Translations under genes and position numbers: made by a program | NCBI GenBank assembly: GCA_903898185.1 | Contig: CAIUEN010000268.1 | Location: 1-55,535, forward strand | Length of the DNA: 55,535 nucleotides | From: an uncultured Verrucomicrobiales bacterium | Lineage (GTDB): Bacteria > Verrucomicrobiota > Verrucomicrobiia > Limisphaerales > Palsa-1400 | Direction of reading: 5' to 3' | Shown here: one piece after another, positions 1 through 55,535 of the stretch | Position numbering within the stretch: position 1 is the stretch's first letter | Layout: every line of letters starts with the position of its first letter | The notes under the pieces: model-generated | Seen by the model: only the letters and a program-made list of their open reading frames with translations | Told to the model about the DNA's origin: nothing | The model's database searches: none

Positions 1-98
1 CCGTCCTTGGACAATAGTTGCTTCCATCACGAGAGGCAGTGTGACAGGAGGCAGGTTTGGAGTCCCGAAAAAAATGAAACTATTTTTGCCCTCGCAGA

Positions 99-122
99 TT
101 AATGGCGGCTAGCCGCCATTAA
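99..122. repeat. 24-nt perfect palindrome ttaatggcggct/agccgccattaa
   Basis: Read directly. It is 12+12 nt self-complementary with a GC-rich core and no loop. There is no T-run on either side, so it is not a canonical intrinsic terminator. Confidence 0.9.
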
Positions 123-441
123 AAATCTGAGATGCGCACGTCAGCAAGCCGCTAATACAATTTAGCTTGTGTCGTCCGCTTCTTTTCTCTCAGTAGTTTT
201 TGATGTGTTGGCATTCTTTTCTGAGAGTGGGTTTCTGTAAAGCTCAGCCTGCGCCTATTCGGCGCTTCATGTAAACAGCACTTTAAAGAAACAGCGTGCC
301 GTCTTGCCTTGGCGTTTTGCGGTTTCAAAGAGGCTGCGCAGGACTCTGTGATTTTCCAAGCCTTTGTCGCGCGTTTGGCAAGGGCAAACAGATGGCCGCT
401 CAGAGGATCGCCTTTGAGTCGGCTGCGCACCAGATCGCTCA

Positions 442-750
442 TCATTGAGCCATTGAGCGCAGACGAAATTGAGACTGCCGAGAGAGATTGGTGAAAAGCA
501 TCGAAATGAGATACCCAGCTTTTGCATTCCCAGAACAGGCCACAATCACCCCGTTACAGTTTACTTTGTCGGCTACCCCGGGGATGTGAAGAGTGACTGT
601 CATTTCCGTCCACGGCGACATAGGCTGCTCGCTGTGGAACTCAATGCCGCTTTTTCTAACACAAACCTTGTCGGCGGCGAGCATCAGGCATTTGCCAGGC
701 TCATCTGCCGAGCCAAACAAAATCGCATCATCAGTTTTTCTTGCTCCCAT
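442..750 (-). CDS. PilZ-like domain protein (non-canonical)
   Basis: 102-aa ORF. The segment order SGIEF .. VTLHIPG .. NGVIVAC .. ISMLFTNLS follows the PilZ beta-barrel pattern. The N-terminal RxxxR c-di-GMP motif is not visible. Confidence 0.4.
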   Translation of the reverse strand: MGARKTDDAILFGSADEPGKCLMLAADKVCVRKSGIEFHSEQPMSPWTEMTVTLHIPGVADKVNCNGVIVACSGNAKAGYLISMLFTNLSRQSQFRLRSMAQ

Positions 751-794
751 ACTTTGTTATACTAGCACTTGTTTTGCGCGTGTCAATTTTCTGA

Positions 795-1829
795 TTACCA
801 CTCGATTATTGCCGCGCCCCATGTAAAACCGCCGCCAAACACCACCATGAGAACCAAATCGCCGCGCTCAATGCGTTTGGCATGAAGGGCTTCATCCAGC
901 GCTATGGCCACCGAGGCGGCCGATGTGTTGCCGTACTTCTGCAAATTGATGAAAAACTGATCAGTGCTGACTTTGAGACGGTCGGCCACAGCCTGAATGA
1001 TTCGCATATTGGCCTGGTGTGGCACGATCAATTTGATCTGGCTGATATCCAAATTGCAGCGGCGGAGCGCTTCCTGGGCGGCGGAACACATGCCAGTGAC
1101 AGCGTTCTTATAAGTTTCCTTGCCGTCCATTCTCAAATAATGCATGCCAGCGGCCAGCGATTCGTGCGACACGGGAATTCTGCAGCCACCGCCCGGTTGG
1201 CAGAGCACATCGGCTTGGGAGCCGTCAGCTCCCATGCAGGCTGTCAGCAGTCCGTGCGAGTTGGGACGGTTTTGCAGAACCGCAGCGCCCGCGCCGTCGC
1301 CAAACAACACGCAGGTGTTGCGATCTGACCAGTTCACGATGGACGAAAGTTTTTCCGCGCCGATGACTAAAACAGTGTCGTAGGTGCGGGACATGATAAA
1401 CTGCTGGCCAACTTCCAAGGCATAAATGAATCCGGAGCAGGCGGCTTTGAGATCGAATGCCGCCGCGCGCTTGGCGCCAATTTTCTGTTGCACCAGGCAG
1501 GCGGTGGAAGGAAACGGCATGTCCGGGGTGATGGTTGCCACAATGATCAAATCAACCTGATCGGGGCTGATGCGCGCGCGTTCGAGCGCCTTGGTGGCGG
1601 CCCGGGCCGCCATGTCCGAGGTGAACTCGCCTTTGCCGGCAATGCGCCGTTCTTTGATGCCCGTGCGCGTTGTGATCCATTCGTCGGAAGTATTGACGAT
1701 GACGGCCAGTTGCTGATTGGTCACCACCCGACTGGGAACATAAGAGCCGACCGAAATAATAGAGCAGGTTCGGCCTTGGAAATTATGTTTTGATCGAGGG
1801 TTGGTGAACTTTCGCGGGGGCAGAATCAT
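795..1829 (-). CDS. fabH: 3-oxoacyl-ACP synthase III
   Basis: 344 aa with SYVPxRVVTNxxL, TGIKERR, the active-site Cys context AACSGF, HQANxRI and C-terminal GGGFTWGA. It overlaps plsX by 4 nt, and the order rpmF-plsX-fabH is conserved. Confidence 0.95.
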   Translation of the reverse strand: MILPPRKFTNPRSKHNFQGRTCSIISVGSYVPSRVVTNQQLAVIVNTSDEWITTRTGIKERRIAGKGEFTSDMAARAATKALERARISPDQVDLIIVATITPDMPFPSTACLVQQKIGAKRAAAFDLKAACSGFIYALEVGQQFIMSRTYDTVLVIGAEKLSSIVNWSDRNTCVLFGDGAGAAVLQNRPNSHGLLTACMGADGSQADVLCQPGGGCRIPVSHESLAAGMHYLRMDGKETYKNAVTGMCSAAQEALRRCNLDISQIKLIVPHQANMRIIQAVADRLKVSTDQFFINLQKYGNTSAASVAIALDEALHAKRIERGDLVLMVVFGGGFTWGAAIIEW

Positions 1830-2860
1830 AAGGCACTGGCGACTTTGGTTTCGGCGATGCGCGCATTGGCCTGCGCGATTTCACGGCGGATGGTTTCGTT
1901 GAGCTGGTTTTGCACCGCATCGGTTGTGATGCGAATGGCATTCATGATCGCTCGTTCTCGCGCCGAACCGTGAGCTTTCATAATTGTTCCGTTGAGACCG
2001 AGCAGGGGCGCTCCGCCGTAGGCATCGGGGTCCATGCGGCGTTTGATGGTGGTGAGCGCCCGACTTGCCAGGAGAGCGCCAAGCATGCTCACAGGACTTT
2101 TTTTGAGTTCGTCTTTGAGCCAGCCGGCAAGGCCGCGCGCAAAGCTCTCAATTGTCTTCAGGACAATGTTCCCGACAAAACCGTCGCAAATGACCACATC
2201 AACCTTGTTATGGAACAGGTCGTGGCCTTCGACATTGCCGATGAAATTGATATCGACCATTTTACAAAGGCGATAGGCCTCGATGGTCAGTTCCACGCCT
2301 TTGTTGGGCTCAGTGCCGTTGCAAAGAATGCCCACCCTGGGCTTGGAATATCCTAGGACATCCCTGGAATAGATATGGCCCATGATGGCAAAATGCAGCA
2401 GGTGGGTTGGCCGACATTCGACACTGGCCCCCGAGTCCAGCAGCACAAATTCATTTTCCGGCGCCGGGATGACGCTGGCAATTCCAGGACGATCCACGCC
2501 CGAAATTGGGCGCAAACGAATAGTGGAAGCGGCGACCAACCCGCCAGTATTACCCGGCGAAATCAGGGCATCGGCCACACCCTCTTTAATCAGATCGACG
2601 GCACGAAGAATCGAACAATCTTTCTTGCGGCGCAGGCCTTCGACCGGCTTGTCCTCCATCGTCAGCACTTCGCTGGCGTGAACAATCCGAACTCTGGAAT
2701 CAGTACAGCCAGTGCTCTTGAGAGCGGTCTTGATTTGACCTTCATCCCCTACAAGGTATAGCTCGGTGATTCTTGCGCCCGACTCCAATGCAAGCCGGAC
2801 CCCGTCGATGATGACCTCGGGGCCGTGATCTCCACCCATCACATCTACGACGATTCGCAT
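1826..2860 (-). CDS. plsX: phosphate acyltransferase PlsX
   Basis: 344 aa. The N-terminus MRIVVDVMGGDHGP and the overall length are typical of PlsX. It sits between rpmF and fabH. Confidence 0.95.
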   Translation of the reverse strand: MRIVVDVMGGDHGPEVIIDGVRLALESGARITELYLVGDEGQIKTALKSTGCTDSRVRIVHASEVLTMEDKPVEGLRRKKDCSILRAVDLIKEGVADALISPGNTGGLVAASTIRLRPISGVDRPGIASVIPAPENEFVLLDSGASVECRPTHLLHFAIMGHIYSRDVLGYSKPRVGILCNGTEPNKGVELTIEAYRLCKMVDINFIGNVEGHDLFHNKVDVVICDGFVGNIVLKTIESFARGLAGWLKDELKKSPVSMLGALLASRALTTIKRRMDPDAYGGAPLLGLNGTIMKAHGSARERAIMNAIRITTDAVQNQLNETIRREIAQANARIAETKVASAL

Positions 2861-2910
2861 AAACGAAAAGAGCGCAGGATCAGAAAAAATTCGGCGCTCT
2901 CAAGTTGGAT

Positions 2911-3096
2911 TTACGCTACTTTGACTGAAATGACTTGTCGGCCCTTATAGAAGCCGCAAGCAGGGCATACTCGATGCGGCACGAATGGCTCGGCGCATTG
3001 GGGGCACTTGGACAGTTGTGGCAGGGTCATTGCGCTATTGTAAGCGCGACGTTGGCGTTGGCGACTATGCGATGGCTTGCGTTTAGGAACTCCCAT
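2911..3096 (-). CDS. rpmF: 50S ribosomal protein L32
   Basis: 61 aa. It starts MGVPKRKxSHSRQRQRR and carries a CxxC..CxxC zinc ribbon. Confidence 0.95.
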   Translation of the reverse strand: MGVPKRKPSHSRQRQRRAYNSAMTLPQLSKCPQCAEPFVPHRVCPACGFYKGRQVISVKVA

Positions 3097-3110
3097 AAAT
3101 TATTCTTTAT

Positions 3111-3593
3111 TCAAAATTTCAGTTTATTCAACTCGGACCAAGCCGACGCATTTTCAGTCTGACTGGTGTTTTGCTTCTTTGCTATCTGACCTGTGCGTCC
3201 GGACAGTCCGACGCATTCACTTTTACACAGCGGATGCTGCGGAAACTCAAGTAGAATATCTTCCCGAAGGTAAGGCGTCAAGTCCACGCAGTCATTAAGG
3301 ACTGGAACCTTCTCCTCACCTTCCAAAGGCAGGTGGCAGATCCAATCCGGAAATTCGACCGGGTAATCGAACGTTTTGAGGCAGCGAACGCATTCGCAGC
3401 GGAGGATTATTTTGATCCAGCCGCGCAATAGTATCTGTTCGCCCACTTGCTGAGCGGTCAGCGCGTATTGCAGGGGATTCACTGCGTGAATCACCTCGTC
3501 CAGTTGGTCCAAGCCCACCTCGGCCGCCGGCAATTCACCGGCCAGCTCGACTTGCTTATCCTCCAGGTGGTGGAGGTTCAATTTGAGCGACAT
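3111..3593 (-). CDS. YceD/DUF177 family protein
   Basis: 160-aa acidic protein directly upstream of rpmF, the conserved position of DUF177. It has internal CxxC and a C-terminal Cys cluster. Confidence 0.8.
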   Translation of the reverse strand: MSLKLNLHHLEDKQVELAGELPAAEVGLDQLDEVIHAVNPLQYALTAQQVGEQILLRGWIKIILRCECVRCLKTFDYPVEFPDWICHLPLEGEEKVPVLNDCVDLTPYLREDILLEFPQHPLCKSECVGLSGRTGQIAKKQNTSQTENASAWSELNKLKF

Positions 3594-3600
3594 AAGACGA

Positions 3601-4080
3601 CTAAGGGTTGAGTTTTGTGGTCAAGGCGGCCCGCACATGTTGGGGGACAAACGAACTGACGTCGCCTCCAAGACGGGCAATTTCCTTGACCAATCGCGAA
3701 CTTAAGAACGTGTAACTCTCTTTGGGCATCATGAAAATTGTTTCCACCCGTTCGTTCAACTTACGATTCATCAGTGCCAATTGAAACTCAAATTCGAAAT
3801 CCGACACGGCCCGCAGCCCGCGAACAATAGCGTCCCCGGCGCGGCGCTCGACATAATTTACCAACAGACCCTCAAAACAATCTGCCTCCACCTTGGGCCA
3901 TTCTGCGATTGCCTGCCGGACCATCGATGTCCGTTCATCCAAGGTGAACAGCGATTTCTTGGCATCGTTGTTGGCTACCGCCACGATGACGCGGTCAAAA
4001 AGCTTGGCGGCCCGGGCCACCAAGTCGAGATGGCCATTGGTGATGGGGTCAAAACTTCCCGGATAAATTGCCGTTCTCAT
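3601..4080 (-). CDS. coaD: phosphopantetheine adenylyltransferase
   Basis: An internal ATG at 4080 gives MRTAIYPGSFDPITNGHLD, the (T/H)xGH nucleotidyltransferase motif. The 93 upstream codons of the computed ORF read through repeat R1 and are discarded. Confidence 0.93.
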   Translation of the reverse strand: MRTAIYPGSFDPITNGHLDLVARAAKLFDRVIVAVANNDAKKSLFTLDERTSMVRQAIAEWPKVEADCFEGLLVNYVERRAGDAIVRGLRAVSDFEFEFQLALMNRKLNERVETIFMMPKESYTFLSSRLVKEIARLGGDVSSFVPQHVRAALTTKLNP

Positions 4081-4150
4081 TAAGGCAATATAGCAGAGAC
4101 GGCGGCGGATGCCAGCACTACTACGGGTTTGATATTGTGGCTGGTTGCAC

Positions 4151-4217
4151 AAGGAGAAATGAGCGGCTCGCTGACGCTCGCCGGAAAGAGGGGCACAGGC
4201 AAGGATGCCTATGCTAC
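4151..4217 (+). repeat. REP-like element R1, copy 1
   Basis: aaggagaaatgagcggctcgctgacgctcgccgg...gggcacaggcaaggatgcctatgctac. The same ~65-nt unit recurs at 17642, 25031, 26694 and 38104 (reverse). It contains the direct repeat gctcgc and the hairpin cacaggca-agga-tgcctRtg. Confidence 0.85.
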
Positions 4218-4232
4218 ATGAGCAGTTATGAT

Positions 4233-5003
4233 TTACTCCGCGTTTGTTTTGCCCGGGTTTTTGGCTTCCATCGGCAAGTCCGCCGCGAGCGTTTTGCTCG
4301 CATCGGCGATGGCCTTGCTGAGTTGCGCAGCCAACTGACCATAGTTTTTCCCGTCCCAATCGGCCGCGTCGTCAGCAAACCCACCGTGTTTGATTGCCGT
4401 TGAGTTCGTCCCGACTGCTCGCGCTTCCCACGTTACCGCGAAATGAATTGAGTTCTTCCCCTGTTCAGCCCGCATTCCCTCAAAGGCCAATACTCGGATC
4501 GCCACTTCATAGTCCAGAGTATCGTCTCCACGCGAATTCATCGCCACGCTCTCCACGTTTCGAGCAGAACTGAGATCCTCCTTGATCACGCGACTGATTC
4601 CCTGGTCGAGTGGTTCCGCCCAACGGTCAAAATCCGCGAACTGAATTTGATTTGTGCCCGTTCGTATCACGATGGACCTGTTCCTCAAATAGGCCGACAA
4701 TTTCATTGGCCTCAATCCCACTTTCCACTGCTTGAATTCGTTTTCGGTTGCGCAGATGGGTTGCTTGGTTTGAGATGTCAGCACATAGAACCGCGTTGGG
4801 TCGGAGTGGGATTGCAATAGCGCGCAACCGCTCAGTGCGCAGAAGGCAAGCGCGCCAAGCAGTAGAATGAACAATTGATGCGGGATGAGCTTCCGGTCTG
4901 TCCTTGAACTGGAGCTCCCTGCGGAAAATGTTCGCAAAACTTCAAAATTCCGGGCCTTGATTGGTAGAGAGAATTGCATAGCTGAAAATGTGGGTTGCGT
5001 CAT
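4233..5003 (-). CDS. ABC transport auxiliary lipoprotein (DUF330/PqiC-like)
   Basis: It has the lipobox LGALAFCALSGC, then FYxL and RxxIxxR segments typical of the auxiliary component encoded after MCE genes. The start codon is uncertain because the leader before the lipobox is long. Confidence 0.7.
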   Translation of the reverse strand: MTQPTFSAMQFSLPIKARNFEVLRTFSAGSSSSRTDRKLIPHQLFILLLGALAFCALSGCALLQSHSDPTRFYVLTSQTKQPICATENEFKQWKVGLRPMKLSAYLRNRSIVIRTGTNQIQFADFDRWAEPLDQGISRVIKEDLSSARNVESVAMNSRGDDTLDYEVAIRVLAFEGMRAEQGKNSIHFAVTWEARAVGTNSTAIKHGGFADDAADWDGKNYGQLAAQLSKAIADASKTLAADLPMEAKNPGKTNAE

Positions 5004-5019
5004 TGAAGGTCGGTATGGC

Positions 5020-6135
5020 TTACGGTTCCCTGCCGGGGCGCTTTCTTCCCGTGATCAGTGCGTTGGGGTTTTGTTCCAGAAAGTCGGCCAGCCGTTGCAG
5101 CGATTGGGCCGTCTCCGTGACCTGATGAAGCGCCTCGGCCGCTTCATCGCCCAAGCCGCTTTGCGGGCCGAGCAGTTTGTGGACGCTTTCGGCCGCATCG
5201 TGAAAAGAACGCAGGGTGCGCACCAATTCCGAGCGCACCGGCTCCACCTCAGTGTCGAGCTTGGTTACCAATCCCTGCACGTCGATTGCTGTCTTGTTCA
5301 GGTTGGCGAACGCTGCTCTGGCTTCAGTCGAACCTGTCAGCGCCTCGAAGGACTCCGCTGCCGCCGTCACTTTGGCCACCATTTTATTCAGGTTTACTTC
5401 AGCAATTTGCTGGTTCACGTTTGTTAGCAGCGATTGGAGTTCGCGGGAGAGTCCCGCAAAATCAACCTTGTTCAAATTGTTCACGACCTTGGAAAGGTTC
5501 GCGACCAGCTCTGACATCCCGGACCGCAACGTTGGCACCACGGGATATTCGGGCTCGCCCTAGGGTGTTGAATTGATGGGGATTTGCCTTGGTCGATTCA
5601 TTCAGAATTTGTTCCTCAAATCACGATACCAATCAAGGAACAAGCTCCTTAAGCCTGTTTTTGCTCAATTCAACACCCTAGGCTCGCCCTCCAAGCGCGG
5701 CGCGGGGAACTGCTGAGGATCGAGAAAATCCAGTTCAACGAATTGCAGTCCGGTGATGCCCACAAGGCCGATTTTGGCGCGCAATCCTTCTTCGATCAGC
5801 CGTTCCAGCGTGGCGCGATCAGTGATTTGAATCGCCTGACCGGCAGGAGAGGTGATCACGTTCTGGTCCAACTCAGCAACGATGACGACCTGCGACTGCC
5901 GGGCTTTCGAATTGTAGTGAACCCGGATGGTCGCCACGCTGCCCACCCTGACTCCGCGCAACTTCACCGCGCTTCCTGTGTCCAGTCCCTGCACAGACTC
6001 GTTGAAGTATGCGATGAAGCGTCCCGGCTTGGAGAAGAGATGGCAGGAACGGAACGAGAGGAGCGCCGCGACAATCAGCATCAAGGTGCCGACCACGAAC
6101 GTGCCTGCCAGGGTTGGGTTGAGTTTTGCTTTCAC
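5020..6135 (-). pseudogene. MCE/MlaD-family protein interrupted by a 120-bp MITE
   Basis: The N-terminal ORF 5665..6135 (TM helix plus MCE domain) ends ..LEGEP-RVLN-stop inside the insert. The C-terminal ORF 5020..5541 is open back to 5559 in the same frame (GEPEYPVVPTL). Removing 5561..5680 plus one 9-bp duplicate restores ..RLEGEPEYPVVP.. in frame. Confidence 0.8.
5561..5680. mobile_element. MITE with 16-bp perfect terminal inverted repeats and a 9-bp target-site duplication
   Basis: The ends are tagggtgttgaattga (5561-5576) and tcaattcaacacccta (5665-5680). The flanking direct repeat ggctcgccc lies at 5552-5560 and 5681-5689. There is no internal ORF. Confidence 0.85.
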
Positions 6136-6947
6136 TTTGAAAAATGGTTTTCCTTATCCGCGAAAGGCTGGTTCGTTCGCTTGGGAGAATCGCCGACCTG
6201 ATTCAGAAAATCCCGCACGCGCGGATTTGTGCTGTTGGCAGCCAGTTCGGCGGGAGAGCCTTCGGCAATGATTCCCCTGGCTTCTCGATCCAGCACAATG
6301 ACGCGGTCGGCGAGTCGAAAAATGCTCGATAGCTGATGAGACACAATGACCATGGTTGTCCCAAATGTTTCGCGCACATGAAGGATCAGCAGATCCATCT
6401 CACGCAAGGTGATCGGGTCCAAACCCTCCGAAGGCTCATCGAAAAACACAATCGCCGGATCCAACGCCAGCGCTCGGGCCAGAGCCGCGCGTTTTTGCAT
6501 GCCACCACTGAGTTCCGACGGATAAAGTTCCTCTGACCCGGACAAACCCACATCCTTCAGCTTGAGTGCGATGATTTCTTTACGATCCTCTCGTGACAGA
6601 GATGTGTGTTCTTCCAGCGGCAGGGAAATATTCTCTGCCAGGGTCATGGAACTCCACAACGCATTATTCTGGTAGAGCACGCCGAATGTTTTCAAAATCT
6701 CACGTCGTTGCGCCGCATCCGCCGTAGTGAAACTTTTTCCAAAATAGGCAATGTCTCCCCGTAGCGGTTTCAGCAATCCGATCAGGCAACGGAGCAGCGT
6801 GCTCTTGCCGCACCCGCTTCCCCCGATCACGAAAAGCAACTCTTGAGGATGAACCACAAAGGAGACATCCTGCAACACCACGGTCTCGCCATAGCCGCAG
6901 GACAGGTTCTTCACTTCGATCACAGAGGCTGGAGTGCTATTCGTCAT
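6132..6947 (-). CDS. ABC transporter ATP-binding protein, MlaF-like
   Basis: It has Walker A GGSGCGKST, the signature LSGGMQKR and Walker B IVFFDEP. It overlaps the MCE gene by 4 nt. Confidence 0.9.
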   Translation of the reverse strand: MTNSTPASVIEVKNLSCGYGETVVLQDVSFVVHPQELLFVIGGSGCGKSTLLRCLIGLLKPLRGDIAYFGKSFTTADAAQRREILKTFGVLYQNNALWSSMTLAENISLPLEEHTSLSREDRKEIIALKLKDVGLSGSEELYPSELSGGMQKRAALARALALDPAIVFFDEPSEGLDPITLREMDLLILHVRETFGTTMVIVSHQLSSIFRLADRVIVLDREARGIIAEGSPAELAANSTNPRVRDFLNQVGDSPKRTNQPFADKENHFSK

Positions 6948-6953
6948 GGGGTG

Positions 6954-8111
6954 TCAAATTCCAAGCACATTGAAGATGAGGGCAAACAAAGCATCTGCCA
7001 GAATAATCAGCAGGATGCCGGTCACCACGGCTGAGGAAGTCGCCGTGCCAACACCGGCAGCGCTCCGGTCACATTTCATTCCACGCAGACACCCGGCGAG
7101 ACCGATGGCCATGCCGAAAAAGAGACTCTTGAACAACCCCCCAGTCACATCCGAAAGACCAACGCGATTCTGCGTTTCAATCCAATAGGCCCCCGCCGGA
7201 ATATCCAGCATTGTTGTCGAAACAAACATCCCGCCCAGAATGCCGAGCGCATTCGCATAAAACGCGAGGATCGGCATCATGATCGCCACCGCCAACAGTC
7301 GGGGCAGCGCCAGAAAATCCACTGAGGAAATGCCCAGTGTCTCCAGGGCATCAATTTCCTCATCCACTTTCATGTTGCCAAGTTGGGCTGCAAACCCAGC
7401 TCCGGTGCCGCCTGCCACAATCATCGCAGCCATTATCGGCCCCATCTCCCGCACCACAGCCAAGCCGACCAAGTCCGCCACGTAAACGGCGGCGCCGAAT
7501 TGCTGTAACTGAACTGCCGCTTGAAAGGCCAGGATTACACCCACCAGAAAACTGACCAGACTCACAATCGGCAACGACGATGCCCAGCATTGCTGCATCT
7601 GGACAAGGCAATCCATCCAACGAAACCGGCGCGGCTTTCTTGCAACACCAATGAATCCGAGAGCGCATTCTCCAACAAACGTAACGATCTCCATGGCTTG
7701 GCTCGCCCACTTCTTCTCCACCGTTTCCAATAGCGCCCAATTCGATTTGACCGCCGATTTGGCCATTGGTTTGGGAGCGACCATCGTTGAAACGCGCAGC
7801 AGCAATGCCTGCAAATCTCCCGGTAACGCCTCAGCATGAAAACTATTCTTTGACTCCAAGCACCACGCCCGGCCATGCGCCAGGAAGAGAACCAGAGAAG
7901 TATCCCACTTTCCCAAGTCTTCCGCCACCACACGCACACTCGCCGCAGTTCTCTTGCCAACCACGCTGTTCCATGAAGGAACAGGTTCGCTTAGCCGCCA
8001 ATCGCCTCCGACTTTCACCAGACATTCACTCCCTAATGGCCCAGCTTCCAATCTAGCTGTCGCTGCTTTGAGTTCCGCACTGACTTGCATCAATGAATGA
8101 GATGCTGTCAT
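6954..8111 (-). CDS. MlaE-family ABC permease with N-terminal extension
   Basis: 385 aa. The C-terminal ~250 aa are polytopic with MlaE-like segments (REMGPIMAAMIVAGGTGAGFAA, EIDALETLG). The N-terminal ~120 aa are soluble. Confidence 0.85.
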   Translation of the reverse strand: MTASHSLMQVSAELKAATARLEAGPLGSECLVKVGGDWRLSEPVPSWNSVVGKRTAASVRVVAEDLGKWDTSLVLFLAHGRAWCLESKNSFHAEALPGDLQALLLRVSTMVAPKPMAKSAVKSNWALLETVEKKWASQAMEIVTFVGECALGFIGVARKPRRFRWMDCLVQMQQCWASSLPIVSLVSFLVGVILAFQAAVQLQQFGAAVYVADLVGLAVVREMGPIMAAMIVAGGTGAGFAAQLGNMKVDEEIDALETLGISSVDFLALPRLLAVAIMMPILAFYANALGILGGMFVSTTMLDIPAGAYWIETQNRVGLSDVTGGLFKSLFFGMAIGLAGCLRGMKCDRSAAGVGTATSSAVVTGILLIILADALFALIFNVLGI

Positions 8112-8161
8112 AAGTCGGGATCGAGTCTCCTTCCTTCTTTGGCATCGTTATCCTTTCGTAA

Positions 8162-8287
8162 CTATTCACATGGCATAGGTTTGGCGTCCGCTCCTGACTT
8201 GAAAAACAAACGCTGCCGATTTGTTGCCTTTCGGAAATCAACTTTCCATCCCGGCTTACCGTTTTTTATCACTTTTGATGTTTTCAT
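8162..8287 (-). pseudogene. possible tyrosine-integrase N-terminal relic
   Basis: The peptide is MKTSKVIKNGKPGWKVDFRKATNRQRLFFKSGADAK. It resembles the arm-binding N-terminus of phage-type integrases as I remember them (G-W-x-V-D-F .. R-x-R-x-F-F .. A-D/E-A). It stops after 41 codons. Confidence 0.3.
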
Positions 8288-8424
8288 TTGGTGCCCTTTT
8301 GGTGCCAAGAAGGGCTTATTTTGCCCCCCTTCTTCATATTGTGCCCTATTATGATAAAATTGTAAATCATGGCTAAAACCCTTGAATACGTTGCATTTAA
8401 TGAGGTTGGGCAAAGGTTGGTAAA

Positions 8425-8458
8425 TGGTCAGAGCGACGGGATTTGAATTCCCTTGGCA
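8425..8458 (-). other. tRNA-like 3' fragment (T-loop, acceptor 3' strand, discriminator, CCA)
   Basis: The minus strand reads ..AAGGGAATTCAAATCCCGTCGCTCTGACCA. From the T-loop onward it looks like a tRNA 3' end, but no D arm, anticodon arm or matching 5' acceptor strand can be folded upstream. Confidence 0.35.
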
Positions 8459-8734
8459 TAATTATCAGAGCTTGCATTGTTTACGCTATGGTCTGTTATG
8501 ACTGGCAAGGCTTTGAGCATCTAGTATTTTCATGCCCATTGGGAAGTGATACCCGGCATCCATCTTCCCTGATGGCTCTTAAGCCCGCTTGTGCAATCTT
8601 AGTGAGGACTTCTGTCTGTTGCATCTCTGTCTCTGTCTTGCCCGCAAATGTTCGGCTTATAACTGGATCCACGCCGCCATCCGTACCCACTTTAATGGGC
8701 GCCCCGTTCCTTCTCTGGGGTGTGTGACCGGAAA

Positions 8735-9090
8735 GTAACCGGACTTTCGATTTTATGCAGACGAAACCTCATGCCGGAGGCATGAAAGCCTGTAGCCGGT
8801 GGTTGAGCGAAGCGACACCACCGGTTAACGATTCAAAATAAACCGCACCCTGGCAGGGTGACAGCGGTGACAACCTTCCAAACCCATGCCTTCCACACAT
8901 ACCAGCCTGCATTATCATGTGATCTTCGCCACCAAAAACCGCGAACCTCGCCTCGGAATTCAATGGCAGGGCCAGACCAATGTCGCGCGGGGATCCGTTT
9001 CCGGTGGTGTCGCTTCGCTCAACCACCGGCTACAGGCTTTCATGCCTCCGGCATGAGGTTTCGTCTGCATAAAATCGAAAGTCCGGTTAC
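8735..9090. mobile_element. REPtron-like relic: two perfect 90-bp inverted repeats around a truncated IS200/RAYT-type gene
   Basis: 8735-8824 is the exact reverse complement of 9001-9090, checked base by base. Each arm holds two hairpins (catgcc-gga-ggcatg and ccggtggt..accaccgg). The spacer is 176 bp. Confidence 0.85.
8886..9056 (+). pseudogene. IS200/RAYT-like tyrosine transposase, N-terminal remnant
   Basis: The ORF starts MPSTHTSLHYHVIFATKNREP, the hallmark HxH-containing N-terminus of Y1 (IS200/RAYT) transposases. The remaining codons run into the right repeat arm and stop after 56 codons. Confidence 0.6.
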
Positions 9091-9253
9091 TCATTTTGAG
9101 CAACAAAGGGGAAAAATGATGATCTGCCAGCGCACGAAGTTCTCGATTCCCTGCGGAGCCAGAGGCACCGCAACAGTCAGCACAATAATCACTGCACCTC
9201 GATAACGAGGTGCTGGCAGACCAGAGGTTTACCCCACATAATGAGAATTGCTG
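9091..9253 (+). mobile_element. MITE family R2, copy A (long variant, left end truncated)
   Basis: It aligns with copies at 18554, 30556 and 47605. The left terminal repeat is cut exactly where the 90-bp repeat arm ends (9090). The right end is cataatgagaattgctg. Confidence 0.8.
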
Positions 9254-9261
9254 AGAAAGGG

Positions 9262-9708
9262 ATGGTTCGAGTTGAAATAGACACGCCGACGATAGATACT
9301 GCTATCGGCGATTCTAACTCCAATCGCGCACGTACCATGATTGCCACCGAAAACCGTCAATTTCTCCAGCGTGAACTGGTTGAGATGGATCATCTCATCG
9401 CCCTTTCGGCGGGCGATCCAGTCATGGCTCTGGCCCTGAAGAACCGTCGTGCCAACCTGGAAAGTGAGATCCAACACGCACCACCCAACCCGCCCAAGCC
9501 CCGCACCATGCTCTTTTTCGCTGGCCCGCCTGTCCTCGGCAGCCAAGGCATCGATGCGGAGTTCGCCGCCTCCGCTCTGGGCTCATTCCTGAAAATGGTC
9601 AAAACCCAGTATTCGGCCCAGAAGCACGGCAAAGTCGGCACCCGCGGTCCCCGCAAAGATGAATCCGAGGCTAAACTCCTGCCTTTCACCCGGACTAACC
9701 GCAGATGA
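9262..9708 (+). CDS. hypothetical protein, probably 3'-truncated
   Basis: The ORF begins just after MITE copy A. I recognise no family. The last codons and the stop lie inside direct repeat copy 1, so the native C-terminus was probably replaced. An alternative start is at 9337. Confidence 0.3.
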   Translation: MVRVEIDTPTIDTAIGDSNSNRARTMIATENRQFLQRELVEMDHLIALSAGDPVMALALKNRRANLESEIQHAPPNPPKPRTMLFFAGPPVLGSQGIDAEFAASALGSFLKMVKTQYSAQKHGKVGTRGPRKDESEAKLLPFTRTNRR

Positions 9709-9808
9709 CACGGATAGACACAGATGAAAACTGAAACGCAAAGACAACCAATCGACGGAATGATTTTCTTCAACATAGTATCTGTGATCATCTGCGCCAT
9801 CTGCGGTT
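9697..9808 (+). repeat. 112-bp direct repeat, copy 1 (flanks the GxxExxY cassette)
   Basis: aacc[g/a]cagatgacacggatagacacagatgaaaactgaaacgcaaagacaaccaatcg...catctgcgccatctgcggtt. It shows 5 mismatches to copy 2 in my manual alignment. Confidence 0.85.
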
Positions 9809-9829
9809 CAAACGGTTTCTCAACGATCA

Positions 9830-10231
9830 ATGAACGCAGATAATACAGATCTCACGCAAATGGTAATCGGCGCTGCCATGAAGGTTCTCAACACCCTCAA
9901 GCCTGGTCTTGACGAAAAGCTATACGAACGCGCACTTGTCATTGAACTCAGCAAGCAAAAGGTTCAATGCGAACAACAAAAATCCCACGAGGTCTTTTAT
10001 GATGGGCAACTTATAGGCAACCTCATCCCGGACCTCGTCATTGAGGGCCGCGTGATCGTCGATACCAAAGTCGTCACCGACTTCGACGACAGCCACCTCG
10101 CGCAGATGCTGGGCTACCTCAATATCACCGGACTCCAAACCGCGCTGCTTTTGAATTTCAAATACGCCAAACTCGGCATAAAACGTGTGAGCAGATTTCC
10201 AACCACAGATGACACGGATAGACACAGATGA
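9830..10231 (+). CDS. GxxExxY family protein (PD-(D/E)XK-type small nuclease-like)
   Basis: 133 aa with VIGAAMxVxNxLGxGxxEKxYExAL, DLVIEGRVIVDTK and QMLGYLNITG, the pattern of the GxxExxY family. The last ~10 codons lie in direct repeat copy 2. Confidence 0.85.
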   Translation: MNADNTDLTQMVIGAAMKVLNTLKPGLDEKLYERALVIELSKQKVQCEQQKSHEVFYDGQLIGNLIPDLVIEGRVIVDTKVVTDFDDSHLAQMLGYLNITGLQTALLLNFKYAKLGIKRVSRFPTTDDTDRHR

Positions 10232-10312
10232 AAACTGAAACGCAAAGACAACCAATCGTCCGAATGACTTTCTTCAAAATAGTATCTGTGATCATCTGCG
10301 CCATCTGCGGTT
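10201..10312 (+). repeat. 112-bp direct repeat, copy 2
   Basis: See copy 1 at 9697-9808. Confidence 0.85.
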
Positions 10313-10345
10313 ACCCCCCCCCTCTTATGTCAAGATGGCGGATGA

Positions 10346-10703
<358 letters not shown>

Positions 10704-10829
10704 AAATAGTTCAAGAAGTGTTCAATGTCAGTGCGCATTCCTATTACGTGGATACGGAGGATTGAACACCCCATTATGTGGTAGTTTTCAACTTTACTTC
10801 CCCAGCCAATTGTTGTTTTCTTCGCGCGC

Positions 10830-13800
10830 ATGTATTTGAAGAATTTAACGATGCTCGGGTTCAAGTCGTTCGCCGATAAAACGTCGTTGAACTTTCAACC
10901 TGGAGTAACGGCTGTTGTCGGTCCCAATGGATGTGGCAAGTCCAATGTTTCGGACGCCATTCGGTGGGTTTTGGGCGAGCAGTCTGCCAAGGCCTTGCGT
11001 GGCGGTGAGATGGCCGACATCATTTTCAACGGCGCGGACTCCCGCAAACCGCTTGGGCTGGCTGAAGTGTCGCTGACCATCGGCGGGGTGGATCAGGAGC
11101 ATCTGTCGGCGGCGGGAGTCGAAGTGGCCTACAACGAGGTGACGCTGACCCGGCGGGTATTTCGCGACGGTGGCAGCGAGTATTTTATCAACAAAACCGC
11201 CTGCCGCCTCAAAGACATCCAGCAGCTTTTCATGGATACGGGTGTTGGCCGTACCAGTTACAGCATCATGGCGCAGGGGAACATCACCCAAATCCTATCG
11301 AGTCGTCCCGAAGATCGCCGCATGATTTTTGAGGAAGCGGCCGGGATCACAAAATTCAAGTCGCAAAAGAAGGAGTCGCTGCGCAAGTTGGAGTACACCG
11401 AGCAAAACCTGCTGCGTGTGGCCGACCTGATCAAGGAGGTCAAGCGGCAGATCGGTTCGTTGCAGCGTCAGGCCGGGAAAGCGCGGCGTTACAAGCAACT
11501 GATCACGGAGTTGCAGCACTTGGATACCCAGTTGGCCCGGCATCAATTTGATATCTTGCAAACCGAGATTGGCGCGCGGCAGACGCAGATCGAGAAGCTG
11601 CGCACCGACATGGAGATTTCCTCGGAGTCCGTCCTTCGCGGTGAAAACGAAATCGGCCAGTTGCGTGAACGATTGACTGAACTCGAACAGCAGATCAACC
11701 GTTCGCAGCAGCAAGGGTTGGAACTTAAGAGCCAGATCGACCGTCACGAAAGCCGAATTCATTTCAACGACGAACGGTTGCGCGAGTTGGAATCCCAGAA
11801 CAGCCGTGCCACGGCAGATATAGTAGAGGCTGAAGAACGCAAGCTCATCGCCGAGCAGGAACTGGCGCAGGTGTCCGAGCGCATGGAAGTGCTGGCAGCT
11901 TCGGTGCGTGAACACCAATTGACCATCGAGACCAAACGGGCTGCGATGCAGTCGGTTGAAAACGATTTGCGATCCCGGCAGGAGAGCTTGCGACAACGGC
12001 AGGCAGAGTCGTTTTCGTCGGCGCAACAATTAAGCAGGGTTCGGAACGAGATCAACGCGTTGGATCTGCAAAAAGAAGGGAACGCCGTCCGATTGGAAAA
12101 GCTTTCAGCTGAGAAAGTGCAGTTGGAGGAGGAACGCCTTCGGCTCGAACAGCGGTTGGAGCAGTTCTCGGCGAGTGTCGAGCAGGAGATTCTCAATGTC
12201 CAAACTCATCGGGGCACAGTTGAAGAGCGTCAGACCCGCCTGCGCGAAATTCAAGTGCAATTGAACGGGGCCACGCAGGAGTTGGATCAATCTTTGCGCC
12301 AGCAAGCCGAGAAACGCTCTCGCCTGCACATTCTGGAACAATTGCAATCCGAGCACGAAGGCTTCAGCACCGGCGCTCTGGCGGCGCTCAAGACAGCGCA
12401 AAACGTCCTCGGCTCGCTTCCCGACAAAATCAAGGTTCCTGATCAATACGTGCAAGCGATCGAGTGCGCGTTGGGAACCAACTTGCAGCTTGTTTTGACA
12501 GAACAACCCGGGGCGGCCTTGAGCATCCTGGACGATCTGCGGAACAATAAGAAGGGCAGAGCGAGCATTGCGGCGCTGGGGCTGTCTTCCAGCAATGGGC
12601 ATTTATCGGCCGAGGATTTTAACCAAATTCTCGCAAACAGCCCCTCGGCTAATGGAGCGGTTCACGCCATGAGCGTGATCGAGGCCGAGGATTCGGTGCA
12701 GCCGTTGATCAAGCGGTTGTTGGGGCGCACTGTCATTGTCGCCGATCTGGCTGCGGCCGACGCGGTGTGGCGCGAATCCAACGGAGCGCTGGACTTTGTC
12801 ACACAAACGGGCGAATTGCTCAATCGTTATGGCGTTTTCAGTGGCGGCGCTTCCACTGGCAACAATTCCGGGAAAGCCACTTCTATTCTGGGCCGCAAAA
12901 ATCAGATTGAAGAACTGAACCGGAACATCGCCGTCTTGCAGGATCAGATCAATGACATGAGCCGTCGAAAAGGCGCGCTGCTCAGCGAGCAAACTGAACT
13001 GCAGGCCAGTTTGCAGGAGGCGCAGACGGAACTGCGGACCAAGGAGGTCGCCATCGCCACGCACAAAGGCGAGTTCAATGCCTTGCAGAACTCCATGCGC
13101 GTGCTCCAGCAAAAAATCGAGACCGTGGTTTACGAAATTTCCAGTCTCTCTGCGCAGGAACAGGAGGGCTTGCAGAAGCGCGCCGGAATGAGCGCGCGCA
13201 TTGGCGAACTCGAAATCCGCGAGCACGAATTGCAGAGCGCTGTCAGCGAACTCACGGCGTCGCTGGATGAGCTTCGTCAAGACCGCGAGTCCGCCAACGC
13301 CGCCCTCACAGAGACGAAGATCGCAATGGCCACCGACCAGCAGTTGCTTGTTTCGTTCAACAACCAACAACGGCCGTTGCAGCAGCGAATTCAGGAGATG
13401 GGCAATCTGGCTGTTCAGCGTCGCAACGAAATCCGGTTGTTTGTAGAGCGCAAAGCTCAGGCTGAGGTTGAAAATGCCGAGTCGCATCAGATGATCGACT
13501 CGCTTCGACACCGGCGCGACCAGGTGAATCAGCAGACGGTCGAGATCCAGACTCAAAAGGATGCTCAGGAACAGCAGGTGCATAGTTCCGAGGACCAGTT
13601 GCGCGAGAGGCGGCGCTCACTGACCGAGATGCAGGGACAGCGCGGAACCATTGAAGTCGAGCTGGCGCAGAAGGAGATGGTAGTGCAGAACTTGCGAGAT
13701 CGTGTCCGCGAGAAATACCAGGTCAACCTGGACGATATCCGTAGCGAGTGCATCACCATTACCATTGCCGATGAAGGCCAGCCCAAGATACAGACGTTGA

Positions 13801-14603
13801 CACCGGATGAAATGGCCGCCTCCGGGACGGCGACCGACTGGGCTGCTGTAACCGAGCAGGTTTCGTTGTTGCAGACGCGCATTGATGAAATCGGCCCTGT
13901 CAACTTGGTGGCAATCGAAGAATACGAGGAAACCGAACAGCGTTACACCTTCCTGACCAAGCAGAATGACGACCTGGTACAGGCAAAAGTACAGTTGCTC
14001 GAAGTGATCAACCGAATCAATACGCAGACCAAGCAGATGTTTCTGGAAACATTTGAGAAGGTCCGCGACAATTTCAGGCTGATGTTTGTCGAGATTTTCG
14101 GCGGCGGCAAGGCCGACCTGATTCTGGCCGACCTGGGAGATGTGCTGGAGAGCGGCATTGACATCGTCGCCCGCCCTCCCGGCAAGCAGTTGCAGAGCAT
14201 TACCCTCCTGTCCGGAGGAGAACAGACCATGACTGCGGTCGCGTTGCTATTCTCGATTTACCAGGTCAAGCCAAGCCCGTTTTGTGTTCTTGACGAATTG
14301 GACGCCCCGCTCGATGAATCGAACATCAACCGCTTTATCCGAGTGTTGCAACGGTTCTTGGCGCATTCGCAATTCATCATCATCACGCACAACAAGCGGA
14401 CGATTGCGATTGCTGACGTTCTCTACGGTGTAACCATGCAGGAGCACGGCGTCAGCAAGATCGTTGGCGTCAAGTTCCACAAAGCGGATGAAACGGTTAC
14501 CGATCACAAGCCGCAAACCATCGAGACGCCAGTGGCGGTAAAATCTGTTGAAGAAGAGGAAGACAAAATGCTACCCAAAAGCGAGACAATAGAGGTAGAA
14601 TAA
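10830..14603 (+). CDS. smc: chromosome segregation protein SMC
   Basis: 1257 aa with N-terminal Walker A GPNGCGKSN, long coiled coils, a hinge, and C-terminal LSGGEQ plus Walker B FCVLDELDAPLD. Confidence 0.97.
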   Translation: MYLKNLTMLGFKSFADKTSLNFQPGVTAVVGPNGCGKSNVSDAIRWVLGEQSAKALRGGEMADIIFNGADSRKPLGLAEVSLTIGGVDQEHLSAAGVEVAYNEVTLTRRVFRDGGSEYFINKTACRLKDIQQLFMDTGVGRTSYSIMAQGNITQILSSRPEDRRMIFEEAAGITKFKSQKKESLRKLEYTEQNLLRVADLIKEVKRQIGSLQRQAGKARRYKQLITELQHLDTQLARHQFDILQTEIGARQTQIEKLRTDMEISSESVLRGENEIGQLRERLTELEQQINRSQQQGLELKSQIDRHESRIHFNDERLRELESQNSRATADIVEAEERKLIAEQELAQVSERMEVLAASVREHQLTIETKRAAMQSVENDLRSRQESLRQRQAESFSSAQQLSRVRNEINALDLQKEGNAVRLEKLSAEKVQLEEERLRLEQRLEQFSASVEQEILNVQTHRGTVEERQTRLREIQVQLNGATQELDQSLRQQAEKRSRLHILEQLQSEHEGFSTGALAALKTAQNVLGSLPDKIKVPDQYVQAIECALGTNLQLVLTEQPGAALSILDDLRNNKKGRASIAALGLSSSNGHLSAEDFNQILANSPSANGAVHAMSVIEAEDSVQPLIKRLLGRTVIVADLAAADAVWRESNGALDFVTQTGELLNRYGVFSGGASTGNNSGKATSILGRKNQIEELNRNIAVLQDQINDMSRRKGALLSEQTELQASLQEAQTELRTKEVAIATHKGEFNALQNSMRVLQQKIETVVYEISSLSAQEQEGLQKRAGMSARIGELEIREHELQSAVSELTASLDELRQDRESANAALTETKIAMATDQQLLVSFNNQQRPLQQRIQEMGNLAVQRRNEIRLFVERKAQAEVENAESHQMIDSLRHRRDQVNQQTVEIQTQKDAQEQQVHSSEDQLRERRRSLTEMQGQRGTIEVELAQKEMVVQNLRDRVREKYQVNLDDIRSECITITIADEGQPKIQTLTPDEMAASGTATDWAAVTEQVSLLQTRIDEIGPVNLVAIEEYEETEQRYTFLTKQNDDLVQAKVQLLEVINRINTQTKQMFLETFEKVRDNFRLMFVEIFGGGKADLILADLGDVLESGIDIVARPPGKQLQSITLLSGGEQTMTAVALLFSIYQVKPSPFCVLDELDAPLDESNINRFIRVLQRFLAHSQFIIITHNKRTIAIADVLYGVTMQEHGVSKIVGVKFHKADETVTDHKPQTIETPVAVKSVEEEEDKMLPKSETIEVE

Positions 14604-14607
14604 AAAT

Positions 14608-15138
14608 ATGACAACAAACGTTAAACGAAAGTATCCTTTCTCTTGGAACCTGATTGGTGATATTGACTTGGGCCGACCCAATTTGGGCAAATACACGCGG
14701 CTTGAGGTTTATCGACTCATGCAATTCACTTTCCGCGACGTGATTGAACAACGGTACGGCAGCCAGGCAACCGACGAGATTTTCTACGAAGCTGGAAAAC
14801 TGGCTGGGATGGCGTTCTACAAAAATGTTGTTGGCAATGTGTCGGATTACAACGCGTTTGTGCGCCGGTTGCAGGATGTTCTCAAAGAGATGGGAATCGG
14901 GATCTTGCGCATTGAAAAGGCCGATTTGGAGAAGGGAGATTTCGTGATGGCGGTTTCTGAAGATTTGGACTGTTCCGGGTTGCCAGAATTGGATTTTGAG
15001 ATTTGCACTTACGATGAAGGTTTTATTTCCGCGCTGATGGAGTCCTTTACTGGCAAGCAATTTAAAGTTAAGGAAGTGGACTGCTGGTGTACCGGGGATC
15101 GAACCTGTCGTTTCACTGCAAAAGCGGTTGCCTCATAG
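14608..15138 (+). CDS. V4R domain protein
   Basis: 176 aa. The C-terminal ...VKEVDCWCTGDRTCRFTAKAV matches the Cys-containing end of V4R (4-vinyl-reductase-like) ligand-binding domains. It starts 4 nt after the smc stop and ends 9 nt before the kinase gene. Confidence 0.7.
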   Translation: MTTNVKRKYPFSWNLIGDIDLGRPNLGKYTRLEVYRLMQFTFRDVIEQRYGSQATDEIFYEAGKLAGMAFYKNVVGNVSDYNAFVRRLQDVLKEMGIGILRIEKADLEKGDFVMAVSEDLDCSGLPELDFEICTYDEGFISALMESFTGKQFKVKEVDCWCTGDRTCRFTAKAVAS

Positions 15139-15147
15139 GACAATTTA

Positions 15148-17610
15148 ATGAGCGACACTGCAAACACCAGCGGCATAACCGGCGGAGACGGTTCATCTGA
15201 AGCGATGTTGGAAGCTGCTTTGCAGGCGGTACAGCATCTCATTCGCACCGGGCAGCTACCGCCCAATGTGCCGGATGCCCTCAAGACAAACGAGCGCTTT
15301 CAGTCGATCACGTCCAACCTGTCTGGGGTGCAGCAATTCGGTCTGGCTATTTCCAACGGTGATTTATCCAGCACATTGAGAATCGGAGGAATGCTGGCGG
15401 GCTGTCTGAAAAACCTGCAAGCCAGTTTGAGACATCTGACATGGCAGACCCAAATGGTGGCGCAAGGGGATTTCACCCAGCACATTGATTTTCTGGGGGA
15501 CTTTTCCCTGGCGTTTAACACGATGGTGTACCGCCTTCGCGAGGCGCGCGACCAACTTAAGCAGCATGAGACGGAACTCATCAATATCAACCGTAACCTC
15601 GAAGAAGCCACCGCCCGGGCTAACGAGATGGCGACCCATGCCAAGTTGGCCAGCGCCGCCAAGAGCGAGTTCCTGGCCAATATGAGCCATGAAATCCGCA
15701 CCCCCATGAACGGCGTTCTGGGCATGGTCGGTTTGTTGCTGGATACAAACCTGTCCGAGGAGCAGCGCCGTTACGCCCAGACCGCTCGCGCCAGCGGCCA
15801 GGCTCTCTTGGCCCTGCTCAATGACATTTTGGATTTTTCCAAGATTGAGGCTGGGAAACTTGAGCTGGAAACCCAGAATTTTAGTTTGCACCGATTGATG
15901 GACGATTTCGTCGGGATGATGGCATTGCGGGCTCATGAAAAAGGATTGCTGCTGGCTTGCGTGACGGCGCCTGAAGTTCCTGCCGATGTCAAAGGTGATC
16001 CGGGACGCTTGCGGCAGATTCTTATCAACTTAACCGCCAACGCAATCAAGTTCACAACACGGGGCGAAGTCGTCATCCGCGTGAGTGTAGTTTCGGAAAC
16101 ATCGGGCGAAGTTCGGCTGCGGTTTGCCGTGCATGACACCGGCATCGGCATTCCTGCGGACAAGTTCCGACGGCTCTTTGAGAAGTTCTCCCAAGTCGAT
16201 GCCTCAACGACGCGCACCTATGGCGGCACGGGGTTGGGCTTGGCGATTTCCAAGCAACTGACGGAAATGATGGGCGGTGAGATCGGAGTTCAGAGCGAGG
16301 CGGGCAAGGGCTCGGAATTCTGGTTTACGGCGCTCTTGGCCAAAAAACCCTCCCGCGATCCTACAGCGGTGACAGAGGCGGCGTACCTGCGCGGAGTGCG
16401 TGTATTGGTTGTCGATGGTCATCCCGTCAATCGGGAGGTTCTCATGGTTTTACTTAAGTCTTGGGGCATGCGATCCGCCGAAGCCGCCGATGGCCCTTCT
16501 GCCCTGCAGTCGCTAACTCAAGCTCAAGCCGCGGGGGATCCTTTCACAGTCGCCATTGTGGATATGCAGATGCCCGGCATGGATGGAAAATCACTGGGCC
16601 TCGCCATCAATGCTTATCCCAGCCTTAAGAATACACGCTTGGTAATGTGCGTATCCCTGGGCCAAATGAGTAACGATCAAGAACTCAAAGAAATTGGCTT
16701 TCCCCCCACTCTAACCAAACCTGTTCGGCGACAGGAATTGTTTGACACACTCATTGCTGTCATCAGTGGCAAAGAAGTCGCCTCATCCCAGATAATATCG
16801 ACGCCCGGTTCCTCATTTGGGCAAAGTGTAAACCATGTTCGCATTCTAATTGCCGAGGACAACATTACCAACCAGCAAGTCGCGGTGGGCATTCTCACAA
16901 AACTGGGGTTCAGAGTCGAAGTCGCAGCCAATGGCGCGGAGGCTGTCAAGGCGCTGGAAACGCTGCCTTATGACCTGGTGCTGATGGACGTGCAAATGCC
17001 AGAAATGGATGGTCTTGATGCGACCAGAGCCATCCGCAATCCGCAATCGCGTGTTCTCAACCACCAGATAGCCATTATCGCCATGACCGCCCATGCCATG
17101 CATGGCGACCGCGAGAAATGTCTGCGGGCGGGCATGGACGATTACCTCACCAAGCCAATCGAACTAAGGGCTTTGCTTGCTATCCTGAAAAAGTGGCTCA
17201 AACCAAAAGGCGAAGTGGATCAACCCGTGGCCAGCAAGCCTGAAGAAAGAGTCGGCATCTCCAACCTTACAAAGAAATTTGCTATTTTCGATCGTGCGGC
17301 ATTCATGAATCGAGTGATGGATGACAAGGAATTGGCTCGGAGAATCCTCGATGGCTTCCTGGGGGAACTGCCAGGCCAAATTACGCTGTTGAAGAACCAT
17401 CTGGCGGCGGGCGATGCCCGCCTTGTAGAACAGCAAGCCCACAAAATCAAAGGTGCCTGCGCCACAGTGGGAGGCGAAGCTTTGCGCGCCGTCGCCTGGG
17501 CGATGGAGCAAGCCGGCAAAGTCGGAGATCTGAATGCGGCCAGGGCACATGAAACCGATCTGGACGCGCGGTTCGAGGCTCTCAAAGAGGCGCTGAAGAA
17601 CAACCTATGA
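15148..17610 (+). CDS. hybrid sensor histidine kinase / response regulator with HPt domain
   Basis: 820 aa with no N-terminal TM segment by eye. It has a HAMP-like segment, H-box [11 protein letters not shown]-box [10 protein letters not shown], two receiver domains ([18 protein letters not shown]) and a C-terminal HPt ([11 protein letters not shown]). Confidence 0.92.
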
Positions 17611-17641
17611 ACTGGAACAATATGGTAACTGGTCAGGTCAG

Positions 17642-17708
17642 AAGGAGAAATTAGAGGCTCGCTGACGCTCGCCGGAGAGAGGGGCACAGGCAAGGATGCC
17701 TATGCTAC
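17642..17708 (+). repeat. REP-like element R1, copy 2
   Basis: It aligns with 4151-4217 with a few substitutions. It is intergenic between the kinase gene and radC. Confidence 0.85.
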
Positions 17709-17764
17709 CTGCACAGCGGAATTGAGGTTGCCCAACGCTGCAATTACCGCTACAACCGTTGCGC

Positions 17765-18472
17765 ATGGGAAATTTCCTCATTCGCGACATGCCCGAGGGC
17801 GAACGCCCTCGCGAGCGGTTGCGTGAACTCGGCGCGGACGCGTTGAGAAACGCCGAATTGATTGCCATCCTTCTGCGCACCGGCATGAAGGGTATTTCAG
17901 CCATCCAGATTGCCGAGCAACTCCTGCAAAAATTCGTGACCCTCGAAGCCTTGGCTCGCGCCCCACTGGATCAGTTGTGCCACGTCAAAGGAATCGGCCC
18001 AGATAAGGCAATTGCCCTCAAGAGCGCCTTCACCCTTGCCAAACGCATGGCACAGGAAATTCACGGCGCTGCGCCGCTGCTTGATACGCCCGAACGAATC
18101 GCCGACTTTTTGCGCGAGGACAATCGGCTCTACGAGGTCGAGCATTTCCAAGTGATTCTGCTCAACACGCGCCGGCGGCTGATTCGGCATGAGATCATCT
18201 CCCAAGGGCTGCTGGACCAGGTGTTGGTGCATCCGCGCGAGGTCTTCAAACTGGCCATCAACGCCAACGCCGCCGCAGTTGTTCTGGCGCACAATCATCC
18301 CAGCGGCGATCCCACACCCTCTGAGGCAGATGTCAAAGTCACTCGTGACGTAATCAGAGCCGGAGATCTGCTGCGAATCCAAGTGCTCGACCACGTCGTC
18401 ATAGGCCGACGAAACGAGGCCACAGGCAAGGATTATGCGTCGCTACGGGAATTGGGTTATTTTTACACATAA
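17765..18472 (+). CDS. radC: RadC-family JAMM protein
   Basis: It has MGNFLIRDMPEGERPRERL, a helix-hairpin-helix region and the JAMM motif HNHPSGDPTPSxxD. An ATG at 17765 is preferred over the TTG at 17759. Confidence 0.92.
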   Translation: MGNFLIRDMPEGERPRERLRELGADALRNAELIAILLRTGMKGISAIQIAEQLLQKFVTLEALARAPLDQLCHVKGIGPDKAIALKSAFTLAKRMAQEIHGAAPLLDTPERIADFLREDNRLYEVEHFQVILLNTRRRLIRHEIISQGLLDQVLVHPREVFKLAINANAAAVVLAHNHPSGDPTPSEADVKVTRDVIRAGDLLRIQVLDHVVIGRRNEATGKDYASLRELGYFYT

Positions 18473-18553
18473 GAATCATAACGCATGTTCTATGCCGTTT
18501 CTGTATCAATGTGCCACGATTACACATTCGTCGATTTGAATGAGATGAGCGGT

Positions 18554-18686
18554 CAGCAATTCTCATTTCGAGCAAGGAAGGAAAAAAACGCTGATCTGCC
18601 GACGCATGAAGTATTCGACTCCCTGCGGAGCCAGAGGCACCGCAACCGGCAGACCAGAGGTCTGCCCCACATAATGAGAATTGCTG
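18554..18686 (+). mobile_element. MITE family R2, copy B (short variant, complete)
   Basis: It has 14-bp terminal inverted repeats, cagcaattctcatt and aatgagaattgctg. The flanking 10-mers are gatgagcggt (18544-18553) and gatgatcggt (18687-18696), 9/10 identical. The core is a double hairpin, gcggagcc-aga-ggcaccgc and ggcagacc-aga-ggtctgcc. Confidence 0.85.
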
Positions 18687-18727
18687 GATGATCGGTAATC
18701 CTTTAGATTTTTACTTCCCGCCTTGGC

Positions 18728-20965
18728 GTGGTTAGCTCTGCAAGTTACATGATTGCTCGCGTCACATTGGAAATTGCCTTGGGCAAAGATTTCGACTACT
18801 TGGTACCAGACGATATGGATGGATTGGTTGAGGTGGGCAGCCGCGTCAAGGTGCCATTTGGCAACCGAGAGGTCTTGGGATGCGTGACCAGCCTGCCGGA
18901 AAGTTCGCCGCTTTCCACGCTACGTTCGATCATCAAAGTCATTGGCGTCAGGTCACCGGTTACCCCCAAGATTTTGGAGCTTTCCAGGTGGATTGCCAGC
19001 TACTACTGCTGCCCTCCCGAGATTGCCCTCAAGGCGGTGCTGCCGGTGGCCGTCCGAAAAGAGCGCAGCGGCTGGCGTGAGCAATTGTTTGTCCGCCTGC
19101 TTAAGCCTGCGGGCGACCCTCCAAAAATGAGCGAGCGCCAAAAAAAGGTTTTGGAGATTCTGGCAACCCGCAACGAATTGCCCTTGCAGGAATTGCTGGA
19201 ACTGGCCGGAACGACGGCCCAGACGGTGCGTCGGCTGGAAGATAAGGGCTGGGTGGAAATCGCAACACGCATCGCTGAGCGCGATCCCTATGCGCGCGAA
19301 ACCATTCTGCCAACCACCGACCTTACGTTGAGCCCGGAGCAAAGCGCGGCCTTCCAGCGCATCATCGGCGCGATGGATCAGGACAAGGCTGAAACATTTC
19401 TGTTGCACGGGGTGACCGGCAGCGGAAAAACCGAGGTCTATTTGCAAGCCATCGCGCATGCATTACGGCGCGGCAAAGGCGCGATTGTGCTCGTGCCGGA
19501 AATTTCGTTGACCCCTCAGACGGTCGAGCGATTCAAGGCGCGGTTCAGCTCTGGGCCACTGCAAACACTTGTGGCGGTGCTCCACAGCCATCTTTCCACA
19601 GGCGAACGCCACGACGAGTGGCACAAGATTCGGCAGGGCCGCGCGCGGATCGCCATTGGGGCGCGCTCGGCGGTGTTTGCGCCGGTGGATCCGCTGGGGC
19701 TGATCATCGTCGATGAGGAACACGAGCACTCCTACAAACAGGAGGAGGCTCCCCGGTATCACGCGCGCGATGTTGCCGTCGTGCGCGGCCAGATGGAAAA
19801 GGCGGTCGTGGTGCTGGGCTCGGCAACACCATCGATGGAAAGCTTCCACAACGCCGAGCGCGGAAAATATCAATTGCTGGATCTGCCAACGCGAGCCGAC
19901 GACAAACAGCTTCCCATTGTCCGTGTCGTTGACATGCGGATGGCCGGGAAGGGCGACAAAGGACCGCCGATTTTCTCGCCCCAGCTCAAGGAGGCGATCC
20001 TCCAGCGGTTGGAGCGCAAGGAGCAGACCATGCTGTTCCTCAACCGACGCGGTTTTGCCAGCGCGCTGCAATGCCCTCTCTGCGGCTACGTGGCGCAATG
20101 CCCCAATTGCAGCGTCTCGCTGACCTATCATCGGCTGATTCAGCAGGTGCGCTGTCATATATGCGATTACAAGGCCGACGCGCCGACGGTCTGCCCTGAT
20201 CCCAAGTGCAAGAACCCGGCGATTCGCTACGCCGGACTGGGCACCGAGAGGGTCGAATCCACACTGATAAAGCTGTTTCCTCATGCGCGCATCCGCCGGA
20301 TGGACTCCGACACGCTCAAGCGCAAGGAGGATTACCGGAATATCCTGGGCGATTTTCGCACCGGCAAGATCGACATTCTTGTCGGCACGCAGATGATCGC
20401 CAAGGGACTTCATTTTCCCAATGTCACGCTGGTGGGCATCATTCATGCCGACCTGAGCCTGCATGTTCCGGATTTCCGGGCGGGCGAGCGGACATTTCAG
20501 TTGTTAACTCAGGTCTCTGGCCGCGCAGGCCGCGGCGATGTTGAAGGCGAAGTTTTCGTGCAGACATTCACGCCCTTTCACCCGGCGATCCAATACGCGC
20601 GCCGACACGACTTCGCCGGTTTTTACGAGCAGGAGATCGAGTTCCGCAAGCAACTCAACTACCCGCCCCTGGGCCGAATTGCGTTATTGACGCTCAAGGG
20701 CCGCAACGAGGAGAAAGTCAGCTTCACCGCCGATCACGTCAAACGCGAACTGGAAGCCATCAAAGTCGAAGTGCCCGATCTCATTGTGGCCGGCCCTGCC
20801 CCAGCGCCTCTGGCCCGCGCGGAGACGCAATATCGCTACCAGATCATGCTGCGCACCCACCAGATGACCCGCTTGGGCCGCCGCCTGTCAGTCCTCCTCA
20901 GCGCAATGTCCCTCCCAGATGATGTCATGCTAACCGTGGATGTGGATCCAGTGAGCATGATGTAG
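18728..20965 (+). CDS. priA: primosomal replication protein N' (PriA helicase)
   Basis: It has Walker A GVTGSGKT, DEEH (IIVDEEHE) and a Cys-rich zinc region (CPLCG, CPNC, CHIC, CPDPKC). An alternative ATG start is at 18749. Confidence 0.95.
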   Translation: MVSSASYMIARVTLEIALGKDFDYLVPDDMDGLVEVGSRVKVPFGNREVLGCVTSLPESSPLSTLRSIIKVIGVRSPVTPKILELSRWIASYYCCPPEIALKAVLPVAVRKERSGWREQLFVRLLKPAGDPPKMSERQKKVLEILATRNELPLQELLELAGTTAQTVRRLEDKGWVEIATRIAERDPYARETILPTTDLTLSPEQSAAFQRIIGAMDQDKAETFLLHGVTGSGKTEVYLQAIAHALRRGKGAIVLVPEISLTPQTVERFKARFSSGPLQTLVAVLHSHLSTGERHDEWHKIRQGRARIAIGARSAVFAPVDPLGLIIVDEEHEHSYKQEEAPRYHARDVAVVRGQMEKAVVVLGSATPSMESFHNAERGKYQLLDLPTRADDKQLPIVRVVDMRMAGKGDKGPPIFSPQLKEAILQRLERKEQTMLFLNRRGFASALQCPLCGYVAQCPNCSVSLTYHRLIQQVRCHICDYKADAPTVCPDPKCKNPAIRYAGLGTERVESTLIKLFPHARIRRMDSDTLKRKEDYRNILGDFRTGKIDILVGTQMIAKGLHFPNVTLVGIIHADLSLHVPDFRAGERTFQLLTQVSGRAGRGDVEGEVFVQTFTPFHPAIQYARRHDFAGFYEQEIEFRKQLNYPPLGRIALLTLKGRNEEKVSFTADHVKRELEAIKVEVPDLIVAGPAPAPLARAETQYRYQIMLRTHQMTRLGRRLSVLLSAMSLPDDVMLTVDVDPVSMM

Positions 20966-20995
20966 AGGGTGCGGTTCCCCCCGCTCATCCCGTCT

Positions 20996-22882
20996 TCAGC
21001 CGCGGCGTTCGCGTATGAACTGCAAGATGTCAGCGATGACTTCGGTCTTGGGCTTGGCGCCTTGGTTGCCTTTGCCGTGGATGCGGAGGCTCACATTGTT
21101 CGCTTCCATATCGCGCGGTCCGATGACCAGCATGGTGTGGGTCTTTGCCTCTTCGGCGCGCAGGATTTTGCCGTTGATCTTGTCGGTGCCAAAATCGCCT
21201 TCCACGCGCACTTGGGCAGCACGAAGTTCGCTGACAATCTGGGTGGCGTATTGAACGAGTTTTTCGTCGTCGCCGATGGTCAGCACACGCACTTGGTCTG
21301 GAGCGAGCCAGAGCGGAAAATTCCCAGCGTAATGCTCGATCAGGAATCCGATAAACCGTTCGTGCGTGCCCAGCGGCGCGCGATGAATGCAGAGCGGGGT
21401 TTTGTCGGTGTTGTCCCTGTCGCGATAAACCAGTCCGAATTTCCGAGGCACGGCGAAATCGACCTGGTTGGTGGCCAAGGTGAACTCGCGACCGATGACG
21501 CTCCAGACTTGCACGTCGATCTTGGGGCCATAAAATGCGGCTTCATTGGGCACTTCGACGAAGTTGATCTTCGAGTCAATAAGCACCTGCCGGACCATGT
21601 CCTCGGTCTGCTTCCACAAGGCGGGTTCATCGACAAACTTCTGGCCAAGTTTGGCCGGGTCGTGCGTGCTGAAGCGCATGATGTATTTCTCGATGCCGAA
21701 AATCCTGAAATACTTGAGATACATTTCGTTGACCGCGTTGAACTCAGCCGCAAACTGCTCGGGAGTGCAGTAGATGTGGGCATCGTTCATGTTCAGCGAG
21801 CGCACGCGCATGAGGCCAAAGAGTTCGCCCGACTGTTCGTAGCGGTAACAGGTGCCATATTCTGCCAGACGCAAGGGCAAATCGCGATAGCTGCGAGGCT
21901 GCGCCGCAAAGATGCGATGGTGATGCGGGCAGTTCATGGCTTTGAGGTAGTAACGCTCGACCATGCGAACCTTCTCCAGATCTTCAGCCAGAGATTTTGA
22001 TCCCGAGTCTTCGTTCAACTCGATCGGCGGGAACATCGACTCCGCATAATACGGCAGATGCCCCGAAGTCTTGTACATTTTCTCCTTTGCCAGATGCGGT
22101 GTCTTCACCCGCACATAGCCGGCCGCAAACTCGGTTTCCTTCGCCAGTCTCTCGAGTTCCTCGACAATGGCGGTCCCTTTTGGGAGCCAAAGCGGCAGAC
22201 CGGGGCCGACGTACTCGGTGTCGATGACGTAAAGACCCATTTCTGCGCCGATCTTGCGATGGTCGCGTTTCTTGGCTTCTTCGAGCATCTTGAAATACTC
22301 GTCCATCTCAGTTTGGTTCTTGAACGCGGTTCCGTAGATGCGCTGAAGCTGCGGATTCTTTTCGTCACCCTTGTAGTAGGCGCTGGCAACCTGGGTCAGC
22401 TTGAAAGCCTTGATATTGCCAGTGCGCATGACGTGCGGTCCGGCGCAGAGATCAATGAATTCACCGTTCTGGTAATAGGTGATCGCTTCACCTTCTGGAA
22501 TATCTTCGAGATTTCCGATCTTGAATTTGCTCGGTATGGCGCGTTCGCCCAGCGCGGCTAGACGTCCCTTGTTCGCATCCTCAAACGCCTGCTCGCGGGT
22601 GACAACCTTGCGCTCGAACGGCAGGTTGGCCTTGACGATGGTCTTCATCTCCGCCTCAATCTTTGGGAAGTCCTCCTGGCTGATTCGGTGCTCCAGTTCG
22701 ACGTCGTAATAAAACCCGTTTTCAACAGCCGGACCAGAGGCAAACTGGGCGTCGGGCCAGAGCTTGAGAATGGCATTGGCCAAGACGTGAGCGGCGGAAT
22801 GGCGCAACCGTTCCAATTCGGTCATCTTTTGCCGATCATCCAGAGTTTTGCGTTGAGCTTCTTCAGTTTTTGCAGTTTGCAT
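20996..22882 (-). CDS. thrS: threonyl-tRNA synthetase (no N-terminal TGS domain)
   Basis: 628 aa. The editing-domain motif HSAAHVLANAILKLWP lies about 28 residues from the start, followed by a class II core and a C-terminal anticodon-binding domain. Confidence 0.95.
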   Translation of the reverse strand: MQTAKTEEAQRKTLDDRQKMTELERLRHSAAHVLANAILKLWPDAQFASGPAVENGFYYDVELEHRISQEDFPKIEAEMKTIVKANLPFERKVVTREQAFEDANKGRLAALGERAIPSKFKIGNLEDIPEGEAITYYQNGEFIDLCAGPHVMRTGNIKAFKLTQVASAYYKGDEKNPQLQRIYGTAFKNQTEMDEYFKMLEEAKKRDHRKIGAEMGLYVIDTEYVGPGLPLWLPKGTAIVEELERLAKETEFAAGYVRVKTPHLAKEKMYKTSGHLPYYAESMFPPIELNEDSGSKSLAEDLEKVRMVERYYLKAMNCPHHHRIFAAQPRSYRDLPLRLAEYGTCYRYEQSGELFGLMRVRSLNMNDAHIYCTPEQFAAEFNAVNEMYLKYFRIFGIEKYIMRFSTHDPAKLGQKFVDEPALWKQTEDMVRQVLIDSKINFVEVPNEAAFYGPKIDVQVWSVIGREFTLATNQVDFAVPRKFGLVYRDRDNTDKTPLCIHRAPLGTHERFIGFLIEHYAGNFPLWLAPDQVRVLTIGDDEKLVQYATQIVSELRAAQVRVEGDFGTDKINGKILRAEEAKTHTMLVIGPRDMEANNVSLRIHGKGNQGAKPKTEVIADILQFIRERRG

Positions 22883-22888
22883 AAAAAA

Positions 22889-23431
22889 TCATGTATTTGC
22901 AGTTACCTGGGTTTCGACCCACCGGGCCAGCAACCAGAGAGCGTCGGATAGACGGTTGAGATAAACGATGATCTCGGCGTTCTGCAATTCGTTGGCTTCG
23001 AGCAAGACGCATGCATGGCGTTCCGCTCTCCTGCAGACCGTCCGGGCGAAATCCAGCGCCGCCGAACTCATGACTTCACCCGGCGTGGCCCAGCCTTTGA
23101 AAGAAACCTTTTGCGATTCGATCACCTGAACCAATTCATCTAGTTTGGCGGTTGTTTTGGGAGTTACGACTGCATAACCGTCCGCCACATACCGGGGCAG
23201 ATCCTCGACCAAGGTTGCCAGTTCACCCATCATCCCGACCAAGTCGCCTTGAATTTTGATCAGATGCTCTCGAACGAAAGGGTATTGAGCCGCAGCGCGC
23301 GCCATACCGATGGCACTGTTGAGCTCATCCACAGTGCCGTAGGTTTCAACGCGCGGATGGCACTTGGAAACCCGCCTGTTGTACATCAGTCCAGTCTGAC
23401 CATGGTCGCCTGTTTTTGTCGCTATGCTCAT
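22889..23431 (-). CDS. ATP:cob(I)alamin adenosyltransferase, PduO type
   Basis: 180 aa. TKTGDxGxTGL and YGTVDELNSAIG are typical of the PduO/MMAB family. Confidence 0.9.
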   Translation of the reverse strand: MSIATKTGDHGQTGLMYNRRVSKCHPRVETYGTVDELNSAIGMARAAAQYPFVREHLIKIQGDLVGMMGELATLVEDLPRYVADGYAVVTPKTTAKLDELVQVIESQKVSFKGWATPGEVMSSAALDFARTVCRRAERHACVLLEANELQNAEIIVYLNRLSDALWLLARWVETQVTANT

Positions 23432-23461
23432 TGCATCAAGAACTAAAACACTTTTTGGACA

Positions 23462-23544
23462 GAATTAACAGGATTAACATTGTTTCCAAATACTTGCCCC
23501 ATGTCCTCCCCAATCCTGTAAATCTTGTTAATCCTGTCTAATTC
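23462..23544. repeat. imperfect inverted repeat gaattaacaggattaaca / tgttaatcctgtctaattc
   Basis: The arms are about 18 nt with 1 mismatch, about 46 nt apart, in the divergent intergenic region. 23514-23537 is the exact reverse complement of 53042-53065. Confidence 0.75.
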
Positions 23545-23612
23545 AAGCGGGTTTTGGGTTCAACTTCATTGACGGAAGGGCCTAGCTCGCTTATCGTGCT
23601 CTTGCGCAAGAT

Positions 23613-23843
23613 ATGAATATCAGATTAATCCTCAGAACACTGTTCGTCATTGGAATTCTGTCGATGTTGGTGCTCCTCGGGATGGCGAACCAGCAACCGG
23701 TTGAGCTATGGCCGCCGCAATTCTGGCCCAAGCCGGAACGTCTTCGGCTCCCGGCCGCATTGATGTATTTTGGCTTCTTCGGAATTGGATTCCTTGCAGG
23801 CACGCTCTTAATGGCGGGCGGCAAGAAGGGGAGAGGCAAGTAA
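23613..23843 (+). CDS. LapA-domain (DUF1049-like) small membrane protein
   Basis: 76 aa with two hydrophobic helices around a NQQPVEL-type segment and a basic tail. Confidence 0.55.
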   Translation: MNIRLILRTLFVIGILSMLVLLGMANQQPVELWPPQFWPKPERLRLPAALMYFGFFGIGFLAGTLLMAGGKKGRGK

Positions 23844-23897
23844 TCATATTCGACCGACTGGCGCAGGTAACCTCCAACCATCGAATCTCAACCACAC

Positions 23898-25001
23898 ATG
23901 ATTATAGGCGTCCCCAGAGAAATTAAACATCAGGAACCCCGGGTGGCGTTGCTGCCAGGAGCGGTTTACCAGTTGATTCAGCGCGGCCATCAGGTGCTGG
24001 TTGAACGCGGTGCCGGGGCCGGGGCTGGTTACTTGGACAATGACTATGCGCAAGCTGGCGCTCAAATAGTTACCGAGCACGCATACGTGTTTGAAAAGGC
24101 GGACTTGATTGTGAAAGTCAAGGAACCGATGGAGTCCGAGTTTGCCCTCCTGCGCCCGGGTCAGATTCTGTTCACTTACCTTCACTTGGCCGCCAGCCGT
24201 GCCGTGACCAAAGGGCTGATTGATTCGGGGGTAACAGCGATCGCGTATGAAACGGTCGAGGTCAACCGCCGGTTGCCGTTGCTCGAGCCAATGAGTGAGA
24301 TCGCCGGGCGCATGTCGATCCTTGTGGGCGGCTATTTCCTCGCTCAACATTTCGGCGGAAGCGGTGTGTTGCTGGGCGGCGTTCCTGGCGTGATGCCGGG
24401 AAAAGTGGTCGTCCTCGGCGGCGGTTCGTCGGGCATCAACGCGGCCCGCATGGCAACCGGACTTGGGGCGGATGTCACGATTCTCGAAGTGGACCTCGAG
24501 CGCATGCGGTTTCTGGATATCACTCTGCACAGCGCTCACACGCTGTATTCGAGCGAAGCTCAACTGCTTGATCTCCTGCCGACCGTAGATCTGTTGATCG
24601 GCGCGGTGCTTGTGCCTGGGGCCAAGGCACCCCGATTGATCCGGCGCGAAATGCTGCGGCGAATGCGCCCGGGAAGCGTGTTGGTGGACATCGCCATCGA
24701 CCAAGGCGGCTGCTCCGAGACCTCGCATCCCACGACGCATGACAACCCGGTTTATCAGGAGGAAGGCGTGCTCCATTATTGTGTCTCCAACATGCCAGGC
24801 GCCTACGCCCGCACAGCCACCCAGGCGCTTACGAACGTAACCTACCGTTACATCGAACTTCTCGCTGACCTTGGACTGCAAGAAGCCTGCCGCCAGCATC
24901 CCGCCCTGCTCGGTGGCATCAATGTTATGAATGGCCACATAACGCATCCCGCCGTAGCCCAAGCGCACGGATTGCAGTGTTCCCCTGTTCAGTTTGAGTA
25001 G
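23898..25001 (+). CDS. ald: alanine dehydrogenase
   Basis: 367 aa with [18 protein letters not shown] and a VLGGGxxG Rossmann motif. Confidence 0.95.
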
Positions 25002-25030
25002 AACAGGCTTCCAGCCTGTTCAGGGGGGCA

Positions 25031-25097
25031 GGGGAAAAATAGCGGCTCGCTGACGCTCGCCGTTTTTGTCGGGCACAGGCAAGGATGCCTGTGCTAC
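25031..25097 (+). repeat. REP-like element R1, copy 3
   Basis: It shares the ggctcgctgacgctcgcc core. Its hairpin is perfect here (gcacaggca-agga-tgcctgtgc). It ends 11 nt before the tcdA ATG. Confidence 0.85.
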
Positions 25098-25108
25098 TTT
25101 GGCGGCAC

Positions 25109-25888
25109 ATGAGTGATTTTGATTTTCGTTTCGGCGGCATTCGGCGGCTCTACGGAACAGCGGGCCTCCAACGGCTCCGCTCCGCCCGCGTTTGTGTGGT
25201 GGGGATCGGCGGCGTGGGATCGTGGGCGGTCGAAGCGCTGGCTCGAAGCGGCATCGGCGGGCTAACCCTCGTCGATCTGGACGAAGTCTGTGTGAGCAAT
25301 GTCAATCGCCAGCTTCACGCATTGGACAGCGCAGTCGGTCAATCCAAAGTCGTTGTGATGGGCCAGAGAGTTGCAGCCATCAACTCGGAATGCGCAGTCA
25401 ATGCAGTTCAGGAGTTTTTCACGCCTCAAACGGCGGAACAGATTCTTTCCGAAAAAATCGATTGCGTCATGGACGCCATTGACAACGTTCCAAACAAATG
25501 CTTTCTGATCGCCCGAAGCCGCGAAATGGGAATCCCGGTCGTGACGGTCGGCGGCGCGGGAGGGCGGCGTGACCCTACAAAGGTGCGGGTCGCTGACTTG
25601 TCGCTCACAACTCACGACGGTCTCTTGCAGCAGGTCCGCAAGCGTCTGCGCGACGAATTCCAATTCCCCCGCGAACCGAAAAAACTGTTCGGCATCCCGT
25701 GCGTCTATTCGACCGAGCCCCAAGTCTTTCCGCAATACGACGGTTCCGTATGCGCCCAACCGCAACGCGGTTCAGATTTGCGGTTAAACTGCGACAATGG
25801 TTACGGCACTGCCAGTTTCGTGACGGGCACGTTCGGTTTTGCAGCCGCAGCGCAGATTATCTCGGCGCTGGTTGAAACAGCCGTTTAA
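25109..25888 (+). CDS. tcdA: tRNA threonylcarbamoyladenosine dehydratase (ThiF family)
   Basis: It has MSDFDFRFGGIRRLYG and VVGIGGVGSW. The ATG at 25109 is chosen because the computed ORF start at 25085 lies inside repeat R1. Confidence 0.88.
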   Translation: MSDFDFRFGGIRRLYGTAGLQRLRSARVCVVGIGGVGSWAVEALARSGIGGLTLVDLDEVCVSNVNRQLHALDSAVGQSKVVVMGQRVAAINSECAVNAVQEFFTPQTAEQILSEKIDCVMDAIDNVPNKCFLIARSREMGIPVVTVGGAGGRRDPTKVRVADLSLTTHDGLLQQVRKRLRDEFQFPREPKKLFGIPCVYSTEPQVFPQYDGSVCAQPQRGSDLRLNCDNGYGTASFVTGTFGFAAAAQIISALVETAV

Positions 25889-26669
25889 AGTTCTCCGCCA
25901 CTTGCGCAGTCAGTTCGTCCACCGGAGTTTCCAAAAGTTGAGCGGCGAAATTGTAAATTCCCAGCAAGTTCGCAGGATGATTGATTGGCTTGCCCTGTGC
26001 GTCGTCCAATGGGTGCAGAATCAGTTCCGGCGGGGGGAGCTGGTCGGGGGCATCGGTTTCGATGAGCAAGCGGTCGCGGGGAATCTGTCGGAAAGCCGTG
26101 CGCTGGCGTTCTTTGCGCGCGTGAGCAAAATAGCCAGACAACGAAAAATAGGCCCCTAACTTGATCAGCAGCGGGATCATCTCGACTGGACCGCCAAAGG
26201 AATGCAGGAGAAAACCGCGCCGAGGCAACGGCTCTGCTTGTAAAATTTCGAGCATTCGGCCCCATGCCTTGAGGCAATGAAAAGTGACCGGAAGGTCTCG
26301 TTCCACCGCCAGCCGCAATTGCCAGGTAAAAACCTCTTCCTGCGCCAGAAAATCGTAGTCCTTAACCCATCGATCCAAGCCGATCTCACCAATGGCCGAT
26401 GGAATGCGATCCAAGAAATCAATCAGGTTCTCTCTCCATTGTGGAGTGCGTTCTTTGACATACCAAGGGTGATAGCCAAATGAAGGAATGATCACCGGAT
26501 GCTGTTGTGCCAGGTTGAGAACCTCCTGCCAATCGCTTTCGCGCGAGCCGTTAACCACCATGCCGACGATGGGTTCGGATTGCGCGTCCGCCCAAATAGC
26601 GCTCCAATTTGGTTTGAGCCGCTCATCCTGCAAATGGTTGTGCGCGTCGTAAAACTCAAGCTTCGCCAT
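25857..26669 (-). CDS. TatD-family metal-dependent hydrolase
   Basis: It has YDAHNHL at the N-terminus, internal EIGLD and C-terminal ETDAP. It overlaps tcdA convergently by 32 nt. Confidence 0.88.
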   Translation of the reverse strand: MAKLEFYDAHNHLQDERLKPNWSAIWADAQSEPIVGMVVNGSRESDWQEVLNLAQQHPVIIPSFGYHPWYVKERTPQWRENLIDFLDRIPSAIGEIGLDRWVKDYDFLAQEEVFTWQLRLAVERDLPVTFHCLKAWGRMLEILQAEPLPRRGFLLHSFGGPVEMIPLLIKLGAYFSLSGYFAHARKERQRTAFRQIPRDRLLIETDAPDQLPPPELILHPLDDAQGKPINHPANLLGIYNFAAQLLETPVDELTAQVAENFKRLFQPAPR

Positions 26670-26693
26670 CTGTCAATTCTCGGAAATGGCAGT

Positions 26694-26757
26694 AATAAAT
26701 TAGCGTCTCGCTGACGCTCGCCGGATGGATGGGCACAGGCAAGGATGCCTATGCTAC
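26694..26757 (+). repeat. REP-like element R1, copy 4
   Basis: It aligns with the other R1 copies. It lies between the tatD start and the M42 peptidase stop. Confidence 0.8.
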
Positions 26758-26765
26758 GTGAATAG

Positions 26766-27836
26766 TTATATTTTAACTTTAAACTGCTCGCCAGACTTTA
26801 GCGATTGGGCGAACGCTGCGATCAGGCGCGGAATTTGTTCGAGATCCTTAAGGCTGACCAACTCAACCGGCGAATGCATGTAACGGTTGGGCAGGCTGAT
26901 CAGAGCGCTCGGGATGCCGCCGCGCGTCCAGAAAATGGCATCCGCATCGGTGCCGCTGCTGTTAGACATCGCCTCGTGCTGAAGCTTGATTTTCTGAGCC
27001 TTGGCGATCGATTCCAAGCGGGTGACAATTGCGGCGTGATTGCATCCGCCGTGCGTCAGCGCGGGGCCCTTGCCAATCCGGATGTCGCCATGCTGTTGCT
27101 GACTGACCGTGGGATAGTCGGTTGCATGGGTGACATCCACCACCAAGGCCAGGTCGGGCTTGAGCGAATATGCAATCTGTCGAGAACCAAGCAGTCCGAC
27201 TTCCTCCATGATGTTAGAAACCACCAGAATCTCGGCTTTGAGCGGAGCCTTGCTTTCGCGCAGCAGGCGCGCGGTTTCGGCGACAGCAAAGGTGCCGATC
27301 CGGTTATCAAACGCGCGCGCCACTGCCAGGTCGTTACGCAATAATTCAAATTGGTCGGCAAGCGTGATTGGATCGCCGATGCGGATCAACTTCTCGGCTT
27401 CCGGTTTGGTGGTAACGCCGATATCTATGAACAGATCCTCCATTTTCGGCACTTTGCGCTCGCCGTCGCTCTTGGTGAGGTGGGGAGCGACATTGCCAAC
27501 CACGCCTTTCACCGGGCCCGCCTGCGAATGGATGACCACGCGCTGGGCCTTGGTAATCGCGGCGTCCACACCACCGACCTTGCGAACGTAAATAAACCCG
27601 TGCTCGTCGATGAAATTAACAGTCATGGCGATTTCATCTGCGTGCGCCGCGATCATCAGTCGAGGCGAACCGCCTTTGTTGATTACGGCGACAGCATTTC
27701 CATACGCGTCGGTAAAAGTTTCGTCTGCGAACGGGGCGACGTAATCAAGCCAGACACGCTGTCCGCGCGCTTCGTTGCCCGATGGACTTGGCGTATTAAC
27801 CAATGTCTCAAGGAATTTCAGTGATGCTTCCCGCAT
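26766..27836 (-). CDS. M42 family metallopeptidase
   Basis: 356 aa. SPSGxE near the N-terminus, AHADEI and the overall pattern fit M42 aminopeptidase/endoglucanase-like proteins. Confidence 0.88.
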   Translation of the reverse strand: MREASLKFLETLVNTPSPSGNEARGQRVWLDYVAPFADETFTDAYGNAVAVINKGGSPRLMIAAHADEIAMTVNFIDEHGFIYVRKVGGVDAAITKAQRVVIHSQAGPVKGVVGNVAPHLTKSDGERKVPKMEDLFIDIGVTTKPEAEKLIRIGDPITLADQFELLRNDLAVARAFDNRIGTFAVAETARLLRESKAPLKAEILVVSNIMEEVGLLGSRQIAYSLKPDLALVVDVTHATDYPTVSQQQHGDIRIGKGPALTHGGCNHAAIVTRLESIAKAQKIKLQHEAMSNSSGTDADAIFWTRGGIPSALISLPNRYMHSPVELVSLKDLEQIPRLIAAFAQSLKSGEQFKVKI

Positions 27837-27877
27837 AATAATATCTATCTTTTTATCTTCTGTGGGGTTGGGTTGCG

Positions 27878-29185
27878 TTACAGCACGTTCGCCGCCAGTT
27901 CCGCCAATTCCGAGCGCTCGCCTTTTTGCAACTCAATGTGCGCGGCAATCGGAAAATCGCGAAATTTGCTGATGATGTAATTGAATCCATTGGAGGACGA
28001 ATCAACGTAAGGGTTGTCAATCTGGTAGGGATCGCCGGTGAAGACGATCTTGGTGCCGTTGCCCACGCGGGTGACAATCGTCTTGACCTCCAGAGGCGTG
28101 AGGTTTTGGGCTTCGTCAATCACCATGAACTGGTTGGCAATGCTGCGCCCACGAATGTAGCTCAGAGCCTCAACCACGATTGTTCCAGAGCGCATCAGGT
28201 CGGTGCTGCGGCGGTGGTCGCTGCCCATATTCAAGTCACTCAACAGTTCCAACGCATCGTGGATCGGCTGCATCCACGGGCTGAGCTTTTCGTCAAGCGA
28301 TCCGGGCAAAAATCCGAGTTCCTTGCCCATTGAAATGGTGGGACGCGCCACGACCAAGCGACGAAACTCGCGGTCGAGCACCGTCCTCTTGAGTCCGGCG
28401 GCCATCGCCATAAGCGTTTTGCCGGTGCCAGCCTTGCCCATCAGAGTCACCAGTTTGATACGGTCGTCCAGCAGCGCGTCGAACGCAAAATGCTGCTCGC
28501 GATTGCGCGGTTTGATGCCCCAGATTCCTTCACGGCAATCGAGGATCGGCACCAACTTCTTGCCGGTGTGATCGACCTTTGTCAGGGCCGTGCGCTTGGG
28601 GTTCGCTTCCTCGGTCAACGTGCAATATTCATTCGGGAAATACTTGGTGCCGCCATTTAGTTCCAATTCGCCTTCCAAACGGAAACGTGCCATTTTCTCG
28701 GCGCTGACTGTCAAATCGATGATGCCGGTGTAAAGCTGGGTGAGAAAAACGCGACCAGTCTCATAATCCTCAGCCGCCAACCCAAGCACGTCGGCTTTGA
28801 TGCGCAGATTGATATCCTTGGTCACCAGGATGGTTGGAATTTTGGGATCGGTCTCCTGGATGCTCTTGGTGACAGCGACGATTCTGTTGTCAACCGAGTT
28901 TCCAAAAACCGGTTTTTCCGCGTGATCGCCGAACACGATGCGCAAGCTGCCGCCATTGCCGAGGGACACCCCATCGTTGAGATGGCCTTTGGCGCGAAAA
29001 CCGTCTAACATCCGCGAGACGGTGCGCGCGTTTTGACCAAGTTCGGACGATTCGCGCTTGAAGTGATCAATTTCCTCAAGGACTTCGATGGGAATCAGAA
29101 CGCAATTTTCCTGGAAATTAAGCAGTGAATTTGGATCGTGAAGAAGAACGTTTGTATCAAGTATGTAGTTTTTCACAAGGGGCAA
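27878..29185 (-). CDS. PIN-domain / PhoH-like ATPase (YlaK type)
   Basis: An N-terminal PIN domain (ILDTNVLLHDP) is fused to a PhoH P-loop (GKAGTGKT). Confidence 0.9.
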   Translation of the reverse strand: MPLVKNYILDTNVLLHDPNSLLNFQENCVLIPIEVLEEIDHFKRESSELGQNARTVSRMLDGFRAKGHLNDGVSLGNGGSLRIVFGDHAEKPVFGNSVDNRIVAVTKSIQETDPKIPTILVTKDINLRIKADVLGLAAEDYETGRVFLTQLYTGIIDLTVSAEKMARFRLEGELELNGGTKYFPNEYCTLTEEANPKRTALTKVDHTGKKLVPILDCREGIWGIKPRNREQHFAFDALLDDRIKLVTLMGKAGTGKTLMAMAAGLKRTVLDREFRRLVVARPTISMGKELGFLPGSLDEKLSPWMQPIHDALELLSDLNMGSDHRRSTDLMRSGTIVVEALSYIRGRSIANQFMVIDEAQNLTPLEVKTIVTRVGNGTKIVFTGDPYQIDNPYVDSSSNGFNYIISKFRDFPIAAHIELQKGERSELAELAANVL

Positions 29186-29840
29186 GGGGACTTTTCAAGA
29201 TGGACATGCGCTGGTGCCATTCGCTCAAATGCGTATGCACGGCGGGCAGCCTGTAATGGCCGGTATAAAGGAAATTGCCAAGCATGCCGTAAAGATCGAA
29301 ATCCACGAAATGCGGTTCCTGATCAAGGAGGAACGGGCGGTTCTGCAGCATCAACTCAAAGGGCACCAGCATCCGGGTCAAATCCGCCAGCAATTGCTCC
29401 TGCTGAGTGCGCCATTGACCCAAGCACCCGCGCCCAAACTTACGCTCCTTGTGCCGCACAAAACCGACCTGGTCAGCCTCTGGAACGAACTCCTGCCAGT
29501 AAATATCGTTCAAACGAAACCCCACGCCCTCCACCTCATTCTCCATGTAACGCCACAAAAGAGTATCAATCCCAGCCCAAATCTTTGGGAAAAGATTCAA
29601 TTTGAATCGCGAGTCGAGGTATTTGGCGATCACCTGCGAGTTGTCATCTGTCTCGAACACCACAGTGCGCCCGTCCCGGATGATCGGAACCCCGTAATAG
29701 CGATGACGGGTCAGTTGCCAGACCAAGCTGCGGTCATGATTGGGAATATCAACGGTCTTGAAGGATATGCCGCCGTATTCCAGAATGCGCCCCTGCACAA
29801 TACAGTACGGACTCCACGGAATTTGAATCAGTTCGATCAT
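29157..29840 (-). CDS. glutathione S-transferase-like protein
   Basis: 227 aa with an N-terminal thioredoxin-like fold (SPYC, YYGVPIIRDG) and a helical C-terminal half. It overlaps the next gene by 29 nt. Confidence 0.6.
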   Translation of the reverse strand: MIELIQIPWSPYCIVQGRILEYGGISFKTVDIPNHDRSLVWQLTRHRYYGVPIIRDGRTVVFETDDNSQVIAKYLDSRFKLNLFPKIWAGIDTLLWRYMENEVEGVGFRLNDIYWQEFVPEADQVGFVRHKERKFGRGCLGQWRTQQEQLLADLTRMLVPFELMLQNRPFLLDQEPHFVDFDLYGMLGNFLYTGHYRLPAVHTHLSEWHQRMSILKSPLAPCEKLHT

Positions 29841-30013
29841 TTCAGGAAATGGATCGTTTCACTACGATGGAACATCCATTCCACCGGCAATAATATCCGC
29901 TTTGGGGAATCAAAAACCAAGACTGAAATCAGGACTCCCAAAGAACTCAAGCTACGCAAATCGCGCTCAGAGATCAACGATTTTTCACGAGTTTCTTCCA
30001 TCTCAGGGTTGCT

Positions 30014-30502
30014 CTAAATAAGTTCAAGATCTGTGGCATCCACTTTCACGGCGGCGGCTTGGCCGATGAAATCCAAGCGTAACAGAACCACGCACGGTCC
30101 AAACCGTTTTTCCACATAGCCCTCCACGCCTCGCAATGGGCCGTTCTTGATTTTGACCCGTGTTCCTTCGCTGATGGTTGGAGCTATGCGGATTTCCAGA
30201 TCGGTTTCGACTGCGAGAAGAATTTCTTTGAGTTGAGCTTGGAAAACCTCTTGGTCGGGAACATTCAGGAGATTGGCCACATAATCGCCACAGATCACTT
30301 TGCGGCGAAGTTCTGGGTCAAAATTGAGGAAAACGTATCCCGGAAAAAGCGGTTTTCGAAACTCGACCGTTTTGCCGCGATACTTATGAACGGCACGGTA
30401 CATCGGCAGCGTAGCGGCGATGCCTTCTCGCGCACACTGTTCGACAATCTTCTTCTCACACCTCGGCCGACTATGAGCCACATACCACAAGAACTGATTC
30501 AC
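30014..30502 (-). CDS. NusG-paralog transcription antiterminator (RfaH/UpxY-like)
   Basis: 162 aa. WYVxHxRPRxEKK and PLFPGYVF mark the NGN domain, followed by a KOW segment G..V.I..GPL.G.EG. Confidence 0.8.
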   Translation of the reverse strand: MNQFLWYVAHSRPRCEKKIVEQCAREGIAATLPMYRAVHKYRGKTVEFRKPLFPGYVFLNFDPELRRKVICGDYVANLLNVPDQEVFQAQLKEILLAVETDLEIRIAPTISEGTRVKIKNGPLRGVEGYVEKRFGPCVVLLRLDFIGQAAAVKVDATDLELI

Positions 30503-30555
30503 GCGCGGTAGCTTGTTTGGTCATTCCATACCGTCAAGCCCAATCTATTGAGCTC

Positions 30556-30688
30556 CAGCAATTCTCATTTTGAGCAAAGAAGGGAAAAAACGCTGATCTG
30601 CCTGCGCACGGAGTTTCCGACACCCTGCGGAGCCAGAGGCACCGCAACTGGCAGACCAGAGGTCTACCCCACATAATGAGAATTGCTG
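30556..30688 (+). mobile_element. MITE family R2, copy C (short variant, complete)
   Basis: It is 133 bp, like copy B. The flanking 9-mers attgagctc (30547-30555) and attgagcgc (30689-30697) are 8/9 identical. It lies 23 nt beyond the 3' end of tRNA-Asp. Confidence 0.85.
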
Positions 30689-30711
30689 ATTGAGCGCCAC
30701 CAGCGGGAAAG

Positions 30712-30788
30712 TGGCGGGAGTGGCGGGACTCGAACCCGTAACCTCTGCCGTGACAGGGCAGCGCTCTAACCAATTGAGCTACACCCCC
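30712..30788 (-). tRNA. tRNA-Asp (anticodon GTC), CCA encoded
   Basis: Folded by hand as a 77-nt cloverleaf: acceptor GGGGGTG/CACTCCC, D stem GCTC/GAGC, anticodon stem CTGCC/GGCAG with loop CTGTCAC, T-loop TTCGAGT, discriminator G. There is one A-C mismatch at the base of the T stem. Confidence 0.9.
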
Positions 30789-30802
30789 GCAAGGGAGCCG
30801 AA

Positions 30803-30831
30803 AAGCTATTGAATCTTTTTCTATTCGTCAA
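30803..30831 (-). promoter_or_regulatory. candidate sigma70-type promoter of tRNA-Asp
   Basis: The minus strand has TTGACG, a 17-nt spacer and TAGCTT, ending 14 nt upstream of the tRNA 5' end. The -10 element is weak. Confidence 0.25.
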
Positions 30832-30949
30832 CGTCGAAAATTGAAATTCTTTGATCCTGTGCGCATCTCAGATTTTTCCGACTGTTTGCAATGAATAATT
30901 ATTGTTCTCCCAAACTAACGACTGTTAGCGTGTATGGAAAATCTGAGAT

Positions 30950-31882
30950 ATGATGAGATATGTTCGAAATGGGCTTGGCCAGGCTGCCTTGTGCGGATTG
31001 CTGGCTTGTTTGCTCGGCAGCGGTTGTTCGATCAAGCACTATGCCCTGAACAGGGCTGCGGATGCCCTGTCGCACACTGGCGACACATTTGCCAGCGACG
31101 ACGACCCGGAACTGATCAAGGCCGCCATCCCGTTCAGCCTTAAGCTCATGGAGAGCATTCTCTCGGAAACCCCCAATCACAAGGGCCTGCTCACCGCCGC
31201 TTCCAGCGGTTTCATGGAATATAGCTACGCCTTTGTGCAACAGGAAGCCGACGAACTCGAATCGCGCGATCTGGCCGCGTCCGAAGCCATGCGATCCCGC
31301 GCCAGGCGTCTCTATCTGCGCGCCAAGGGCTATGGGCTGCGAGGGTTGGAGGTTGCGCATCCCGGGTTCACCACAAACCTTCTAAGAAATCCGAAACAAG
31401 CCGTTCGCGTCGCAAAGATGTCCGATGTTCCCCTGCTCTACTGGACCGCCGCCTCATGGGCTTCGGCAATTTCACTTTCCAAGGACAATCCGGAATTGAT
31501 TGGAGAAATGCCGGCGATGACCGCTTTGATTGATCGGGCCATGGACTTGGACGAAGGCTTCCAGGAAGGCGCACTGCACACCTTCATGATTACGTTCGAA
31601 ATGAGCCGTCCAGCGACCGGCGGCGACCCGGAAGCCCGTGCGCGCAAGCATTTTGAACGGTCGGTGGCTCTTTCTCACGGGCAAGACGCCTCGCCGTTTA
31701 TCGGATTGGCCGAATCGGTCACCATCAAGAAACAAAACGCTCAAGAATTCGAATCACTCCTCAATCAAGCACTCGCCATTAATCCAGATGCCAGGCCCGA
31801 CAATCGGGTGCTGAACATGGTCATGCAGCGCCGGGCCAAGTGGCTTTTGTCACGCAAATCAGACTTGTTTTTGACGGAATAA
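30950..31882 (+). CDS. TatT-type TPR-like lipoprotein of a TRAP transporter
   Basis: It has the lipobox LLGSGC and a helical-repeat body. It sits immediately upstream of the DctP and fused DctQM genes, the TPR-protein-associated TRAP arrangement. Confidence 0.7.
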   Translation: MMRYVRNGLGQAALCGLLACLLGSGCSIKHYALNRAADALSHTGDTFASDDDPELIKAAIPFSLKLMESILSETPNHKGLLTAASSGFMEYSYAFVQQEADELESRDLAASEAMRSRARRLYLRAKGYGLRGLEVAHPGFTTNLLRNPKQAVRVAKMSDVPLLYWTAASWASAISLSKDNPELIGEMPAMTALIDRAMDLDEGFQEGALHTFMITFEMSRPATGGDPEARARKHFERSVALSHGQDASPFIGLAESVTIKKQNAQEFESLLNQALAINPDARPDNRVLNMVMQRRAKWLLSRKSDLFLTE

Positions 31883-31928
31883 CGGGAAATATTCGCGACT
31901 GTGCGCATAGTATGCGTGATTTCAAGGG

Positions 31929-31980
31929 CCACGGAGCCGGAGGCTCCGGGAACCGGCAGACCGGAGGTCTGCCCCACATA
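31929..31980 (+). repeat. MITE family R2 core fragment (no termini)
   Basis: cggagcc-gga-ggctccg and ggcagacc-gga-ggtctgcc followed by ccacata align with the R2 double-hairpin core. It lies in the tatT-dctP intergenic space. Confidence 0.7.
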
Positions 31981-31996
31981 GCGTTACATAGCATTA

Positions 31997-33028
31997 ATGA
32001 AGACTGATTTTTTATCGACGGTATTGCTCTTGGGAGCATGTTGGGTGATCTCCACCGGCAGCGCGTTTGGAGCCGGACCGGTCAAAGTTCGCCTCGGAAC
32101 ACTGGCCCCCAAGGGTTCGTCCTACTACAAACATCTCCAAGCCATGGGTGAGAAATGGAAACAGGCCCCCGGCGGTGGCGTCACGCTGACAACCTATCCC
32201 GACGGCCAGATGGGAAGCGAGGCTGACATGGTCCAGCGCATGCGCTTGGGCCAGTTGCAGGCCGCCCTGGTCACGGTGACCGGTCTGTCGGAGATCGAGC
32301 CGGCAGTGGGTGGCCTTCAGACCTTTCCCCGCCTCTTTCGCAACCTTGATGAGGTCGATTACATCGGTGAAAAACTCCAGCCGATGCTTGAAAAACGGCT
32401 CGAAGCCAAGGGATTCGTCGTCCTCTTCTGGTCAGACACTGGTTTTGTGAAGTTCTTCTCCAAGCAACCCATCGTCACGCCAGACGACCTTCGAAAGACC
32501 AAGTTATTCGTTTCGGGCGGGCATCCTTTCGAGGTGGAAATCTACCGTTCACTGGGATGCCGTCCGGTGCCGCTGGAGGTCTCCGATATTCTGCCCAGCC
32601 TGCAAACCGGCCTCATTGACTCGGTGGCCATGCCGCCCACCATCGTTCTTGCCACGCAAATTGACGCCGTAGCACCCAATATGCTCGATATGAACTGGGT
32701 TCCGTTGGTCGGAGCCGGCATCATCACCAAGAAAGTCTGGGATACTCTTCCTGCCGAAACGCAGGCACTCATGCGCCAATCGGGAAAAGAAGCCGGCAAA
32801 CAAATCAAAGCCGATGGACGCCGCGAGAGCCTCGAATCGATTGATGCCATGCAAAAGCGGGGTTTGAAGGTCAATCAACTCACCCCGGATGCCAATGCCG
32901 ACTGGGGAAAAACTGTGGAAACCGCTTATCCCAAGATTCGCGGCACGATCATTCCAGCGGATATCTTCGACGAAGTCATGACCCAGTTGAAGGCATATCG
33001 AGCCGAGCGCGAAGGAAATAAGAAGTGA
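31997..33028 (+). CDS. TRAP transporter substrate-binding protein (DctP family)
   Basis: 343 aa with a signal peptide. DctP-like periplasmic binding protein pattern. It overlaps the permease gene by 4 nt. Confidence 0.85.
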   Translation: MKTDFLSTVLLLGACWVISTGSAFGAGPVKVRLGTLAPKGSSYYKHLQAMGEKWKQAPGGGVTLTTYPDGQMGSEADMVQRMRLGQLQAALVTVTGLSEIEPAVGGLQTFPRLFRNLDEVDYIGEKLQPMLEKRLEAKGFVVLFWSDTGFVKFFSKQPIVTPDDLRKTKLFVSGGHPFEVEIYRSLGCRPVPLEVSDILPSLQTGLIDSVAMPPTIVLATQIDAVAPNMLDMNWVPLVGAGIITKKVWDTLPAETQALMRQSGKEAGKQIKADGRRESLESIDAMQKRGLKVNQLTPDANADWGKTVETAYPKIRGTIIPADIFDEVMTQLKAYRAEREGNKK

Positions 33029-34980
33029 GTCAGGTTGTCCTTCCCAACCCCGAGTTGCAGCCGCTCCCATCAAGGAGATGGAGCTGGCTTTGGCAGGTGG
33101 AAAATTACATGGTCGCCATCGCTCTGATGGCGCTGATGCTGCTGCCTCTGGTCACCATCATTGTTCGAAAATTCTTTCACGGAGGATTGGATGAAGCGGC
33201 AGCTTTGCAACAGCATCTGGTGCTTATCATCGGTCTGCTGGGCGGCATGTTCGCCGCGCGCGACCGGCGTCTGCTTTCCCTATCGACCCTGACCAACTTC
33301 CTCAAGGGCCGCTGGCAGGAGTTCGCGCGAATTTTCAGCAGCGGATTCGCCGCCGGAATCACCGGTTTCCTGTGTGTGGCCGCGATTCAATTGGTCGAGG
33401 TACAAAAGATCGGCGGCAAAATCCTCGCATACGGGATTCCGCTCTGGATAATCCAACTGATCATGCCGATTGGCTTTGGAGTCATCGCGCTGAGGCTGGC
33501 ATGGCATTCGGCAGATGCCTGGCGGGGACGCTTGATCGGACTGCTAATTGCTGGAGCGATGATGTTTGTCGGATTTCACCCGCCTGTGACGCCCGAAAAC
33601 ATTGTTCTTCCCGGCATGATACTATTGCTGCTGGCAGTGGTGCTTGGGGCTCCGATCTTCGTCATGCTCGGCGGCGCGGCACTGATCCTCTTTTGGGGCA
33701 AGGATGTTCCCATCGCGTCTATTTCCCAAACGCACTATTCGATGGTGACCAACCCGACTCTTCCGACCGTTCCTCTCTTTACCTTGGCCGGGTATTTCCT
33801 GGCAGAAGGCGGAGCGTCCAACCGGCTGATCCGCGTCTTTCATGCTTTGCTGGGCCAATTGCGCGGCGGACCGGCGATTGTCGCTGTCATTGCCTGCGCT
33901 TTCTTCACCTCGTTTACTGGAGCTTCTGGCGTGACCATTCTTGCCTTGGGCGGTCTGCTCATGCCGGTGTTGTTGAAGGCTGGCTATTCCGAACGCTCCA
34001 CCTTGGGCTTGCTCACCGGCTCCGGCGGCTTGGGACTGCTCTTTCCCCCATCGCTTCCCCTGATCATCTTTGCCATCGTCGCCAGTTCCAACGCCAAAGA
34101 TGCCGGTGTGACCATCGAGAAAATGTTCCTCGGCGGGCTCGGGCCTGGCCTGCTGTTGGTCAGCATGGCCATTTGGCTCGGTATTCGGATGGGGCCCAAG
34201 GAGACAGGGCCGCGCCCCAAGTTCAATGCGGCTGAAGCCCTGCGGGCTGTTTGGGAAGCCAAGTGGGAACTGGCGCTGCCAGCCGTCGCTTTGATCGCCC
34301 TTTTTGGCGGATTCGCCACGCCGGTCGAGGCCGCTGCGGTTACCGCGTTTTACGCGTTTTTCGTCGAGACCTTCATCTACCGCGATTTCAAAGGAGTCAG
34401 CGAGATCCCAAGAGTGATGGCTGAATGCGGATTGCTGGTGGGTGGCGTGCTTCTGATTCTTGGAGTGGCGCTCGGCTTTACCAATTACCTGGTCGATGCT
34501 GAAATCCCAACCAACGCTGTGACTTGGGTTCAAGGCGCCGTCCATTCCAAATACACCTTCCTCCTGGCGCTCAACCTATGCCTGCTGCTGGTTGGATGCG
34601 TGATGGACATGTTTTCCGCGATCATGGTGGTTGTGCCGATCATTGTGCCGCTCGGAATTGCCTACGGCATTGATCCCATCCACCTTGGAATCATTTTCCT
34701 GACCAATATGGAATTGGGGTTGTTAACTCCGACGGCCGGAATCAACATATTCCTCTCCTCATACCGATTTGGCAAACCTGTGTTACAGGTTTCACGCGCC
34801 GTGGTTCCCATGCAATGCGTCATCATCGTGGGACTCCTGCTCATTACCTACATCCCGCCCCTGACCACTTTTCTCCCTCATTGGCTGGATCGCCGCCCGA
34901 CGATTGCGAAAGGGATCAACCTAAGTTCGACAGTTGTCCCCCTCAACAACCGCCCTTCGCCGTATATTGCAAGCCCTTAA
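33025..34980 (+). CDS. TRAP transporter fused small/large permease (DctQ-DctM)
   Basis: 651 aa, highly hydrophobic. The N-terminal ~170 aa are DctQ-like and the rest is DctM-like. Confidence 0.88.
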   Translation: MSQVVLPNPELQPLPSRRWSWLWQVENYMVAIALMALMLLPLVTIIVRKFFHGGLDEAAALQQHLVLIIGLLGGMFAARDRRLLSLSTLTNFLKGRWQEFARIFSSGFAAGITGFLCVAAIQLVEVQKIGGKILAYGIPLWIIQLIMPIGFGVIALRLAWHSADAWRGRLIGLLIAGAMMFVGFHPPVTPENIVLPGMILLLLAVVLGAPIFVMLGGAALILFWGKDVPIASISQTHYSMVTNPTLPTVPLFTLAGYFLAEGGASNRLIRVFHALLGQLRGGPAIVAVIACAFFTSFTGASGVTILALGGLLMPVLLKAGYSERSTLGLLTGSGGLGLLFPPSLPLIIFAIVASSNAKDAGVTIEKMFLGGLGPGLLLVSMAIWLGIRMGPKETGPRPKFNAAEALRAVWEAKWELALPAVALIALFGGFATPVEAAAVTAFYAFFVETFIYRDFKGVSEIPRVMAECGLLVGGVLLILGVALGFTNYLVDAEIPTNAVTWVQGAVHSKYTFLLALNLCLLLVGCVMDMFSAIMVVVPIIVPLGIAYGIDPIHLGIIFLTNMELGLLTPTAGINIFLSSYRFGKPVLQVSRAVVPMQCVIIVGLLLITYIPPLTTFLPHWLDRRPTIAKGINLSSTVVPLNNRPSPYIASP

Positions 34981-35258
34981 ATAAGAAGTGGTTCTCACTG
35001 AGAAGGTAAACTGCAGAGCAGTTGGAAATCAGCTTAAATGAGGTAGTTGCAAAACGAAGGATGTTCCAACTGCCGAATTTAGATTCATCTGAGGGATCGC
35101 ATCTTCAAAACCTCATTCTCCCTCTTCTTTCCGCGTATTCCGCGTGTTCTGCGGTTAACCCAACTGCGATTTCCAAGCTAAAACAAATCGATTCACTGAC
35201 GTGCGCCTGATACTATTGAGCATGGCAACCGCAGCCTCTTCTGAGTATTCTAATCCCA

Positions 35259-37358
35259 ATGAATCAGGCATTGATCGTTTTGACCTCCAATTTCTGCTCA
35301 CTGACGCGTCTGCTTTTCGCGCTATTGACCGCTCTGGCGGTTGGCAGCCAACTTGAGGCCGCGCCCCGCATCACCTTAACCGTTCAGGCTGACAAACCCA
35401 GCCACAAGATCAGCCCTTTACTCTACGGCGTGTTTTTCGAAGACATCAATTACGCCGCTGACGGCGGGCTTTACGGCGAGCTGATCCAGAACCGGTCTTT
35501 CGAGTTCCGTGGCACCGATGCTCTGTTTGGCTGGTCGCTGGTTAGACGCGGTGAGGCTCAAGCATTAGTGTCCATCGAGACAGATCGTCCCATTAACCCA
35601 AACAACCCGCATTACCTCCGCATGCAAATCGGCAGCATTGGCAGCGGATTGGGAGTTGCCAACAGCGGATTTGGCGGCATCCCGGTGCTGAAAGGATCGA
35701 ATTATCTCTTCTCAATTTACGCTCGCGCTGTTGATAGTTACAATGCGGCTTTGAGCATTCGCTTGGAGACAGCCAAGGGCGAACTGCTGGCCTCCGCGCA
35801 AATCGTCGGTCTCAATCCCAATTGGATGAAATGCGCCAGCATCCTCAAGCCAACCCGCACTGAAACCAACGCGCACTTGGTGGTCATGACCGCCGCCCCA
35901 GGCACGATGGACATGGACATGATCTCGCTTTTTCCCGAGCATACGTTCAAGAACCGCCCCAACGGCATGCGCGCCGACTTGGCGCAATTGATCGCCAATC
36001 TCAAGCCGTCGTTCGTCCGGTTTCCAGGTGGCTGTATTGTTGAGGGCAAAGACCTTGCCAATCGCTACCGATGGAAAGACACCATCGGCGACGTATCCGA
36101 ACGCAAGGCAAACTGGAATTGCTGGCAGATCGCCATGTCTGATGCCCCCGCTCCACAATACTATCAATCGTACGGCCTTGGTTTCTTCGAGTATTTCCAG
36201 TTCTGCGAGGACATTGGCTCGGAGCCGCTGCCAATTCTTAATTGCGGAATGTCCTGCCAGTTGATGGACAAGCAGTTTGTTCCGCTGGACCAGCTTGATT
36301 CCTATATCCAAGACGCCCTCGACTTGATCGAGTTTGCGAACGGCCCCGTGGATAGCCTTTGGGGTTCGCAACGCGCCGCAATGGGACATCCCGAGCCGTT
36401 CCGTCTGAAGATGATCGGTATCGGCAATGAGCAATGGGGCGGAGACTACTTCGCTCGCTATGAAAAATTTGTCGTAGCACTCAAGGCAAAACACCCAGAA
36501 ATCCAAATCGTCGCTTCAGCCGGTCCCAGTCCTGACGATCAATGGTTCAGAATGGCGTGGCTGCGGTTGCGCGAACTCAACGCCGACTTGGTGGATGAAC
36601 ATTATTATCGCCCGCCCGAGTGGTTCTTGGACAACGTCAATCGCTACGATCAATACGACCGGACCGGACCAAAAGTCTTTCTCGGCGAATACGCCGCCCA
36701 CACCACCGCCCGTCGCAACAGCTTGGACGCTGCCTTGGCCGAGGCCGCTTTCATGACCGGGATCGAACGTAATTCCGATGTCGTCGTGATGGCATCCTAC
36801 GCCCCGCTCTTCGCAAAAGCCGGATTCACCCAACGGCCCATCGACTTGGCTTGGTTCGACAATACCCGCCTCTACGGATCGCCCTCATACTACGTGCAAC
36901 AACTTTTCAGCCTCAACCGTGGCGATACGGTGCTGCCGTTGGAACTGGCTGATTCCCGCCCACCTCAACCGGCATCCCGACGCATCGTCTTGAACGCCCA
37001 TCACACCGACGCCGAATTCAAGGATGTTCTTGGCATCGAAGAATCGAGTGAATTCACAACGCGCACTCCCGGCTTGTTCGCCACCGCCAGCCAGAAAGAC
37101 GGCAAAGTCATCATTAAAGTGGTCAATCCAACCAGCCAGGCAACTCAAGCAACCATCCGTCTTTCAGGCATGAGCCGAATTGGCGCCAAGGGCGAGGCCA
37201 TCGTGCTATCAGGATCTGCTCCCAGCGACGAAAACTCGTTCGAAAAGCCGACAAAAATAGAACCCGTGACAACCCCGTTAAGCGGCATCGCCTCCGAGTT
37301 CCGTTACAAGTTCAAGCCCTGTTCGGTCACCGTGCTGCGCATCAATGCGGAGAGATGA
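35259..37358 (+). CDS. alpha-L-arabinofuranosidase, GH51-like, with N-terminal carbohydrate-binding region
   Basis: It has a signal peptide, GGLYGELIQNRSFE, FVRFPGG and the IGNEQWG catalytic acid/base motif, followed by a C-terminal beta-sandwich. Confidence 0.85.
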   Translation: MNQALIVLTSNFCSLTRLLFALLTALAVGSQLEAAPRITLTVQADKPSHKISPLLYGVFFEDINYAADGGLYGELIQNRSFEFRGTDALFGWSLVRRGEAQALVSIETDRPINPNNPHYLRMQIGSIGSGLGVANSGFGGIPVLKGSNYLFSIYARAVDSYNAALSIRLETAKGELLASAQIVGLNPNWMKCASILKPTRTETNAHLVVMTAAPGTMDMDMISLFPEHTFKNRPNGMRADLAQLIANLKPSFVRFPGGCIVEGKDLANRYRWKDTIGDVSERKANWNCWQIAMSDAPAPQYYQSYGLGFFEYFQFCEDIGSEPLPILNCGMSCQLMDKQFVPLDQLDSYIQDALDLIEFANGPVDSLWGSQRAAMGHPEPFRLKMIGIGNEQWGGDYFARYEKFVVALKAKHPEIQIVASAGPSPDDQWFRMAWLRLRELNADLVDEHYYRPPEWFLDNVNRYDQYDRTGPKVFLGEYAAHTTARRNSLDAALAEAAFMTGIERNSDVVVMASYAPLFAKAGFTQRPIDLAWFDNTRLYGSPSYYVQQLFSLNRGDTVLPLELADSRPPQPASRRIVLNAHHTDAEFKDVLGIEESSEFTTRTPGLFATASQKDGKVIIKVVNPTSQATQATIRLSGMSRIGAKGEAIVLSGSAPSDENSFEKPTKIEPVTTPLSGIASEFRYKFKPCSVTVLRINAER

Positions 37359-37447
37359 TGGTTGGGACGGCGCTGTGTGGATTGACTGCAAGTTCTCGGT
37401 GCAAAAAGCAACATTCTTACCCGTTCACAGTATAAGTTCGAACTCAC

Positions 37448-38080
37448 TCACGCTGTCACATTCAGGTTGCTGCCGGTCGCGGCGGCATTTGCGACGCTGA
37501 CAGCCGTTGAAGCGGACTCAGCGGCAGTTGGATTGGTGGAAGTGGTTGAAGACCCGCCGCCTGCCTTGTACGTCACCCAATTGCTAACCAATGCACTGAG
37601 CGAATCAGCGCCATCGGTGGTTCCAGCGCCGACAAGCGATGCCAGTGATGACCCACCATCGGAAGCGCTGGAACCAAGGCTGGCAAGAATGGCGTTATCG
37701 ATGGATTTCTTTGCGTCGGCAAGCAGCTTTCTGGTGTCTTCTGAGCCATCATTGACAATCACCCCGGATTTGGCCAAGTCGGTCTTCAACTGATTCCAGG
37801 CGCTCTTGGCAGCTTCAGTCTGATTGTTGGAGATCGCAGTCGAAACCGCATTGAAGCCTTGGTTGATCGGGTCTTGGGATGCTGTTGAACTGCTTGAGGA
37901 CAGAGTGAATTGCGGATTGTCTTTGATGATCGCCGCAAGAACAGACCCGGCGCTGGTCAAGTTCCCGCCTTGAACCGCAGCATCGAGCGAGTTCAAACTG
38001 CGTCCAAGCTTTGATGTTTGGGCAAGCTGCACAGCGTAGCTTGCGCCCGACGAACTGCTGATTCCAGATATCGAACTCAT
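37448..38080 (-). CDS. hypothetical Ser/Ala/Thr-rich protein
   Basis: 210-aa ORF from the ATG at 38080. It is low-complexity (runs of S, A, G, T) with no signal peptide by eye and no recognisable family. It is the only long ORF here. Confidence 0.4.
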   Translation of the reverse strand: MSSISGISSSSGASYAVQLAQTSKLGRSLNSLDAAVQGGNLTSAGSVLAAIIKDNPQFTLSSSSSTASQDPINQGFNAVSTAISNNQTEAAKSAWNQLKTDLAKSGVIVNDGSEDTRKLLADAKKSIDNAILASLGSSASDGGSSLASLVGAGTTDGADSLSALVSNWVTYKAGGGSSTTSTNPTAAESASTAVSVANAAATGSNLNVTA

Positions 38081-38103
38081 AAACACAATTGGTAACTATT
38101 CAG

Positions 38104-38170
38104 GCAGCATAGGCATCCTTGCCTGTGCCCCTCTTTCCGTCGAGCGTCAGCGTGACGCTAATTTCTCCCT
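38104..38170 (-). repeat. REP-like element R1, copy 5 (reverse orientation)
   Basis: Its reverse complement aligns with the other R1 copies. Its 3' end lies 23 nt upstream of the preferred ATG at 38080 (17 nt from the computed GTG start at 38086). Confidence 0.8.
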
Positions 38171-38776
38171 CCGATGTGAACAGTTGCCACAATTGTTCAA
38201 CGGTAACTCAGGAGCCGCCGTAAGGATGCTCAAATCTTCCGGTCTTCACACGGCCTTAATAGCTATAAACCAGAGCCACCTTACGTCAGCTTCTGCGTGA
38301 ATAGTTACATTCAACCCTGTTTATCGGCACTAATTTACCTGAGCTTGAGCACTAAAGTGAACCTTTCTGATAGGGGCAAGGATGCGGGGTTGACAGCATC
38401 CATCCCTCCAAATCGGACGGACGGTTCTCCCTCATGCAGGCTTTCCAGTCAGTGATTTCATGGCGTGACGGCATTCCTTCGAGCAACAGTGGCTGCTATG
38501 CCAAATAACCCTCGCTCTGCAATCCATTAGCCAAAAAGATCAAAGGCCACACGTATTACTATTTACTATTATTTCAAATGGGGCTGGAAAAATGGCAACT
38601 GCCGCCACCTGTCGCAAGAATACCTCTACGGCACAAGCCATTTGCGCAACAACTCATCACCACAGTGGCCCGAGCTCCTCTCATTATCATTGATGACTTG
38701 GGCATTGGACAAGAATGTCCGCGCTACAGACGTGAACAGTAACCTCCTGACTGAATTCTCATTTGCGCGGATGAGA

Positions 38777-39568
38777 CTACCGGTGCCAGGTCGGCTTGCT
38801 CTTTTCCATCAATTTCTTCTGGATTTTTTCCCGGCGGTCGTTCCAATCGCTCCAACTTGCTTCCCAAGCCTCGCCGGAAAATGTGGCTTTGGCGGCGGAC
38901 CAGGATGCATTGAGCAACGCAACGTCATGGGCGGCGCGGGTCGTATCATCCCAGTTGATGTAGGTCTCGATCATGTTGATCCGGTTCTCGGGGAAGTTCG
39001 GCGAGAGGTCAAGCGCGCGGGCCAAGTGCTGCCGTGCTTTGGTGTGGCAGCCGACACTCACCGGCCATCCTGGAGCGTCTCGGTAAAGCAATCCCAGACA
39101 ACGATCTGGACCCGCATAGTCGATTTTCTCGTCGAGTTTGCGCGCGATTTCAAATTCCTGCTCCATGTCGGAAACCAGTTTTAGAGCGGACATGCGCTTG
39201 GTTCTGGCGACCTCACCGATGTTCAGACCCAGGTAGTAATGGGCTGCGGCATTGGTCGATTGCAGGAAAATGGCGCGGCGGGCGGCTGCAATTCCCTCCT
39301 TGCCCAGCGCGGCGCGCGCTGAATCTTGGAGTGGAAATTCCGTACGCTCAAAGCACGCTCGCGCGAATGCGCATGCAGTTTCCAGCCGATCCGGGTGTGC
39401 CTCGTATTCCGTGCGCGTGGCCTTATAAATGCGCTCGGCGCGAGCAATGGCATTCGTTGATTCGCCAGCCCAAATCAAATGCCCCTGCAACAGCAATAAC
39501 AGGAGCGTGATGCCCGAGACCCAGAAATGCCGTCGGACGAGGCATGTGCTGTCGTACGTAGTTTGCAT
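38777..39568 (-). CDS. TPR-like helical-repeat protein with N-terminal membrane anchor
   Basis: A hydrophobic segment GITLLLLLLQG is followed by helical repeats (AHYYLGLNIGE, ARQHLARALDLSP). The start at 39568 (MQTTYD) is preferred over 39652. Confidence 0.55.
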   Translation of the reverse strand: MQTTYDSTCLVRRHFWVSGITLLLLLLQGHLIWAGESTNAIARAERIYKATRTEYEAHPDRLETACAFARACFERTEFPLQDSARAALGKEGIAAARRAIFLQSTNAAAHYYLGLNIGEVARTKRMSALKLVSDMEQEFEIARKLDEKIDYAGPDRCLGLLYRDAPGWPVSVGCHTKARQHLARALDLSPNFPENRINMIETYINWDDTTRAAHDVALLNASWSAAKATFSGEAWEASWSDWNDRREKIQKKLMEKSKPTWHR

Positions 39569-39716
39569 GGATGTTCCGGTCATCCCCTTCACATTAGGGT
39601 CGAATGCCCTTGCGATGCAAACGCGTTTTGCCAACCGCTTTAATTGTCTCATAGGCCCGCAAATAGAGCTCTACGTTTTTCTTCTCATCAGCCGAAAATT
39701 TGCCATAATCAGCTCC

Positions 39717-40574
39717 ATGAGCGATCCAGAATACAAACCAGCTCCCCAGAGCATTCCAAACCAGATTGGCGCCGAAATTCCATACGATGGATGTCCGCTA
39801 TGCGCGGGCAAGGAAAGCCAGCTTGTTCAGGAAGCCAATTGCGGCCAGCACCCGCTCTGGCAGCCGGGCCTGCCAACTCAACTTCGATGGCTCTGCTGCA
39901 ATGCGTGCTCGCACGTGTTTCGAAGCGCCTATTTCAGCCCTGCCGCGATGAAACTGCTCTTCAGCCGAGCTCACGCCTGCCAAGTAGTCGGCGTGGAAAT
40001 CGATCAGCAGCGGGCGCAGTGGGCGGATACGGTTCACCGCGTCAATCGTCTCATGCCCGAGCCTGTTTGGAATGGCCGCGCTGCCGTCTGGGTGGATATT
40101 GGCTGTGGCAATGGCGGACTGGTTTTTACGTCCGCTGAATTTGGTTTCCAAGCAATCGGAATTGACATGCGTCAGGCTGCGGTCGAACAAATCACCGCGC
40201 TCGGGTTCAATGCTATTGTCGGCGACATCGCCGAAATGATGGTAACCGATCCCGTGGATGTGATTTCCATGGCCGACGTGCTTGAGCACGTCCCTTATCC
40301 GCGTGAAGCGCTGAAGCGCGTCTTTGGATCGCTCAAGCCGGAAGGGGTGATTGTTGTTTCCTGTCCGAATTATGACTGCGCCTCCTGGCGGGCGACCTCC
40401 AAGGCGGGCACCAACCCTTACTGGGGTGAGATTGAGCATTTTCACAATTTCAGCCGCGCAAGCCTGATGCGACTCTTGGCGCAGGAAGGTTTTATGCCGG
40501 TCGATTACCAAGTCAGCCGACGCTACAAGTCATGCATGGAAATCACTGCTGTGCGAACTGATTCATGCGAGTGA
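39717..40574 (+). CDS. class I SAM-dependent methyltransferase with N-terminal Cys4 zinc ribbon
   Basis: An internal ATG at 39717 gives CPLCAG..CCNACSH, then the SAM motif VDIGCGNG and DVISMADVLEHV. The upstream part of the computed ORF is antisense to the TPR gene. Confidence 0.8.
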   Translation: MSDPEYKPAPQSIPNQIGAEIPYDGCPLCAGKESQLVQEANCGQHPLWQPGLPTQLRWLCCNACSHVFRSAYFSPAAMKLLFSRAHACQVVGVEIDQQRAQWADTVHRVNRLMPEPVWNGRAAVWVDIGCGNGGLVFTSAEFGFQAIGIDMRQAAVEQITALGFNAIVGDIAEMMVTDPVDVISMADVLEHVPYPREALKRVFGSLKPEGVIVVSCPNYDCASWRATSKAGTNPYWGEIEHFHNFSRASLMRLLAQEGFMPVDYQVSRRYKSCMEITAVRTDSCE

Positions 40575-42293
40575 CACTTCGCACCAATCCAAGACTTTCA
40601 ACTGCACTGAGCGGCGTCCGTTGTAGTCGTTGATTTGGGGAGTAAAAGCCAGATCGAAGCGTATCTTTGGCAGCGGGGCTTCGCCACAGTTCCACCAGAC
40701 CGCTTCCAGAGGCTTTTGACCGTCGGTCACGCGGAATTTAACGTGTTGGTTTTCCTTGCCCATGCGTTGAGGCGGCTGATGGTGGGCAAGTCTGCGAATT
40801 GCCAAACGCACTGGCGCATTCCCCTGCCCTGTTGGATTGAGACGCGCCAGTTCTTCAACCCGCTCCAGCGTCATCTCAGCCAGGGAAACTTCCGCATCCA
40901 ATCTCAGCGTTCGGCGCAATTGTTCGGGCTTGAGCGCCACGCGGGCCAAAGCATTCAATCGCGCGCGAAGAGCGTCCAGGTTCTCCGGTGCCAGCGCCAA
41001 GCCAGCCGCCATGGCGTGGCCACCGTGCCGCAATAGAAGGTCGCCGCACTGTCTCAGAGCGGCTGCCAGATCGAAACCTTCGATGCTGCGTCCAGAGCCG
41101 CGCCACTCGCCGCCTCCGTCACCCAGGACAATGGCTGGACGATAAAACTCACCCAGCACACGAGAGGCTACAATTCCCACCACCCCGAGATGCCAATGTC
41201 TGTTGCCCTCAACGATCACGTAATCGGTCTCTGGATCAAACCGGCTTCGAATTGTGGTGACGATTTGCCGGGCGATCTCTCTTTCGATGGTTTGCCGCTC
41301 GCGGTTTTGGGCGTCCAAAGCCCGCGCGATCGGCTCAGCGGTTGCGACATCTTCCGCCAGCAGCAATCGCAGCGCGCCTTCGGCATTCTCCAATCGTCCA
41401 GCAGCATTGAGGCGCGGCGCCAACTGAAAGCCCACTTCGTGACTACCGACGACGCCCGCACATTGAGACGCTTGCTTGAGCGCTGTCAGACCGGGACGCG
41501 CATTCGCATTGATGCGCTCCAATCCAGCGCTTGTCAAAATGCGATTTTCTCCTGTCAACGGCACCAGATCCGCAATGGTTCCGAGCGCGACAATGTCCAG
41601 GCAATCCCGCACGTCCACTTGGAATGCCGCAGGCGCATTTTCCTCGCGCAGCCGCTTCACAAGCGCATGCGCGAGCTTGAAACTAAGCCCCGCCGAGCAC
41701 AATTCATCAAACGGCGCGGTCACGCCGACTTTTGCGCCAACCCGTGGGTTAACCAGCGCCACGGCATCAGGGGCGGGATCGGAGATTTGGTGATGGTCAA
41801 GCACTACCACATCCACACCACGCTCACGGAGCCACGAGATCGTTGCCGTCGCGTTCGATCCGCAGTCCACGGCCAGCATCAAGTGGACAGGGAATTTCTC
41901 CAGACAGTTCTTCACCCCATCAGGGCTCAGTCCGTAGCCCTCATCGCGTCGATGCGGGAGGTAGGAACTGACATTCCACCCCAGTTTGCCTAACATCTGA
42001 ACCAACAACGCCACCGAAGTCACGCCATCGACATCGTAGTCGCCAAAAACGACCAAAGGTTCACCCAGCGAACGCGCAAGCAGCAATCGAGTCACCGCTT
42101 TATCCATGTTCGGCAACAGGAATGGGTCGGCCAGCAGCTTGAGACGTGGATTCAAAAAGCGATCAATGGCCGTGGAATCACTGAATCCCCGGTTGACCAA
42201 GCATTGAGCGAACAAGGGCGAGATATTGAGAGCCTCAGCAAGACGGCGACAGAGTTCTTGATCGGGCCCAGCGATCACCCATGTATGTTTCAT
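40563..42293 (-). CDS. recJ: single-stranded-DNA-specific exonuclease RecJ
   Basis: 576 aa with DHH-family motifs (GDYDVDGVTS, VLDHHQ) and a DHHA1 region (GGGHAMAAG). Confidence 0.95.
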   Translation of the reverse strand: MKHTWVIAGPDQELCRRLAEALNISPLFAQCLVNRGFSDSTAIDRFLNPRLKLLADPFLLPNMDKAVTRLLLARSLGEPLVVFGDYDVDGVTSVALLVQMLGKLGWNVSSYLPHRRDEGYGLSPDGVKNCLEKFPVHLMLAVDCGSNATATISWLRERGVDVVVLDHHQISDPAPDAVALVNPRVGAKVGVTAPFDELCSAGLSFKLAHALVKRLREENAPAAFQVDVRDCLDIVALGTIADLVPLTGENRILTSAGLERINANARPGLTALKQASQCAGVVGSHEVGFQLAPRLNAAGRLENAEGALRLLLAEDVATAEPIARALDAQNRERQTIEREIARQIVTTIRSRFDPETDYVIVEGNRHWHLGVVGIVASRVLGEFYRPAIVLGDGGGEWRGSGRSIEGFDLAAALRQCGDLLLRHGGHAMAAGLALAPENLDALRARLNALARVALKPEQLRRTLRLDAEVSLAEMTLERVEELARLNPTGQGNAPVRLAIRRLAHHQPPQRMGKENQHVKFRVTDGQKPLEAVWWNCGEAPLPKIRFDLAFTPQINDYNGRRSVQLKVLDWCEVSLA

Positions 42294-43225
42294 TCTTTCG
42301 GGCTTGAGCGTTGCGCAATAATCGAGGCGGCCATGGCGACAACAATGATGCCGCCCACCACCGCGAGCGATATTCCGGTGGGGAGCACATACCAGTGGGC
42401 GGCAAGCATTTTCAGTCCGATGAATACAAGCACAAAGGACAATCCAACTTTGAGATACCGGAAATACCCAATCGCCCCGGCCAGCACAAAATAGAGTGAT
42501 CGTAATCCGAGAATGGCGAAGACATTCGACGTAAAGACAATAAAAGGCTTCTGAGTGACCGCGAAAATAGCTGGAATCGAATCCAACGCAAAAATAAGAT
42601 CGGTGGTTTCAACCATCACTAACACCAGCGCCAAAGGCGTCAAAGCCTTGCGTCCGTTCAGTGTGGTTGTGAATTTCTGGCCGTGCAGTTCGTGCGACAC
42701 TGGAAAGAACTTTCGCGCCAACCGGATTAACGGATTTTTTTCAGGATGCACCCCCTCCTCCTTTGCCATGGTCATTTTTATACCCGTATAAACCAGAAAT
42801 GCGCCGAACAGGTAGAGAACAAAATGGAACTTCTGAATCAAGGCGGCCCCCGCTCCGATCATGATTCCACGCATGAGAAGCGCCCCCACGATTCCCCAGA
42901 ACAAGACCCGGTGTTGCTGCAATCCAGGGATTCGAAAAAATCCAAAGATCAGGGCAATGGCAAATACATTGTCCATCGAAAGCGAGAGTTCGATGATGTA
43001 GCCGGTGACGAATTCGAGAGCCTCTTGATGTCCTCGAATCAGAACCAGTGCCCACGCAAACACCATTGCCAAGCTGAACCACAGAGCGGTCCAGAACATC
43101 GCTTCCTTGATTTTCACCTCCCGTGCCGAGCGATGGAACAGCCCCAGATCAAGCGCCAACAGGAAGAGGATCGCAATGACGAACCCTACCCAATGCCAAA
43201 CGGAAATTTCGATGAATGCAAGCAC
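42290..43225 (-). CDS. TerC-family integral membrane protein
   Basis: 311 aa, polytopic, with SxDNxFA segments (LSMDNVFAIAL; LDSIPAIFAVT). Confidence 0.85.
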   Translation of the reverse strand: MLAFIEISVWHWVGFVIAILFLLALDLGLFHRSAREVKIKEAMFWTALWFSLAMVFAWALVLIRGHQEALEFVTGYIIELSLSMDNVFAIALIFGFFRIPGLQQHRVLFWGIVGALLMRGIMIGAGAALIQKFHFVLYLFGAFLVYTGIKMTMAKEEGVHPEKNPLIRLARKFFPVSHELHGQKFTTTLNGRKALTPLALVLVMVETTDLIFALDSIPAIFAVTQKPFIVFTSNVFAILGLRSLYFVLAGAIGYFRYLKVGLSFVLVFIGLKMLAAHWYVLPTGISLAVVGGIIVVAMAASIIAQRSSPKE

Positions 43226-43237
43226 AGCGCCGCCCTC

Positions 43238-45793
43238 TTAGGCTTTGACGCGAGCCTCGGCTGGCCCCGTAACCCCGGCAGCAACCCCCATGTTCGGCCT
43301 CTCGCCTTTATGCCAAAAGAGCACCAAGGCGCTGGCTATATAGATACTGGAGTAGGTGCCGGTGATAATCCCAAACAGGAACGTAAACGAGAAATCGTTG
43401 ATTCCACCACCGCCAAACAGAAACAACGACATGGTTGCCAAAAACACCGTGCCCGAGGTGATAATCGTTCGGCTGAGGGTTTGGTTCAGCGCCTTGTTCA
43501 TGACTTCTTTGAACGTGCCACGCACACCCAGTTTGAGATCTTCTCGGATGCGGTCAAAGATGACGATGGTATCGTTGATCGAGAAACCGATGATCGTCAA
43601 AACCGCTGCCACCATCGGCGCGCTCAACTGCTTGCCCGATAAGAAGTATATGCCAATGGTCATCAGCACATCGTGAATGACCGCAACCACCGCCCCGATG
43701 GAAAACGAGAACTCGTAACGCAAAGCAACGTAAATCAGGATGCCAAACAGCGAAAGGAAGGTCGCGATTACCGCCGATTTTTGGATCTCCTGACCCACCG
43801 TCGGTCCCACCGTGTTCTCCCCTATAACCTTGAAACCTGACTCAGGAAATGCCTTGATCAGCAGGTTTGCCGCAGTCAATTTCAGATCTTTGGCTTTGGA
43901 TCCCTCTTCTTTGAAAGCAGTCACAACCTCAAGCATCTCCTGCCCTGATCCCTTCTGGTATTGAATAATTGACTCACCCAAAGGTGCCAGCTTGGAACGA
44001 ATCTGTTCCACACCCACTTTTTTTGTAAAACTCAGAGTAACGGCATTGCCCCCGGCAAATTCGATGCCTTTGACATTGCTGCCGCGATGGAATCCGTAGC
44101 CAAGTCCGATGAGGATGATGGTCCAAGAAGTGATGAATGCCGGCTTGGCATATTTCATGAAGTCGATGTTCCAGTCCTTGATCCAGTGCATCATGCCCAC
44201 CTTGTTGAGCATTCCGCGAGAGAGCAGCAACTCAAAAATCAACCGTGTCACAACCAAGGCGGTAAACAAGCTCAACGCCACGCCAATGGTCAGCGTCACG
44301 CCGAACCCTTTGATCGGGCCGGTGCCCATGTAAATCAAGATGATGGAAGAAATCAAAGTCGTCGTGTGCGAATCGAAAATGGTGCTGAACGCCCGACTAT
44401 ACGCCGCTGAAATCGCCCCGCGCATTGACTTGCCCAATGCCATTTCTTCGCGCAACCGTTCATAAATCAGAACGTTCGCATCGACCGCCATGCCCACCGT
44501 CAACACGACGCCAGCGATGCCTGGAAGTGTCAGAGTGGTGCCGATTGAACACATAACACCCAAGAGGATAATCAGGTTGGTTACCATGGCGATATTCGCA
44601 ATGACACCGCAACGGTGATAGTACATCGCCATGAACGCCGCGACCAGAAGCGTGCCAATCACTGCGGAGCGTACGCCACTGCTGATTGTGTCAGCTCCCA
44701 AAGTCGGATCGACCTGCCGTGATTCAACAATTTCAACCGGTGTTTCCAGCGGGTTTTCCAAAACATTGGCCAGCGAGATGGCTTCATCAATGTCAAAATT
44801 TCCGGTGATTTGGCCGTGTCCGCCAGGAATCGGGCCGTTGATCACAGGCGCTGAGTAGAGTTCGCCGTCCAGAACAATTGCGAGCCGGTTATGCACGTTT
44901 TCACGGGTAACTTGATGAAAAATGTCTCCGCCTTCGCTGTTCATCTCGAAGAGGATTTCAGGAGTATTGGACATCGGATCGCGGCTCGCATAAGCGCGCT
45001 TGATGTACTTGCCAGTCAAGCCCATGACAGGCTTGGTTTCGACCAAAACCTGCTCGTATCTGAAGGTGCCATCTTCCTGTTTCACCTTTTCCTTAAGCAC
45101 AACGTAACCGGGTTCTACAGTCCCGTCCGCAATCATTTTGCGACTCTCCGGATGCACCAGGCGAAATTCGAGGAACGCCGCTTTTTGGATATTGAGCTTG
45201 GCCTCATCCTGAATGGCCTGCGAAAGACCGGGTAGTTGAATCAGGATAAACCCGGGGCCGGCAGGTTGGATAACCGGCTCAGCAACGCCCAGGCGATCAA
45301 CACGTTTGCGAAGCACTTCGACCGCTTGCGAGGTCAATCGAGTCCGCTCGTTCTCCTCTTCCAATGCCGACTTCGGAGCGTTGGTTCCCTGGTTGGCAGC
45401 AATCCGTTCAGTCTTCAGTCGAACCAGGAATTGACTTCCGCCTTGAAGATCCAAACCGAGCTTGATTTTACCAGACGACTGCCGCTGCAATCGATTCAAC
45501 AGCGCATAGGTGGGGTTCGCCTCGTTCTGAACTTCGATATCGAAATACGGCTGGATATTATTAGTGCCAACCGCTTGCAGCAGTTGCGCAAATTCTCGTT
45601 CCAAACCTGGGTTCTGCTTTTGCAGACCTCTCGCCTCAGTTATAATGTTCTTGAACGTGGCGTCGGCTTTATCGGGCCTAACCTGCGAGGCGAAATACTG
45701 AATGAGATCGCGGCTGGTCGGCGGATAAATTTCGTAGAATGACCATGCGATCAAAAAAACAATAAAAGCCCACCAAAACTTCTGATTTTTCAT
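43238..45793 (-). CDS. secDF: protein translocase subunit SecDF (fused)
   Basis: 851 aa. A large periplasmic domain after TM1 is followed by two 6-TM SecD/SecF modules. Confidence 0.93.
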   Translation of the reverse strand: MKNQKFWWAFIVFLIAWSFYEIYPPTSRDLIQYFASQVRPDKADATFKNIITEARGLQKQNPGLEREFAQLLQAVGTNNIQPYFDIEVQNEANPTYALLNRLQRQSSGKIKLGLDLQGGSQFLVRLKTERIAANQGTNAPKSALEEENERTRLTSQAVEVLRKRVDRLGVAEPVIQPAGPGFILIQLPGLSQAIQDEAKLNIQKAAFLEFRLVHPESRKMIADGTVEPGYVVLKEKVKQEDGTFRYEQVLVETKPVMGLTGKYIKRAYASRDPMSNTPEILFEMNSEGGDIFHQVTRENVHNRLAIVLDGELYSAPVINGPIPGGHGQITGNFDIDEAISLANVLENPLETPVEIVESRQVDPTLGADTISSGVRSAVIGTLLVAAFMAMYYHRCGVIANIAMVTNLIILLGVMCSIGTTLTLPGIAGVVLTVGMAVDANVLIYERLREEMALGKSMRGAISAAYSRAFSTIFDSHTTTLISSIILIYMGTGPIKGFGVTLTIGVALSLFTALVVTRLIFELLLSRGMLNKVGMMHWIKDWNIDFMKYAKPAFITSWTIILIGLGYGFHRGSNVKGIEFAGGNAVTLSFTKKVGVEQIRSKLAPLGESIIQYQKGSGQEMLEVVTAFKEEGSKAKDLKLTAANLLIKAFPESGFKVIGENTVGPTVGQEIQKSAVIATFLSLFGILIYVALRYEFSFSIGAVVAVIHDVLMTIGIYFLSGKQLSAPMVAAVLTIIGFSINDTIVIFDRIREDLKLGVRGTFKEVMNKALNQTLSRTIITSGTVFLATMSLFLFGGGGINDFSFTFLFGIITGTYSSIYIASALVLFWHKGERPNMGVAAGVTGPAEARVKA

Positions 45794-45848
45794 GTAGCTT
45801 GCCTAATTTGGTTACGTTTTTCGGTTTGGAAAACAGGCATCACCGGGC

Positions 45849-46202
45849 CTACGATTCGCTTGCTCCGCTGGGATCCACCTCAGCCACTGCGGTTTTGAGC
45901 ACTTCCAGCTTTGTGTCGGCTGAACGCATCGAAACAGTCCGGTCTTTGACGGCAATCACCACGCCCACGACCCCGCCAGTAGTGATGACTTTGTCCCCCG
46001 CCTTGAGGGTCTTGAGCATGGCTGCATGCTCTTTGGCTCGCTTGCTCTGAGGGCGGATCATCATGAAATACATGACCAGGCCCATCACGGCAATGAGCAG
46101 AAAGAATCTCAACTGATCCGCTTTGGGATTGGGCACTGTTCCACCGGGGACAACGTTTTCCGCGCCCTGAGCCAACATTAGATTAATAGACTTCAAATTC
46201 AT
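45849..46202 (-). CDS. yajC: preprotein translocase subunit YajC
   Basis: A single TM helix is followed by RPQxKRxKEHxxMLxxLKxGDKVxTxGG. An ATG at 46202 is preferred. It lies upstream of secDF and downstream of tgt, the conserved order. Confidence 0.88.
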   Translation of the reverse strand: MNLKSINLMLAQGAENVVPGGTVPNPKADQLRFFLLIAVMGLVMYFMMIRPQSKRAKEHAAMLKTLKAGDKVITTGGVVGVVIAVKDRTVSMRSADTKLEVLKTAVAEVDPSGASES

Positions 46203-46372
46203 ATAGGGTCCAAAAGCCGTTGAATTTATGCAACCTACCGGCTTTGGCAAGCACAACGTTCACGAAATTCCCCGCCAATGCAATCTTAGAATCGCCCAAC
46301 GGCATCTTCTGCGGTTCAAGCTGCCATTTTGCAGCAAATAGATTTCCACTGCAAGATGACAGTTTTGGACGC

Positions 46373-47539
<1,167 letters not shown>

Positions 47540-47604
47540 TCAAACAGGATTGGCGGAGAGGGCAAGAAAACTAACAGGCACATTTGGAGCAACCCAAAGA
47601 ACAA

Positions 47605-47777
47605 AAGCGATTCTCATTATGTGGGGTAGACCTCCGGTCTGCCAGCACCTCGTTATCGAGGTGCAGTGATTAGTTGTGCTGACTGTTGCGGTGCCTCCGG
47701 CTCCGCTGGGAGTCGAACGCTTCGTGCGCAGGCAGATCAGCGTCTTTCCCCTTCCTTGCTCAAAATGAGAATTGCTG
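47605..47777 (-). mobile_element. MITE family R2, copy D (long variant, reverse orientation)
   Basis: Its reverse complement aligns end to end with copy A, including the ~40-nt internal hairpin module. One terminal repeat has 2 substitutions. Confidence 0.8.
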
Positions 47778-47987
47778 TGCGCACAAAAGCGTTGCTTCAT
47801 GCAGGAAGGTTTTCTACTGTAACCTTGTTAAACAAATGCTCTGCATTCGGGTAAATCATCGATGATCAAGAACTTGGGATGGCAACGGGTTGCAAAGGGT
47901 GTTTTGCGGAAAAGACCGCGAAGCATTCACGGGGCGGTAGCTTGTCTTGGCATTGGGATGTAGAATTTCGGCAACTATTCTAAGACA

Positions 47988-48224
47988 ATGAAAACGATTC
48001 CCGAGATTGCAAAGGATGCGTTGGAGCTGCCCACCGCTCAGCGCCTGACCTTGGCGCGCATTCTTCTTGATCTGTCCGATGAACCTCAGGAATTCTCGCC
48101 TGAAGTCCAAGCCGCTTGGGATCAAGAGCTTTTGCAACGCATCGAAGAGGTGAAGGCTGGACGCTCCCGGTCCAGCAGTGTTGATGAAGTATTTGCCCGA
48201 TTGGATCATCGATTTTCTAAATGA
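47988..48224 (+). CDS. addiction-module antitoxin component (ParD-like small helical type)
   Basis: 78 aa. ALELPxxQRLxLAxxLLDSL...W..E..RR pattern. It overlaps the toxin gene by 4 nt. Confidence 0.75.
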   Translation: MKTIPEIAKDALELPTAQRLTLARILLDLSDEPQEFSPEVQAAWDQELLQRIEEVKAGRSRSSSVDEVFARLDHRFSK

Positions 48225-48523
48225 AGGTTGAGATTCTTCACGAAGCAGAAGAAGAACTCGACGCCGCTATTGAGCATTATGAATCTGTCCAACCAGGGTT
48301 GGGACTGCGGCTCAAAGAAGAAACGCGCCAGCGGATTCTGTGGATAAAAAACAATGCCACCGTAACACGCTTGTTGCCTAAGGGATATCGGCGGGTGAAC
48401 TTGAAGGTGTTTCCCTATTACATCCCCTACTTCATTTGGAGTGATACAATTTGGATTCTCGCCCTCGCTCATGCTCACAGGCGTCCACAATATTGGATCA
48501 AAAGACGTGCCAATCTTCCCTAA
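48221..48523 (+). CDS. RelE/ParE-family toxin
   Basis: 100 aa. AExELxxAxxxY, FPYxIxY and ILALAHxxRRPxYW are typical of ParE-like toxins. Confidence 0.8.
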   Translation: MKVEILHEAEEELDAAIEHYESVQPGLGLRLKEETRQRILWIKNNATVTRLLPKGYRRVNLKVFPYYIPYFIWSDTIWILALAHAHRRPQYWIKRRANLP

Positions 48524-48578
48524 ATCAAGATTTGAAATCCGAAATCTTGAATTTCAAATCACCTCCATCGTTCTCTCA

Positions 48579-48626
48579 ACTTTCCTATTTTCTGCTTTCT
48601 GCTTTCCCAATTTCTGTTTTCCTTCT
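48579..48626 (+). repeat. CTTTCTG-type heptamer array a
   Basis: ctttcctattttctgctttctgctttcccaatttctgttttccttc. It ends 6 nt before the hicB ATG. Confidence 0.9.
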
Positions 48627-48632
48627 TAAATT

Positions 48633-48884
48633 ATGGTTGCTCAATACATGGATACAGCAATGGAACTGGCGCGTTACGAGATCATCCAAGACGACAATAG
48701 TTACTGGGGAGAGATTCCCGGTCTTCAAGGTGTCTGGGCCAAACACGACACGCTCGCCGGATGCCAGCGCGAACTAAGAGAGGCTTTGAGTGATTGGATA
48801 GGCTTGCGCTTACGATTGGGCCTTCAGATTCCCGAATTGGCTCGCATCAACCTCAATCAAATTGGCACAATTGCCCATGCCTAA
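48633..48884 (+). CDS. hicB: HicB-family antitoxin
   Basis: 83 aa. YxGEIPxLxGVWAxxxTLxxCxxELxEAL pattern of short HicB/UPF0150 proteins. Confidence 0.8.
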   Translation: MVAQYMDTAMELARYEIIQDDNSYWGEIPGLQGVWAKHDTLAGCQRELREALSDWIGLRLRLGLQIPELARINLNQIGTIAHA

Positions 48885-49095
48885 ATTGGCCCCGATTTCG
48901 CGCAGGAAATTCATTCAGAACCTGCGTCAACTTGGATTTCAAGGCCCTTACTCGGGAGGCAAGCACCAGCAAATGATGCGAGGCGATGCTACTCTCATTA
49001 TTCCGAACGAACACGAAGGAGACATCAGTCCAGGTTTCCTCCTTCGGTTGCTCCGGCAAGCTGGCGTTTCCCGAGAAGAATGGCTAAGTCTCTAA
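48877..49095 (+). CDS. hicA: HicA-family mRNA interferase toxin
   Basis: [27 protein letters not shown]. The ATG at 48877 overlaps the hicB stop by 8 nt. Confidence 0.8.
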
Positions 49096-49176
49096 CTTCC
49101 GTTTTCCCCAATTTCTGTTTTCTGCTTTCTGCTTTCCGCTTTCTGCTTTCTGCTTTCCAAATTTCTGCTTTTCTTT
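49096..49176 (+). repeat. CTTTCTG-type heptamer array b (longest tandem run)
   Basis: ttttctg ctttctg ctttccg ctttctg ctttctg ctttcca aatttctg. It ends 2 nt before the rfbB ATG. Confidence 0.92.
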
Positions 49177-49178
49177 TT

Positions 49179-50246
49179 ATGAAAATTCTAATCACCGGCG
49201 GTGCCGGTTTCATCGGCTCAAACCTCGTTCATTGGTGTCTGCGGCACACGGATGCCCAGATCATCAATGTCGATAACCTGACCTACGCGGGCAATCTCAA
49301 TTCGCTGGAGAGCGCCCTGAAGGATCCCCGCCACACGTTTGTCCAAGCGGATATTTGCGACGCCGCTGCCGTGGCGGCCATTTTCACCCAGCATCGCCCC
49401 GATGCGGTGATGCACCTCGCCGCCGAGTCCCATGTGGATCGTTCCATCGACGGCCCGGGCCAGTTCATCCAGACCAACATCATCGGCACCTACAATCTGC
49501 TCGAGTCGGCCCGCAAGCTCTGGCTGCAACGCAAAGAGTCCGATCCAGCCAGCGCGGCGCGGTTTCGGTTTCTGCACGTATCGACCGACGAAGTCTATGG
49601 CTCACTGGGCAACGACGACCCTGCTTTTAGCGAAACGACCCCTTACGATCCGCATTCCCCCTACTCGGCTAGCAAGGCCGCCTCGGATCACCTGGTCAAA
49701 GCGTGGTTTCACACCTACGGTTTTCCGGCGCTGGTGACCAATTGCTCGAACAACTACGGCCCTAATCAATTTCCGGAAAAACTCATCCCGGTCGTCATCA
49801 TCAAAGCGTTGCGCGGCGCGCCAATCCCCGTCTATGGCAAAGGCGAAAACACGCGCGACTGGCTCTATGTCGAGGACCATGCCAGCGCTCTGATGACCGT
49901 GCTGGATAAAGGACGCCTCGGCGAAACCTACAACATCGGCGGAAACAACGAGGTTCAAAACATCGACCTGGTGCGCCGCCTCTGTTCGACTCTCGACGAA
50001 CTGCGTCCCCGTTCCGACGGCAAGAGCTACGCCGACCAGATCACCTTTGTGACCGACCGCCCCGGCCACGACCTCCGCTACGGAATCAACGCCGAAAAAA
50101 TCCGTTCCGAGCTCGGCTGGCAGCCCAAAGAAAGCGCCCGCAGCGGCTTCAAAAAGACCGTCGATTGGTATCTCAATAACACCGCTTGGTGGGAATCCAT
50201 TTTATCAGGCAAATACCAATTGCAAAGATTGGGGACGGGAAAATGA
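49179..50246 (+). CDS. rfbB: dTDP-glucose 4,6-dehydratase
   Basis: It has the Rossmann motif [15 protein letters not shown] and the catalytic YSASKAASD. The start is set at 49179 because the computed ORF extension only reads through the repeat array. Confidence 0.93.
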
Positions 50247-50439
50247 ACCCTTTCTTACAGAAGGTAACGAAGGAAACAAAGGTTTGTGGTTCTAGCACCA
50301 AGAACCATTGCTACAAAGATCGGGGATAAAGCGGGTCAAAGGCGCAGCGATTCTCATTTTGGGAGGAAAGCCGTAATACCCAATATTCAATGGAAGATTC
50401 CCACCTCCGCGCTCTCCGCGCCTCCGCGTGACTGAGGTT

Positions 50440-50695
50440 GAATATCCAATATCGAACAAGGAATTTCCAATAATGAAGTAGAAAAGCGGCCACCGCCAAG
50501 TTCAGTTCCAGTGCAGCAAAGGAGTTTGCGATATCGTTTGCGATACAATAGAAAGAGCAAAACAGCAGGCACGATTGATAATGTTGGAGTGGGGTCACCT
50601 TCCGCGTTCCGTATTCTGCGATTTCAATTGCCAATTCCAAGTTTGATGGCTCCCCACTTCATTATTGGACATTCCTTGTTCGATATTGGATATTC
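50440..50695. repeat. 40-bp inverted repeat pair (1 mismatch) enclosing 176 bp
   Basis: The reverse complement of 50440-50479 (gaatatccaatatcgaacaaggaatttccaataatgaagt) matches 50656-50695 except at one base. A third related unit lies at 50377-50404, and a ctccgcg x3 run at 50405-50428. Confidence 0.88.
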
Positions 50696-50704
50696 TTCCT
50701 CTGC

Positions 50705-51001
50705 ATGCATCTAAAGGATTATAAAGAGGATATGATCCAGCGGTTGAAGGATCCTGAATACGCTGCGGAATACCTTTCCCAGGTTCTGGCGGAAAAAGAC
50801 AGCGCAGCTTTTTTGATTGCCCTCAAAGATGTGGTCGAGGCGGCAGGCGGAATGAGCCAACTGGCTGAGCGCGTGGATATTAAACGTCCGAACCTCTACA
50901 AAACACTCTCAAAAAATGGCAATCCCCGTTTCAACACGCTCCAGGAAATCTTAGGCTCTTTGGGGATGCGCGTTTCGGTCGAGTTAGACAAAGTCGCGTG
51001 A
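50705..51001 (+). CDS. HigA-type addiction-module antidote protein (orphan)
   Basis: 98 aa. PxxAAxYLxxxLxxxDxxxFxxALxDVxxAxGMSQLAxxxxxxRxxLYKxLSxxGNPxFxTLxxxLxxLG is the antidote-protein pattern. There is no intact toxin gene upstream. Confidence 0.8.
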   Translation: MHLKDYKEDMIQRLKDPEYAAEYLSQVLAEKDSAAFLIALKDVVEAAGGMSQLAERVDIKRPNLYKTLSKNGNPRFNTLQEILGSLGMRVSVELDKVA

Positions 51002-51054
51002 TCGGATCTGTAGCGCAAATGAAGTTGTCAAAGTGTTGAACCAAGTTACGCTGA

Positions 51055-51285
51055 ATGAAGACGATTGAACTGATGGCAGTAAACCCTGGGTTGGACGAAC
51101 TGCTGGAACTTGCTCGCAAGGAATGCGGTTTGCGGCTAACCAGGCTCGGCCAGACTGTGGCTGAGGTCATTCCAACAAATATCCAACCGATAAAACGGAT
51201 AACTCCTCTTCACCCCGGAACCTGGCAGGTTGGCGAAGACTTTGATCAGCCTCTGCCCGAAGGCTTTTGGATGGGAAGAGAGTGA
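51055..51285 (+). CDS. VapB-type antitoxin (1)
   Basis: 76 aa. The C-terminal DFDQPLPEGFW tail is like the second antitoxin at 53682. It overlaps the PIN toxin gene. Confidence 0.7.
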   Translation: MKTIELMAVNPGLDELLELARKECGLRLTRLGQTVAEVIPTNIQPIKRITPLHPGTWQVGEDFDQPLPEGFWMGRE

Positions 51286-51668
51286 AATTGCTGATCGACA
51301 CTCATGCCCTTATTTGGTGGGACGAAAACCCCGAACGCCTCGGCTCAGAGGCATTGGCAGCTTGCCTTGATACTGGCAATGAGTTGTGGTTAAGCGTGGC
51401 GAGCGTCTGGGAAATACAGATCAAAATAATGTTGGGACGTCTCGCGTTGTGCAAGCCGCTGAGGCAGTTGATTAGTGATCAGATCAAACAAAATGGAATG
51501 CTGATTTTGCCTGTGAAATTCGAGCACGTTTTGAGGTTGGAATCCCTGCCGGATCGACATAAAAATCCCTTTGACCGTTTGTTGGTGGCCCAAGCCTTGG
51601 AGGAAAATTGTGTGCTGGTAACTCTCGATCCAACTATCGCGCAGTATCCTGTAACCACAATTTGGTAA
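51267..51668 (+). CDS. vapC: PIN-domain toxin VapC (1)
   Basis: It has LLIDTHALIWW, SVASVWEIQIK and HKNPFDRLLVAQA. The likely true start is the GTG at 51282, which overlaps the antitoxin stop (GTGA). Confidence 0.85.
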   Translation: MDGKRVKLLIDTHALIWWDENPERLGSEALAACLDTGNELWLSVASVWEIQIKIMLGRLALCKPLRQLISDQIKQNGMLILPVKFEHVLRLESLPDRHKNPFDRLLVAQALEENCVLVTLDPTIAQYPVTTIW

Positions 51669-51717
51669 CCAGCCCTCCATATAGCTATCCCATTTTCCTG
51701 TCATCGTCCTGCTCTTT

Positions 51718-51836
51718 AAGATTTCTGCTTTTGATTAGACCTTTCCGCTTTTTTATTCCTTGTGAAATTTCTGCTTTCTACTTTCCCAATTTCTGCTTTC
51801 CCTTGGCAGATTTCTACTTTCTGCTTTCTGCTTTCA
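51718..51836 (+). repeat. CTTTCTG-type heptamer array c (overlaps the start of the beta-barrel gene)
   Basis: aatttctg ctttcta ctttccc aatttctg ctttccc ttggcag atttcta ctttctg ctttctg ctttcaa. Confidence 0.9.
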
Positions 51837-53024
51837 ATATCTTCTTCTGTCCGCGCCCAAGAAGCCCTGCGCATGTCCCTCGCCAGCGAAGAAGCCGCCC
51901 AAGCCCGCCACGATGCCTCCCAATTGGGCTACTGCAACATCAAGTTCAGATCCGTCACCGCCCGTGTTCAGGCGTATGCGGGGGTCGAGTACATCGACAA
52001 TGTTACCTACTCCACCACAAAGCCTGAGAGCGACGTTGCCCTCCGCGCTGGCCTCAACATTCAGAGCCTGTGGCCGATCTCCGATCTCAACAGCCTCTAC
52101 CTCTCCACCGGCGCCGGCTACATCAAGTATGCCCAGATCGGTTCAGCGGATTCCCCCTACATCACCCCCAATTCCGGCATCCTGTTCCAGATGTACTCGG
52201 GCGATTTCCTCATCAACCTCCACGACCGATTCTCCCTGATACAAAGCGGCTCGCAGAACTCCACCGTTAATTCCATTTTTGGATATGATCGGCTTCAAAA
52301 CACCTTGGGCGCAAATGTCGATTGGGATCTCAACGACCTGATTCTCTCCGCTCAGTACGATCACGACCTGTTGATGGCCACCCAGCCCGCATACAAATAC
52401 GTCAATCGCAATTCCGATTTGCTCTCCACCCGCGCCATGTACGACTTGAACCGTAGAGTCTCGGTCGGACTGGAGGCCGCCGGCGGATTGACCTACTACG
52501 ACCAACAGCGGTTCCCGAATAATAATTACTACAGCATCGGTGCCGCGAGTGTGGTCAAGTTAAGCCAGTTTCTCAAAGTGCGCCTTTCCGCCGGATGGGC
52601 CGATTACACGTTCGACTCCCCCCCCACCAATTCCAACTCCAACCTCGGCAGCGACCAGAACTCCTATTACGCAAAGGCATCGATCGATCACCAGTTAACC
52701 CGATTCATCTTCCATTCCCTCACGCTCCAGCACAACTTGGGCTTGGGAGAATGGTATGCCGTAGGCAACCTCGATACAGCAAGCTACTCAGTGACTTGGA
52801 CAGCCGATGCCCGCCTGACCGTCTCGGGATCTTTCTACTACTCCACCGGAGATATATACAACCCAGCGAAAGAAAGCCTCACCTGGTTTGGTCCCAGACT
52901 GGAAGTCCAGTATCATCTCGGCCCCAAGCTGTTCACTTCACTCACATACCAATACTCCCAATCGGAATCCGCAACGACTTACACTCAGAACCGAATCGGG
53001 CTCAACCTGACCTACACATTCTGA
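51762..53024 (+). CDS. outer-membrane beta-barrel protein (family not recognised)
   Basis: 420 aa with alternating-polarity strands rich in Y/G/N/S and the C-terminal signature LNLTYTF (terminal Phe). The only start giving a signal peptide is the GTG at 51762 (MKFLLSTFPISAFPWQISTFCFLLSISSSVRA/QEA). Confidence 0.7.
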   Translation: MKFLLSTFPISAFPWQISTFCFLLSISSSVRAQEALRMSLASEEAAQARHDASQLGYCNIKFRSVTARVQAYAGVEYIDNVTYSTTKPESDVALRAGLNIQSLWPISDLNSLYLSTGAGYIKYAQIGSADSPYITPNSGILFQMYSGDFLINLHDRFSLIQSGSQNSTVNSIFGYDRLQNTLGANVDWDLNDLILSAQYDHDLLMATQPAYKYVNRNSDLLSTRAMYDLNRRVSVGLEAAGGLTYYDQQRFPNNNYYSIGAASVVKLSQFLKVRLSAGWADYTFDSPPTNSNSNLGSDQNSYYAKASIDHQLTRFIFHSLTLQHNLGLGEWYAVGNLDTASYSVTWTADARLTVSGSFYYSTGDIYNPAKESLTWFGPRLEVQYHLGPKLFTSLTYQYSQSESATTYTQNRIGLNLTYTF

Positions 53025-53091
53025 CAATTCTCAGCCAGCATACAGGATTAACAAGATTTACAGGACTGATTTGCCCTCTCCCATTCTCCTT

Positions 53092-53150
53092 CAGTCTTCT
53101 GCTTCTTGTTTTGGCTCTCTGCTTTCTGCTTTCCAAATTTCTGCTTTCAA
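53092..53150 (+). repeat. CTTTCTG-type heptamer array d
   Basis: cttctgcttcttgttttggctctctgctttctgctttccaaatttctgctttcaa, between the convergent beta-barrel and vapC(2) genes. Confidence 0.88.
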
Positions 53151-53225
53151 TTGGAGAACTTGGGAGAAATGGTATGGGACTTTCAGAACCCGAAGTATCT
53201 CCAGCAATGGCTCGATAGAACAAAA

Positions 53226-53254
53226 ACTGAAATAGAAAAAACTGAAAACTGAAA
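53226..53254 (-). repeat. TTTCAGT heptamer mini-array
   Basis: The plus strand reads actgaaa at 53226, 53241 and 53248 (the last two in tandem). On the minus strand this is TTTCAGT, just after the vapC(2) stop. Confidence 0.75.
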
Positions 53255-53298
53255 TCAGTTCCGTAGGGACGCAATATTTGTGGAACTGAGATCCAAAA

Positions 53299-53685
53299 TC
53301 ACCACAACACATTCGCCGGATATTTTGAAAATTCGGGATCGCGGGTCACAATGATCATTCCATCAGCCATCGCTTGCGCGATCAACAGCCGGTCAAATGG
53401 GTCGCGATGATGAAATGGGAGAGATGCCAGTTGAATGAGCTGCCCACAGGAAATAGGGAGGAGTTCAAAACCGTTAACTTCAAGTTGATGGGGGAAAACT
53501 TCACCAAACGGACGTGGCAACTTCAATTTCTCCAGGCTTATCTTAATCGCGATTTCCCAAAGGCTGACCGCACTGACAAACTTATCATTTGCCGGATCTT
53601 CGATGCTCTGGCGTGATGCTTTACTCAATTGCGGATTGTTGCCGATGAACCAAAGCAGCGCGTGGGTGTCCAGCAACAACTTCAT
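53299..53685 (-). CDS. vapC: PIN-domain toxin VapC (2)
   Basis: It has MKLLLDTHALLWF, SAVSLWEIAIK and HHRDPFDRLLIAQA. It is a clear paralog of the toxin at 51267. Confidence 0.88.
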   Translation of the reverse strand: MKLLLDTHALLWFIGNNPQLSKASRQSIEDPANDKFVSAVSLWEIAIKISLEKLKLPRPFGEVFPHQLEVNGFELLPISCGQLIQLASLPFHHRDPFDRLLIAQAMADGMIIVTRDPEFSKYPANVLW

Positions 53686-53912
53686 TTCATGTATTCGTTA
53701 AAATCTTCAAGCGGCGCGTCAAAATCCGGTGCCAGCCAGATAGTTCCCGGCAAACTACCAGCCTGTGCGTGTCGGTGCTTATGAGAAATTGCGGCGGAAA
53801 GTTTGGCCTTTGGCTCGCCATTCTGCGTGATGGTGAACTCCTCGCCGCCCGCCACTTGTTTGAGCAGATCTGCGAGCGAAACCTGAGCCTTTTCAAGAGC
53901 AACCGTTTGCAT
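53682..53912 (-). CDS. VapB-type antitoxin (2)
   Basis: 76 aa with a Phd/YefM-like N-terminus (VSLADLLKQVAGGEEFTITQNGEP) and tail DFDAPLEDF. It overlaps vapC by 4 nt. Confidence 0.8.
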   Translation of the reverse strand: MQTVALEKAQVSLADLLKQVAGGEEFTITQNGEPKAKLSAAISHKHRHAQAGSLPGTIWLAPDFDAPLEDFNEYMK

Positions 53913-53967
53913 AACAGTAGAATACTAACTTACCTTCCCATCGAAGGCTAATCCTTTTGCATCTTTG

Positions 53968-53998
53968 GCGCTCAGATTTCTGCTTTCTGCTTTCGTTT
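53968..53998 (+). repeat. CTTTCTG-type heptamer array e
   Basis: gcgctcagatttctgctttctgctttcgtttt. It abuts the rpn ATG at 54000. The first 20 nt are identical to 55042-55061. Confidence 0.9.
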
Positions 53999-53999
53999 T

Positions 54000-55007
54000 A
54001 TGAATCCTTCGACCGATTTTGATGGCGCATGGAAAGAGGCGTTGGAACAATTCTTCCGCCCCTTTCTGGAATTCTGCTTTCCGGACATCGCCGCCCACGT
54101 CGATTGGTCCAAGGGATTTGATTTTCTGGATAAGGAACTCCAGAAGGTTGTCCGCGACGCCGAGATGGGAACATTGCGCGTTGATAAACTGGTTCAGGTT
54201 TATCGGTTGGATGGAGCCGAAGATTGGCTACTGATTCATGTGGAAGTGCAAAGTCAGACCGACAATGACTTGCCTTCACGGATGTACCAATATCATCACC
54301 GCATAGCCGACCGTTATAAAAAAGCGGTGGTCAGTCTGGCGGTATTGGCAGATGAACACGAAACATGGCGGCCAAAGGTGTATGAGGAATCGAATTTTGG
54401 GTGTTCCTTGCGGTTTGAATATCTGGTCTGCAAACTTCTGGATTATAACAAAGTTCACGGGGCTTTGGATGCCAGTTTAAATCCCATTGCAATCGTTGTT
54501 GCCGCACACTTGGCGGCTCAGGCAACAAGCAGCCAACCGAACAATCGTTACAACCTCAAGCGGCAATTGGCTCGCAGACTCCACGAAAAAGACCACACCA
54601 AACAGCAAGTGATGGATTTGCTTCGACTCATAGACTGGGTCATGACATTACCAAGGGAATTGGAGTTGAAATTTGAGAAAGACATGCTAGCATACGAGAA
54701 AGAACATAATATGCCATTCATAACAAGTTTCGAAAGAATTGCAACTAAAAGGGGCCTTAAGCAAGGCCGTCAGCAAGGCATTAAAAAGGGACGCCAGGAA
54801 GGTCGGCAAGAAGGCATCCAGAAGGGCCTTCAAGCAGGACAGACCTCCCTGATTGTTCGGATGCTCAAACGCCGTTGGGGCACGCTGGATCCGGAGTTGG
54901 AAATCCGCCTTTCAAGCTTGTCCTTGGCGCAATTGGAGAGCTTGGGGGAAACGCTCTTGGAGTTTCGCGCTCCATCTGATCTGCAGCGGTGGCTGGACGA
55001 GGCGTAG
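54000..55007 (+). CDS. Rpn-family recombination-promoting nuclease / YhgA-like putative transposase with DUF4351-like C-terminus
   Basis: 335 aa. It has N-terminal DxxWKEALEQFF, the PD-(D/E)XK core LLIHVEVQSQ and YQYHHRI. The C-terminal segment LIVRMLKRRWGTLDPELEIRLSSLSLAQLESLGETLL is typical of DUF4351. Confidence 0.8.
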   Translation: MNPSTDFDGAWKEALEQFFRPFLEFCFPDIAAHVDWSKGFDFLDKELQKVVRDAEMGTLRVDKLVQVYRLDGAEDWLLIHVEVQSQTDNDLPSRMYQYHHRIADRYKKAVVSLAVLADEHETWRPKVYEESNFGCSLRFEYLVCKLLDYNKVHGALDASLNPIAIVVAAHLAAQATSSQPNNRYNLKRQLARRLHEKDHTKQQVMDLLRLIDWVMTLPRELELKFEKDMLAYEKEHNMPFITSFERIATKRGLKQGRQQGIKKGRQEGRQEGIQKGLQAGQTSLIVRMLKRRWGTLDPELEIRLSSLSLAQLESLGETLLEFRAPSDLQRWLDEA

Positions 55008-55041
55008 GGAAAAGCAGAAATTATTTCAGTCAGCTTTTTTT

Positions 55042-55105
55042 GCGCTCAGATTTCTGCTTTCCCAATTTCTGCTTTTGGTTTTGCAATTTCTGCTTTGGTT
55101 TCTGG
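55042..55105 (+). repeat. CTTTCTG-type heptamer array f
   Basis: gcgctcagatttctgctttcccaatttctgcttttggttttgcaatttctgctttggtttctgg. It is preceded by an inverted unit aaaagcagaaat at 55010-55021. Confidence 0.88.
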
Positions 55106-55331
55106 CCGCAATGACGCCAACGGCGTCAACCATACCAGCCTGGGGCAAGCAAAGCGTCGCCCCAGGTCACAAGCCCCAAAAAACTCACCAGCGCTGAAAG
55201 CGCGAATCATCACACCGCCACTGAGTCGCGCCTACAGCGCTTGACCTCGTTTGCCCCATGTTCCTGGGGCGATGCCCCATAAGCGCTAACTTGTTTATTG
55301 TTTTTTGAAATGCATTGGTTATACTAATGGC

Positions 55332-55535
55332 ATGACAACATACAACGCTGTGGACGAAGACTGGAATCTACTGATGTCCTTTTTCCCGTCAGATTGGAAA
55401 GCATCTGCTTGCAGGACGGGTGCTTTGAAAGGTCTGCGCCAAGATAAATCGGAAGAGAACTACCTGCGAGTTCTATTGATGCATTTGGGTGGCGGCTTTT
55501 CCTTGAGGGAAACCGCCGTGCGCGCCCGACAAGCG
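55332..55535 (+). mobile_element. IS4-like DDE transposase gene, N-terminal 68 codons (cut by window end)
   Basis: MTTYNAVDEDWNLLMSFFPSDWKASACRTGALKGLRQDKSEENYLRVLLMHLGGGFSLRETAVRARQA. The ALKGLR..LLRxLLxHLxxGxSLRETxVRA segment matches my memory of IS4-family transposase N-termini. I could not verify this here. Confidence 0.45.

Follow-up and report, generated by a model that had tools for sequence, protein, structure and literature searches.

The window analysed here is a contig of 55,535 nt from an uncultured Verrucomicrobiales bacterium, in which 48 kb of core genes are followed by a toxin–antitoxin island (Table 1). Pfam matches in the island comprise Unstab_antitox, UPF0150/HicB, HicA, RfbB, a HigA-like protein, two PIN proteins, a Phd-like protein and DUF4351; most gene labels of the preliminary description are thus supported, while 'parE' and the IS were matched by no profile. 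The best relative of rfbB among genome representatives is just 70% identical.

Table 1. Genes and heptamer arrays of the island (positions in the window)
Feature	Position	Strand	Remarks
'parDE'	47988–48523	+	Unstab_antitox antitoxin 47988–48224; 100-aa partner 48221–48523; Pfam
Array 1	48575–48626	+	Near-canonical: two heptamers, CCCAA, one heptamer; few nt before hicB ATG 48633
hicB (UPF0150), hicA	48633–48884, 48877–49095	+	Cassette between arrays 1 and 2; Pfam
Array 2	49096–49178	+	Expanded: six heptamers between CCCAA and CCAAA
rfbB	49179–50246	+	dTDP-glucose 4,6-dehydratase family; Pfam
HigA-like antidote; 76-aa protein; PIN toxin (vapC1)	50705–51001; 51055–51285; 51267–51668	+	Pfam
Array 3	51718–51836	+	Degenerate 5' part 51718–51760; core 51765–51835
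Outer-membrane beta-barrel protein (OMP)	51762–53024	+	BBP2_2 (PF10082) family; 420 aa from GTG 51762
Array 4	53092–53150	+	Canonical module 3' of OMP stop
Seventh array	53220–53254	-	TTTCAGT-type variant heptamer; directly past vapC2 stop, convergent with array 4
PIN toxin (vapC2); Phd/DUF2281 antitoxin	53299–53685; 53682–53912	-	Pfam
Array 5	53968–53998	+	Half module (two heptamers), 5 nt before rpn-like ATG
DUF4351 (rpn-like) protein	54000–55007	+	Weak match to Rpn nuclease/transposase family
Inverted partial module	55008–55024	-	Directly past rpn-like stop
Array 6	55042–55105	+	Module plus degenerate units

Arrays in the window

All six plus-strand arrays of the preliminary description were located where it had placed them, with TTTCTGC as the heptamer. 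The motif TTTCTGCTTTC, with at most one mismatch, has 28 matches in the window versus 1.84 ± 1.39 in shuffles (maximum 7); 25 of them sit in the six arrays, every one on the plus strand. Beyond the island there is just one match, an 11-mer with one mismatch at 10696 on the minus strand. The absence of arrays from the first 48 kb was likewise borne out: TRF confined period-7 and period-21/22 arrays to the island part, and a looser unit, TTT[CT][ATC][GA][CTG] (at least three units), gave arrays only past 48.5 kb; the core genes leave about 20 intergenic gaps of more than 80 nt.

Uniform plus-strand polarity had also been claimed, and it holds for these six arrays; it is not strict, because a minus-strand seventh array and an inverted partial module exist as well. 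The latter pairs with positions 55049–55064 in a predicted hairpin of −21.4 kcal/mol. The shared polarity is best explained as co-orientation with the downstream gene, in favour of which the polarity of an integron-like cassette array was set aside as the cause. In the window, arrays front the first genes of transcription units (hicB, rfbB, the OMP gene and the rpn-like gene), and none lies inside any toxin–antitoxin operon. Array 2 begins 1 nt past the hicA stop and runs to the rfbB ATG. Arrays 4 and 6 and the minus-strand variant have no downstream gene here; array 4 is followed by no convincing gene, just a 27-codon ORF. The proposal that arrays bound every cassette did not stand, since only six of nine module junctions have one, with none at tgt|parD (upstream of 'parDE'), rfbB|higA or higA|vapB1.

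Arrays had further been placed 1–6 nt before ATG codons that have no Shine-Dalgarno sequence. They are indeed close to the ATG (2–11 nt for hicB, rfbB and the rpn-like gene), but the missing Shine-Dalgarno sequence is a genome-wide trait and not special to them: among about 45 core genes, only about 5 carry it. The pure heptamer is stop-free in all frames, as described earlier, and therefore inflates gene calls, such as the 388-aa rfbB ORF; the calls for PepS, another gene behind a module, reach 380–408 aa versus a correct length of 369 aa.

Array 3 had been noted to span the GTG start of the beta-barrel gene, and it does more. Its core, read within the ORF from GTG 51762, encodes the hydrophobic core of the signal peptide of this BBP2-family protein. 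In the homologue alignment, the conserved RAQEALRMSLASEE lies upstream of the ATG at 51873 where gene callers start, so that the signal peptide is lost in their calls. Since the heptamer reads FLLSAFC in every frame without a stop, a module copy can be taken into an ORF, and here one became an OMP signal peptide.

A dispersed module at gene starts

The six arrays are local copies of a dispersed 33-base repeat found across Verrucomicrobia and relatives and apparently undescribed. They are thus not a property of the toxin–antitoxin island: the family spans the PVC superphylum and also fronts housekeeping and polysaccharide genes. The module, (A)TTTCTGCTTTCTGCTTTCCCAATTTCTGCTTTT, has sharp boundaries, with conservation falling steeply at both edges (88 copies). 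In its canonical form of 33–34 nt, a pair of TTTCTGC heptamers is followed by TTTCCCAA, one more heptamer and a short stretch of T, sometimes with extra heptamers; before CCMAA, two heptamers are by far the commonest number (183 copies, versus 8 with three or more). Verrucomicrobiota MAGs dominate a scan with the composite motif, with many contigs per genome, and a 25-mer occurs in more than 120 metagenome contigs. Many Verrucomicrobiota and Lentisphaerota MAGs share the module's 32-mer without a difference. Most MAGs with the label Verrucomicrobiota, Lentisphaeria or Victivallales depart from it at 0–2 positions, two loci at 4–5 and all other loci examined at 7 or more. The window's own genome contains further MITE-like repeats.

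The T-rich 3' end of the module tends to adjoin start codons. For PepS, PfkB, LMW-PTP, AroB, an SDR and TsaB, the distance from module to true start codon is 2–18 nt, and mirrored pairs between divergent genes are among these cases. With naive ORF calls (ORFs of at least 100 aa, start within 50 nt), starts were found on the T-rich 3' end in 41 cases versus 14 on the opposite side; a naive ORF test gave no orientation bias in the metagenome set (24 versus 22). When flanks alone were scored for 277 arrays, the 3' end faced 50 sense gene starts and the 5' end 24 divergent ones; a convergent gene stop abutted the 3' end in 35, and most arrays had no confident gene start within 40 nt. The orientation bias is moderate, about 2:1 to 3:1.

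Of 24 genes that could be identified immediately behind a module, roughly 11 serve envelope polysaccharides (RfbB, two NTP transferases, GT2, GT4, GT9, a WecA-type Glycos_transf_4, an exosortase, a Wzt-like ABC ATPase, LMW-PTP and the BBP2 OMP). Upstream of rfbB and of the OMP gene the DNA varies across strains, and nothing but the array stays constant between it and the ATG. Predicted folding energies from −40 to +20 are −2.5 to −5.2 kcal/mol for four array genes and −9.3 ± 3.7 kcal/mol on average for 25 other window genes; the unstructured leader follows from the pyrimidine-only composition and so is no proof of selection for that property.

Turnover of arrays among strains

Comparison with related loci supports the arrays as recombination joints, as the preliminary description had suggested, at arrays 1/2, 3 and 6 of the strain variant L201. 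'parDE' is reduced to remnants in L201 and L401, and on its right side the parE deletion of L201 stops at the 5' edge of array 1. L201 has no hicBA; its junction, within a hybrid of arrays 1 and 2, is a simple in-register crossover over about 15 nt of homology, such as slippage or homologous recombination would give. The cassette was lost by crossover between the two arrays. Also in L201, other DNA stands in for the vapC1 segment as far as the 5' edge of array 3, the replaced sequence ending at 51747, and hicB-like and hicA-like genes stand in place of the PIN gene. The two strains diverge at array 6, which in the window is followed by different DNA with a transposase-like ORF, and which in L201 is shorter and followed 5 nt on by the ATG of a second rpn-like paralogue. 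The arrays take up about 6% of the region, yet 5 of the 13 structural breakpoints coincide with them (binomial P ~0.001); the module marks sites at which small gene cassettes go missing or are exchanged. Same-orientation repeats flank small toxin–antitoxin cassettes in two other lineages too (L251 and L270).

The proposed proneness to slippage is also supported: in L401, array 1 lacks 22 nt and array 2, which is down to one module, about 50 nt, and in a mirrored pair at a related locus each arm differs by one heptamer between strains. Arrays 3, 4 and 5 keep their unit count in strains that differ by 2–3% nearby; array 4 has equal counts in L201 and L202 and differs by point changes only. The vapC2/Phd pair has a 220-nt internal deletion in both.

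At PepS orthologues with 83–86% identity, the module is absent and the upstream neighbour is different. Two unbiased 21-kb loci held no multi-unit array (one had a single 11-mer match), and about 95 kb around tgt in five relatives held no array. The distribution is thus not the one named in advance as speaking against a role for the arrays, namely uniform spread through core DNA, random orientation and invariant unit number.

Possible roles of the module

We tentatively favour the view that the module is a portable gene front (a promoter, a leader that has neither structure nor Shine-Dalgarno sequence, or both), which also serves as a recombination substrate. From its place on the coding strand, immediately 5' of a transcription unit, it would supply start-proximal expression signals. 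It may be a promoter with transcripts beginning near its 3' edge, or a purine-poor, non-folding leader that would keep the start codon open, an option that fits an organism in which Shine-Dalgarno use is rare. It should be noted that the module has no sigma-70-like −35/−10 hexamers and that a consensus scan of the island gave chance-level sites only. The many same-orientation copies in accessory DNA would provide short homologies for slippage and unequal crossover, and events between arrays would delete, fuse or exchange the intervening cassettes. The promoter or leader activity, like the route by which new copies arise, is inferred. Putative mobile promoters, near-identical upstream regions before unrelated genes that are in some cases common to several taxa (PMC3575422), show the same pattern; our module, whose promoter activity is putative, is shorter, internally repetitive and length-polymorphic.

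A selfish or neutral dispersed repeat (REP-, MITE- or microsatellite-like), multiplying by duplication, gene conversion or transposition, is less probable, though it deserves serious weight. Copies would then accumulate where tolerated, in accessory and intergenic DNA, and the proximity to start codons, the role at junctions and the signal peptide would be by-products. The missing conservation at orthologous sites, the clustering in variable regions (none in the core DNA surveyed), the orphan arrays 4 and 6 and the other MITE-like repeats of the genome agree with this, as do the mirrored pairs with conserved spacers, in two subfamilies, which recall REPIN or Correia-type doublets. Correia repeat-enclosed elements of Neisseria are likewise short, strain-variable, near gene starts and promoter-creating at either or both ends (PMC2649163), and mirrored module pairs between divergent genes look similar to them. 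They are, however, MITEs of about 100–155 bp with inverted-repeat ends and TA target duplication, whereas the window modules are single, direct, purine-poor tandem heptamers; the unit is non-palindromic, and no terminal or target duplication or cognate transposase was seen. The two-heptamer preference, the asymmetry with which modules adjoin genes and their enrichment in front of polysaccharide genes point to constraint. Selfish repeats that drift would not be expected to keep an identical 32-mer in MAGs assigned to Verrucomicrobiae, Akkermansiaceae, Lentisphaeria and Victivallales; at the same time, perfect identity over phylum-level distances is unusual for a promoter and could instead reflect horizontal spread of selfish DNA.

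It is improbable that the module is the loading site of a specialised NusG paralogue, a UpxY/RfaH-like antiterminator. Exposed on the non-template strand or in nascent RNA, the module would load the factor, which would carry RNA polymerase (and, in the RfaH type, the ribosome) through horizontally acquired operons lacking Shine-Dalgarno sequences, for example polysaccharide operons. Such paralogues with ops-type sites are established for polysaccharide operons (PMC6391919), and the share of envelope-polysaccharide genes behind modules recalls the JUMPStart/ops element, a conserved short element just 5' of many polysaccharide-associated starts. Among the window's products is a stand-alone NusG paralogue of 162 aa. 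It matches the UpxY family best (E = 1e-21; housekeeping NusG model, 1.6e-6), but it scores below the family cut-off, and no homologue was found in about 1.3 Mb of array-bearing loci. The modules have no sequence similarity to ops, lie far nearer the ATG, and also front housekeeping genes and many single genes and toxin–antitoxin cassettes, 2–18 nt from the ATG.

Still less probable is phase variation, in which 7-nt slippage would alter promoter or leader geometry or, in array 3, shift the frame between the GTG start and the mature OMP and so switch surface structures. Close strains do differ in unit number, OMP and polysaccharide genes are among the targets, array 3 lies between start codon and mature protein, and its 7-nt unit is not divisible by 3. 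In Haemophilus influenzae, the number of pyrimidine-rich 7-bp repeats (ATCTTTC) in the hmw1A/hmw2A promoters, upstream of a surface-protein gene, modulates expression. Those tracts are long and confined to two loci of one species, whereas the present tracts occur at many loci in many genomes and are short, typically two perfect units, far below classical contingency loci; the constant counts of arrays 3–5 and the modules at cytoplasmic housekeeping and toxin–antitoxin genes also weigh against slippage as the function.

Slightly more doubtful again is a dedicated system that would insert and excise the cassettes, with the arrays as att-like sites for an integron-like site-specific recombinase or as targets for the Rpn-type nuclease next to them. 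Co-oriented repeats between small toxin–antitoxin-rich cassettes (here, in L251 and in L270), very near the next start codon, resemble integron attC sites; cassette presence/absence junctions fall within arrays, and the island has two rpn-like genes. The modules nevertheless show no imperfect palindrome or other attC-like inverted repeat, because they are pyrimidine-only, and no GTTRRRY core; no integrase was found among the scanned window ORFs. The module belongs with the gene on its 3' side and not with the cassette on its 5' side, the simple crossover at hicBA is of the kind expected from slippage or homologous recombination, mirrored modules between divergent housekeeping genes fit no cassette array, and island proteins, the rpn-like one included, do not recur in other array-bearing loci. 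The least probable reading, operator arrays for a heptad-binding global regulator (for example a ribbon-helix-helix protein polymerising along 7-bp tandem sites in the manner of omega, the repressor of plasmid pSM19035), would suit the direct and mirrored 7-bp units immediately upstream of start codons, the 21–22-nt period of two helical turns and the strong conservation, but the likeness to omega is one of analogy, no candidate regulator is linked to the arrays, the targets have mixed functions and orthologues do not conserve the sites.

The STRR repeats of heterocystous cyanobacteria (units CCCCAGT, TTGGTCA and CAACAGT for STRR1–3) had been put forward as the closest analogue. They too are tandem heptanucleotides dispersed in the intergenic DNA of one lineage, with unclear function, but heptamer periodicity is all that the comparison stands on. 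The STRR have another sequence and belong to another phylum, whereas the present family has a fixed 33-nt composite, a two-heptamer preference, a bias towards gene starts and identity across lineages.

Heptamer arrays of the island and the module they contain

Six plus-strand arrays of the TTTCTGC heptamer had been claimed for the 48.5–55.1 kb part of the window, here called the island, and all six were recovered in place (arrays 1–6 in the table below). Period-7 tandem arrays, with a higher-order period of 21–22 nt, were confined to the island according to Tandem Repeats Finder, which detected period 7 at arrays 1, 2, 3, 4 and 5, and a relaxed search of the window for heptamer units again placed these arrays solely beyond 48.5 kb. 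With at most one mismatch, TTTCTGCTTTC has 28 matches in the window versus 1.84 ± 1.39 in dinucleotide shuffles; 25 of the 28 make up the six arrays, every one on the plus strand. The statement that nothing like the arrays occurs in the first 48 kb also held, as none is present there despite about 20 intergenic gaps of more than 80 nt. This part encodes core functions (FabH, PlsX, Mla, SMC, PriA, ThrRS, a TRAP transporter, RecJ, SecDF, YajC and Tgt). An Rfam search of the island at gathering thresholds gave no match.

Most of the gene labels of the preliminary description are backed by Pfam. Its proposal that arrays bound every cassette was correct for six of the nine junctions between gene cassettes, the remaining junctions having no array. 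In the window, arrays stand before genes that open a transcription unit; no toxin-antitoxin operon has one in its interior.

An alignment of 88 copies gave the consensus (A)TTTCTGCTTTCTGCTTTCCCAATTTCTGCTTTT, a composite 33-nt module of two heptamers, a CCCAA spacer, a third heptamer and a short T run at the 3' end, with sharp edges and no conservation outside either of them. Two heptamers precede the CCMAA spacer in 183 copies, one in 56 and three or more in 8; this peak at two marks the module as a unit of defined make-up, as opposed to a free-running microsatellite.

Positions of the arrays and of other features of the window
Feature	Position	Strand	Description
Array 1	48575–48626	+	canonical module
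Array 2	49096–49178	+	expanded
Array 3	51718–51836	+	core is a canonical module
Array 4	53092–53150	+	canonical module
Array 5	53968–53998	+	half module
Array 6	55042–55105	+	partly degenerate
Seventh array, TTTCAGT type (relaxed unit search)	53220–53254	−	directly past the vapC2 stop; faces array 4 over 70 nt
Partial inverted module copy	55008–55024		forms a hairpin (−21.4 kcal/mol) with the beginning of array 6, past the rpn-like stop
27-codon ORF MVWDFQNPKYLQQWLDRTKTEIEKTEN	53170–53253	+	between array 4 and the TTTCAGT array; GGAG-like motif upstream
Palindrome, 12-bp stem, GATTTGAAAT...ATTTCAAATC	48529–48560		directly after the stop of a 100-aa toxin-like gene
Inverted repeats, ~45 nt	50434–50479, 50655–50695		enclose ~175 nt in the gap separating rfbB from the HigA-like gene
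Stand-alone NusG paralogue, 162 aa	30014–30502	−	adjoins a tRNA gene and a PhoH/PIN gene
Dispersed ~165-nt repeat, copy 1	9090–9252	−	four copies, 88–95% identical
Dispersed ~165-nt repeat, copy 2	18554–18685	−	
Dispersed ~165-nt repeat, copy 3	30556–30687	−	
Dispersed ~165-nt repeat, copy 4	47606–47769	+	beside tgt

Distribution of the module and its position relative to genes

Judged by Tgt, the host belongs to Verrucomicrobiota near Pedosphaera and Limisphaerales MAGs (79–85% identity), and the tgt neighbourhoods of these relatives hold neither the island nor arrays. The composite motif CTTTCCMAATTTCTGYTTT, searched over 185,579 species genomes, was found among the matches listed mostly in Verrucomicrobiota MAGs, often on many contigs per genome. 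Most MAGs labelled Verrucomicrobiota (one of them Akkermansiaceae), Lentisphaeria or Victivallales contain the 32-mer at 0–2 mismatches, as does one 'planctomycete' bin; two further loci, labelled Victivallales and Terriglobia, have it at 4–5 mismatches. In the other phyla examined, the 19-mer match was a chance one, the 32-mer being at least 7 mismatches away. Among the loci examined, only PVC-labelled MAGs have the full module, apart from the Terriglobia-labelled locus at 4–5 mismatches. More than 120 metagenome contigs and a single viral contig carry a 25-mer of the module. Contig ends show no enrichment of modules (19 observed, 16.6 expected). The plain 18-mer (TTTCTGC)x2.5 matches many phyla, some of which (Thermoanaerobaculia, Gemmatimonadaceae) have multi-array loci placed in a similar way. 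Toxin-antitoxin cassettes between co-oriented arrays also occur in two other lineages (loci L251 and L270), and homologues of the toxin-antitoxin and rpn-like proteins of the island did not recur in other array-bearing loci. A full-text search of a literature library gave no match for the repeat sequence or for heptanucleotide repeats in Verrucomicrobia, and the module family appears to be undescribed.

In other genomes, modules lie 2–18 nt upstream of the start codons of PepS, PfkB, LMW-PTP, AroB, SDR and TsaB, which are certain because the N-termini agree with family norms. In several divergent gene pairs, two mirror-image modules fill the intervening space. Near-identical module sequence precedes non-homologous genes, as it does with mobile promoters. 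The genes immediately behind modules are enriched in envelope-polysaccharide functions, about 11 of the 24 identified being of this kind: RfbB, two nucleotidyltransferases, GT2, GT4 and GT9 glycosyltransferases, a WecA-type transferase, an exosortase, a Wzt-like ABC ATPase, LMW-PTP and the BBP2 outer-membrane protein (OMP).

Naive ORFs of at least 100 aa starting within 50 nt of a module end lay at the T-rich 3' end in 41 cases and on the opposite side in 14; a mixed-phylum set had no clear bias (60 vs 51) and a metagenome set had none (24 vs 22). The lack of bias in these two sets is due to antisense ORFs being frequent in GC-rich DNA and to the arrays being stop-free, and the naive counts were replaced by a trained codon log-odds score computed on flanking sequence alone for 277 arrays, taking gene ends no more than 40 nt away from an array end. 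A sense gene started at the array 3' end in 50 of these arrays and a convergent gene stopped there in 35, with a divergent gene start at the 5' end in 24 and a sense gene stop in 8. The module thus touches genes with its 3' end, mainly at gene starts, although the preference is not absolute.

PepS offers a comparison of orthologues. In the array-bearing bin-117 lineage, a mirrored module pair ends 8 nt ahead of the pepS ATG; orthologues with 83–86% identity have no module and another upstream neighbour (mazG), and two unbiased 21-kb loci around PepS orthologues contain no multi-unit array, one of them holding a single 11-mer match. The module therefore comes and goes, here together with a break in gene order. 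The same comparison was uninformative for rfbB, as its best relative is 70% identical and the others come from other phyla; relatives so distant indicate that rfbB is itself accessory.

One array also lies within a gene. The 383-aa protein behind array 3 has homologues in PF10082 (BBP2_2 beta-barrel porins), and in all of them the signal peptide ends in ...RAQE(A/S)LRMSLASEE. In the window, gene callers place the ATG downstream of this conserved motif; the true start must therefore be GTG 51762, and array 3 encodes the hydrophobic core, KFLLSTFPISAFPWQISTFCFLLS, of the predicted signal peptide. An OMP homologue with 54% identity has an ordinary, non-repeat signal peptide. Because 7 and 3 have no common factor, (TTTCTGC)n gives the hydrophobic heptapeptide FLLSAFC in all three frames, which explains both the co-option of array 3 and the false N-terminal extensions in public gene calls. 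The module thus accounts for mis-called starts that deprive the OMP of its signal peptide and give other proteins false hydrophobic N-termini.

The lack of a Shine-Dalgarno sequence, regarded earlier as special to the array genes, proved to be a genome-wide trait and was discarded as their hallmark: a GGAG-type motif lies upstream of only about 5 of about 45 core genes in the window. Predicted folding of the −40 to +20 region is −2.5 to −5.2 kcal/mol for array genes versus −9.3 ± 3.7 kcal/mol for 25 other genes. It is predicted leader structure, not the absence of a Shine-Dalgarno sequence, that distinguishes array genes, weak folding being an automatic consequence of the purine-poor composition.

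Variation of the arrays among strains

Island variants from independent assemblies are 94–99.8% identical, and three contigs (L399, L400 and L402) agree with the window. Variant L201 lacks the hicBA cassette, and its rfbB is preceded by a hybrid array in which the left part of array 1 runs into the final unit of array 2; the junction is an in-register crossover across ~15 nt. Also in L201, a parE deletion stops at the 5' edge of array 1, hicB-like and hicA-like genes stand in place of vapC1, in a replacement that stops at the 5' border of the core of array 3, and a second rpn-like gene begins 5 nt past array 6, the point at which the strains diverge. In variant L401, array 1 is shorter by one 22-nt unit, and a single module is all that is left of array 2. 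Within the pepS lineage (L534–L538 compared with L224, PepS 99% identical), the strains differ by one heptamer more in one arm of the mirrored pair and one fewer in the other.

Between the window and L201, 5 of 13 structural endpoints fall in or at arrays, which cover ~6% of the region (binomial estimate, P ~ 0.001). Arrays 3, 4 and 5 have equal unit counts in both. Away from arrays, the two differ by a MITE-like insertion of 173 nt, at parD, and by 220 nt within vapC2. These comparisons point to accessory regions being reshuffled via short direct repeats, without an integrase.

Other variable sites were seen nearby. The ~165-nt repeat copy beside tgt is present in the window and in L399/L400 and absent from L201, which suggests a MITE-like insertion polymorphism. 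The core gene next to the island differs in L401 (JGI 3300081887): the DNA preceding the parD remnant there is rplT (ribosomal protein L20, positions 91–465), not tgt. The independent contigs L399, L400, L403 and L404 end or begin at the inverted repeats between rfbB and the HigA-like gene, and a piece of the adjoining sequence (50251–50281) is inverted beside array 3 in L201.

Possible roles and comparison with known repeats

We lean, tentatively, towards a portable gene-front module: the gene lying 3' of it would receive a promoter and/or a structure-free leader, and its repetition in the same orientation would make it prone to slippage and unequal crossover. In favour of a promoter within the module one may argue that the conserved block has about promoter length, that mirrored pairs leave just a ~40-nt GC-rich spacer between divergent genes, and that nothing but the module is constant from the variable upstream DNA to the ATG of rfbB and of the OMP gene. 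Against it stand the lack of sigma-70-like hexamers (a sigma-70 and terminator consensus scan of the island gave chance-level results), orphan copies and the many copies abutting gene 3' ends. In behaviour the module is closest to mobile promoters (PMC3575422) and Correia elements (PMC2649163), promoter activity being putative here, and in placement it recalls JUMPStart (PMC6391919).

Several known families were compared. The cyanobacterial short tandemly repeated repetitive (STRR) sequences, suggested earlier as the closest analogue, are likewise arrays of tandem heptanucleotides, but heptamer periodicity is all they share with these arrays: the STRR1–3 units belong to heterocystous cyanobacteria, whereas the unit here is TTTCTGC in a verrucomicrobium. 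Integron attC sites are imperfect inverted repeats (R''/L''-L'/R') with a GTTRRRY core, and were rejected because the arrays are direct purine-poor repeats unable to self-pair. REP/REPIN units are palindromes of 20–40 nt that carry a GTAG or CGTC tag, a definition that the module consensus, neither palindromic nor tagged, does not fit. Mirrored pairs with conserved spacers occur in the bin-117 lineage and might recall REPIN inverted doublets; the window copies are single and direct. MITEs such as the Correia element have terminal inverted repeats, target-site duplication and whole-unit insertion polymorphism. They were rejected too, as window copies lack an inverted partner save at 55008–55064, no duplication was seen at mirrored pairs, and the strain differences are unit-number changes and crossovers, not insertions of whole elements. 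Overall, the arrays appear to belong to a known sort of dispersed, gene-proximal repeat, as a variant not described before.

That the module is simply a selfish repeat we consider unlikely, though not to be neglected given the orphan copies, to be set beside the preference for gene starts; even then it would be a new repeat family of use for annotation and strain typing. Somewhat more doubtful is a wider form of the gene-front reading, in which the module would be a PVC-wide dedicated expression signal read by a conserved factor, through an unusual promoter type or as the site where the UpxY-like NusG paralogue loads. Accessory genes (for surface polysaccharides, toxin-antitoxin systems and nucleases) would take it along when moving, cassette arrays would form from them by module-to-module crossover with no integron involved, and the module would double as a ready-made signal peptide. 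To our knowledge, the cis-acting signals of Verrucomicrobiota and Lentisphaerota are poorly characterised, and a sharply bounded 33-nt sequence, identical in distant members, gene-front and polysaccharide-enriched, is a candidate promoter, leader or antiterminator site.

As a self-standing explanation, a JUMPStart-like loading site for the NusG paralogue seems improbable. JUMPStart is a 39-bp element containing the ops consensus GGCGGTAG, to which the module sequence is unrelated; its placement just upstream of polysaccharide-associated gene starts is matched by the modules, and the window encodes a NusG paralogue that may be of the specialised type. In NCBIfam this protein matches the UpxY family antiterminator best (E 1e-21, short of the cut-off) and next LoaP and RfaH, the housekeeping NusG model giving just 1.6e-6; a polysaccharide locus is not its setting, and its homologues did not recur in other array-bearing loci.

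Contingency repeats are a poorer explanation again: unit number does vary among close strains (arrays 1 and 2, the pepS intergenic pair), but long perfect tracts with high slippage are absent and counts of three or more heptamers are rare. We give slightly less credence still to a dedicated cassette recombination system; breakpoints do gather at arrays, but no integrase domain (integron tyrosine recombinase) was found among the 41 longer window ORFs scanned with Pfam. Heptad operators, which the period of 7 might recall, are the least probable reading.

A few sequences beside or similar to the arrays deserve mention. The palindrome upstream of array 1 could be a terminator or an operator, and the 27-codon ORF may be a remnant or a small gene. 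TTTCAGC runs, related to the seventh array, accompany modules in other genomes (e.g., L270, L231 and L269). TTTCTGC-like arrays without CCCAA, several per 8 kb, are present in non-PVC soil MAGs (L038, Thermoanaerobaculia; L046 and L110, Gemmatimonadaceae; L077, Acidobacteria), where they too precede gene starts or follow stops.

Follow-up and report, generated by a model that had tools for sequence, protein, structure and literature searches.

Co-option of a dispersed heptanucleotide array as the probable signal peptide of an outer-membrane barrel protein

Within the window, the whole stretch of 55,535 nucleotides of DNA analysed here, the gene for an outer-membrane beta-barrel protein opens onto an array of heptanucleotide repeats. 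The locus raises the question of whether the array is translated as the signal peptide of the protein, and of whether it acts as a frameshift switch like that of the Neisseria opa genes; an earlier note on this DNA had proposed both.

The open reading frame beginning at GTG 51762 (51762-53024, plus strand) encodes 420 amino acids and has the C-terminus ...LNLTYTF. The predicted mature protein, encoded together with the stop codon at 51858-53024 (plus strand), consists of a conserved N-terminal helix, QEALRMSLASEEAAQARHDA, followed by a BBP2_2-like barrel. The AF2 model (pLDDT 84.4, pTM 0.76) has approximately 18 long strands, its best Foldseek matches are the 18-strand OccD/OccK porins and AlgE (E 1e-8 to 3e-10), and a closed barrel and a C-terminal aromatic residue (...LTYTF) are both present. 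No Pfam family matches the window protein itself at E<=0.01; 23 homologs were found, and among the 22 that were aligned (27-54% identity to the window protein) 14 match PF10082 (best E 1.6e-11) and six match OMP_b-brl. Comparison with the gene of strain contig L130 gave 35 synonymous and 18 non-synonymous differences (dN/dS ~0.17), which indicates that the mature barrel is under purifying selection. Taken together, the confidently modelled fold and this ratio imply that export of the protein is required and that the gene is functional. In each of the 20 homologs whose leader was called, a signal peptide precedes (A/S/G)↓QEAxRMSLASEEAAEAR, where the arrow marks cleavage, and these leaders, with the modelled fold, uphold the earlier description of a 420-aa outer-membrane barrel protein in need of a signal peptide.

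Where, then, does translation begin? The GTG at 51762-51764 (plus strand) is the first and sole canonical in-frame start after the stop codon at 51732-51734, and the sequence GTG-AAA-TTT is kept in all full-length alleles, whereas the strains have unrelated sequence 5' of this start. Translation in this frame gives MKFLLSTFPISAFPWQISTFCFLLSISSSVRA↓QEA, in which the array encodes residues 3-25. The putative signal-peptide coding region (51762-51857, plus strand) thus has 32 codons, specifying MKFLLSTFPISAFPWQISTFCFLLSISSSVRA, whose predicted cleavage site follows A32 (VRA↓QEA), a position that aligns with ...RA↓QEAxRMSLASEE of the homologs. The window reads VRA↓QEALRMSLASEE, and the mature N-terminus QEALRMSLASEE is common to all 20 leader-bearing homologs. 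Signal peptides were scored with our own Kyte-Doolittle window and by inspection of positions -3 and -1, rather than with SignalP. On this scale the best 10-residue window, the core ISTFCFLLSI, scores 2.24, as compared with 2.42-2.49 for the other alleles and 1.79-3.30 for the homologs; the core lies six residues before the cleavage site, at which positions -3 and -1 are V/A or S/A. The leader thereby displays the features of a Sec-type signal peptide, namely an n-region with K2, a hydrophobic h-region and small -3/-1 residues (V-R-A↓Q or S-R-A↓Q), and AF2 places a low-confidence helix at leader residues 10-29. The long allele is nevertheless atypical, being 32 residues in length, with its single Lys 14 residues ahead of the most hydrophobic stretch, and with two Pro, one Trp and one Gln intervening. 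A lipoprotein signal, with a lipobox before Cys21, was considered and rejected, the preceding residues being S-T-F and not L-[AS]-[GA].

Automatic gene calls start instead at the internal ATG (Met37; 51873-51875, plus strand), yielding a 383-aa protein (P0001), although this Met belongs to the motif QEAxRMSLASEE and the codons 5' of it are conserved at the protein level. The same gene-caller error is found at P0002, where an obvious classical leader lies 57 codons upstream. Shine-Dalgarno-like motifs are rare in the window (5 of 37 ORFs), so that the lack of one before GTG 51762 is no objection to its use. The aligned sequences thus identify GTG 51762 as the true start and the calls at ATG 51873 as dropping the leader; the conserved start context and the homolog-aligned cleavage site bear out the earlier contention that this GTG is the only in-frame start to provide a leader.

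The array (51768-51835, plus strand) is composed of TTTCTGC and TTTCTAC units with TTTCCCAA-type connectors and a 22-nt super-period, and would encode the n- and h-regions of the signal peptide. It is recognized by TRF (period 7, 9.6 copies, 67% matches), with a second, overlapping call of period 22 at 51765-51828, by contig depth and by enrichment of the 11-mer TTTCTGCTTTC, of which the window has 28 occurrences at up to one mismatch where 1.84 would be expected, a count of 28 or more being reached in none of 100 shuffles. TRF and the 11-mer enrichment thus confirm the presence of the array, and the earlier observation that perfect tandem units are limited to two or three at about 51818-51835 also holds. 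The longest perfect tract of the window allele, TTTCTGCTTTCTGCTTTC (51818-51835, plus strand), is 18 nt or 2.6 units, and across alleles the range is 18-25 nt (2.6-3.6 units), with connectors TTTCCCAA and TTTCCCTTGGCAGA interrupting the array. Directly 5' of the GTG lies a degenerate array remnant and T-rich leader (51722-51761, plus strand; TTTCTGC TTTTGAT.. TTTCCGC TTTTTTA TTCCTT), which L001, L130 and L133 lack and which forms part of the upstream cassette specific to the strain. No Rfam family reached or approached threshold for the arrays, a scan for sigma-70 promoters and terminators gave no excess over shuffles, a small hairpin at 51792-51810 is within chance expectation, and the RNA of the array leader is predicted to be unstructured (z = +1.1).

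Each of the three frames of (TTTCTGC)n is free of stop codons and gives FLLSAFC, so that the mere absence of stops across the array proves nothing. The argument from frame therefore rests on only two independent length classes and on the pattern of substitution. Nine full-length variants (window, L001, L130, L131 and L133-L138, some with identical leaders) and the 5'-truncated L132 were compared. The leader is 111 nt long in seven alleles and 75 nt in two (L131 and L135), all of them in frame, and the 36-nt difference is not a multiple of 7. Of the 75 leader positions, 6 distinguish L131 from L135: four are synonymous third positions in SSSRAQE and the remaining two conservative replacements (I/L and A/T); this agrees with the pattern of the gene body, in which the same pair has 35 synonymous and 16 non-synonymous differences. 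Units also show G/A swaps between contigs that are otherwise identical over ~1.4 kb, differences that could be assembly noise, and within a repeat present hundreds of times over, contigs assembled from metagenomes may be chimeras. With two in-frame length alleles, synonymous-biased substitutions and an aligned cleavage site behind it, the earlier proposal that the array encodes the hydrophobic core is sustained, and the reading of the leader as a signal peptide derived from the repeat is well supported by sequence comparison.

The switch is a different matter. As proposed, slipped-strand mispairing would add or remove a 7-nt unit of the leader, shift the frame and turn the barrel protein off, making this an opa-like phase-variable locus. 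The unit is indeed not a multiple of three and its tract lies inside the signal-peptide coding region, simulated changes of ±7 nt lead to truncated out-of-frame products of 90 aa or 156 aa, and the array does alter over evolutionary time, as the two length classes and the G/A swaps attest. Yet the perfect tract is short, all nine full-length alleles in the assemblies keep the frame, and the sole change of length is the one of 36 nt. Eight lake metagenomes supplied contigs that span the junction, and these show either no gap or a +1/-1 pair, 4 nt apart, in which the two changes compensate each other; no ±7-nt or out-of-frame leader allele occurs among the assemblies and these assembled contigs. 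Further, the unit number is constant between strains in the sister arrays, although these, being non-coding, could vary freely. Orthologs at 39-54% identity have repeat-free leaders, an observation that the earlier note had itself reckoned against the switch. The frameshift-switch reading is not supported, and an opa-like locus is improbable; the leader is probably a fixed, co-opted signal peptide rather than a device for high-frequency phase variation.

The array before the barrel gene has relatives nearby. At least six arrays of TTTCTGC type, all on the plus strand, lie within 7 kb (48.5-55.1 kb) in a variable toxin-antitoxin island. Three of the sister arrays end 9-15 nt upstream of verified ATG starts (distances from array end to next ORF start were no guide when set against random positions, the control being inflated by internal ATG/GTG codons): that at 48580-48621 has its last unit ending 15 nt before ATG 48633, of a UPF0150/HicB-like antitoxin; that at 49112-49171, the longest in the window with 6.6 units, ends 10 nt before ATG 49179, of a dTDP-glucose 4,6-dehydratase-like gene; and the last full unit of that at 53977-53994 (2.6 units) ends 9 nt before ATG 54000, of an Rpn/DUF4351 protein. 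The last of these has the same unit number in L133 and L135, and an RNA contig covers it (53964-54039). An orphan array at 53114-53148, 90 nt past the stop codon of the barrel gene, has no convincing gene following it; L001 has the identical array, L132 and L133 a version with 2 nt changed, and L130 and L131 none. Synteny with L133 breaks inside the array at 55051-55101, 3' of the Rpn gene. Integron attC sites were rejected as an account of the cassette borders, which are direct heptamer arrays lacking inverted-repeat architecture.

The family also extends beyond this genome. In eight lake metagenomes the contig depth of the array motif over 51764-51811 is ~70-400 times that of flanking or single-copy sequence, and the motif has many different flanks. 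Among the listed matches of the 18-mer TTTCTGCTTTCTGCTTTC in genome contigs many phyla are represented, so that it is not lineage-specific, and those matches include array-rich loci of Verrucomicrobiota, Gemmatimonadota and Acidobacteriota. An idealised FLLSAFC-repeat peptide matched only nine short (58-76 aa) hypothetical ORFs among proteins, in a search that is insensitive to three-unit cores. Metagenome contigs scanned with the 20-mer GTCCGCGCCCAAGAAGCCCT, directly 3' of the array, gave seven chance matches, none of them at the barrel gene.

The habits of the sister arrays suggest another reading of the leader, in which it is untranslated: translation would start at ATG 51873 with no signal peptide, and the gene would be a recently decapitated, non-exported relic with the RAQEALR codons a fossil. 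All automatic gene calls start at this ATG, the sister arrays are non-coding and 5' of start codons, the gene body of one strain contig, L138, is frameshifted by a 1-nt deletion, and the gene sits in the cassette island, apart from the Poly_export partner that adjoins its orthologs. An untranslated relic would not, however, be expected to show coding-type substitutions in its leader (the four synonymous third positions in SSSRAQE), a GTG-AAA-TTT conserved beside unrelated upstream DNA, a frame preserved across a 36-nt length difference or purifying selection on the gene body. Nor does the site resemble its sisters, with ATG 51873 lying 37 nt past the array end as against 9-15 nt, and the gene-caller error repeated at P0002 detracts from the calls themselves. 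This reading is therefore judged quite unlikely. A mis-join through the highly repeated k-mer, which would make the leader unreal, is very improbable, for despite the ~70-400x over-representation of the motif and the breaking of Logan contigs at the array, at least 10 assemblies, made from different samples with different assemblers, independently contain the junction of GTG, array and mature sequence in one of two allelic forms, and Logan contigs from X5, X6 and X8 run gapless from 51767/51770 to 51971-52010.

A translated, co-opted leader is accordingly the reading preferred here, and its history can be proposed as follows. The arrays belong to a T/C-rich, oriented and dispersed family, built of TTTCTGC blocks and TTTCCCAA connectors, whose members would normally occupy the untranslated leader just 5' of start codons in the strain-variable cassette island. 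In this lineage such an array probably replaced the original 5' end of a BBP2_2-type barrel gene, with certain loss of the h-region of the native signal peptide and probable loss of promoter and leader too. Because (TTTCTGC)n lacks stops and encodes F-L-L-S-A-F-C whichever frame is read, a correctly phased GTG upstream would suffice to give a workable Sec signal peptide, in which Lys2 serves as n-region, the array supplies the hydrophobic core and the cleavage region, S-S-S-(V/S)-R-A↓Q-E-A, is retained. The leader would then be translated and its frame maintained by purifying selection. The orthologs at 54, 47, 45 and 40% identity have ordinary leaders in which TRF finds nothing, and the repeat-free leaders over the whole 39-54% range argue that the array-coded leader is a lineage-specific co-option.

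If so, the natural alleles would document the conversion of a non-coding, dispersed simple-sequence repeat into the hydrophobic core of a signal peptide, and thereby a concrete route by which export signals may be replaced or created. At the level of annotation, automatic calls for this protein family begin at an internal Met and lose the leader, and a tempting but unsupported phase-variation label is removed. The work also points to a family of oriented heptamer arrays, hitherto undescribed and very abundant, that lie at the borders of cassettes in the genomes of lake Verrucomicrobia-like bacteria, with translation leader, regulator site and recombination site as candidate roles. A more general, and doubtful, extension is that the arrays (TTTCTGC blocks linked by TTTCCCAA connectors, together with variants of the unit in sister lineages, among them TTTCAGC) might be portable 5' leader or translation-initiation modules that move with cassettes or recombine between them in freshwater and soil Verrucomicrobiota, perhaps also in Acidobacteriota and Gemmatimonadota; being free of stops and hydrophobic whatever the frame, they could then readily furnish new signal peptides whenever an upstream start is captured, with rare slippage as a low-frequency on/off option.

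A search of the literature found no reported case of such a heptanucleotide repeat supplying a signal peptide, and the locus is best placed by comparison with four known systems. The opa genes have ~7-28 CTCTT units, and strains carry out-of-frame alleles, whereas the tract described here has 2.6-3.6 units, is interrupted by connectors and is in frame in all observed alleles; its repeat is, moreover, a member of a dispersed family and not gene-specific. What the two share is a tandem unit that is not a multiple of three, located in the signal-peptide region of an outer-membrane barrel protein and encoding hydrophobic residues; in opa the pentamers lie in the leader-peptide coding region and switching occurs at ~1e-3 per cell per generation (PMC3960869). 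The (ATCTTTC)n tract of Haemophilus influenzae hmw1A/hmw2A is likewise a T/C-rich heptamer repeat in the leader of a surface-protein gene, transcribed within the 5'-UTR, but it has at least 11 non-coding units and forms with a G-rich partner a hairpin cleaved by RNase III, its copy number tuning expression (PMC12721329), whereas the tract of the barrel gene is short, translated and predicted to be unstructured as RNA. Heptanucleotide repeats are described as the commonest class of long SSR in many bacterial genomes, mostly intergenic and dispersed (Mrazek et al. 2007, as given in PMC4679880; see PMC4692102), and to the extent of these accounts the cyanobacterial STRR and long SSRs resemble the window arrays in being dispersed heptamers, with different unit sequences and taxa.

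The last of the four is the TAACTGA heptamer of marine Beggiatoaceae, some Cyanobacteria and Bacteroidetes, which occurs in sets of 2-6 copies at many loci, mostly a few nucleotides upstream of start codons, with a few repeats reaching the periphery of ORFs and a post-transcriptional or translational role that is a proposal only (MacGregor 2015, PMC4679880). In both cases a single heptamer forms short, oriented tandem sets at many loci just upstream of start codons. With TTTCTGC as their unit, the window arrays are an analogue of that family and not a member of it, and the host phylum differs too, the arrays here lying at strain-variable cassette borders of a Verrucomicrobiota-like lake bacterium. 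A further difference lies in the coding capacity of the unit: forward TAACTGA has stops in all frames and permits no read-through, but every frame of TTTCTGC is open and encodes hydrophobic sequence.

The T/C-rich array of 7-nt units within 51718-51860, which an earlier note had placed in the signal-peptide coding region of the outer-membrane beta-barrel protein (OMP), is confirmed by TRF, by the ORF and by array-coded residues 3-25 of the leader. TRF delimits the main array to 51768-51835 (period 7, 9.6 copies, 67% matches), with a 22-nt super-period in the same region at 51765-51828. The array is composed of TTTCTGC or TTTCTAC units and connectors of the TTTCCCAA type, the sole perfect run of the window allele being TTTCTGCTTTCTGCTTTC at 51818-51835. 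With at most one mismatch allowed, the 11-mer TTTCTGCTTTC is found 28 times in the window, where 1.84 matches would be expected, a count that none of 100 shuffles attains. The OMP ORF (51762..53024, plus strand; 420 codons) begins at GTG 51762, the first start downstream of an in-frame stop at 51732-51734, and ends C-terminally in ...LNLTYTF; its leader reads MKFLLSTFPISAFPWQISTFCFLLSISSSVRA/QEA. (TTTCTGC)n contains no stop and encodes FLLSAFC whichever frame is read, so the array would be open in any case, and its openness does not by itself show coding.

Translation of the leader is instead argued from homologs and strain variants. In each of the 20 homologs for which a leader is called, a hydrophobic leader precedes (A, S or G)/QEAxRMSLASEEAAEAR, and the GTG frame of the window gives VRA/QEALRMSLASEE ahead of ATG 51873, the start chosen by gene callers, indicating that the OMP coding region reaches upstream of that ATG. 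The database model of the window OMP (P0001, 383 aa) takes the Met of the conserved QEALRMSLASEE motif, at 51873, as its start, and that of the closest ortholog (P0002, 384 aa; L002 3001) likewise begins at the internal motif Met, with a classical leader 57 codons upstream of the called start. The signal peptide is thereby missing from every database gene model of this OMP and its closest ortholog, and the true starts are predicted to lie 37 (P0001) and 57 (P0002) codons upstream of the called ones.

Among the full-length strain alleles (n = 9: window, L001, L130, L131 and L133-L138, from ENA lake metagenomes; L132 is 5'-truncated), GTG-AAA-TTT is kept in every one, even though the sequence directly before the GTG bears no relation from one strain to the next, since the toxin-antitoxin cassettes located there differ. 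The leaders fall into two length classes, 111 nt (seven contigs) and 75 nt (L131 and L135), both in frame. The 75-nt leader, with three perfect TTTCTGC units as its core, would translate as MKFP(I/L)SAFCFLLSL(A/T)SSSRA/QEA, by prediction a textbook signal peptide. Its two versions differ at six positions, four of them synonymous third positions inside SSSRAQE and the remaining two conservative replacements (I/L, A/T), a pattern that agrees with that of the gene body (35 synonymous, 16 non-synonymous differences). The array-coded core has Kyte-Doolittle values of 2.24-2.49, as against 1.79-3.30 in homologs, and lies six residues before the predicted cleavage site, with V/A or S/A at -3/-1. Shine-Dalgarno-like motifs are rare in the window (5 of 37 ORFs), so that their lack before the GTG is no objection. 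At the level of sequence, the strain variants settle the translation of the leader in favour of the GTG 51762 start. The signal peptide that the earlier note had read from the repeat is thus upheld by the homologs' leader and motif, the conserved GTG-AAA-TTT, the in-frame alleles and the synonymous changes, and the leader is probably a functional, fixed signal peptide co-opted from the repeat.

The mature protein appears to be a functional outer-membrane protein for which export would be required. An AlphaFold2 model (22-sequence alignment; pLDDT 84.4, pTM 0.76) has a low-confidence helix at 10-29 (leader), a disordered segment at 27-38, a helix at 40-54 spanning the conserved motif, and then a barrel of ~18 long strands, for which the best Foldseek PDB matches are 18-strand OccD/OccK porins and the alginate exporter AlgE (E 3e-10 to 1e-8). 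PF10082 (BBP2_2) is matched by 14 of the 22 aligned sequences; the window OMP itself has no PF10082 match reaching E 0.01 in Pfam. Window and L130 genes differ by 35 synonymous and 18 non-synonymous changes (dN/dS ~0.17). In L138 (345-1495), a 1-nt deletion at the equivalent of ~52250 (cgcagaac to cgca-aac) splits the gene into ORFs of 131 and 252 aa, and reflects either a pseudogene allele or an error of sequencing or assembly.

The earlier note had further likened the array to an opa-like frameshift switch. The predicted consequence stands, in that in silico gain or loss of one unit truncates OMP to out-of-frame products of 90 or 156 aa, but all assembled alleles are in frame. The longest perfect tract is only 18-25 nt across alleles, and the single difference in length, 36 nt, is not divisible by 7. 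Where assembled contigs from eight metagenomes cross from the array into the mature part, they do so without gaps, bar one whose +1 and -1 changes, 4 nt apart, leave the frame intact. The non-coding sister arrays, though free to vary, have equal unit numbers in different strains. Leaders are ordinary in the orthologs at 54, 47, 45 and 40% identity (P0002-P0005), TRF finding no repeats in or before them, and this too counts against a switch, which is on balance quite improbable. The polymorphism seen instead affects the sixth base of single units (TTTCTGC versus TTTCTAC, giving Ala or Thr). Window and L001, otherwise identical over ~1.4 kb, differ only by G/A at 51773, 51780 and 51816, all sixth bases, which could reflect array-to-array conversion or assembly noise or mixing inside the repeat.

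How a co-opted, fixed leader might have arisen is suggested by gene context. A Wza-like Poly_export gene follows two of these orthologs (P0002 and P0004; L003 1802-2542, L140 1512-2101), which suggests a polysaccharide-export role for the OMP family. The window copy is without this neighbour, keeping only a sugar-nucleotide dehydratase gene ~1.5 kb upstream, and sits in a strain-variable island among toxin-antitoxin cassettes, where strains cease to be syntenic immediately before the GTG and again within the array at 55051-55080. On the simplest reading, the native 5' end of OMP would have been replaced at or by a dispersed array, which an in-frame upstream GTG would have turned into the h-region of a signal peptide; the SSS-x-RA/QEA cleavage region may be ancestral or re-selected. 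Synteny of window 40.5-45.3 kb with L090, a Verrucomicrobia subdivision 3 lake MAG (65-74% nucleotide identity), places the source organism near that subdivision.

The island (47600-55535) lies downstream of the core genes RecJ, TerC, SecDF, YajC and TGT. Its cassettes are HicB/HicA (48633-49095), HI1420-type antidote with Phd-like and PIN (50705-51668) and PIN/Phd (53299-53912, minus strand); among them lie a dTDP-glucose-dehydratase-like gene, OMP and an Rpn/DUF4351 gene. In other strains these positions are taken by other cassettes, such as HicB/HicA in place of Phd/PIN before OMP, and one strain has none between the dehydratase gene and OMP. Heptamer arrays coincide with synteny breakpoints in the island, and a second short junction element with 9-nt sub-repeats, CCTTCGTT(A/T)CCTTCTGTAA, occurs at cassette borders in several strains (window 50254-50283, reverse complement; both sides of OMP in L130, L131, L133 and L136). 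Also present are AAAACTG units at 53222-53258 (a TTTCAGT-type array on the minus strand), the 32-nt palindrome GATTTGAAATTCAAGATTTCGGATTTCAAATC at 48529-48560, and a GC-rich palindromic element at 55100-55290 (…ccagcctggggcaagcaaagcgtcgccccaggt…, …ttcctggggcgatgcccca…), for which Rfam gives nothing beyond a sub-threshold 'gyrA RNA' match. Since its motif recurs as unaligned flank of array-bearing contigs elsewhere, this element is probably another dispersed repeat. The Rpn/DUF4351 gene (54000-55007) is multi-copy in lake metagenomes, with a summed contig depth of roughly 20-400 versus ~10 upstream (the latter in run X1), and is found also in metatranscriptome contigs; in L133 a second paralog lies directly behind the first, with an array and tttcgttttATG again before it.

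Five sister arrays, of the same strand (plus) and build as the main array, all fall within the last 7 kb of the window. Those at 48580-48621, 49112-49171 and 53977-53994 are oriented as the gene behind them and end at the position expected of a ribosome-binding site, their last units 15, 10 and 9 nt before ATGs 48633 (UPF0150/HicB-like gene), 49179 (dTDP-glucose-dehydratase-like gene) and 54000 (Rpn/DUF4351 gene), each start being backed by a full-length Pfam match; the others lie at 53114-53148 and 55051-55101. The preceding 48 kb of housekeeping genes has no array and one single-mismatch 11-mer match (10696, minus strand). In the eight lake metagenomes with this locus, contig depth over 51764-51811 is ~400-3400 versus ~3-27 in the flanks, which puts the motif at roughly 70-400x single-copy depth in these communities, and dozens of contigs with the motif have unrelated flanks. 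Predicted structure in the RNA of 51700-51900 is weaker than in shuffles (z = +1.1), and one metatranscriptome contig, which may be DNA carry-over, extends from the 53977 array into the coding part of the Rpn gene.

Related units (TTTCAGC, GTGGTCT, CTTCTGC) make up arrays in MAGs of Limisphaerales and further Verrucomicrobiota, as well as of Gemmatimonadaceae and Thermoanaerobaculia, and these arrays frequently stop 5-30 nt short of an ATG. Array-rich loci (L085, L084, L057 and L046 of Limisphaerales/Verrucomicrobiota, L049 of Gemmatimonadaceae, L041 of Thermoanaerobaculia) hold up to 10 intergenic, oriented 7-8-nt arrays in 6 kb, with TTTCTGC, TTTCAGC(R), GTGGTCT, CTTCTGC and CTCTGC units, and both L090 and L120 have a pair of arrays diverging from a 36-nt core.

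Compared with known systems, the window leader lacks the defining features of contingency loci: opa genes switch at ~1e-3 per generation through variable CTCTT tracts (PMC3960869), and the 7-nt tracts of hmw in nature have at least 11 units (PMC12721329). Rfam has no family for the window arrays, and the literature searched has no description of the TTTCTGC type; nearest to it among described repeats are the TAACTGA heptamers of Beggiatoaceae, which have been proposed, but not shown, to act in translation (PMC4679880). For these reasons a leader or translation element can only be hypothesized for the sister and related arrays. The OMP case thus belongs with two kinds of element already described, leaders coded by a repeat and heptamer arrays that are dispersed.
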